Notes under the pieces: generated by a model
Database searches by the model: none
The model's input: only the letters and a program-made list of their open reading frames with translations
Told to the model about the DNA's origin: nothing
Program-made: the position numbers and the translations under genes
Virus record (IMG/VR): IMGVR_UViG_2531839104_000013
Direction: 5' to 3' (one strand)
Origin: a virus
Taxonomy: Duplodnaviria > Heunggongvirae > Uroviricota > Caudoviricetes
Length of the DNA: 4,986 nucleotides
Shown: positions 1 through 4,986 of the stretch, one piece after another
Numbering within the stretch: position 1 is the stretch's first letter
Layout: each line of letters begins with the position of its first letter

Positions 1-377
1 GCCGGATGAACATCGCAGGCGCGTCCTTTGCCAACATTGAAGGCGTAAAAGCGATGACCTTTGGTAACGGGCATCTTCACAACACGGTAATCAACGACCT
101 GAGCATCATCCAGCCAGAAACCTGCTTTGGTGAGTGCGTCAAAAGCGGCTTTTTGCAGATTATCCAGGTCACGGCGACGGCGATCCGGCATGTGGCACTC
201 AATACGGATTTTCACTGGCATAGCCAGGCCGATATCCAGCATGGAGCCTTTGATGATTCGGGCGACGTTATCACGGTATGCCTGCCCTTCTGCGCTGATG
301 TGCGTGCGCCCGCGATTATGCCGGTAGTAGCGATTATTGCTCGGAGGCCAGGGTAATGTGATGCTGTAGGTATTCAC
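1..377 (-). CDS. rusA: RusA-family Holliday junction resolvase, partial (3' end off window or divergent)
   Basis: Minus-strand translation from GTG at 377..375 gives (M)[106 protein letters not shown], matching RusA as I recall it. The GTG overlaps the ybcO stop (GTGA). After ~101 residues the sequence departs from the RusA C-terminus I remember and continues with no stop to position 1. Confidence 0.75.
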
Positions 378-664
378 GCCTTAATAACCCCCTCTTTCAG
401 CCAGATAACCTGTGTTCTCGCCATACCTTCCAGCGCGCATTCTTTTGCATATGCAGCATCGACAAAATGTGTGCGGCGGTCGATTTCGTCGTGGCAGGCA
501 GAACATGCAATGGTGGCAATCAAGTCTGGCGGTTTGGTACCGGTGCCGCACAATCCAGTCAGCCGGATATGTGCCAGTACAGACGTTTCAGGGTTGCCAT
601 TACATACGCCAGGGATTCTTACTTGGCATTCCCGACTACGCGCTGCTTTTCTCAAATCAGCCAT
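374..664 (-). CDS. ybcO: YbcO-like putative nuclease (DUF1364 family), 96 aa
   Basis: Translation [97 protein letters not shown] chose the ATG at 664..662, preceded by AAGGAGG, over the longer track ORF starting at 703. Stop TGA at 376..374. Confidence 0.85.
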
Positions 665-827
665 GATTCCTCCTTGCTGCCAGTCGCAACCATTTTTTAT
701 CAACCAGGCTGGCGGTATATCCGAGCAGTGTTGGTATTTCGGATGGCTTCAGCTCAGGTTTACGCTTACGACGATTTGGTACTTTGTAGATGTGTCCGTT
801 CATGACACGAATAAGCGGTGTAGCCAT
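657..827 (-). CDS. ninE: NinE-family protein, 56 aa
   Basis: Not in the ORF track (too short). Hand translation gives [56 protein letters not shown]. The ATG overlaps the ybcN stop (TAATG), is preceded by AGGAGG, and the 3' end overlaps the ybcO start by 8 nt. Confidence 0.85.
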   Translation of the reverse strand: MATPLIRVMNGHIYKVPNRRKRKPELKPSEIPTLLGYTASLVDKKWLRLAARRNHG

Positions 828-1282
828 TACGCCTCCTGCTTGTCACGCAGCAGCTGGAACTCGCAGCTCTGTGGAATAGTCAGGTGGCAGCCAATATTCA
901 TCGCCCAGGCTTCAACCTTACACAGGAAGACATACATCTCTCCGGTACCAAGATCGGAGGTATGGCGTAACGACTGGATAGTAGTGATTTCGCCGGTTAC
1001 GACATCAACCAGGTCCTTGGTTTCATAACCGAGGTATGTGTGTTTGAGAGCATCTTTTACCCATGCTGAAGTAGCGAACGATTTCCCCCTGCTGATGAGG
1101 TATTCACTGATTTCGCTGTACCACATGTGGCTGAGTGCATTCTGGGAAAGACTGCGTCTCTCGCGCCACGGTTTAAGCACCATGCGAAAGCATTTGCCGT
1201 CTTCCAGATAAGTCTGGATCTGCTGACCGACAGCGGTGAAGTTACCGCGATGTAATTTGATGCCATCTTGTGGGAGGTTCAC
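827..1282 (-). CDS. ybcN: NinB/Orf-family recombination protein (YbcN-like), 151 aa
   Basis: Track [24 protein letters not shown]...; the RSLSQN motif resembles lambda NinB. Start is GTG at 1282..1280, with GGAGG 6 nt upstream. Confidence 0.85.
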
Positions 1283-1377
1283 GCTTCACCTCCGCAGAGA
1301 TCAAACGCTGGATGCAAGACATCGCAGGTGCATTTCTGCATCTGTGACAAGGTAAGGAGTTCAGATTGTGGTCGCAT
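1279..1377 (-). CDS. Hypothetical 32-aa small ORF translationally coupled to ybcN
   Basis: ATG at 1377..1375 preceded by AAGGGGA; translation [32 protein letters not shown]; stop TGA overlaps the ybcN GTG start (GTGA). The Shine-Dalgarno and ATG lie inside the hairpin at 1373-1396. No homology recognised. Confidence 0.25.
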
Positions 1378-1396
1378 TTAAGTCCCCTTAAATGCG
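1373..1396. repeat. Hairpin/palindrome: 10-bp stem (CGCATTTAAG / CTTAAATGCG), 4-nt loop
   Basis: Perfect dyad read directly from the sequence. On the minus-strand RNA it would sequester the Shine-Dalgarno and AUG of the 32-codon ORF. Confidence 0.5.
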
Positions 1397-1401
1397 CAGA
1401 A

Positions 1402-1430
1402 GTCACCGGAGTTGTTCAAGCTCCGGTGAC
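1402..1430. terminator. GC-rich hairpin, 10-bp perfect stem (GTCACCGGAG / CTCCGGTGAC), 9-nt loop; possible terminator (tR2-like position upstream of the ninB homolog)
   Basis: Perfect inverted repeat read from the sequence. It is followed by ATTATTAT on the plus strand and TTCTGCGCATTT on the minus strand, so there is no canonical U-run and terminator function is uncertain. Confidence 0.3.
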
Positions 1431-1487
1431 ATTATTATGGAAGGTTGATACTAAAAAATCAAAAATTGAATATCATTGGCGATAGTC

Positions 1488-1510
1488 TAGCTTGTGATAT
1501 CCACAAGCTA
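1488..1510. repeat. Perfect 23-bp palindrome TAGCTTGTG-ATATC-CACAAGCTA (candidate operator or recombination site)
   Basis: 9-bp arms are exact reverse complements with a 5-bp centre; located in the non-coding spacer between ybcK and ybcN. Confidence 0.45.
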
Positions 1511-1783
1511 CTTCAATGAAGCGACGAGTAACATTTTGTGTCATCCATGTTTTTTCAGTTAAGTGCCACACCCAGTTCAAAATTTGCTGATGTGTTGAAC
1601 ATGTACTAAGCGGGATGTTGTATTCATAAGCAACATTGATTCCGCAAAATCGGTGTCGTGTCATGACCGATTCACGTTGACCTGCGCCCTGTTGAGTGCC
1701 TGGGGATATTCTTGCTCGATAGTTAATATCATAGTAGTTACTTTACTTTCATACCATAGCACGGTTGAAAAAGTGATTATTAC

Positions 1784-3310
1784 TCAAAAATAAACCTCAC
1801 CATCAACCATATATTTGAGAGCACTTATCGCCTGCTGGGCGGATATTACTTTCATTAAAGGATAGTGTTTAAAAACAATGCCATTCATAAAATAGATATC
1901 ACAGGTTTTATTATCCGTATTAATTATGATTTTTTCGAATATTTTATAGGCAAGTGTACGGCATAACTCTCGTCCATTTTTACTGGTTAAGTCAATAGCA
2001 TAAAAATCACTGAATGAATTTACACCTTTACTCTTCAAAGTTTTCAATGATACCAAAGCTCTTCGTAATTCCTTATCTAATAGTCTTATTTTCTCTGCTA
2101 TAGCGGTAACTTCAGGCGCGACAGACAATGCAACGATTAAATTATTAATTTTCATCTGAAGCTCAATAATTTTTAACTCTAAAGTTTCATTAGCATCTTT
2201 CTTGTTTTCAACTGGTTGAATTTTGCTACAATTAAAAAGCAATTCATTAATGATATTATAATCAACCAAATCTCTCTTTATTGATGGCCTGTCACATCGA
2301 TGTAATCTTCTCATCGGACAAACATAATAGCCATGCAAACTTCCAGATACCGCATGAACAATCATGGTATTACCACAAGCCTCACACTTCATAACTGTTC
2401 GAAGTAGATTTATTAGCATAGGATTCTTGCTACTATTGCTAATACCAAAAGGTGCCAACCGAATTTCCTGTACAGCGTAAAACAAATCATCTGATATGAC
2501 TCTGGGATAATAGCCAGCGATTTCACTTATCCCTTTCCCTCTTGCACGATATGAAGGTACGCATATACCTATCAGAGCTTTATTCGCTAATAATTTTTCA
2601 ATTACAGAAGGCCCCCATGCACTTTCTTTTCCTGAGAAATTCTTTACAGCATGATCATTTAAATACTTGGCTATTGCATTCAATGAGCGCCTTTCCATCC
2701 TGAGTTTAAAAATTAGCTCAATAGTTTTCACCCTGTCGGGGTCTGGAACAAAAGCCGTTCTTTTGTCATCTAAGGAGAGCCATCTCGGACAAGACGCCGT
2801 CATAATCGTACCTGATTCCAGTGCATCCTGCCGTTTTTTCTTCCATGATAATTTAACCCGACTTGACTTTATCTCGCTTTCTTCATTTGCCCTTTGTGCT
2901 ATAAGTATGGCTTTTATTAATGAATATGGCTCATTCAAAGAGTCAATATTATAGACTGTATTGTCGCAAAGAGTTATAACATCAATACCGTGATTCAAAA
3001 TCAATTTCAGACGTTCAATCGCTTCACCGACTTTTTCTCTTGAAAGTCTGTCCAGACTTTCAACTAACAATGTAGTTCCTGGCAATATATAACCATGCTC
3101 TATAGCATCTAAAAATTCCGAAAAAGCTCCTGATTGTGCATGCTTTCCTTTGAATGCACTTAATCCTAAATCTTCATATGTTATGGTATCAAGATAATAA
3201 TCACTATTTACCTTTAACCATTCAGCAATAAGTCTTCTCTGTCGGTTTAATGAGTCGCCAGACATCTGACCTGGTGATGAAAATCGCATATATGCTATGG
3301 CTTTTTTCAT
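1784..3310 (-). CDS. ybcK: Large serine recombinase (YbcK-like), 508 aa
   Basis: N-terminal resolvase catalytic motif YMRFSSPGQ (putative nucleophile Ser), TTLLVESLDRLSR motif, Cys-rich zinc-ribbon region (CEACGN...YYVCPMRRLHRC) and a coiled-coil-like region (ELKIIELQMKINNLIVALS...). AGGTG lies 5 nt upstream of the ATG at 3310. The gene is conspicuously AT-rich. Confidence 0.9.
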   Translation of the reverse strand: MKKAIAYMRFSSPGQMSGDSLNRQRRLIAEWLKVNSDYYLDTITYEDLGLSAFKGKHAQSGAFSEFLDAIEHGYILPGTTLLVESLDRLSREKVGEAIERLKLILNHGIDVITLCDNTVYNIDSLNEPYSLIKAILIAQRANEESEIKSSRVKLSWKKKRQDALESGTIMTASCPRWLSLDDKRTAFVPDPDRVKTIELIFKLRMERRSLNAIAKYLNDHAVKNFSGKESAWGPSVIEKLLANKALIGICVPSYRARGKGISEIAGYYPRVISDDLFYAVQEIRLAPFGISNSSKNPMLINLLRTVMKCEACGNTMIVHAVSGSLHGYYVCPMRRLHRCDRPSIKRDLVDYNIINELLFNCSKIQPVENKKDANETLELKIIELQMKINNLIVALSVAPEVTAIAEKIRLLDKELRRALVSLKTLKSKGVNSFSDFYAIDLTSKNGRELCRTLAYKIFEKIIINTDNKTCDIYFMNGIVFKHYPLMKVISAQQAISALKYMVDGEVYF

Positions 3311-3554
3311 GGTGACACCTGCTAACTTATGCTTTTATAAACCTTAGTGGTGAGATATAATTTTTGTTTAATTTTTATTTAAAAAGACAATTACGATCAC
3401 ACTATCTTGAATATACAACAATAATCGTATTGCAATTTGCTTACGCAATAATCTTGAAGGCACAAAAGAATACACAAAAACTAAAAACATTAACAAAAGC
3501 GGCCCATGTAAAGATATGAACCGCCATATTGCAGTCTTTTAAAAGAAATTATTT
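3311..3554 (-). promoter_or_regulatory. AT-rich intergenic region upstream of ybcK containing phased A-tracts and ATTGCAAT/GCAATA motifs; probable ybcK promoter region
   Basis: A-tracts at about 3464, 3476, 3483 and 3494 at roughly helical spacing; palindrome ATTGCAAT at 3429-3436. No confident -35/-10 pair could be assigned by eye. Confidence 0.3.
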
Positions 3555-3887
3555 TTAATGTGGTGTGCTTCGTGACAATAAATTAATAACCAACACACCG
3601 GCACAAATCAACATCATGCCTATAACGGCTGGCAGGTCCAGCCGTTGGCCGAAAAACCCCCATGATAGTAAGCTAATCAGGACAATACCGACTCCTGACC
3701 AGATAGCATAAGCAATCCCTGTAGGAATATAAGCCAGCGTCTGAGCTAATAACCAGAATGATGCACAATAACAAATAATTGTACCAACAGATGGCCATAA
3801 CCGTGTAAAACCTTCTGAAAACTTCATTAAGGTTGTACCAATGACCTCTGCAAGTATTGCACCACCAAGATAAATATAAGGGTTCAT
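3555..3887 (-). CDS. emrE: Small multidrug resistance (SMR) efflux transporter EmrE, 110 aa
   Basis: Translation MNPYIYLGGAILAEVIGTTLMKFSEGFTRLWPSVGTIICYCASFWLLAQTLAYIPTGIAYAIWSGVGIVLISLLSWGFFGQRLDLPAVIGMMLICAGVLVINLLSRSTPH is near-identical to EmrE as I recall it. I chose the ATG at 3887 over the track ORF's upstream ATG at 3941. Confidence 0.93.
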   Translation of the reverse strand: MNPYIYLGGAILAEVIGTTLMKFSEGFTRLWPSVGTIICYCASFWLLAQTLAYIPTGIAYAIWSGVGIVLISLLSWGFFGQRLDLPAVIGMMLICAGVLVINLLSRSTPH

Positions 3888-3902
3888 AACATATTCTTTC
3901 CT

Positions 3903-3937
3903 GTTCAAACTGGAGAGAATTGTACTACAGTTTGAAC
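3903..3937. promoter_or_regulatory. 10-bp perfect inverted repeat GTTCAAACTG-N15-CAGTTTGAAC enclosing a -10-like TACAAT (minus strand), about 16 bp upstream of the emrE start
   Basis: Arms at 3903-3912 and 3928-3937 are exact reverse complements; the minus-strand TACAAT corresponds to 3924..3919. Candidate operator, promoter or terminator between ren and emrE. Confidence 0.35.
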
Positions 3938-3954
3938 TCAACTCACCTGTTTCA

Positions 3955-4257
3955 TCATTGTGTACCCATTGATGTTCTTTTATATACCCTCAATACCCGT
4001 TTCATCGCGGCACTCTGGCGACACTCCTTAAAAATCAGATTCGTGCTCACCTTTCCTTCCCGTTCTTCTCTGGTAGCGAACCGGTAATACACCGTTCGCC
4101 AGACCTTACCTTCGACGACCAGGATTCCTGCCCGCGCCATTTTAGCCGCAGCCTGATTTATGCTGGTTACGGTTGCACCTGTTACCGCGGCAACGTCCTG
4201 TGCACAGAAGCTCTTATGCGTCCCCAGGTAATGAATAATTGCCTCTTTGCCCGTCAT
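3955..4257 (-). CDS. ren: Ren-like protein (lambda ren homolog), 100 aa
   Basis: Translation MTGKEAIIHYLGTHKSFCAQDVAAVTGATVTSINQAAAKMARAGILVVEGKVWRTVYYRFATREEREGKVSTNLIFKECRQSAAMKRVL... matches lambda Ren as I recall it. Its ATG overlaps the P stop (ATGA). Confidence 0.88.
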   Translation of the reverse strand: MTGKEAIIHYLGTHKSFCAQDVAAVTGATVTSINQAAAKMARAGILVVEGKVWRTVYYRFATREEREGKVSTNLIFKECRQSAAMKRVLRVYKRTSMGTQ

Positions 4258-4955
4258 ACACTTGCTCCTTTCAGTCCGAACTTAGCTTTAATTTCTGCGA
4301 TCTTCGCCAGAGCCTGTGCACGATTTAGAGGTCTACCGCCCATAACAGGAAGTTGTTTTACTGGTTCAGGTATCGTCTCACCACGGTTAATTCGCGCTGT
4401 CATACAGGTCAGTTCATCGGCAGCCTTGCGCCGTAATTCCGCGTCAGTCAGCGCATTGGCCCGCATGTTCTGGTACAAGTTGGTAACCAACCAGTAATGC
4501 GCGTTCGATTTCCACGGATAAGACTCTGCATCCGGATACAGGCCTCGCTTCCGGCAATACTCGTAAACCATATCAACCAGCTCGCTGACGTTTGGCAGTC
4601 CGGCGATAACGGATGCTTCTTCCCGGCACCATGCAACAAACTGCCCGGGTGATGGCAGAAATGGTCGATTCTGCCGACGGGCTACGCGCATTCCTGCGTT
4701 AACCTGTTCCATTGAGGTGATCCCGTTTTCCCGGAAAGCCAGAACCCACTGGCGGCGGATTTCGTTCACTTCGTTCTGGTCACGGTTAGCCAGGCTCGCC
4801 GGGAAAGTTGCCAGTAACTGGCTGAACACACCGTTGATGATCTGCGCTACCTGCTGTACCTGCGGCTTTTCGTCGTACTGTTCCGGCATGTTGTTGGCGA
4901 TCCGACGCATCTGCTCACGGTCAAAGTTAACCATCTGTGCGGCGATGTTTTTCAT
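4254..4955 (-). CDS. P: Lambda-type replication protein P (DnaB helicase loader), 233 aa, intact
   Basis: Translation MKNIAAQMVNFDREQMRRIANNMPEQYDEKPQVQQVAQIINGVFSQLLATFPASLANRDQNEVNEIRRQWVLAFRENGIT... is near-identical to lambda P as I recall it, full length. Confidence 0.95.
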   Translation of the reverse strand: MKNIAAQMVNFDREQMRRIANNMPEQYDEKPQVQQVAQIINGVFSQLLATFPASLANRDQNEVNEIRRQWVLAFRENGITSMEQVNAGMRVARRQNRPFLPSPGQFVAWCREEASVIAGLPNVSELVDMVYEYCRKRGLYPDAESYPWKSNAHYWLVTNLYQNMRANALTDAELRRKAADELTCMTARINRGETIPEPVKQLPVMGGRPLNRAQALAKIAEIKAKFGLKGASV

Positions 4956-4986
4956 AGATCCACCCCGTAAATCCAGTCTGTGTTTG
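4952..4986 (-). CDS. O: 3' end of the upstream gene, presumably replication initiator O (partial)
   Basis: Minus-strand frame ending ...NTDWIYGVDL with stop TGA overlapping the P start (ATGA). Only 11 codons are in the window, so identity rests on synteny and a weak recollection of the lambda O C-terminus. Confidence 0.5.
   Translation of the reverse strand, partial: NTDWIYGVDL

Follow-up and report, generated by a model that had tools for sequence, protein, structure and literature searches.

The minus-strand segment directly upstream of ybcN in the window (the whole 4,986-nt stretch of viral DNA analyzed here) is a widely conserved RNA module of lambda-like prophages, located ahead of a gene of the Orf family. 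It comprises four hairpins (A to D) and a small ORF whose stop codon overlaps the start codon of ybcN, and it is headed by a promoter-like site. From this arrangement, we infer that the module most likely functions as a double-locked, translationally coupled leader that keeps the expression of Orf/YbcN low, an interpretation held here with moderate confidence. The ORF, the repeats, and the promoter annotation of phage 82 were already known, and the conserved RNA structure module is new; in the literature on ylcH, the ybcN promoter, the ninB leader, and the sequences, no account was found that covers the conservation of the leader at the RNA level, hairpins C and D, or the way in which the coupling is laid out. 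The features of the module are listed in Table 1.

Table 1. Features of the leader module and the adjacent gene in the window.
Feature	Positions	Strand	Details
-35 hexamer TTGATT (1462-1457) inside dyad TTGAT-N8-ATCAA	1445-1462	-	from promoter scan
-10 hexamer CATAAT	1434-1439	-	17 bp from -35; from promoter scan
Hairpin A	1402-1430	-	10-bp stem, 9-nt loop CUUGAACAA; 5′ end of predicted transcript
Hairpin B	1373-1396	-	10-bp stem, GGGA tetraloop; holds small-ORF SD and AUG
Small ORF, ylcH/orf33 homolog	1279-1377	-	32 codons; ATG start, UGA 1281-1279
Linker (ORF codons 2-10)	1349-1372	-	C-rich, G-poor, unstructured
Hairpin C	1321-1348	-	inside ORF; GUC.CAG.UGCA-GAAA-UGCA.CUG.GAU
D-V-L-H-P-A codons	1306-1323	-	single-stranded stretch; D-F-L-H-S-A in most members
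Hairpin D	1281-1308	-	pairs ybcN SD GGAGG (1293-1289); extends to GUG start
ybcN	827-1282	-	Orf/NinB-family (PRK09741), 151 aa, GTG start; gene behind leader

Hairpins of the leader

The original prediction placed two adjacent perfect hairpins back to back at 1373–1396 and 1402–1430, and an inverted-repeat search recovered both, with 10-nt arms that are 100% complementary in hairpin A (1402–1411/1421–1430, 9-nt loop) as well as in hairpin B (1373–1382/1387–1396, 4-nt loop). First-order Markov resampling (300 resamples) gives an expectation of 0.04 perfect inverted repeats per window for arms of at least 10 bp and loops of 3–10 nt, and only 0.3% of the resamples contained two or more. The window itself contains three, among them hairpins A and B, which are therefore unlikely to have arisen by chance. 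Folding of the minus-strand leader (163 nt), a check proposed along with the prediction, yielded −59.2 kcal/mol with a z score of −4.6, and none of 200 shuffles was as good.

Hairpin B does enclose the AAGGGGA Shine-Dalgarno (SD) sequence and the AUG of the small ORF on the minus strand, as had been claimed: the SD occupies 1389–1383, with its last four bases forming the GGGA loop, and the AUG (1377–1375) lies within the 3′ arm. The free energy of the 24-nt hairpin in the window is −13.8 kcal/mol at 30°C, −12.0 kcal/mol at 37°C, and −10.7 kcal/mol at 42°C, and the values across all variants range from −13.2 to −17.3 kcal/mol. At least nine stem variants were observed, maintained by compensatory changes, and in every one of them the 3′ arm contains the start codon; the stem is a perfect 10–11 bp in most of them, and contains an internal mismatch or bulge in three of nine. 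An RNA thermometer was rejected, hairpin B being not marginal but stable to at least 50–60°C.

Hairpin A was found in 45 stem variants around a conserved YYUGRRCAN loop, with double changes at nine of its 10 pairs. G–U pairs account for 50 of the 364 stem pairs, indicative of the sense RNA. Correspondingly, an antisense RNA was rejected, as plus-strand hairpins would have A–C mismatches and the G–U pattern favors the sense strand; promoter and terminator scans revealed no antisense promoter/terminator pair at the locus.

Two further conserved hairpins, C within the ORF and D occluding the ybcN SD, add to the pair described originally. The stem of hairpin C is interrupted by two internal mismatches and is weak at its base. 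In a scan without constraint on that stretch, at least nine of its 10 pairs were kept in 30 of 31 distinct variants, with its loops and the encoded residues changing while the pairing persists. Hairpin D pairs the downstream SD in all three sequence types, namely ybcN-GUG, phi80-type ybcN, and ninB; its mean free energy over 53 variants is −14.7 kcal/mol, and six of its 10 pairs show double changes. Both RBS hairpins, B and D, lie at approximately −13 to −17 kcal/mol. The linker between hairpins B and C averages 37% C and 5% G over 35 distinct linkers.

Two alternative pairings were considered and rejected. A long helix, AUGCAGAAA/UUUUCUGCAU, that replaces hairpin C is predicted by RNAfold in many E. 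coli-type members, but is impossible in Klebsiella-type members, whereas hairpin C covaries. An antisequestor formed by the 5′ arm of hairpin B and the AAAUGC/AUGGCG copy in hairpin C comprises only about 6 bp, and was judged too weak against the 10-bp local stem of hairpin B, which the minimum free energy folds retain.

Conservation, distribution, and covariation

The prediction was open to refutation by a lack of conservation of the ORF and stems in related prophages, and the opposite was observed. The module is present in more than 120 IMG/VR contigs and in 31 GTDB species representatives from 11 genera, all of the Enterobacteriaceae except for one Izhakiella, and the downstream gene is always of the Orf family (NinB in 54 contexts and YbcN-like in 47). 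A 601-nt query around the module matched 1857 of 5426 complete E. coli genomes (34%), a figure to be read with the fact that the query also covers the 5′ end of ybcN and the 3′ end of ybcK, and that some genomes match via ybcK alone.

All 70 distinct 5′ leaders fold into hairpins A and B, with the qualification that these and the other counts do not represent independent events, the sequences having been fetched by exact patterns and being phylogenetically related; this dependence was partially offset by a second scan anchored elsewhere and by slid controls. When MAFFT aligned the members on sequence alone, the fraction of paired cells was 91.3%, versus 33–36% in the slid controls; covariation scored 0.342, versus 0.150 after shuffling, and none of 500 shuffles attained the observed value. 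Fitting the alignment to the CM gave 93.5% paired cells, with changes on both sides in 27 of the 40 pairs. A cmscan against Rfam 15 (E up to 10, positions 1100–1800 of the window) yielded nothing beyond a chance match to engA (14.9 bits versus a gathering score of 46), and scans of four other members placed no family on the leader.

The small ORF and its overlap with ybcN

The suggestion that the small ORF corresponds to K-12 ylcH was borne out by comparison with the annotated small proteins located 5′ of ybcN/ninB. The window ORF shares 19 of 22 C-terminal residues with K-12 YlcH (BLASTP, E = 4e-14), lies at the same position, and is a CDS according to PGAP; the nucleotide identity of the leader to phage 82 is 84.7%. 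K-12 ylcH (b4588) and phage 82 orf33 are true homologs at the same locus, and each overlaps the gene directly downstream, ybcN or orf151. The window copy (MRPQSELL.., hairpin B stem CGCAUUUAAG) and the K-12/phage 82 variant (MRTYNPNS.., GCGCUAAACG) differ in their N-terminal codons and stem. Furthermore, the 29-nt repeat of phage 82 (GenBank X92588; Mahdi et al., 1996), whose record also annotates a putative promoter, is hairpin A, and the annotated IR4 of phi80 is hairpin B. The ylcH, orf33, and IR4 records state no function.

The ORF stop at 1281–1279 and the ybcN start at 1282–1280 form a 4-nt GTGA overlap, as originally described, and a stop/start overlap was found in 110 of 114 variants (ATGA in 91 and GTGA in 19). 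The ORF is intact in 113 of the 114 variants, with a length of 31–34 codons. Its amino acids vary freely in the N-terminal third and are dictated by the type of downstream SD in the C-terminal third. The variation at the D-F-L-H-S codons is mostly synonymous, with five Leu codons, TTT/TTC for Phe, and TCT/TCA/TCC/TCG for Ser. A type I toxin–antitoxin system was rejected, the 32-aa peptide being polar and without a hydrophobic span.

Promoter-like site and module boundary

A promoter-like site at 1462–1434, not included in the original prediction, was detected immediately upstream of hairpin A, and the features of the sequence suggest that a sigma-70-like promoter heads the module. The predicted transcription start is at approximately 1427, at the base of hairpin A. 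BLAST matches end at approximately 1464, such that the homology to other phages and prophages starts at the −35 dyad, the ends of which are constant and the center variable. The half-sites of this dyad presumably resemble those of FNR, but the spacing would be wrong for this factor.

A promoter-like score of at least 8/12 with a 16–18-bp spacer was obtained for 102 of 103 distinct upstream contexts, versus nine of 103 shuffled ones, and the site is present across three unrelated upstream sequence types; TTGATT serves as the −35 hexamer in 64 of the 103 contexts. The distance from the −10 hexamer to the loop motif of hairpin A is fixed at 13–17 nt in 101 of 103 contexts, and the phage 82 record X92588 annotates an identical −35 and −10. 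The outer pairs of hairpin A, which would be lost with the predicted start, are conserved nonetheless; transcription may therefore begin at another position, or the transcript that matters may be a different one, such as readthrough from pR.

Comparison with lambda tR2

It was also proposed that the hairpins sit where lambda has tR2 before ninB. The map position is indeed the same, with the replication/ren genes on one side and the Orf-family gene on the other, but the hairpins are not the equivalent of tR2, which is a single canonical intrinsic terminator (AGGCCUGCUGGUAAUCGCAGGCCUUUUUAUUU) without a small ORF. The tails following hairpin A (UUCUGCGC) and hairpin B (ACCACAAU) are not U-tracts, with the former not conserved in Klebsiella-type members, and a terminator scan of the minus strand at 1279–1465 made no call for a tR2-like intrinsic terminator. 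In relatives, a canonical terminator distinct from these hairpins precedes the promoter-like site, and it abuts the −35 in 30 of 110 contexts. The CM gave no match on the 1-kb ren–ninB stretch of lambda.

Proposed double-locked, translationally coupled leader

In the proposed mechanism, in which the module serves as 5′ leader to the nin/orf genes of a large family of lambdoid (pro)phages, transcription would begin at the base of hairpin A from the sigma-70-type promoter (TTGATT-17-CATAAT) at the left mosaic boundary of the module. Hairpin B would lock the SD and AUG of the 31–34-codon ylcH. Beyond hairpin B, this ORF spans the C-rich linker as well as hairpin C, and its end falls within hairpin D or directly after it; hairpin D would in turn lock the SD of the downstream Orf-family gene, which is ybcN in the window and can be ninB elsewhere. 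Orf/YbcN would then be made only after a ribosome initiates on ylcH, an event presumed to need either a rare opening of hairpin B or an opening factor. The ylcH ribosome would unwind hairpins C and D, terminate, and reinitiate on the overlapping start (AUGA/GUGA). With Orf/YbcN dependent on rare ylcH initiation, its translation would be low and tied to that of ylcH. An untranslated leader could also expose the C-rich stretch to Rho, and could thereby limit readthrough toward Q that originates at this promoter in a lysogen. The anatomy of the leader, its conservation, its covariation as RNA, the upkeep of the ORF, and the overlap of stop and start are observed, whereas promoter activity, the start site, translation of ylcH, the gating of that translation by folding, the coupling, and any role of Rho are inferred.

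Leader ORFs whose coupling opens a sequestered RBS are exemplified by mok/hok of plasmid R1, rpmI–rplT, and the MS2 coat–replicase pair. As in these systems, the downstream SD of the present leader is sequestered in a hairpin within the upstream ORF, there is a stop/start overlap (of 4 nt), and initiation of the upstream ORF would itself be limited by structure. Unlike in these systems, to which the leader has no homology, the lock would consist of two local hairpins rather than a long-range fold-back, and the coupling is a predicted one; moreover, the gene product is no toxin, and there is no evident antisense RNA.

Besides the conserved outer pairs of hairpin A, two further observations weigh against parts of this model. 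Hairpin B is so stable, even at 42°C, that initiation of ylcH is hard to explain, and the C-rich linker of just approximately 23 nt is short for a rut site. The DLP12 block has been inferred to be poorly expressed unless an IS element supplies a promoter (PMC4118853), which fits a tight lock and is equally compatible with a dead promoter.

Alternative interpretations

Hairpin B, and perhaps hairpin A, could instead be a translational operator or other RNA–protein site through which a phage or host protein, such as the Orf-family product itself or, given the GGA loops, CsrA, represses or activates the translation of ylcH and orf; this is considered unlikely. In the MS2 replicase operator, the SD lies in the loop and the AUG in the 3′ arm, and hairpin B shares this layout. 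The conserved loops (GGGA in B and YYUGRRCAN in A) on covarying stems also point toward protein recognition, as does the constant association of the leader with an Orf-family gene, Orf products being known to bind single-stranded nucleic acid (PMC4118853). Nevertheless, the partner is hypothetical, the GGGA loop is also simply the SD, and the loop is AGAACA in the more distant Pseudescherichia and Izhakiella members.

A comparably small chance is given to a reading in which the leader represents a novel type of cis-regulatory RNA switch that serves the nin/orf–Q block of lambdoid phages. Either a trans partner would recognize the conserved loops of hairpins A and B, or the ribosome would respond to the D-F-L-H-S-A segment of its nascent peptide; each event would decide whether hairpin B opens or whether transcription proceeds past hairpin C and its U-rich tail. 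If so, the leader would provide a route for expression of the recombination genes, and possibly Q, that is independent of N, put, or Q.

Slightly less probable still is a DNA-level operator, in which hairpin A and the TTGAT-N8-ATCAA dyad bind a dimeric repressor of the promoter and the RNA hairpin is incidental. Hairpin A is labeled a "possible regulator-binding site" in the phage 82 record, the palindrome spans approximately −3 to +26 of the predicted transcript, which is a classic operator position, the dyad across the −35 has constant ends and a free center, and DLP12 is poorly expressed (PMC4118853). However, freely varying arms (the 45 variants) around a constant loop are the reverse of an operator pattern, the 50 G–U pairs on the transcribed strand would be A–C mismatches in a DNA palindrome, and the element is common to phages with unrelated immunity regions. 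The argument from the arms and the G–U pairs concerns hairpin A, and leaves room for a factor at the −35 dyad. The leader was also rejected as a target of HusR (YnfL), the site of which is in ybcO–rusA.

To a transcription-level element, we assign a similarly low probability. The two stem-loops might mediate put-like antitermination, or hairpin C and the U-rich tract might form a pyrBI-like attenuator, with hairpin C suppressed by a closely trailing ribosome in this second version. The put RNAs make RNA polymerase resistant to terminators through the β′ zinc-binding domain. Those of HK022 and HK639 are also promoter-proximal, approximately 60–70 nt long, composed of two stem-loops, and from lambdoid phages, such that the present leader superficially resembles putL (PMC9378689). 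The put stems, however, are bulged, form a triplex, and follow pL or pR, whereas the leader stems are perfect, without bulges or a triplex, and the second contains an RBS. HK639 carries both an annotated putL-like RNA, which folds differently, and a window-type leader, at different places; the CM (model R1, filters off) gave no match on the former, and a put-type antiterminator was thus rejected. The element also occurs in phages with N-type systems (phage 82 and phi80). As for attenuation, hairpin C is directly followed by UUUUCUGCAUUC in most members, inside the ORF, and a K-12 RNA-seq table has ylcH alone changed, not ybcN. Against this stand the two internal mismatches and weak base of hairpin C, the lack of any terminator-like site called here on the minus strand, and the interruption of the U-run in the window (UGUCUUGC).

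Least probable is that YlcH is a functional small protein and/or that the segment is a recombination linker at a mosaic joint, with the hairpins secondary: the open ORF and the mainly synonymous variation of the DFLHS codons favor the former, and homology running from the −35 to the downstream start codon between unrelated genes (PMC4118853), with two downstream Orf clades sharing just approximately 16% identity, favors the latter, but the N-terminal third and the hairpin C codons change amino acids freely, the C-terminal third follows from the type of SD downstream, searches of Pfam and NCBIfam matched no family, and compensatory changes in 27 of 40 pairs are beyond the reach of recombination alone.

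Implications for lambdoid prophages

If the double-locked, coupled model holds, a very common module of enterobacterial prophages comes equipped with a promoter of its own and with a leader that is locked twice. This leader would meter the Orf/NinB recombination mediator and, by polarity, the nin genes (rusA/rap, and ultimately Q). Both the silence of DLP12 rusA when it lacks a promoter supplied by an IS element and the conservation of this short segment, which exceeds that of any other sequence at a notorious mosaic joint, would thereby become easier to understand. The module, with its four covariation-supported hairpins over approximately 160 nt and its absence from Rfam 15, is a candidate new RNA family, and may offer a tractable system for structure-limited initiation and termination–reinitiation coupling.

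Architecture of the Leader Upstream of ybcN

The minus-strand leader located between ybcK and ybcN contains both of the adjacent perfect hairpins reported in the original prediction, A and B, for which the chance expectation is 0.04 per window; on the transcribed strand, A is followed by UUCUG and then B. As also described there, hairpin B encloses the Shine-Dalgarno (SD) sequence AAGGGGA, whose 3′ part forms the GGGA loop, together with the AUG of a 32-codon ORF, and the UGA of this ORF overlaps the ybcN GUG. The suspected identity of the ORF was borne out, with homology to K-12 ylcH (b4588) and phage 82 orf33. Folding of the 163-nt leader was 4.6 standard deviations better than that of shuffled sequences. 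All genes of the window lie on the minus strand, and the 601 nt used for comparison match a lambdoid prophage adjoining icd in E. coli O157:H7 with 100% identity.

Coordinates of features in the window
Feature	Coordinates	Strand	Description
Gene series		minus	P, ren, emrE, ybcK recombinase, 32-codon ORF, ybcN, ninE, ybcO, rusA
Promoter-like site, −35	1462-1457		TTGATT; 17 bp to −10; same site as in X92588
Promoter-like site, −10	1439-1434		CATAAT
Hairpin A	1430-1402	minus	perfect 10-bp inverted repeat, 9-nt loop
Hairpin B	1396-1373	minus	perfect 10-bp inverted repeat, 4-nt loop
ORF AUG	1377-1375	minus	in 3′ arm of hairpin B
ybcN GUG	1282-1280	minus	
ORF UGA	1281-1279	minus	
Gap between ybcK and promoter-like site	1465-1783		~320 nt without annotated gene; K-12 counterpart, ybcL and ybcM
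Hairpin in gap	1488-1510		9 bp
ORF in gap	1473-1664		63 aa; faint DDE_1 match (E = 0.012)
ybcK recombinase	1784-3310	minus	intact 508-aa ORF
Third perfect 10-bp inverted repeat	3040-3063		TTGAAAGTCT-GTCC-AGACTTTCAA, inside ybcK; equally improbable by chance
Terminator-like hairpin	3498-3525	minus	TTTTGTT tail, ~30 nt past emrE stop; sole canonical-looking terminator on gene strand from ren to ybcN
HusR-box-like site	259-274	plus	CGGGCGACGTTATCAC, inside rusA coding region; one base off one HusR (YnfL) box of K-12

For the HusR-box-like site the chance expectation in the window is none; two HusR (YnfL) boxes have been reported upstream of K-12 rusA (PMC12844172). In strain TR01, identical to the window over the 601 nt compared, ybcK (L003:6585-8107) is annotated as a frameshifted pseudogene.

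Parts of this locus have been annotated previously. In the phage 82 record X92588 (1996), a putative −35 and −10 are placed 5′ of orf33, and the counterpart of hairpin A carries the label "possible regulator-binding site." The phi80 record includes the counterpart of hairpin B under the name "IR4" with the ORF left uncalled, and PGAP annotates the ORF as a hypothetical protein. The RNA architecture of four conserved hairpins seems not to have been described, and no family matching the leader is present in Rfam 15.

Conservation and Covariation of the Hairpins

Conservation in related prophages, the absence of which had been named as grounds for rejecting the prediction, was found, with four hairpins and an open ORF retained. 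Around its conserved YYUGRRCAN loop, hairpin A has 45 stem versions with 5-14 contiguous pairs, and its outer pairs are kept although the predicted transcription start falls inside them. G-U pairs on the transcribed strand account for 50 of 364 stem pairs, which favors a hairpin in this RNA over a palindrome in DNA or an antisense RNA. Hairpin B shows at least nine stem variants (e.g., CGCAUUUAAG/CUUAAAUGCG, GCGCUAAACG/CGUUUAUGCGC, and GCGCCAAGUG/CACAUGGCGC), all of which have the GGGA loop and place the start codon within the 3′ arm; in more distant members the loop differs and the AUG is still paired. Every variant has a free energy between −13.2 and −17.3 kcal/mol. The 24-nt hairpin B of the window has −12.0 kcal/mol at 37°C and still −10.7 kcal/mol at 42°C, ruling out an RNA thermometer.

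Hairpin C, within the ORF (GUC.CAG.UGCA-GAAA-UGCA.CUG.GAU) and followed by a U-rich tail, keeps at least nine of ten pairs in 30 of 31 distinct variants gathered by a second scan anchored outside it, with variation both in the tetraloop (GAAA, GAGA, GAAG, GCAA, UAAC, GUCC, ACAC, and others) and in the encoded residues. On average, the linker from B to C consists of 37% C and 5% G. In each of the three sequence types, the SD of the gene that follows is paired within hairpin D (mean −14.7 kcal/mol). With 79 leaders aligned by MAFFT on sequence alone, pairing is seen in 91.3% of cells, as against 33-36% with slid partners, and the covariation score of 0.342 (0.150 in shuffles) was reached by none of 500 shuffles. 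The model-fitted alignment comprises 89 distinct sequences; here pairing reaches 93.5%, and 27 of 40 pairs have changes on both sides.

Among other readings, a protein-binding translational operator and a ribosome-sensitive attenuator at hairpin C are both possible. The G-U pattern on the transcribed strand and the way in which arms and loop are conserved speak against hairpin A as a DNA operator. Comparison with put RNA lends no support to a put-like antiterminator element, and neither a functional YlcH protein nor a pure recombination linker can explain the compensatory pair changes.

The Small ORF ylcH

The ORF is open over 31-34 codons in 113 of 114 distinct sequences, and the remaining sequence has GUG in the position of the AUG. 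The stop codon and the downstream start share ATGA in 91 sequences and GTGA in 19; HK639-type copies end 7 nt later. Variation in the N-terminal third is mostly non-synonymous, amino acids change at the hairpin-C codons while pairing is kept, and the C-terminal third is set by the type of SD hairpin that follows. In the single-stranded D-F-L-H-S-A codons, most variation is synonymous (five Leu, two Phe, and four Ser codons). Together, these features suggest that ribosomes read the ylcH frame. Judged from these substitutions, most of the YlcH peptide sequence appears unimportant, possibly with the exception of one short motif.

Promoter-Like Site and Distribution of the Module

A −35/−10 pair (at least 8/12 matches, 16-18-bp spacer) was found in 102 of 103 distinct upstream contexts versus 9 of 103 shuffled controls, with the −10 ending 13-17 nt 5′ of the hairpin-A loop motif in 101. 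It is kept across three unrelated upstream sequence types, one having TGnTATAAT, and the −35 lies inside a dyad, TTGAT-N8-ATCAA, of variable center. Hairpins A and B lie at the position where lambda has tR2, as pointed out in the original prediction; a terminator reading of them is excluded, and the real positional analog of tR2 is a canonical terminator, GGCCUCUUCGGAGGCC-UUUCUCUU, directly abutting the −35 in 30 of 110 contexts. Lambda has the canonical tR2 terminator at that position in place of the leader; the covariance model built here, which detected exactly one leader copy per locus, gave no match when run on a stretch of lambda from ren to ninB.

By BLAST, other prophages and phages resemble the window over the 5′ end of ybcN and the leader, up to ~1464, just 5′ of the −35. 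The gene 3′ of the leader belongs to the Orf family in all contexts (true NinB, PF05772, in 54; YbcN-like, PRK09741, in 47), whereas the genes 5′ are mutually unrelated, which argues for a discrete module with mosaic joints at the −35 and the downstream start codon. Exact-pattern scans of the most conserved stretch identified the leader in at least 120 IMG/VR contigs among the matches listed and, by the same approach, in 31 GTDB species representatives; the genera are Enterobacter, Citrobacter, Escherichia, Raoultella, Leclercia, Lelliottia, Siccibacter, Trabulsiella, Huaxiibacter, Pseudescherichia, and Izhakiella.

Decayed copies also occur, one in E. coli HS-01 (L005:477-545; ylcH ATG lost, partial pseudogene in PGAP) and one in Citrobacter werkmanii (L145:5144-5290; stop/start arrangement lost). 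In Enterobacter sp. BIGb0383 (NZ_RJKQ01000002.1; L153:5505-5560), the hairpin-C stretch TTGTCACAGATGCAGAAATGCACCTGCGATTT is a spacer between CGGTTTATCCCCGCTG(G/A)CGCGGGGAACAC repeats resembling those of a type I-E CRISPR array, suggesting that this host carries immunity against the conserved leader. In Izhakiella australiensis, above-threshold Rfam matches to c4-a1b1, isrK, and C4 antisense RNA (L140:486-684), a P1/P7-type immunity RNA cluster, lie ~1 kb 5′ of the leader copy (1650-1809), and at another locus (L141) an isrJ match lies ~2 kb from the leader.

Proposed Function

The original observation and its interpretation as a structured leader hold, with folding-gated translation as a proposal. 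Of the readings considered, a promoter-proximal leader that is doubly locked and translationally coupled has the strongest support, and it is best classed with structured, uORF-coupled mRNA leaders; for the window we infer the start site, ylcH translation, coupling, and any Rho effect. The IS-supplied promoter inferred to be necessary for adequate rusA expression in the DLP12 block (PMC4118853) fits this reading, and the listing of ylcH RNA alone in a K-12 RNA-seq table (PMC8910356) weakly favors it. A ribosome would initiate on ylcH against hairpin B, melt C and D, and terminate at the overlapping stop, and only then would translation of Orf/YbcN be possible. Expression of Orf/YbcN would thus be low and tied to one rate-limiting event, and the C-rich leader, when untranslated, may also attract Rho, reducing readthrough toward Q in the lysogen.

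Follow-up and report, generated by a model that had tools for sequence, protein, structure and literature searches.

In phage lambda, ren and ninB lie only 73 bp apart, and nothing except the tR2 hairpin occupies the gap. The concept of the moron, an extra promoter-gene-terminator unit of deviant composition, is said to go back to Juhala et al. in 2000. In the DLP12 prophage of E. coli K-12, the genes downstream of ren run in the order emrE-ylcJ-ybcK-ybcL-ybcM-ylcH-ybcN, and YbcK is, to our knowledge, the sole large serine recombinase of that strain. The emrE/ybcK slot is an already known and ordinary feature, its genes being annotated in both K-12 and O157:H7.

The DNA analyzed here is a stretch of 4,986 nucleotides from a virus record (hereafter the window). 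An earlier inspection of its letters, referred to below as the sequence-only reading, had started from the short lambda gap and the K-12 gene order, and both were borne out. It had further proposed that an accessory (moron) insertion occupies positions 1283-3954, between ren and the ninB homologue ybcN. The coordinates of the features discussed are collected in Table 1.

Table 1. Features of the window, numbered from its first nucleotide.
Feature	Position	Strand	Basis or remark
selD fragment	1..56		core gene, joined to rusA interior; not prophage
ybcN, NinB/Orf-type	827-1282	-	backbone, downstream of slot; annotated in EDL933 and K-12
ylcH-like 32-aa ORF	1279-1377	-	backbone; hypothetical CDS in EDL933, ylcH in K-12
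conserved twin hairpin	1373-1430	-	folding; parts 1402-1430 and 1373-1396
promoter-like TTGATT-N17-CATAAT	1434-1462	-	promoter scan
O157-lineage-specific patch, 254 bp	1464-1717	-	genome distribution
63-aa ORF	1473-1664	-	within putative scar; unmentioned in sequence-only reading
ybcK 3' flank	1718-1783	-	common to other ybcK-carrying phages (blastn, alignment)
ybcK, large serine recombinase, 508 aa	1784-3310	-	three Pfam domains
AT-rich emrE-ybcK untranslated region, 29% GC	3311-3554	-	composition
ylcJ-like small ORF	3368-3490	-	Pfam YlcJ, E 4.5e-19; unmentioned in sequence-only reading
emrE intrinsic terminator, predicted	3498-3525	-	terminator scan; 10-bp stem then UUUUGUU
emrE, SMR efflux transporter, 110 aa	3555-3887	-	Pfam PF00893
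ren	3955-4257	-	lambda-type backbone, upstream side of slot; annotation
left cargo junction	3964..3991	-	within last 9 codons of ren
P	4254-4955	-	lambda-type backbone, upstream side of slot; annotation

Identity of the locus

Positions 57-4986 of the window matched the defective lambdoid prophage adjoining icd in E. coli O157:H7 EDL933 at 99.9% identity, and the interval 1283-3954 matched it at 100%. The genes on the minus strand follow one another as P, ren, emrE, ylcJ-like, ybcK, the 63-aa ORF, ylcH-like and ybcN, and the ORFs together with the annotation gave the DLP12-type nin-region order P-ren-[cargo]-ylcH-ybcN-ninE-ybcO-rusA. The P-ren segment is 95% identical to lambda, and YbcN was assigned to PHROG 72 (NinB/Orf, E 6e-51). 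It is unlikely that 1283-3954 is an artefact of assembly: a diagnostic 281-bp segment recurs over at least 80% of its length in 301 complete genomes, and at 99% identity or more in 308. Bases 1-56 were 100% identical to selD in 5426 of 5426 genomes, and the selD/rusA join was absent from all complete genomes searched. An Rfam scan covering the entire window (E<=1) returned no known RNA family, which ruled out the hairpins as a described riboswitch or sRNA, and a PADLOC scan of six proteins found no defense-system match. Taken together, the interval is very probably a DLP12-type lambdoid nin-region cargo slot, filled with low-GC foreign DNA in stepwise exchangeable pieces that are swapped between prophages.

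Boundaries of the slot

On the minus strand, 2672 bp separate the end of ren (3955) from the start of ybcN (1282), in agreement with the earlier estimate of about 2.7 kb. Alignment of the window to lambda, K-12 DLP12 and eight other lambdoid phages/prophages established that accessory DNA does lie between ren and the ninB homologue. The proposed limits of 1283-3954 did not hold, the module edges being at ~1464 and ~3981; the insertion is ~150-180 bp shorter on the ybcN side than had been supposed and starts within the last nine ren codons. The true cargo (~1464-3981) thus amounts to ~2.5 kb, as against the 73-bp ren-ninB spacing in lambda and ev243. Both edges, 3982-3991 and 1463/1464, were recovered in five independent comparisons: homology to lambda, ev243, PhiR5_1, PhiR30_1 and L010 ends at 3982-3991 (for lambda at 3982) and resumes at 1463 in every compared phage, just before the conserved twin hairpin. 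An emrE-only island matched the window up to 3964. Because every compared phage regains homology at 1463, the segment 1283-1463 is backbone and not cargo.

In all cargo variants the right edge coincides with the promoter-like element at 1434-1462, and it is exactly there that an alignment of eight phages starts to agree. It overlaps an inverted repeat, TTGAT-N8-ATCAA (1445-1462), which was considered as a recombination site and rejected; the window contains only one copy, the left boundary offers no counterpart, and 31 of 200 shuffled sequences also yielded a single match. The adjacent twin hairpin folds with a dG of -31.6 kcal/mol (z -7.4), and none of 200 shuffles folded equally well. Within the inner stem of hairpin 2, both arms differ from those of the other seven sequences and pairing is nonetheless kept. 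The place of this structure is equivalent to that of tR2 in lambda, and it probably insulates the cargo transcriptionally from the nin genes; since no U-tract was found on the transcribed strand, a terminator role is a guess. The ylcH-like ORF, kept in 8/8 aligned phages, has its ATG within the 3' arm of hairpin 2 and a stop codon that overlaps the start of ybcN.

Variable cargo and composition

The proposal that this junction is a hotspot for variable cargo was well founded, as other phages carry other genes there. PhiR5_1 has Rha and small ORFs, PhiR30_1 an acyltransferase and a lipoprotein, and L010 hyp88, P22AR-C and theta; lambda and ev243 have no cargo. Variation extends to a sub-slot after ybcK, which elsewhere holds ybcL-ybcM, an alpha/beta hydrolase (esterase) or small ORFs and here holds the 254-bp patch. 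As the sequence-only reading had suspected, the ~1.8 kb of ybcL-ybcM present in K-12 is absent from the window. The genes also occur apart from one another. emrE was found in 3698 genomes and accompanied by ybcK in only 1399 of them; the ~2,300 that lack ybcK have an emrE-ybcL-ybcM island between fliE and yedK. YbcK homologues without emrE, in turn, were found within the nin region in prophages of Atlantibacter and Pantoea, and in other prophages at the tail-fibre end. The proposed insertion of accessory DNA thus holds, but the cargo is not a single moron: at least three pieces, namely emrE, ylcJ-ybcK and a variable tail, move independently of one another and together form a nested mosaic.

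The interval does contain emrE, an AT-rich serine recombinase gene and a structured spacer, as evidenced by the Pfam matches, by a GC content of 0.356 in ybcK (GC3 0.287) and by the hairpins at 1373-1430. The GC contents of emrE, P and ybcN are 0.417, 0.531 (GC3 0.577) and 0.507, respectively, and the hand-counted contrast between ybcK (mid-30s percent) and P (mid-50s) was computed as 36% versus 53%. Overall, the cargo has a GC content of 0.363 and a GC3 of 0.29-0.35, compared with 0.51-0.53 and 0.53-0.60 for the backbone. Synonymous divergence (dS) from K-12 was 0.016 for ybcK, 0.025 for emrE and 0.147 for ybcN; the cargo is thus about 10 times less diverged from K-12 than the backbone that flanks it. 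The deviant composition and the dS values of ybcK and ybcN both speak for the separate acquisition that had been suggested.

In the mechanism that we propose, the slot would have been filled step by step with low-GC foreign DNA, assembled from parts that can each be exchanged separately. These are emrE together with its intrinsic terminator; ylcJ-ybcK, in which an intact recombinase gene follows an AT-rich leader; and a variable tail, represented elsewhere by ybcL-ybcM or other genes and here probably reduced to the 254-bp patch. The mosaic patterns suggest that co-resident lambdoid prophages may swap these pieces by recombination at short conserved boundary sequences. Such swapping would leave near-identical cargo in prophages whose backbones differ by ~6%. 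A different origin, in which a piece of the ancestral chromosome (emrE-ybcL-ybcM adjoining fliE) was captured by a phage and was never phage-borne foreign DNA, seems to us very improbable. It could draw on the ~2,300 genomes in which the fliE-yedK interval contains these genes and is free of genes for phage structure or replication; however, the fliE-yedK island keeps a quuD fragment and an nmpC-type porin in DLP12 order, and is therefore itself a decayed prophage. The GC3 of emrE, at 0.35, is moreover far under that of host genes, and a dS of 0.40 between the emrE copies of the two loci means that they split long ago.

The pieces of the cargo

EmrE matched PF00893 (Multi_Drug_Res, E 2e-35) over residues 3-94, possesses E14, and differs from its K-12 counterpart by two amino acid changes, both conservative. 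Its predicted terminator (fold z -4.4) lies in a 57-bp patch, 3498-3554, whose identity to other phages dropped to 66% when identities were calculated per segment. A consensus scan of the minus strand over 3888-4000 revealed no sigma-70-like site in the 67-bp ren-emrE gap, and the fold of a leader hairpin at 3903-3937 was not significant (z -1.5). Since the EDL933 icd prophage is devoid of pR and N, emrE, if expressed, must have some local promoter, and expression from such a promoter is part of the proposed mechanism. The gene shows the moron traits of extra DNA, deviant composition and a predicted terminator of its own; a strict moron architecture is not demonstrated, because the scan gave no sigma-70-like promoter in the gap. 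Within the cargo only emrE is predicted to have a moron-like terminator, and the terminator scan gave no clear intrinsic terminator downstream of ybcK.

YbcK contains Resolvase (PF00239, E 5e-19), Recombinase (PF07508) and Zn_ribbon_recom (PF13408) domains, and R9, S11, D87, R88, R91 and four Cys residues are invariant across 22 homologues. A PDB search with the single sequence found no solved structure. The family profile, which was required for a match, identified the A118 integrase (4KIS, E 3.6e-15; profile positions 190-476, C-terminal domain) and also TP901-1 (3BVP). The dN/dS of 0.07-0.18 points to purifying selection, and YbcK appears to be an intact large serine recombinase. The K-12 homologue of the leader 3311-3554 is a Rho/NusG-dependent terminator that silences ybcK (PMC4150792).

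These properties raise the question of whether ylcJ-ybcK or emrE-ybcK is itself a self-mobile integrative cassette, site-specific for accessory slots in phages and perhaps the source of the cargo variability; we regard this as rather unlikely. The architecture is complete, with all catalytic residues and zinc-ribbon cysteines kept and the gene under purifying selection. Homologues of 40-60% identity reside in differing slots of prophages unrelated to each other, and in one conjugative element; three lineages have them in the nin region, and at least four have them immediately behind the tail-fibre assembly gene. The loci share little flanking sequence: the more divergent of the related pairs have ~60-125 bp in common upstream, and most of the family has none; when conserved non-coding ends were sought among 23 YbcK-family loci, divergent members shared only their first coding bases and a few close pairs shared more. 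There is also a clean 2083-bp presence/absence difference, corresponding to ylcJ-ybcK, between emrE and ybcL, and the emrE-ybcK joint at 3498-3554 is the divergence hotspot described above.

On the other hand, a search of the window and of the module edges for att-like pairs, which would be imperfect palindromes of about 40-50 bp with a common central dinucleotide, detected none, which does not prove absence, and neither terminal inverted repeats nor a target duplication was found around ybcK or the whole cargo, where only short AT-rich pairs at chance level occurred. The sole notable inverted repeat, at 1445-1462, is without a partner. The ybcK-less island is a decayed prophage in which further deletions are present, and a simple deletion therefore accounts for the polymorphism equally well; its junctions with K-12 showed only trivial T-run microhomology, by which insertion and deletion are indistinguishable. 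In addition to the silencing of ybcK by Rho in K-12, IS1203 interrupts the gene in several O157 strains, and the literature that we searched reported no recombination function, activity or substrate for YbcK. The broader proposal, that YbcK-type recombinases are independently mobile single-gene cassettes of Enterobacterales phage slots (candidates being the nin region and the end of the tail-fibre operon) and could catalyze the swapping of emrE-like cargo, is in our opinion just as doubtful. If true, such cassettes would constitute an undescribed site-specific route for moron exchange in Gram-negative phages. Our preferred reading is still that of pieces exchanged between co-resident prophages.

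Of 5426 E. coli genomes, 310 contained the 254-bp patch (308 with an identity of 99% or more), and it was absent from the phage records searched. The C-terminal 52 residues of its 63-aa ORF match an 88-aa nin-region gene (homology to the L010 locus), the PHROG matches of the patch are 2559 and 12459, and a 40-bp fragment of an antirepressor gene (1681-1722) is also present. We interpret the patch as a probable recombination scar made up of gene fragments.

Comparison with described systems

The locus is a textbook case of lambdoid prophages carrying and shuffling host-beneficial cargo, here a multidrug/quaternary-ammonium efflux pump, and cargo exchange among co-resident prophages outpaces the divergence of the phage backbone. 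The present data add nothing new to the established concepts of mosaics and morons. YbcK, conserved and apparently intact, has the catalytic, recombinase and zinc-ribbon plus coiled-coil architecture of the large serine recombinases (A118, TP901-1, phiC31 and Bxb1; TnpX/TndX). Unlike the large serine integrases, ybcK is not located at a prophage end, the EDL933 prophage has its own tyrosine integrase, and no att sites are known for YbcK.

With lambda ren-tR2-ninB and with the moron concept the locus shares its position in the early-right operon, the extra DNA of deviant composition and an emrE terminator of its own. It differs from lambda, which has no cargo and in which tR2 stands where the phage type of the window has a twin hairpin free of a U-tract. 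In contrast to the moron concept, emrE has no detected promoter, and the cargo is composite rather than one promoter-gene-terminator unit.

There is a close likeness to DLP12 of K-12, where the same slot and gene order are found (renD-emrE-ylcJ-ybcK-ybcL-ybcM-ylcH-ybcN) and DNA identity to the window reaches 99.4% in ybcK and 98.5% in both emrE and the ren-emrE spacer. Where DLP12 has ybcL-ybcM and ~270 bp of 3'-flanking DNA of ybcK, the window has the 254-bp putative scar; identity is 66% in the emrE terminator patch and ~94% in the backbone from ybcN to rusA. The window prophage is also situated at icd rather than argU, and IS3 does not interrupt its ren. Active phages, namely Perceval, 4A7, 1W, 3W, PhiR70_1 and Turner, display the same P-ren-emrE-ybcK-...-ybcN order at 95-97% identity and differ after ybcK, where they carry ybcL-ybcM, a series of small ORFs or an oppositely oriented alpha/beta hydrolase gene.

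Gene content and matching prophage

ORF calling placed all genes of the window on the minus strand, with P transcribed first (Table). Positions 57–4986 shared 99.9% identity with a prophage of E. coli O157:H7 EDL933; the six differences all lay in ren and P, and the ren–ybcN interval singled out by the sequence-only reading was 100% identical. The matching prophage adjoins icd and carries a tyrosine integrase and an excisionase. Its replication gene O is truncated and directly abuts xis-int (EDL933 prophage locus L001, 16896–19192), and it possesses no immunity region, N or pR. Given the truncated O and the missing immunity region, this prophage is defective, and without N, pR and the immunity region its nin-region genes are not transcribable from pR. 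The first 56 bases of the window match an internal stretch of the core gene selD with 100% identity; at base 57 they join the interior of rusA, at codon ~108. Since this join occurred in 0 of 5426 complete E. coli genomes, it is probably a chimeric contig or artefact, or a strain-specific rearrangement.

Table. Features of the window, in order of transcription
Feature	Position	Strand	Remarks
P	4254–4955	-	first in transcription order
ren	3955–4257	-	after P
emrE	3555–3887	-	Pfam PF00893, E 2e-35
emrE terminator patch	3498–3554		57 bp
ylcJ-like small ORF	3368–3490	-	between emrE and ybcK
ybcK	1784–3310	-	Pfam Resolvase, Recombinase, Zn_ribbon_recom
Antirepressor-like piece	1681–1722		resembles part of antirepressor genes
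Patch 3' of ybcK	1464–1717		254 bp
63-aa ORF, unannotated	1473–1664	-	between ybcK and ylcH-like ORF; PHROG 2559
Promoter-like TTGATT-N17-CATAAT	1434–1462	-	promoter scan; overlaps short inverted repeat
Twin hairpin	1402–1430 and 1373–1396	-	dG -31.6 kcal/mol, z -7.4
ylcH-like ORF	1279–1377	-	upstream of ybcN
ybcN	827–1282	-	followed by ninE, ybcO and most of rusA

Boundaries of the cargo

The ren–ybcN interval measures 2672 bp in the window versus 73 bp in lambda, where it contains only the tR2 terminator hairpin; accessory DNA is thus present here as had been proposed, and Pfam confirmed both emrE and the serine recombinase, YbcK showing the complete domain architecture of a large serine recombinase. 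The GC content was 0.356 for ybcK (GC3 0.287), 0.417 for emrE and 0.291 for the emrE–ybcK spacer, versus 0.531 for P and 0.507 for ybcN, in keeping with the earlier claim of mid-30s percent for ybcK against mid-50s for P. The insertion had been placed at 1283–3954; it is real, but its edges had to be moved. In alignments with lambda, ev243, PhiR5_1, PhiR30_1 and the prophage of strain 09A19CPO009, homology was lost at 3982–3991, within the last nine ren codons, and it resumed at 1463/1464 in all eight compared sequences regardless of cargo. These break points delimit a cargo of about 1464–3981 (2518 bp, GC 0.363) and leave 1283–1463 outside it as conserved backbone, made up of the promoter-like sequence, the twin hairpin and the ylcH-like ORF. 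The earlier interpretation was right, and is refined by the new boundaries and by a nested structure.

The twin-hairpin block within this backbone sits at the position of lambda tR2, and Rfam gave no match to it. Since the block has no U-tract, we can only infer a role as terminator or insulator. Hairpin 2, whose stem contains the start codon of the ylcH-like ORF, has a GGGA loop of the GNRA type. Both arms of its inner stem differ between the window and the other seven sequences while pairing is retained, which suggests that the structure is under selection. The block recurs once, in diverged form, 3' of a cargo gene in the 09A19CPO009 prophage locus (L010, 5819–6000).

Alternative contents of the slot and of the sub-slot after ybcK

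The ren–ybcN slot is a real hotspot, as the sequence-only reading had supposed. Between flanks that stay the same, the slot holds Rha and small ORFs in PhiR5_1, an acyltransferase and a lipoprotein in PhiR30_1, and in strain 09A19CPO009 an 88-aa gene together with part of a P22AR-C antirepressor and further genes; in lambda and ev243 it is empty. Twelve phage records covered at least 80% of the window. Those inspected carried emrE–ybcK; among them were Perceval, 4A7, 1W, 3W, PhiR70_1 and Turner, phages that are inducible or free.

Nested within the slot, the position after ybcK is itself variable, holding ybcL-ybcM in K-12 and PhiR70_1, an alpha/beta hydrolase gene on the opposite strand in Perceval and 4A7, small ORFs in Turner and the 254-bp patch in the window. 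A 281-bp query spanning this patch (1464–1744) was found in 310 of the 5426 genomes, nearly all of the O157:H7 lineage, and was absent from every phage record searched. The last 52 residues of the 63-aa ORF are shared with the 88-aa nin gene of 09A19CPO009. The patch is a patchwork, which we interpret as a recombination scar.

Separate movement of the cargo pieces

The slot cargo consists of several pieces and is not a single unit. emrE was present in 3698 genomes, and together with ybcK in only 1399. In approximately 2,300 genomes emrE lies directly beside ybcL-ybcM between fliE and yedK, without ylcJ-ybcK, as in E. coli SYNB1934, a Nissle derivative (L012, 4700–7420). The emrE of this island is 91.5% identical, with a dS of 0.40 against the window. 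Because part of quuD and a porin of the nmpC type lie downstream, the island, which has no phage structural or replication genes, looks like a decayed DLP12-like prophage, a domesticated remnant with only cargo genes kept. K-12 differs from the island by an extra 2083 bp, exactly ylcJ-ybcK; the junctions held no informative repeats, so that insertion and deletion were indistinguishable.

The emrE terminator patch shared only 66% identity with K-12, Perceval, Turner and PhiR70_1, versus 98.5–99.5% for emrE and ybcK on either side; both alleles retain a hairpin followed by a U-tract. This patch marks a joint between cargo pieces. Between the window and K-12, dS was 0.016 for ybcK and 0.025 for emrE, far below the 0.147 of ybcN; exchange of cargo between prophages is thus much more recent than the divergence of their backbones.

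The YbcK recombinase family

The YbcK family retains invariant R9, S11, D87, R88 and R91 and four zinc-ribbon cysteines, and its profile matched the C-terminal domain of A118 integrase (4KIS, E 3.6e-15) as well as the catalytic domain of TP901-1. These features and a dN/dS of 0.07–0.18 suggest that YbcK is functional as a large serine recombinase. That it forms a self-mobile cassette is nevertheless improbable: no att-like pair or terminal repeats were found around ybcK or the cargo in the window, nor conserved non-coding ends across divergent family members. In several O157:H7 strains (F7386, 149, 148, 147 and others) IS1203, of the IS3 family, splits ybcK into two recombinase fragments, so the gene is dispensable in that lineage. 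Transcription into ybcK meets a Rho/NusG-dependent terminator in the leader of the K-12 gene (PMC4150792). Solvent tolerance is the only ybcK phenotype reported (PMC7181518), and the literature searched held no report of recombination activity.

Homologues of 40–60% identity occur without emrE. Some lie in nin regions of Atlantibacter and Pantoea lambdoid prophages, and others at prophage ends directly after a tail-fibre assembly gene in Yersinia, Atlantibacter, Erwinia and Ewingella (L016, 8001–10432; L019, L021 and L014, near 8001), often beside a conserved small-gene pair of ~80 aa and ~110–130 aa resembling S24/UmuD. The 3' end of the Atlantibacter recombinase gene at the prophage end is 540 bp from that of the tmRNA gene, a position usually occupied by an integrase. 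In a conjugative element of Citrobacter koseri (L020, 6145–9530), with TraD and MobA/MobL nearby, a homologue of 50% identity and a 555-aa gene with a faint Shufflon_N match stand back-to-back. From this arrangement an invertase role may be suspected for some of the family.

Comparison with K-12 DLP12

The slot and its genes are already known and annotated. The locus is in line with the moron and mosaic view that is established for lambdoid phages, with the caveat that a simple consensus scan detected no emrE promoter. In O157:H7 the locus corresponds to the K-12 DLP12 region renD-emrE-ylcJ-ybcK-ybcL-ybcM-ylcH-ybcN. The sequence-only reading had the K-12 gene order right, and likewise the absence of ybcL-ybcM from the window: where K-12 carries these two genes as its last cargo pair, the window has the scar.

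Follow-up and report, generated by a model that had tools for sequence, protein, structure and literature searches.

Comparative analysis of the interval between ybcK and ylcH in the Escherichia coli O157:H7 prophage Sp8 (positions 1431-1783 of the 4,986-nucleotide stretch of viral DNA analysed here, referred to throughout as the window) indicates that this segment is very probably a non-functional composite deletion scar, situated within an accessory-gene slot of a DLP12-family lambdoid prophage. The interval consists of three blocks joined at two junctions, its homology to cargo genes of related prophages can be followed base by base, and its distribution is restricted by lineage. The same comparisons suggest that the arrangement arose by deletion as opposed to insertion, that slippage or illegitimate recombination at the short sequences AT and GAT was responsible, and that function was lost as a result.

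The window shows a portion of Sp8, a lambda-like prophage, in reverse complement, and every gene within it lies on the minus strand. Comparison with the Sakai chromosome (NC_002695.2) revealed 8 differences over 4389 compared bases, all of them at window position 4111 or beyond, and the interval itself is identical to Sakai 1,623,815-1,624,167. The gene order, according to the ORF list and annotation, is P, ren, emrE, ybcK, the gap, ylcH, ybcN, ninE, ybcO and rusA (Table 1). Sp8 is defective: beyond P, outside the window, the replication gene O is without its N-terminus and directly adjoins xis and int (TR01 locus L001, 8518-10353; Sakai locus L007, 33351-35647). The whole of the immunity and early-left region, pR included, appears to have been deleted, and the nin-region genes would therefore be expressible from local promoters only. 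In O157:H7 strain TR01 the annotation records a frameshift in ybcK (L001 5354-6876), a gene that is present as an intact 508-aa ORF in the window and in Sakai, indicating that the YbcK recombinase is decaying in some O157 isolates. Between emrE and ybcK, PGAP places a 40-aa hypothetical protein in O157 (window 3364-3486, minus strand, transferred from L001 6934-7056), a position taken in K-12 and other strains by the 49-aa ylcJ; the length of this small gene thus seems to vary among lineages. The emrE-ybcK block is also present in active phages, including Perceval, 4A7 and Turner, and ylcH, the start codon of which lies inside hairpin H2, is kept in all of the DLP12-like loci examined. Literature searches on ECs1615/Z1871, ybcK/ybcL/ybcM and ylcH returned nothing relevant.

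Table 1. Positions of genes and sequence features in the window (L004, corresponding locus of E. coli strain SCU-152).
Feature	Window position	Strand	Remarks
P	4955-4254	minus	
ren	4257-3955	minus	
emrE	3887-3555	minus	
ybcK-like large serine recombinase, 508 aa (ECs_1615 in Sakai); left border of gap	1784-3310	minus	ORF list; annotation in Sakai, K-12 and other strains
Gap	1783-1431		Between the ybcK stop and hairpin/ylcH/ybcN
Block C, conserved 3' flank of ybcK	1721-1783	minus	Identical to L004 6191-6253; common to nearly all ybcK-bearing prophages and phages
Junction 2, 3-bp microhomology (GAT)	1718-1720		Putative 231-bp deletion (L004 5960-6190)
Block B, 80-bp remnant	1641-1720	minus	77/80 identical to L004 5880-5959; mismatches at 1686, 1698 and 1702
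Junction 1, 2-bp microhomology (AT)	1639-1640		Putative 663-bp deletion (L004 5217-5879)
Block A	through 1640		Identical to L004 through 5216
Block A, coding part: last 55 codons and stop of an 87-88 aa phage gene (phrog_12459), 5'-truncated pseudogene	1473-1640	minus	100% identical to L004
Perfect 23-bp palindrome (9-bp arms, 5-bp spacer)	1488-1510		Inside the 63-aa ORF
Conserved sigma-70-like promoter/operator element (putative); fixed right border of slot	1434-1463	minus	Consensus scan, conservation
Hairpin H1 (predicted), 10-bp stem, conserved loop C(C/U)UGAACAA	1402-1430	minus	Just outside the interval
Hairpin H2 (predicted)	1373-1396	minus	Encloses Shine-Dalgarno-like GGGG and the ylcH ATG
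ylcH, 32-aa ORF (orf33 of phage 82)	1279-1377	minus	Stop overlaps ybcN start
ybcN (ECs_1616)	1282-827	minus	

The interval is unannotated in both the PGAP annotation of strain TR01 and the Sakai record. A preliminary description, prepared from the sequence alone, had characterised it as about 350 bp of AT-rich DNA downstream of ybcK. Its position, length (353 bp) and overall composition (38.0% GC) bear this out, but the AT-richness is uneven, since block B has a GC content of 53.7% and the remainder of the interval one of 29-37%, similar to that of ybcK. Of 5426 complete E. coli genomes, 307 contain the whole 353 bp at approximately 100% identity; among those listed, the names O157:H7 and O157 predominate overwhelmingly. 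Positions 1718-1783, immediately after the ybcK stop, match 792 E. coli genomes and 9 phage records, and in the remaining ∼485 genomes with a match this short stretch is the only part in common. A more sensitive search with 1425-1725 returned the same set of genomes and a handful of others. Since the full sequence is confined to ∼307 O157-lineage genomes, it is not a conserved intergenic region of related prophages, the finding that the preliminary description had named as evidence against its own proposals. Clonality of the O157 lineage accounts for the near-complete identity of its copies, which are uninformative as to selection or neutrality.

The composition of the interval was resolved by comparing the O157 gap base by base, in register, with the corresponding locus of strain SCU-152. 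Removal of 663 bp and of 231 bp from the SCU-152 arrangement yields that of O157 (Table 1), with identity on the ybcK side extending through the second microhomology (window 1718-1783 against L004 6188-6253). The 663-bp piece, which is present in 6 of the 5426 complete genomes and in no O157 genome, contains a 90-aa phrog_1258 gene and the beginning of the 88-aa phrog_12459 gene as far as codon 33, including its start codon and Shine-Dalgarno sequence, all of which would have been lost with it. When sequences downstream of ybcK were aligned, O157 departed from all others right after ...AACTATC, and E138, Perceval, 88-3493, Turner and SCU-152 were mutually homologous well past the O157 breakpoint. 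The boundary at 1718 is therefore an O157-specific deletion endpoint and not a shared cassette border, and the idea that this position represents a recombination site common to the different variants was rejected on the same grounds.

A plausible history starts from an ancestor, as deduced from six present-day genomes, that would have resembled the SCU-152 prophage in carrying ybcK, a decayed Ant-like (P22_AR_C) gene, the 90-aa phrog_1258 gene, the 88-aa phrog_12459 gene, the promoter-like element, two hairpins and ylcH. Two illegitimate deletions mediated by microhomology, of 663 bp and 231 bp, would then have left the ybcK 3' flank, 80 bp comprising the Ant-like tail and sequence downstream of it, and the last 55 codons of the 88-aa gene. 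Decay of this kind is supported by the erosion of the prophage elsewhere, namely the truncated O gene abutting xis and int and the frameshift in ybcK of TR01. The deletion scar put forward in the preliminary description is upheld in so far as three fragments and two microhomology junctions are present; the genes lost, though, were not ybcL and ybcM, but an Ant-like remnant, phrog_1258 and the 5' third of the phrog_12459 gene.

In block B, some 14-20 codons (IEQEYPQALNRA...) come from near the 3' end of an Ant-like P22_AR_C gene, and 43 bp correspond to the sequence downstream of that gene in SCU-152. Strain 88-3493 has a 107-aa P22_AR_C gene, an internal stretch of which matches window positions 1684-1722 at 92% identity, and the minus-strand translation IEQEYPQALNRA aligns with SIEQEYPQILNRA of the encoded protein (BLASTP, 13/28 identical, E = 4e-7). 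Longer versions of the gene, located at the same place in related prophages, are matched by Pfam PF10548 (E = 2e-9 to 1e-12). In common with P22 Ant-type C-terminal domain proteins (PF10548; phrog_7640/phrog_245), block B retains the motif IEQEYPQ.LNRA, but the ∼14 codons that align are too few to make up a domain, the profile for which has 73 positions. Compared with the 202-aa form, even the 53-aa and 107-aa versions found elsewhere are truncated, and the Ant-like genes can accordingly be arranged as a decay series, from 202 aa (09A19CPO009) through 107 aa (88-3493) and 53 aa (SCU-152) to the ∼14 codons of O157.

The only ORF of at least 60 aa in the interval is the 63-aa frame at 1473-1664 on the minus strand, as the preliminary description had reported. 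The accompanying impression that this ORF looks random is not sustained, however, since the frame preserves part of a gene: the 88-aa protein of SCU-152 ends in 55 residues that recur unchanged as residues 9-63 here, and the part rich in Trp, Cys and His is the invariant core of a family (W31, W33, H34, L35, E37, K38, T39, W40, C22 and C54 in ORF numbering). Residues 1-8 (MTRHRFCG) derive from block B, across junction 1, and the ORF exists because the truncated frame happens to run 8 codons into the adjacent fragment, up to an ATG. A profile search matched the ORF to phrog_12459 with an E-value of 5.8e-26, over profile positions 35-86 of 87, which is the C-terminal half of that profile. Among 5.8 billion proteins, 15 relatives were found, with identities down to 54% and including one in Serratia; these span 75-105 aa, and the near-full-length ones 87-90 aa, with almost every relative at 87-88 aa. 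The stretch WVWHLTEKTWM and two cysteines are kept throughout, down to the Serratia protein at 54% identity. Relative to phrog_12459 members such as WP_087906132.1 of SCU-152 and WP_042022534.1 of 09A19CPO009, the O157 copy encodes the identical C-terminus of the former and preserves the invariant core YEYNIPL...C...WVWHLTEKTWM...FIE.AC, but has lost the 33 N-terminal residues along with the native start and its Shine-Dalgarno sequence. It thus belongs to the family by profile match, and has neither the full-length architecture nor a start of its own preceded by a Shine-Dalgarno sequence.

The ORF could in principle be a functional, shortened phrog_12459 protein that is expressed from the junction-derived ATG, given that all of the invariant core residues are kept in an open frame and that the 63-residue phrog_2559 matches it from end to end (E = 4.4e-51). 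This is considered improbable. The sequence upstream of the O157 ATG, GTGAATCGGTCATG, has no Shine-Dalgarno match, in keeping with the weak ribosome-binding site mentioned in the preliminary description, whereas the start region of the 88-aa gene in SCU-152 has a good one, GAGGGACTATG. None of the 15 homologues returned is a 63-aa form. The phrog_2559 cluster plausibly gathers truncated copies from O157-type prophages and so does not constitute independent evidence for a 63-aa gene, since a tblastn search of 50,697 phage records with the 88-aa protein gave no match; for the same reason, sequenced phages lend the phrog_12459-type family no independent support. An AlphaFold model of a full-length homologue (P0002), computed with the 15-sequence alignment (pLDDT 88.5, pTM 0.77), predicts a helix at residues 8-24, strands at 25-28, 31-35 and 39-43, and helices at 44-47, 50-61 and 68-82, from which the architecture of the full-length, 87-88 aa proteins would be an N-terminal helix, a three-stranded sheet and C-terminal helices. 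The O157 copy begins at about residue 34 (retaining 34-88), and of this confidently predicted compact fold it would hence be missing helix 8-24 together with the β-strands at 25-28 and 31-35, leaving one strand out of three. Foldseek comparison of the model with the PDB and BFVD gave no match at E ≤ 0.001, such that no function is transferable to the O157 remnant. The available portion of the Ribo-seq tables of translated intergenic ORFs for Sakai (PMC5597208) contains no entry between 1.621 and 1.625 Mb. As a counter-point, the 55 residues retained are the most conserved part of the family and are preceded by an in-frame ATG, and a truncated product is formally conceivable.

The suggestion that the interval may harbour a small regulatory RNA, or another structured RNA, was also considered. 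O157 prophages are known to encode short sRNAs, according to the Hfq-CRAC study of Sakai (PMC4104026), and this is an unannotated intergenic prophage segment that includes a perfect 9-bp-stem hairpin at 1488-1510. The deletion scar nevertheless accounts for the whole of the sequence as gene fragments, and the signals expected of an RNA gene were not encountered. A covariance search of the whole window with Rfam 15, on both strands, gave no match at E ≤ 1, and folding z-scores for the 353-nt interval of -1.05 and -1.15 on the two strands are no better than those of shuffled sequence. The sole promoter-like site in the interval (1462-1434) points outward to ylcH and no terminator-like site was found within 1431-1783, so that the promoter and intrinsic terminator that should surround a short structured transcript are not present as a pair. 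In the part of the Hfq-CRAC supplements that was available, the prophages listed with sRNAs do not include Sp8 and there is no entry at 1623815-1624167 (PMC4104026). Absence from the Ribo-seq and Hfq-CRAC data sets is only a weak negative. Taken with the preceding observations, it leaves an RNA gene highly improbable.

The hairpin itself corresponds to the 23-bp palindrome that the preliminary description had correctly placed within the 63-aa ORF. Several inverted repeats of equal or greater length occur in the window, among which the palindrome does not stand out; the variable ...CGYHKL... stretch of the pseudogene is encoded by it, and it is not conserved in the 76%-identical homologue of 09A19CPO009, in which the corresponding residues differ too. 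It is most likely incidental. A 15-nt inverted repeat with 93% complementarity (AAAAAGTGATTATTA / TAATAATCACTATTT) was observed between 1768-1782, just past the ybcK stop, and 3195-3209, in the 5' part of ybcK, and is probably a chance occurrence in AT-rich DNA.

Comparison among strains revealed that ybcK and ylcH enclose a hypervariable slot for cargo genes, one edge of which is set sharply by the conserved promoter/leader element. At least five unrelated cargos were identified: ybcL and ybcM in K-12; an alpha/beta hydrolase gene, on the opposite strand, in strain E138 and the active phage Perceval; genes for a 107-aa P22_AR_C protein and a 169-aa phrog_1779 protein in strain 88-3493; a series of small ORFs in phage Turner; and, in SCU-152, a 53-aa P22_AR_C remnant with genes for the 90-aa phrog_1258 protein and the 88-aa protein. 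The SCU-152-type module (ybcK, antirepressor-like remnant, 90-aa gene, 88-aa gene, ylcH) occurs in six E. coli genomes, SCU-152 among them. The K-12 annotation confirms the statement of the preliminary description that ybcL and ybcM occupy this position, and in the cryptic prophage DLP12 this pair, like the O157 gap, sits between ybcK and ylcH-ybcN. The K-12 insert has no similarity to the O157 gap, however, K-12 matching the window at 1200-1464 and 1745-1899 only. The comparative alignment that had been proposed as a check thus uncovered no remnant of ybcL or ybcM, the genes lost from O157 being a different cargo, and derivation of the gap from these genes was ruled out. The nin regions of lambdoid phages contain moron or accessory-gene slots with mosaic module boundaries, and in lambda the ren-ninB interval holds tR2. 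The Sp8 slot resembles such slots in being hypervariable, with conserved bounds, adjacent to the ninB/orf homologue and with AT-rich foreign genes inside, and differs in that its content has been almost wholly deleted.

The fixed border of the slot coincides with a sigma-70-like element on the minus strand, consisting of a -35 hexamer TTGATT (1462-1457), a 17-nt spacer and a -10 hexamer CATAAT (1439-1434). An inverted repeat, TTGAT-N7/8-ATCAA, overlaps it, and the ATCAA half is invariant. A search of viral contigs with the pattern CATAAT-N13-18-TGAACAAC returned mostly chance matches, with ∼20 real elements remaining after filtering. The ∼20 distinct variants, drawn from E. coli prophages, phages and viral contigs, are unrelated to one another ahead of TTGATT and conserved from that hexamer onward, so fixing the right border of the slot to the base. 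Across 19-20 variants the two hexamers vary hardly or not at all, and their sequence and spacing are those of a sigma-70 promoter. On this comparative evidence, about 33 bp at the right edge of the interval (1434-1463), and no other part of it, belong to a conserved and probably functional promoter/operator-like element ahead of ylcH. The element may in addition serve as an anchor for homologous exchange of cargo, two copies of it flanking a gene block in 09A19CPO009. The lambdoid prophage of this strain is without emrE and ybcK; one of its two leader/ylcH-type elements (L005 2380-2482 and 4819-5159) directly follows the 88-aa gene and the other precedes ylcH-ybcN, and between them the pair brackets a full-length 202-aa Ant-like gene, a DNA polymerase III theta pseudogene and two hypothetical genes.

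A border of this precision next to a large serine recombinase gene, in a slot with so many unrelated cargos, raises the question of whether a mobile element ends in the segment or YbcK uses it as a recombination site, with cargo diversity generated by site-specific cassette exchange. The low GC content of ybcK (35.6%), the ybcK-emrE spacer (29.1%) and emrE (41.7%), as against 50-53% in the flanking lambdoid backbone (ybcN, ren and P), is in keeping with such a scheme, and suggests that the AT-rich emrE-ybcK block (1784-3950) is a foreign insertion into the ren-ninB interval. Several observations render the proposal barely credible all the same. A search for direct, inverted or tandem repeats that might mark the end of an element found none, which leaves the element terminus suggested in the preliminary description unsupported, and there is no border shared on both sides, the left one being the O157 deletion endpoint beyond which other variants stay homologous. 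The 2-3 bp of microhomology at the junctions is typical of illegitimate deletion. The fixed right border corresponds to the conserved promoter/leader, which would provide an equally good anchor for homologous recombination, and the duplicated elements that flank a gene block in 09A19CPO009 likewise count against a YbcK site.

Two predicted hairpins lie between the element and ylcH. The first, H1, has 94% of its cells paired over 20 variants, and three of its pairs are changed on both sides; the pair at position 37:58 alternates between C-G, U-G and U-A. These values were reached by 0 of 500 shuffles, and slid registers were only 21-45% paired. The U-G wobbles are valid for minus-strand RNA only, and together with the double changes are consistent with an RNA structure formed by the minus-strand transcript. 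In its sequence, H1 has no U-tract of the kind that characterises intrinsic terminators, lambda tR2 among them. The second hairpin, H2, occurs as two haplotypes, CGCATTTAAG/CTTAAATGCG and GCGCTAAACG/CGTTTATGCGC, in both of which pairing appears to be kept. RNAalifold recovers H1 but not H2, because the two haplotypes misalign, and the pairing of H2 was consequently read by eye.

Positions 1373-1463 align with features already annotated in related phages, and only the promoter part (1434-1463) falls inside the interval. In phage 82 (X92588.1), upstream of orf33 (ylcH) and orf151 (ybcN), the same hexamers are annotated as putative -35 and putative -10 and H1 as a "possible regulator-binding site", and H2 is annotated as IR4 in phi80 (JX871397.1). 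The promoter/leader element is thus known as a putative annotation, and is not new in that sense. A more ambitious reading, which is put forward tentatively and is on the whole unlikely, would have 1434-1463, H1 and H2 act as an uncharacterised regulated promoter and 5' leader RNA controlling the ylcH-ybcN(orf/ninB)-ninE-ybcO-rusA recombination operon of DLP12-, 82- and phi80-type prophages and phages, and double as a homologous-recombination anchor for cargo swaps; less likely, the 63-aa remnant would be a functional mini-protein.

The interval, then, is a case of ordinary gene decay in a defective prophage, as opposed to a new gene or RNA. Its significance lies mainly in annotation, in that two pseudogene or remnant features could replace what is presently a blank in O157:H7 genomes, and the 63-aa ORF (phrog_2559) is better recognised as a truncated copy of phrog_12459 than as a separate family. 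The leader upstream of the rusA operon is the sole part of the locus that merits experimental attention. More generally, the locus provides a clean, base-resolved example of the erasure of accessory genes by short-microhomology deletions in a defective prophage.

Follow-up and report, generated by a model that had tools for sequence, protein, structure and literature searches.

The window analyzed here, a stretch of 4,986 nucleotides, derives from an Escherichia coli O157:H7 EDL933-type defective lambdoid prophage located at icd. The genes P, ren, emrE, and ybcK, followed by ybcN, ninE, ybcO, and rusA, lie in this order, all on the minus strand. ybcK (positions 1784 to 3310, minus strand) is an intact open reading frame (ORF) that starts with ATG, contains no internal stop codons, and encodes a large serine recombinase (LSR) of 508 amino acids. 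With 99.9% identity to ybcK of E. coli O157:H7 EDL933 as annotated in RefSeq (WP_000709077.1), it is an already known gene. The K-12 cryptic prophage DLP12 carries the same gene (UniProt P77698, "predicted recombinase"), with proteins 97 to 99% identical; there too, ybcK follows ren and emrE and occupies the same slot in the nin region. The two prophages differ in that the window belongs to the O157:H7 defective lambdoid prophage at icd, and in that the slot past ybcK holds a 254-nt decayed remnant in the window but ybcL and ybcM in DLP12.

emrE, a small multidrug-resistance efflux gene (3555 to 3887, minus strand; NCBIfam EmrE model, 240 bits against a cutoff of 226), lies directly upstream of ybcK, as it does in all E. 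coli loci that retain that region. The AT-rich spacer between the two genes forms the ybcK leader (3311 to 3554, minus strand) and contains a ylcJ-like small ORF and the intrinsic terminator hairpin of emrE (3498 to 3525; fold z = −3.3). In K-12, a Rho/NusG-dependent terminator has been located within the ybcK leader (PMC4150792). Farther upstream lies ren (3955 to 4257, minus strand), whose last codons contain the left mosaic joint of a low-GC block ordered ren/emrE/ybcK/variable cargo/ybcN (GC content of 30 to 42%, compared with 49 to 56% in the flanks). On the other side of ybcK are a 3′ flank that travels with the gene (1718 to 1783, minus strand), the decayed cargo remnant (1464 to 1717, minus strand), and a conserved lambdoid flank upstream of ybcN (1287 to 1463, minus strand) that is common to prophages without emrE and ybcK. 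This last flank contains a small ORF; within the flank, a promoter and terminator scan detected a promoter-like TTGATT-17-CATAAT element, and a hairpin with a 10-bp stem was predicted at 1402 to 1430 (fold z = −3.7). An Rfam search of the window gave no matches. PADLOC models gave none for YbcK, EmrE, Ren, a 63-amino-acid ORF, or YbcN, and by this sequence comparison YbcK did not match known anti-phage defense systems.

The position of ybcK between ren and ybcN, together with its efflux-gene neighbor, agrees with a preliminary description of this DNA, which had placed the gene in mid-prophage rather than at a prophage end. Because YbcK is encoded in mid-prophage, while a tyrosine integrase and an excisionase at the icd end of the same prophage flank the icd junction, YbcK is not the prophage's own integration enzyme. 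The infectious phage Perceval likewise has its own tyrosine Int and Xis in the canonical position.

The protein contains an N-terminal resolvase-type catalytic domain (residues 4 to 161; 2828 to 3301, minus strand; Pfam PF00239, E = 5e-19), a Recombinase domain (residues 191 to 284; 2459 to 2740, minus strand; PF07508, E = 2e-14), and a zinc-ribbon domain (residues 302 to 357; 2240 to 2407, minus strand; PF13408, Zn_ribbon_recom, E = 8e-8), all with scores above the Pfam gathering scores. This three-domain architecture of YbcK (Resolvase, Recombinase, and Zn_ribbon) is already in print (PMC6637259, PMC9504249). YbcK also matched PHROG 95, "integrase" (E = 7e-120). In the AlphaFold model (mean pLDDT of 80.5), the secondary structure places a predicted coiled-coil arm at helices 373 to 397 and 401 to 427 (2030 to 2194, minus strand), and Foldseek returned full-length matches of the model to serine integrase-att complexes (9dxd, 9dxh, phiC31 9tep, Bxb1 9iu2, and 4kis; E = 1e-18 to 2e-11). 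An overall LSR fold with a coiled-coil arm in the zinc-ribbon domain is therefore predicted for YbcK. PDB sequence searches with the YbcK protein and with a family profile found no recombinase.

Catalytic motifs were assigned by established gamma-delta resolvase numbering (Y6, R8, S10, D67, R68, and R71), the BLASTP alignment of YbcK with resolvase spanning the DRL motif only. They comprise Y7-x-R9-x-S11, with Ser11 (codon 3278 to 3280, minus strand) as the predicted nucleophile, and D87-R88-x-x-R91. In a 25-member family alignment (40 to 97% identity), R9, S11, D87, R88, and R91 are invariant, Y7 is nearly so, and Q15 is invariant or nearly so. Cys309, Cys312, Cys331, and Cys339 are invariant both in this alignment and among the E. 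coli alleles; the catalytic residues and the four cysteines are unchanged in all 35 E. coli YbcK protein alleles. Judged from its sequence, YbcK retains every element required for serine-recombinase chemistry; its domains and motifs are those of the LSR family, and catalytic competence is plausible. The preliminary identification of an intact LSR with hallmark motifs stands, with neither a loss of the catalytic serine nor a truncation. We found no report of YbcK strand-exchange activity in the searchable literature.

YbcK shares its domain order, coiled-coil-arm fold, and catalytic motifs with the phiC31, Bxb1, A118/LI, and TP901-1 integrases, although identity in structural alignments is only 14 to 20%. 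Unlike the genes of these phage serine integrases, ybcK adjoins no attP or prophage end, and the phages that carry it encode a separate tyrosine Int and Xis.

Relatives of ybcK in other Enterobacterales

Outside E. coli, relatives of YbcK are encoded in prophage accessory-gene slots or stand alone on plasmids. Their accessory neighbors include umuDC, SRAP, Lom/Ail, autotransporter, methylase, SIR2, and DinI genes, and solitary copies lie amid metabolic genes on Pantoea and Duffyella plasmids. Several relatives are found at the edge of a prophage (in Atlantibacter close to ssrA, in Erwinia close to lepA, and in Citrobacter close to purB), and these were considered as candidate prophage integrases on the basis of 10 kb of flank. 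The Citrobacter gene is separated from the prophage junction by an SRAP gene and a tRNA-like fragment, an arrangement that fits an accessory slot. Two candidate activities of relatives were rejected: Gin/Pin-like inversion of tail fibers by relatives that follow tail-fiber or assembly genes, for which inverted repeats were not found, and LSR-type insertion into a DUF1367 nin gene (locus L179), where the junctions lack palindromic att-like arms.

One rather unlikely reading treats the YbcK clade, found on phages and plasmids of Enterobacterales, as strongly conserved accessory-slot LSRs that are never the primary integrase and that either have a dedicated function in trans or are self-mobile single-gene units. 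The slots concerned are the nin region, the prophage tail-fiber end, and plasmids; the function in trans would be of advantage to the phage during read-through of early transcription and could be a second integration route or the site-specific attack or rearrangement of a host or competitor locus.

We consider it unlikely that ybcK itself is now, or was recently, a self-mobile minimal LSR unit hopping among phage and plasmid accessory slots. Such a unit would comprise the gene, some 70 to 220 nt of upstream sequence, and at most about 66 nt past its 3′ end. Self-mobility would suit the occurrence of close relatives in unrelated contexts with homology limited to the gene and short flanks, as in Pantoea (loci L021, L031, and L096, 88 to 94% identical, with 221 to 425 nt in common upstream and 9 to 56 nt downstream) and in Atlantibacter (nin-region and tail-end copies, 76% identical, with 68 nt in common upstream and 0 downstream), and it would also suit the solitary copies on Pantoea and Duffyella plasmids. 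However, E. coli ybcK has only one context across 1,400 genomes (at most two places per genome), a search of PLSDB for an unoccupied site corresponding to the plasmid copy of Pantoea soli found none, and the ends of the unit have neither terminal inverted repeats nor palindromic att-like arms. In a mosaic genome, moreover, ends close to the gene are to be expected whenever a gene is selected. The scars are partial gene duplications (229 nt, a DUF1367 5′ fragment, at L179; a P 3′ fragment at L031) such as are left by illegitimate recombination of offset phage genomes. LSR crossover, in contrast, involves a 2-bp overlap only; the 229-nt duplication at L179 fits offset illegitimate recombination. 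LSR transposons of the Tn4451/Tn5397 type are discrete elements that encode the LSR at one of their ends and are found at many insertion sites, which also occur empty, whereas for E. coli ybcK only the one context and no empty site were found. The evidence for transposon-like behavior of the relatives in other genera is ambiguous.

Distribution and selection in E. coli and its phages

ybcK was detected in 1,426 of 5,426 complete E. coli genomes (about 26%), and every ybcK match among the matches listed covered emrE as well. The ybcK block is also carried by the infectious phages Perceval, Turner, 4A7, and PhiR34_1, and 11 sequenced phages share the order ren-emrE-ybcK, as do all informative loci among 80 IMG/VR loci. 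Thus, emrE, the ylcJ leader, and ybcK constitute a fixed nin-region block between ren and ybcN in one lineage of E. coli lambdoid phages and prophages; this block spreads with the phages that carry it and undergoes the mosaic reshuffling that is ordinary among lambdoid phages. Like lambdoid morons, it is foreign in composition to the conserved phage genes on either side, it includes a gene (emrE) with a terminator of its own, and the neighboring slots hold interchangeable cargo. Morons mostly have lysogenic-conversion or defense functions; unlike in the usual moron, the passenger here is a conserved recombinase that, from its sequence, appears catalytically intact.

The gene is intact in 79 of 80 viral-contig copies (35 protein alleles), and comparison of the window ybcK with that of Perceval gave a dN/dS of about 0.07 (39 synonymous and 11 nonsynonymous differences). 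ybcK is thus under strong purifying selection and actively maintained in infectious lambdoid phages. These values make it quite improbable that the gene has no present function and is a decaying leftover from a captured integration module. Decay would be consistent with an orphan gene without att sites, with its silencing by Rho in K-12 (PMC4150792), with the visibly decayed neighboring cargo in the window, and with an IS1203 inside ybcK in some O157 strains, an interruption from which it follows that ybcK is dispensable in the defective prophage. Against decay stand not only the low dN/dS and the intact copies with their invariant catalytic residues but also retention in infectious phages, where packaging limits genome size, and conservation across the family down to 40% identity.

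It is highly improbable that YbcK has been co-opted for a role other than recombination, such as that of a DNA-binding regulator or stress-tolerance factor. The only published ybcK phenotype, sabinene tolerance, follows the gene in both directions, with an increase of 128% on overexpression and a decrease in the knockout (PMC7181518), but it comes from strong T7 overexpression and is nonspecific. In addition, strict conservation extends to the nucleophile and to the rest of the catalytic constellation, which argues against a pure DNA-binding role, since such a role would have no need of them.

Block borders and the search for local rearrangement

The left mosaic joint falls at 3982/3983, within ren; from position 3983 onward, the sequence is again homologous to phages without these two block genes, emrE and ybcK (the A3 prophage of E. 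coli, SfI, and Stx1a phages). The right joint is the outer edge of the 1287-to-1463 flank, and this border (TTTGATT...) also occurs in a ybcK-less prophage with a different, 765-nt filler. Between ybcK and this edge, homology to other phages ends 39 to 66 nt past the ybcK stop codon (blastn borders at 1718 for Perceval and Turner and at 1745 for PhiR34_1). The 254-nt cargo remnant that follows corresponds to a 1,214-nt cargo type minus two internal deletions and contains the 3′ remnant of a 105-amino-acid ORF that is full length in locus L113. Break points of the cargo past ybcK are scattered, at about 283, 330, 420, and 486 nt. Because they are common to ybcK-less phages and the cargo break points are heterogeneous, the block borders look like ordinary, generic lambdoid mosaic joints. 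An integron-like cassette site past ybcK was rejected, given the heterogeneous break points and the outer border shared with a ybcK-less prophage. An apparent inversion of a 70-nt segment past ybcK, relative to Perceval and Turner, was also rejected, as blastn gave only a 10-nt reverse match; the true difference is a 228-nt deletion with CTATC at its flanks.

LSR att sites are pairs of about 40 to 50 bp with a central crossover dinucleotide. As the preliminary description had stated, there are no obvious cognate att sites: no cognate pair was recognizable in the window or across the 45-kb prophage, and no repeat pairs flanking ybcK exceeded chance; cognate sites may lie elsewhere. Both dyads proposed there as YbcK substrates exist, but a substrate role is unsupported for either. 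The first, between ren and emrE (3903 to 3937; 13-nt arms with one mismatch and a 9-nt center), lies 16 nt upstream of the emrE start codon and is part of the constant block. It has uncompensated arm mutations in 10 of 81 loci, folds no better than shuffled sequences (z = −1.0), and has no second copy of its half-site within the window. The second (1488 to 1510; 9-nt perfect arms and a 5-nt center) lies inside the ORF remnant in the cargo and is present in 8 of 84 ybcK loci; the two dyads have no half-site in common. Two further candidates were discarded. A 28-nt, 71% inverted repeat (1448 to 1475 and 3351 to 3378) considered as element ends is AT rich and at chance level, and the excision junction it predicts was absent from 5,426 genomes. 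The region of the emrE-upstream dyad also has a two-block match (12 plus 10 nt, direct orientation) to the 3′ end of tail gene M (locus L001, 2106 to 2133); none of the same 5,426 genomes has the deletion junction predicted from it, and the M site occurs with or without ybcK.

Across 5,426 complete E. coli genomes, whose assemblies are blind to rare or transient rearrangements, we found no ren/ybcN junction shorter than 650 nt (an empty site), no emrE/ybcN junction (precise loss of ybcK), and no inverted module beside ren. The only ybcK losses were a random deletion of 1347 to 3155, in two genomes, and one IS1-associated deletion. The comparison of occupied and empty sites called for in the preliminary description therefore yields a single occupied context in E. 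coli, and its suggestion that the emrE segment is excised, integrated, or inverted is not borne out. We conclude that YbcK does not rearrange its own neighborhood. Excision, integration, or inversion of that segment by YbcK via the dyads or nearby sites is highly implausible: an intact LSR in a compositionally distinct block, dyads near both block ends, and the weak inverted repeat that brackets ybcK and the cargo would all suit it, but the survey counts, the nature of the few losses, the rarity of the 1488-to-1510 dyad and its place within an ORF remnant, the lack of a common half-site, and the right border in a ybcK-less prophage all oppose it.

Comparison with recombinases that act on adjacent DNA leads in the same direction. 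DNA invertases such as Hin, Gin, and Pin are proteins of about 190 amino acids encoded beside a segment bounded by inverted repeats that occurs in both orientations in populations. YbcK, in contrast, has 508 amino acids and LSR domains, its bounding inverted repeats are not above chance, and no inverted module was seen beside ren in the 5,426 genomes. SpoIVCA, XisF, TnpX/TndX, and CcrAB are, like YbcK, LSRs, and they act on a defined segment; the neighborhood of ybcK, unlike theirs, has no excisable segment, empty site, or circular-junction signature. YbcK scored 46.9 bits against the XisF model, far under the family cutoff of 375 bits, and SpoIVCA is its top PSISearch2D match (PMC6637259).

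Proposed action of YbcK

As an overall explanation, we think it moderately likely that ybcK is an LSR gene in a fixed passenger block, encoding a putative trans-acting site-specific recombinase. Action in trans on distant sites, outside the window, is the favored and most likely reading of what YbcK does. The proposal of a trans-acting recombinase is based on conservation; no target site, partner site, or recombination directionality factor was found. In such a reaction, YbcK dimers would bind two att-type sites outside the window, and the bound sites would be brought into synapsis through the coiled-coil arm. Ser11 would then cut the DNA, making double-strand breaks with a 2-nt stagger and 5′-phosphoseryl links, and the subunits would rotate 180 degrees before the ends were rejoined. 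Candidates for the biological reaction are a second integration route and action on a site in host or competitor DNA. Gene order, with ybcK in the same orientation as P, ren, and the nin genes, and the Rho/NusG-dependent terminator known from its leader in K-12 suggest that ybcK would be silent in the lysogen and would be expressed, after infection or induction, by read-through of N-antiterminated early transcription.

ybcK, annotated previously and situated in a mosaic context of an ordinary kind, is an uncharacterized K-12 "y-gene" that is carried by about one in four complete E. coli genomes. The present analysis removes the obvious hypothesis, that ybcK moves or flips the emrE block, and turns a vague annotation into a defined question, namely, which DNA is the substrate of this conserved phage LSR, whose expression is probably tied to the early transcript. 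Discovery of a target pair would make YbcK an additional orthogonal serine integrase, one from a host and phage that have been studied in depth, and might uncover for lambdoid phages a second function in site-specific recombination.

An intact large serine recombinase gene within a lambdoid early operon

All genes in the window lie on the minus strand, arranged as in a lambdoid early operon: the replication gene P (window positions 4955-4254), ren (4257-3955), emrE (3887-3555), a 508-amino-acid ORF (3310-1784), the NinB-like gene ybcN (1282-827), ninE, ybcO, and the first part of rusA. G+C content is 30 to 42% across approximately 1350-3900 versus 49 to 56% in both flanks. Positions 57-4986 match E. 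coli O157:H7 EDL933 (NZ_CP120944.1, 3038343-3043272) at 99.9% identity; in that genome the ORF is annotated as "ybcK: recombinase family protein" (WP_000709077.1) and belongs to a defective lambdoid prophage adjoining icd. The O gene of this prophage lacks the N terminus and is fused straight onto xis and int (24896-27192 of the prophage locus, past the window's high end), indicating that the immunity and recombination regions are absent. The preliminary description had placed the ORF mid-prophage beside emrE, which agrees with this gene order; a tyrosine "site-specific integrase" and an excisionase instead occupy the icd junction. Directly after emrE, a strong intrinsic-terminator-like hairpin is followed by a T run (3498-3525, minus strand; z = -3.3), suggesting that emrE forms a unit of its own, distinct from ybcK.

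ybcK is known as a "predicted recombinase" of the K-12 prophage DLP12 (PMC9504249), and the Resolvase/Recombinase/Zn-ribbon architecture of its product and its likeness to SpoIVCA have been published (PMC6637259). Here, three large serine recombinase (LSR) domains each exceeded the Pfam gathering score (Resolvase, residues 4-161; Recombinase, 191-284; Zn_ribbon_recom, 302-357), and YbcK matched PHROG 95, "integrase" (E = 7e-120). In an AlphaFold model (input alignment of 25 members; mean pLDDT, 80.5), two long helices (373-397 and 401-427) are placed as the LSR coiled-coil arm. The top Foldseek matches of this model were full-length serine integrase-att complexes (9dxd and 9dxh, E = 1e-18 to 3e-17; also phiC31 9tep, Bxb1 9iu2, and LI integrase 4kis). 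Across the family alignment (40 to 97% identity), residues R9, S11, Q15, D87, R88, and R91 are invariant, as are cysteines 309, 312, 331, and 339. R9/S11 and D87/R88/R91 are the counterparts of R8/S10 and D67/R68/R71, the corresponding constellation in gamma-delta resolvase. PDB sequence searches with YbcK and with the family profile matched no recombinase; judged by sequence, the family is divergent. The earlier reading of the ORF as an intact LSR with its hallmark motifs was thus borne out by the domains, the invariant catalytic and cysteine residues, and the LSR-like model.

ybcK as a fixed passenger of the nin region

The order ren-emrE-ybcK was found in all those of 80 IMG/VR contigs whose locus was informative and in the infectious phages Perceval, Turner, PhiR34_1, PhiR68_2, PhiR70_1, PhiR47_2, 4A7, Lambda_4C10, D2, 1W, and 3W. 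YbcK is not the primary integrase, since Perceval has a tyrosine integrase and an excisionase of its own at the canonical place. By blastn against other lambdoids, the emrE-ybcK block extends from position 1718 (or 1745) to 3982, and the conserved right flank lies at or below 1463. In E. coli strain A3, a prophage without emrE and ybcK fills the interval between these two borders with 765 nt of different sequence that includes two small ORFs, and homology to SfI and many Stx1a phages restarts at the same point, within the final codons of ren. The right border is the beginning of a conserved element (1402-1463) that precedes a small ORF and ybcN, comprising a promoter-like TTGATT-17-CATAAT and then a strong hairpin with a 10-bp stem (GTCACCGGAG...CTCCGGTGAC; -20.4 kcal/mol, z = -3.7). 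This element is common to lambdoid prophages with and without the block and is the marker of a recurrent mosaic joint.

Between the ybcK stop and the right border lies a variable slot, compared across window 1464-1783 and loci L098-L177 and L002-L004, with at least 10 length classes (320 to 3,194 nt from the stop). Its cargo includes ybcL and ybcM (DLP12 type), an alpha/beta hydrolase (Perceval), small ORFs including an Ant-like P22_AR_C protein (Turner), and IS-bearing derivatives. The cargo types diverge at scattered points, approximately 283, 330, 420, and 486 nt past the stop, a pattern that single-site recombination would not produce. The window's own cargo (1464-1717) is the 1214-nt type after two internal deletions, of which the first has a direct repeat of CTATC at its flanks; its 63-amino-acid ORF is the tail of a 105-amino-acid ORF that is intact in locus L113. 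In the 40 nt past the ybcK stop (1743-1782), the sub-blocks TAATAATCACT and GCTATGGTATG are each reverse complementary to a sub-block of the ybcK 5' coding region (3179-3209; inverted-repeat pairs I4 and I9), with block order not inverted and marginal significance. The sequence GCTATGGT..AAAGT is kept in all three E. coli ybcK 3'-flank types.

Full-length homologues with 40 to 61% identity occur in Atlantibacter, Yersinia, Erwinia, Ewingella, Citrobacter, Kluyvera, and Pantoea, in three contexts that are classic accessory-gene slots. The first is a lambdoid nin region, following O and P, with a cytosine methylase immediately upstream in Atlantibacter (L016) and DinI, DUF1367, NinG, and Q downstream in L179 and L180 (L179 also has SIR2 upstream). 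The second, seen in 10-kb flanks (L007, L009, L012, L018-L020, and L025), is a prophage edge, where the homologue comes last or near last behind the tail-fibre and assembly genes: adjoining an autotransporter (Yersinia) or two Lom/Ail genes (Pantoea), 540 nt from the ssrA 3' end (Atlantibacter), near lepA (Erwinia), after umuDC (Ewingella), or after an SRAP gene (Citrobacter). In Citrobacter pasteurii (L020, 8803-9110), a tRNA-like 3' fragment (…GGTTCAAATCCTCTCGTACTAACCA) between the purB-side prophage junction and the SRAP gene may represent what is left of an att site of the prophage. The third is found on plasmids of Pantoea and Duffyella, where solitary homologues lie amid metabolic genes.

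Homology between related copies across contexts is limited to the gene with 68 to 425 nt upstream and 0 to 56 nt downstream, as would suit a self-mobile minimal unit. Nevertheless, the ends of this unit lack terminal repeats and palindromic arms, and no empty site was found for the Pantoea soli plasmid copy in PLSDB. Moreover, on both sides of the blocks carrying the homologue lie diverged partial duplicates of the neighbouring phage gene: the first 59 codons of the DUF1367 nin gene in L179 (9623-9851 and 12609-12831; 82.5% identity) and the 3' part of P in L031 (9239-9681 and 12174-12616; 71 to 73% identity). These duplicates resemble scars left where offset lambdoid genomes recombined illegitimately. 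Together, these features point to ordinary mosaic recombination, and self-mobility is improbable.

Selection on ybcK and the search for local substrates

A query of ybcK with its flanks (1718-3560) matched 1,426 of 5,426 complete E. coli genomes, near full length in 1,400, at one or two places per genome; emrE was covered too in all matches listed. The window and Perceval alleles differ by 39 synonymous and 11 nonsynonymous changes (dN/dS = 0.07), the 508-codon ORF is intact in 79 of 80 IMG/VR copies, and none of their 35 protein alleles is altered at catalytic or cysteine positions. We conclude that ybcK is maintained by selection, and that it is a functionless relic is very unlikely. Loss nevertheless occurs in defective prophages: IS1203 (IS3 family) cuts it into two "recombinase family protein" pieces in O157:H7 F7386, 149, 148, 147, and others (matches H5-H10 and H205), one loss is an IS1-associated deletion, and a random deletion (1347-3155) hits ybcK in two genomes.

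The preliminary description also proposed that the recombinase could excise, integrate, or invert the emrE segment, with dyads at 3903-3937 and 1488-1510 as candidate substrates. We counted places covering both halves of junction queries in the 5,426 complete E. coli genomes. None contained the ren flank-ybcN flank junction of a whole-block empty site (gap of ≤650 nt), an inversion placing the reverse-complemented ybcK 3' end beside ren, or the junction of the emrE terminator region with the ybcN flank expected from precise loss of ybcK and cargo; two genomes show only the random deletion. The 1488-1510 dyad is present in only 8 of 84 ybcK loci, inside a cargo ORF remnant. The dyad at 3903-3937, which ends 16 nt before the start codon of emrE, is part of the constant block; it has no second half-site copy elsewhere in the window, bears an uncompensated change in one arm in 10 of 81 loci, and as RNA folds no better than shuffles (z = -1.0). 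The two dyads have no sequence in common. Thus, the orphan LSR itself was real and its local substrates were unsupported: the population data give no sign of them, and local excision or inversion by YbcK is very unlikely.

A scan of the 45-kb prophage with noncoding segments gave only 10- to 13-nt matches. In one of these, two exact blocks (CCTGTTCAAACT and TGAACTCAAC) recur in the same order in 3900-3942 and the 3' end of tail gene M (2106-2133 of the prophage locus), 21.7 kb from the emrE-upstream dyad region and in direct orientation, with a roughly estimated chance of 0.03 to 0.04. As a partner site this match was rejected, its predicted deletion junction occurring in 0 of 5,426 genomes.

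Proposed action in trans

Our literature search found no account of a YbcK substrate or activity; T7-driven ybcK overexpression raised sabinene tolerance (PMC7181518). A role other than recombination is very unlikely. The reading we favor, as probable, is that this selected nin-region passenger acts in trans outside the window and is made by N-antiterminated read-through. By the standard LSR pathway, YbcK dimers would bind att-type sites beyond the window and synapse via the coiled coil; Ser11-linked double-strand breaks with a 2-nt stagger would be followed by 180-degree subunit rotation and religation. Read-through expression is proposed because ybcK is co-oriented with P, ren, and the nin genes and because the K-12 ybcK untranslated leader holds a Rho/NusG-dependent terminator (PMC4150792), whose stop N-antiterminated early transcription would override. 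Far lower probability attaches to any particular reaction, for example integration by a second route or activity on DNA of the host or a competitor, than to this general reading. ybcK is an already known, annotated y-gene within an ordinary mosaic setting.

Follow-up and report, generated by a model that had tools for sequence, protein, structure and literature searches.

Morons of lambdoid prophages consist of an extra gene with its own promoter and are expressed from the repressed prophage, as is the case for bor and lom of lambda and for the morons of HK97. Operators that overlap the transcription start of an efflux gene are represented by QacR IR1 at qacA of Staphylococcus aureus and by the operators of TetR-type and MarR-type regulators. 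In phage lambda, the intrinsic terminator tR2 is located downstream of P and ren. Hybrid promoters made by IS1 insertion were reportedly described by Prentki et al. in 1986.

EmrE serves as the model for small multidrug transporters and is a genuine determinant of resistance to paraquat and to quaternary cations, yet the native transcriptional control of emrE has scarcely been described. We analyzed a perfect inverted repeat that lies directly upstream of emrE in a stretch of 4,986 nucleotides, the whole of which is called the window below. The data indicated that the repeat coincides with the core of the emrE sigma-70 promoter, an ordinary and weak promoter of a phage-borne accessory gene, and that its symmetry is probably incidental, with no function of its own, a reading to which we give a probability of roughly 0.55.

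The window was identified as part of a DLP12-type lambdoid prophage of E. coli, and E. coli chromosomes carry DNA that is nearly identical to it (99.8% identity). The minus strand is the coding strand of every gene in the window. The features of the window are as follows.

4254-4955, minus strand: P, replication gene
3955-4257, minus strand: ren coding sequence, with its stop codon at 3955-3957 and its final codons overlapping the upstream edge of the emrE module
3547-3964, minus strand: emrE module (promoter and gene), about 91% identical to the fliE-linked copy
3555-3887, minus strand: emrE coding sequence, ATG at 3887-3885, 110 amino acids, multidrug efflux transporter of the SMR family
3498-3525, minus strand: terminator-like hairpin with a T-run, 3' of emrE, called by the terminator scan
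1784-3310, minus strand: ybcK, 3' of emrE, large serine recombinase (recombinase family) of 508 amino acids
also in the window, minus strand: ybcN, ninE, a DUF1364 gene and the start of rusA

The hairpin at 3498-3525 falls outside the segment that is common to the window and the fliE-linked emrE copy. The order ren-emrE-ybcK is present in active temperate phages as well; in active lambdoid phages ybcK is likewise found 3' of emrE (locus L323, 3693-5219), and the emrE promoter allele with the perfect dyad is the ybcK-linked one. In K-12, ybcK is followed by ybcL-ybcM, which are absent from the window. The AraC-type gene ybcM is linked to emrE in some contexts and is absent both from the window and from the cryptic clades of Escherichia.

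Geometry and expected frequency of the dyad

First, the inverted repeat was examined in the sequence. The preliminary description had reported a perfect 10-bp inverted repeat with a 15-nt spacer at 3903-3937, and this was what the sequence contained: GTTCAAACTG-N15-CAGTTTGAAC, with 10-nt arms that are fully complementary. When one mismatch was allowed, the dyad grew to 13-nt arms with a 9-nt gap. On the minus strand, which is the strand of emrE, the order is GTTCAAACTG TAGTACAATTCTCTC CAGTTTGAAC AGGAAAGAATATGTT ATG, and the whole dyad is contained in the 67-bp gap between the ren stop codon and the emrE ATG. The distance from the centre of one arm to the centre of the other is 25 bp, or about 2.4 helical turns. 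Of the ten pairs in the stem, four are G-C pairs, and the loop has 15 nt, or 9 nt with two additional inner pairs.

Shuffling was used to find how many such dyads chance would produce, a dyad being counted in this class when its perfect arms had 10 bp or more and its spacer did not exceed 30 bp. The window was shuffled 400 times with dinucleotides preserved, and the expectation came to 0.11 dyads per window, which agreed with the earlier rough estimate of 0.1 to 0.2 per 5 kb. The 67-bp gap was shuffled 20,000 times by mononucleotides, and the probability of finding a dyad of this class there was P = 0.0015. The window holds four dyads of this class in total, the others lying at 1373-1396, 1402-1430 and 3040-3063, and one of the four is inside a coding sequence. 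Shuffling thus underestimates how many dyads real phage DNA contains, so that rarity by itself is no proof of function.

The other three repeats were also inspected. Two of them are adjacent perfect 10-bp inverted repeats in the non-coding DNA that separates ybcK from ybcN: the repeat at 1373-1396 is CGCATTTAAG-N4-CTTAAATGCG, and the repeat at 1402-1430 is GTCACCGGAG-N9-CTCCGGTGAC, which has a terminator-like score on the plus strand, antisense to the genes. The repeat at 3040-3063, within the ybcK coding sequence, consists of two perfectly palindromic 11-bp arms around a centre of 2 nt, TTGAAAGTCTG CA CAGACTTTCAA.

The emrE promoter and the transcripts that cross the dyad

The sequence of K-12 is identical to the window across the dyad, from -76 to -4 relative to the emrE ATG, and start maps published for K-12 are therefore applicable to the window; the start-site data themselves originate from K-12 and not from the strain of the window. 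Positions were transferred by way of emrE (567538-567870 in K-12) and the identical sequence. In the entries for this region of the K-12 Cappable-seq table (PMC4782308), a primary 5' end is given at position 567514 of U00096.2 on the plus strand, with a relative read score of 12.9 against a threshold of 1.5 (about 20 reads) and a log2 enrichment of 3.77. This position corresponds to A3911, where C(-1)A(+1) are the first two bases of the downstream arm, and the guess of a start near 3912 made in the preliminary description was thus only one base away from it. Among the entries of the same table for about 40 nt around (567470-567549), no further start is given on either strand. A 5' end at 567508 is listed with 2 reads by Kim et al. 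(2012; PMC3415461, Table S1), and the 51-nt sequence listed for it ends ...TAGTACAATTC. This minor end, C3917 in the window, is too near to TACAAT for that hexamer to launch it. The start-site set of Mendoza-Vargas (2009) has no emrE entry, and the genomic SELEX table has no RpoD peak upstream of emrE. A start site for emrE is thus already in public data sets. The elements of the promoter region, numbered from the Cappable-seq start where negative and positive positions are given, are listed below.

3941-3946, minus strand: GTGAGT, the best -35-like hexamer, 3 of 6 matches to TTGACA, with a 16-bp spacer to TACAAT
3928-3937, minus strand: upstream arm GTTCAAACTG, -26 to -17, in the spacer between -35 and -10
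3919-3924, minus strand: TACAAT, -10 hexamer, -13 to -8, 5 of 6 matches to TATAAT, with A2 and T6 present
3917, minus strand: C3917, minor 5' end, 30 nt 5' of the ATG (2 reads)
3911, minus strand: A3911, main emrE start in the Cappable-seq entries, preceded by C3912, with a 24-nt 5' UTR
3903-3912, minus strand: downstream arm CAGTTTGAAC, -1 to +9, holding the start and the first transcribed bases
3896-3902, minus strand: AGGAAAG, Shine-Dalgarno-like, one base past the downstream arm and outside the stem

The hexamer TACAAT is separated from the Cappable-seq start by 7 nt, which is the usual distance for a -10 element, and the mapped start thus supports the earlier assignment of TACAAT, in the spacer of the dyad, as the emrE -10. 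A sigma-70 -35 hexamer is expected to be near TTGACA and 16-18 bp upstream, and no such hexamer was found at this promoter. The consensus promoter scan made no call there because no -35 reaches 4 of 6 matches. The poor -35 fits a weak promoter or an activator-dependent one.

Given the identical sequence, the K-12 data show TACAAT to be the -10 element and A3911 to be the start of a transcript with a 24-nt leader. With a start at A3911, the upstream arm is promoter spacer (-26 to -17) that is not transcribed from this start, and the downstream arm covers -1 to +9. The poor -35 (GTGAGT, 3 of 6) may make the promoter intrinsically weak. A weak promoter would lead to low native expression, and selection for more EmrE would then recruit IS1 or amplification.

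Evolution of K-12 under paraquat bears on this point. In one study, a preprint, emrE was among the earliest loci hit: it was amplified about 42-fold in two lineages, and in a third lineage a 9-bp duplication of the IS1 type was found 39 bp upstream of emrE. The insertion at -39 corresponds to about 3926 in the window, which is between the arms and borders TACAAT on its upstream side. In the second study, IS1 was found upstream of emrE in three of three high-paraquat lineages, and emrE mRNA was significantly increased. The K-12 568,276 region, which corresponds to about 3925-3933 in the window, has repeatedly gained IS1 just 5' of the emrE -10 under paraquat. The tip of the left end of IS1 reads ...AAGTTGGCAGCATCACC, and TTGGCA lies 8 bp from the tip. 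In the modelled junction, a duplication ending at -39 to -37 places the IS1 TTGGCA 18-16 bp upstream of TACAAT. Insertion of IS1 would accordingly be predicted to supply the missing -35 and so create a strong hybrid promoter, and no repressor would be needed. Because the IS1 insertions also split the dyad, de-repression fits equally well.

De-repression presupposes that the dyad is an operator, with both arms bound by a dimer or tetramer encoded elsewhere by the host or the phage, an explanation that we regard as possible but doubtful. A protein covering -26 to +9 would block RNA polymerase, and emrE would remain low until its release. The dyad spans the -10 and the start, which is the right place for a repressor, and it is rare by chance in the gap; moreover, emrE expression is raised by IS1 insertions between the arms, and native expression is low enough for a 42-fold amplification to be selected. 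However, the hybrid IS1 promoter accounts for the insertions without a repressor, and an arm spacing of 25 bp (about 2.4 turns) is unusual for a simple dimer. A gene for a regulator is absent from the window and from the module that travels with emrE, the window contains no extra half-site, and no report of factor binding was found in the literature. A more specific version holds that the dyad is a true operator for a host or prophage repressor that keeps the prophage-borne efflux pump silent, that the perfect symmetry is an adaptation of the phage allele, and that the paraquat IS1 insertions split the operator and do not supply a -35; we consider this version unlikely.

In a search for literature on the emrE promoter, its operators and factors binding there, only two preprints on paraquat evolution and tables of genomic SELEX were found. 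In the SELEX table renD-emrE is treated as one unit, and H-NS is flagged in the neighbourhood. Sites of known regulators were compared with the dyad by eye, using remembered consensuses. The LexA consensus, CTG-N10-CAG, differs in spacing from the N15 found here, and none of the CRP, FNR, marbox and PurR/LacI-type adjacent half-sites fits.

Next, the ability of the dyad to form a structure in RNA was analyzed. The 35-nt RNA of the prophage allele, folded in isolation, had an energy of -11.9 kcal/mol (z = -5.2); the energy was -8.2 kcal/mol for the fliE allele and -2.3 and -2.1 kcal/mol for sister species. In an 85-nt context the fold was no better than that of shuffles (z = -0.48). With its start at A3911, within the downstream arm, emrE mRNA does not include the upstream arm and is unable to fold into the hairpin; the stem is for this reason possible only in RNA that reads through from P and ren. 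An Rfam scan of the entire window on both strands (E <= 1) gave no match, and a riboswitch or another known RNA element was ruled out on the basis of this empty scan.

A hairpin formed solely in P/ren read-through transcripts after prophage induction is, in our judgement, an improbable role for the dyad. Placed between the ren stop codon and the emrE ribosome-binding site, such a hairpin could serve in stabilisation or processing of the message, or could insulate the translation of emrE. Its favourable points are the energy and z-score of the isolated 35-nt RNA, an end one base before the ribosome-binding site that leaves this site free, and the fact that the perfect form belongs to the prophage context, where read-through exists. 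However, the own transcript of emrE begins inside the dyad, the structure is not conserved in relatives, the 85-nt context does not fold better than shuffles, no Rfam match was obtained, and the covariation seen was not decisive.

The preliminary description had also suggested that a stem-loop here could stop read-through from P and ren, and this suggestion did not survive. As an intrinsic terminator for P/ren transcription the dyad would be the counterpart of lambda tR2, and it is indeed able to form a stem directly after ren, at the position where lambda has tR2. Neither strand, however, has a T-run after the stem, the tail being AGGAAAGAAT on the minus and TCAACTCACC on the plus strand; only 4 of the 10 pairs are G-C, and the loop has 9-15 nt against the 3-8 nt expected. 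The terminator scan made no call at the dyad, though it called a terminator 3' of emrE. Termination at the dyad is therefore scarcely credible.

The emrE module and the symmetry of its promoter in other copies

The emrE module consists of emrE and 78 to about 105 bp of upstream DNA, and it ends 8 bp past the stop codon. Between E. albertii and the prophage allele, similarity reaches to about -105 (about 3991 in the window). The other copies of the module that were compared are those at 4001-4419 of locus L001 and at about 2920-3333 of loci L004-L007. The module was found in at least four contexts, and no regulator gene accompanies it in any of them.

Prophages and phages: 3' of ren
Most E. coli: beside fliE, followed by ybcL-ybcM
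Cryptic-clade Escherichia: neither of these neighbours
E. albertii: with ybcL-ybcM

Similarity to prophages without emrE stops at about 3982-3991, and copies that share only emrE reach 3964. Because these limits are offset from one another (3982-3991 against 3964 and about -105), the 3' end of ren looks chimeric in this type of prophage.

The mobility of the module raises the question of a recombination site, which would make the dyad a target of YbcK or a scar or edge of a mobile emrE cassette. In prophages and phages the perfect dyad is found together with ybcK, and the boundaries of the module are sharp and recurring. The dyad, however, lies at least 27 bp inside the edge of the module and away from any junction, and an imperfect version is present where ybcK is absent. 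A partner copy is absent as well: a search of the window for a second copy of a dyad arm (at most 1 mismatch per 10-mer, 2 in 14, 3 in 16 or 5 in 20) found none, which argues against a pair of recombination sites and also against multiple operators. We regard a recombination site as highly improbable, and even when it is taken together with the terminator, the two explanations remain very improbable. Integron attC sites were considered separately, since SMR genes are often cassettes. An attC site was rejected: by inspection the arms match the RYYYAAC/GTTRRRY cores at only 5 of 7 positions, and the 35-bp element is upstream of the gene and inside the module, not at the 3' end of the module.

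The dyad is within the module in every context, and its fate can therefore be compared across the copies. The arms and the number of Watson-Crick pairs in each allele were as follows.

Prophage allele: GTTCAAACTG / CAGTTTGAAC, 10 pairs
fliE-linked E. coli allele: GTTCAAACTG / CAGTATGAAC, 9 pairs
E. whittamii, E. ruysiae and Escherichia sp. E1V33 (cryptic clades): GTTCAAACTG / CGGTATTAAC, 7 pairs
E. albertii: GACCAATTTG / CGGAATTATC, 5 pairs
C. murliniae: practically no dyad, 3 pairs by hand count

The preliminary description had named conservation of the dyad upstream of emrE in other genomes as a check, and such conservation was not seen, since the number of pairs drops from 10 to 9, 7 and 5 across these alleles and species. 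The upstream arm is the same in the two E. coli alleles and in the three cryptic-clade Escherichia; in E. albertii it differs at 4 of 10 positions. The elements of the promoter were retained. Every Escherichia copy had TAGTACAAT or TAGTAGAAT at a fixed distance from the ATG, as did Citrobacter murliniae, in which EmrE is 85% identical and the -10 reads TAGAAT. The Shine-Dalgarno-like AGGAAAG was invariant across all Escherichia copies, with a ribosome-binding site kept in C. murliniae too, and GTGA(G/A)TT was kept at the -35 region across Escherichia. Judged from these alignments, conservation tracks the promoter and not the symmetry.

The distribution of the alleles was then determined. An identical 55-nt promoter was present in 1,275 of 5,426 complete E. 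coli genomes, and a further 2,399 of the 5,426 carried a version with 95-99% identity, mostly with 2 mismatches and fliE-like; the fliE-linked version is thus the commoner emrE promoter allele of E. coli. Among 239 viral and metagenome copies, 148 had the perfect dyad, 70 had CAGTATGAAC, 16 had TTTCAAACTG and 1 had GTTCAATCTG. In these 239 copies no compensating change in the other arm was found among the CAGTATGAAC, TTTCAAACTG and GTTCAATCTG variants. For the operator, these data mean that full symmetry is missing from the commonest E. coli allele and from every sister species, although the promoter is retained, and that uncompensated arm variants are circulating. On the other side, two double-sided changes were found, both in E. 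albertii (8 distinct variants compared), a level that was reached in 17 of 500 shuffles. The changes in the right arm of E. albertii, relative to the cryptic clades, both restore pairing with altered bases of the left arm. These paired changes, which favour the operator, hint at some constraint on complementarity (p about 0.015, a rough and uncorrected value). A search for further orthologues for the covariation analysis (protein search, then contigs) gave only fliE-type E. coli copies, and in homologues with about 75% identity or less the DNA upstream of the gene was unrelated.

Promoters of some other emrE genes were also inspected. In CP147417.1, from E. coli, the emrE promoter is a spacer variant, CTGTGGTACAATTCTCTGCAG (locus L326, about 1440-1500), and a run of N stands just upstream in the record. 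An Enterobacter emrE homologue whose protein is 75% identical (locus L009, about 2948-2980) has an unrelated perfect 11-bp repeat, TAACTTATTAT-N11-ATAATAAGTTA, about 20-52 nt upstream of the ATG, which is a position similar to that of the E. coli dyad; a dedicated adjacent regulator was not seen at this locus. An emrE-like clade from Citrobacter, Kluyvera, Erwinia and Pantoea (loci L010-L017) has GTTCAAAC... in common about 40-75 nt upstream of the start, a word that recurs in the E. coli upstream arm. The motif of this clade can be read as TTCAAA-N19-(TGA)TACGAT or TATAAT, with a 19-bp spacer. Spacers of 19 bp are unusual and are typical of promoters under MerR-type regulators.

The perfect symmetry is best explained as a recent state of the prophage allele that would have arisen from a 7/10 quasi-palindrome through three single-sided substitutions. 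In a start region under weak constraint, drift or templated quasi-palindrome correction could suffice for these three substitutions. Templated quasi-palindrome correction is a known mutational mechanism, and it could yield the same symmetry without selection. That all three substitutions are toward pairing was considered as a sign of selection and was dropped: the perfect dyad had been picked as the endpoint, which forces the direction of the substitutions and makes this direction unusable as evidence. The points against an incidental symmetry are that the dyad is rare in the gap (P = 0.0015) and that it is centred where repressor operators usually sit.

Significance and comparison with known systems

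Promoter and gene together may form a compact, self-sufficient 'moron' cassette. Such a cassette would allow emrE to be expressed from a repressed prophage and to be moved between genomic contexts. A weak, self-contained promoter without a good -35, carried along with the gene by temperate phages and islands, would explain why resistance arises by the IS1 or amplification route. Protein binding at the arms, if it occurs, would mean a regulator for emrE and a switch linked to the phage; the comparative evidence makes this the less likely outcome.

When the locus was compared with the morons of lambdoid prophages, emrE resembled them in being a single accessory gene between ren and the nin region, with a mapped start of its own and, 3' of the gene, a terminator-like hairpin, on active temperate phages. 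The start used for this likeness was mapped in K-12. Unlike the morons, the emrE promoter and gene are also found outside prophages, beside fliE and in other Escherichia species.

The likeness to QacR IR1 and to the TetR-type and MarR-type operators is a long dyad that spans both the -10 and the transcription start of a gene for multidrug efflux. In contrast to those operators, there is no adjacent TetR-type or MarR-type regulator gene at emrE, 15 non-symmetric bases separate the emrE arms, and orthologues without the symmetry exist.

The dyad occupies the same map position as lambda tR2, just after ren, but it has no T-run, its loop is long, its stem is A+T-rich and the terminator scan did not call it. 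The guanidine-II (mini-ykkC) riboswitches share with this locus a hairpin-capable element 5' of an SMR-family gene. The emrE element differs from them in having one hairpin and not two, in having no ACGR loop and no Rfam hit at E <= 1, and in that the emrE promoter leaves most of the element untranscribed.

The paraquat mutants resemble the hybrid promoters made by IS1: IS1 is inserted just 5' of an existing -10, TTGGCA would come to lie 16-18 bp away, and emrE mRNA is increased. In contrast to the window, that case concerns evolved K-12 mutants.
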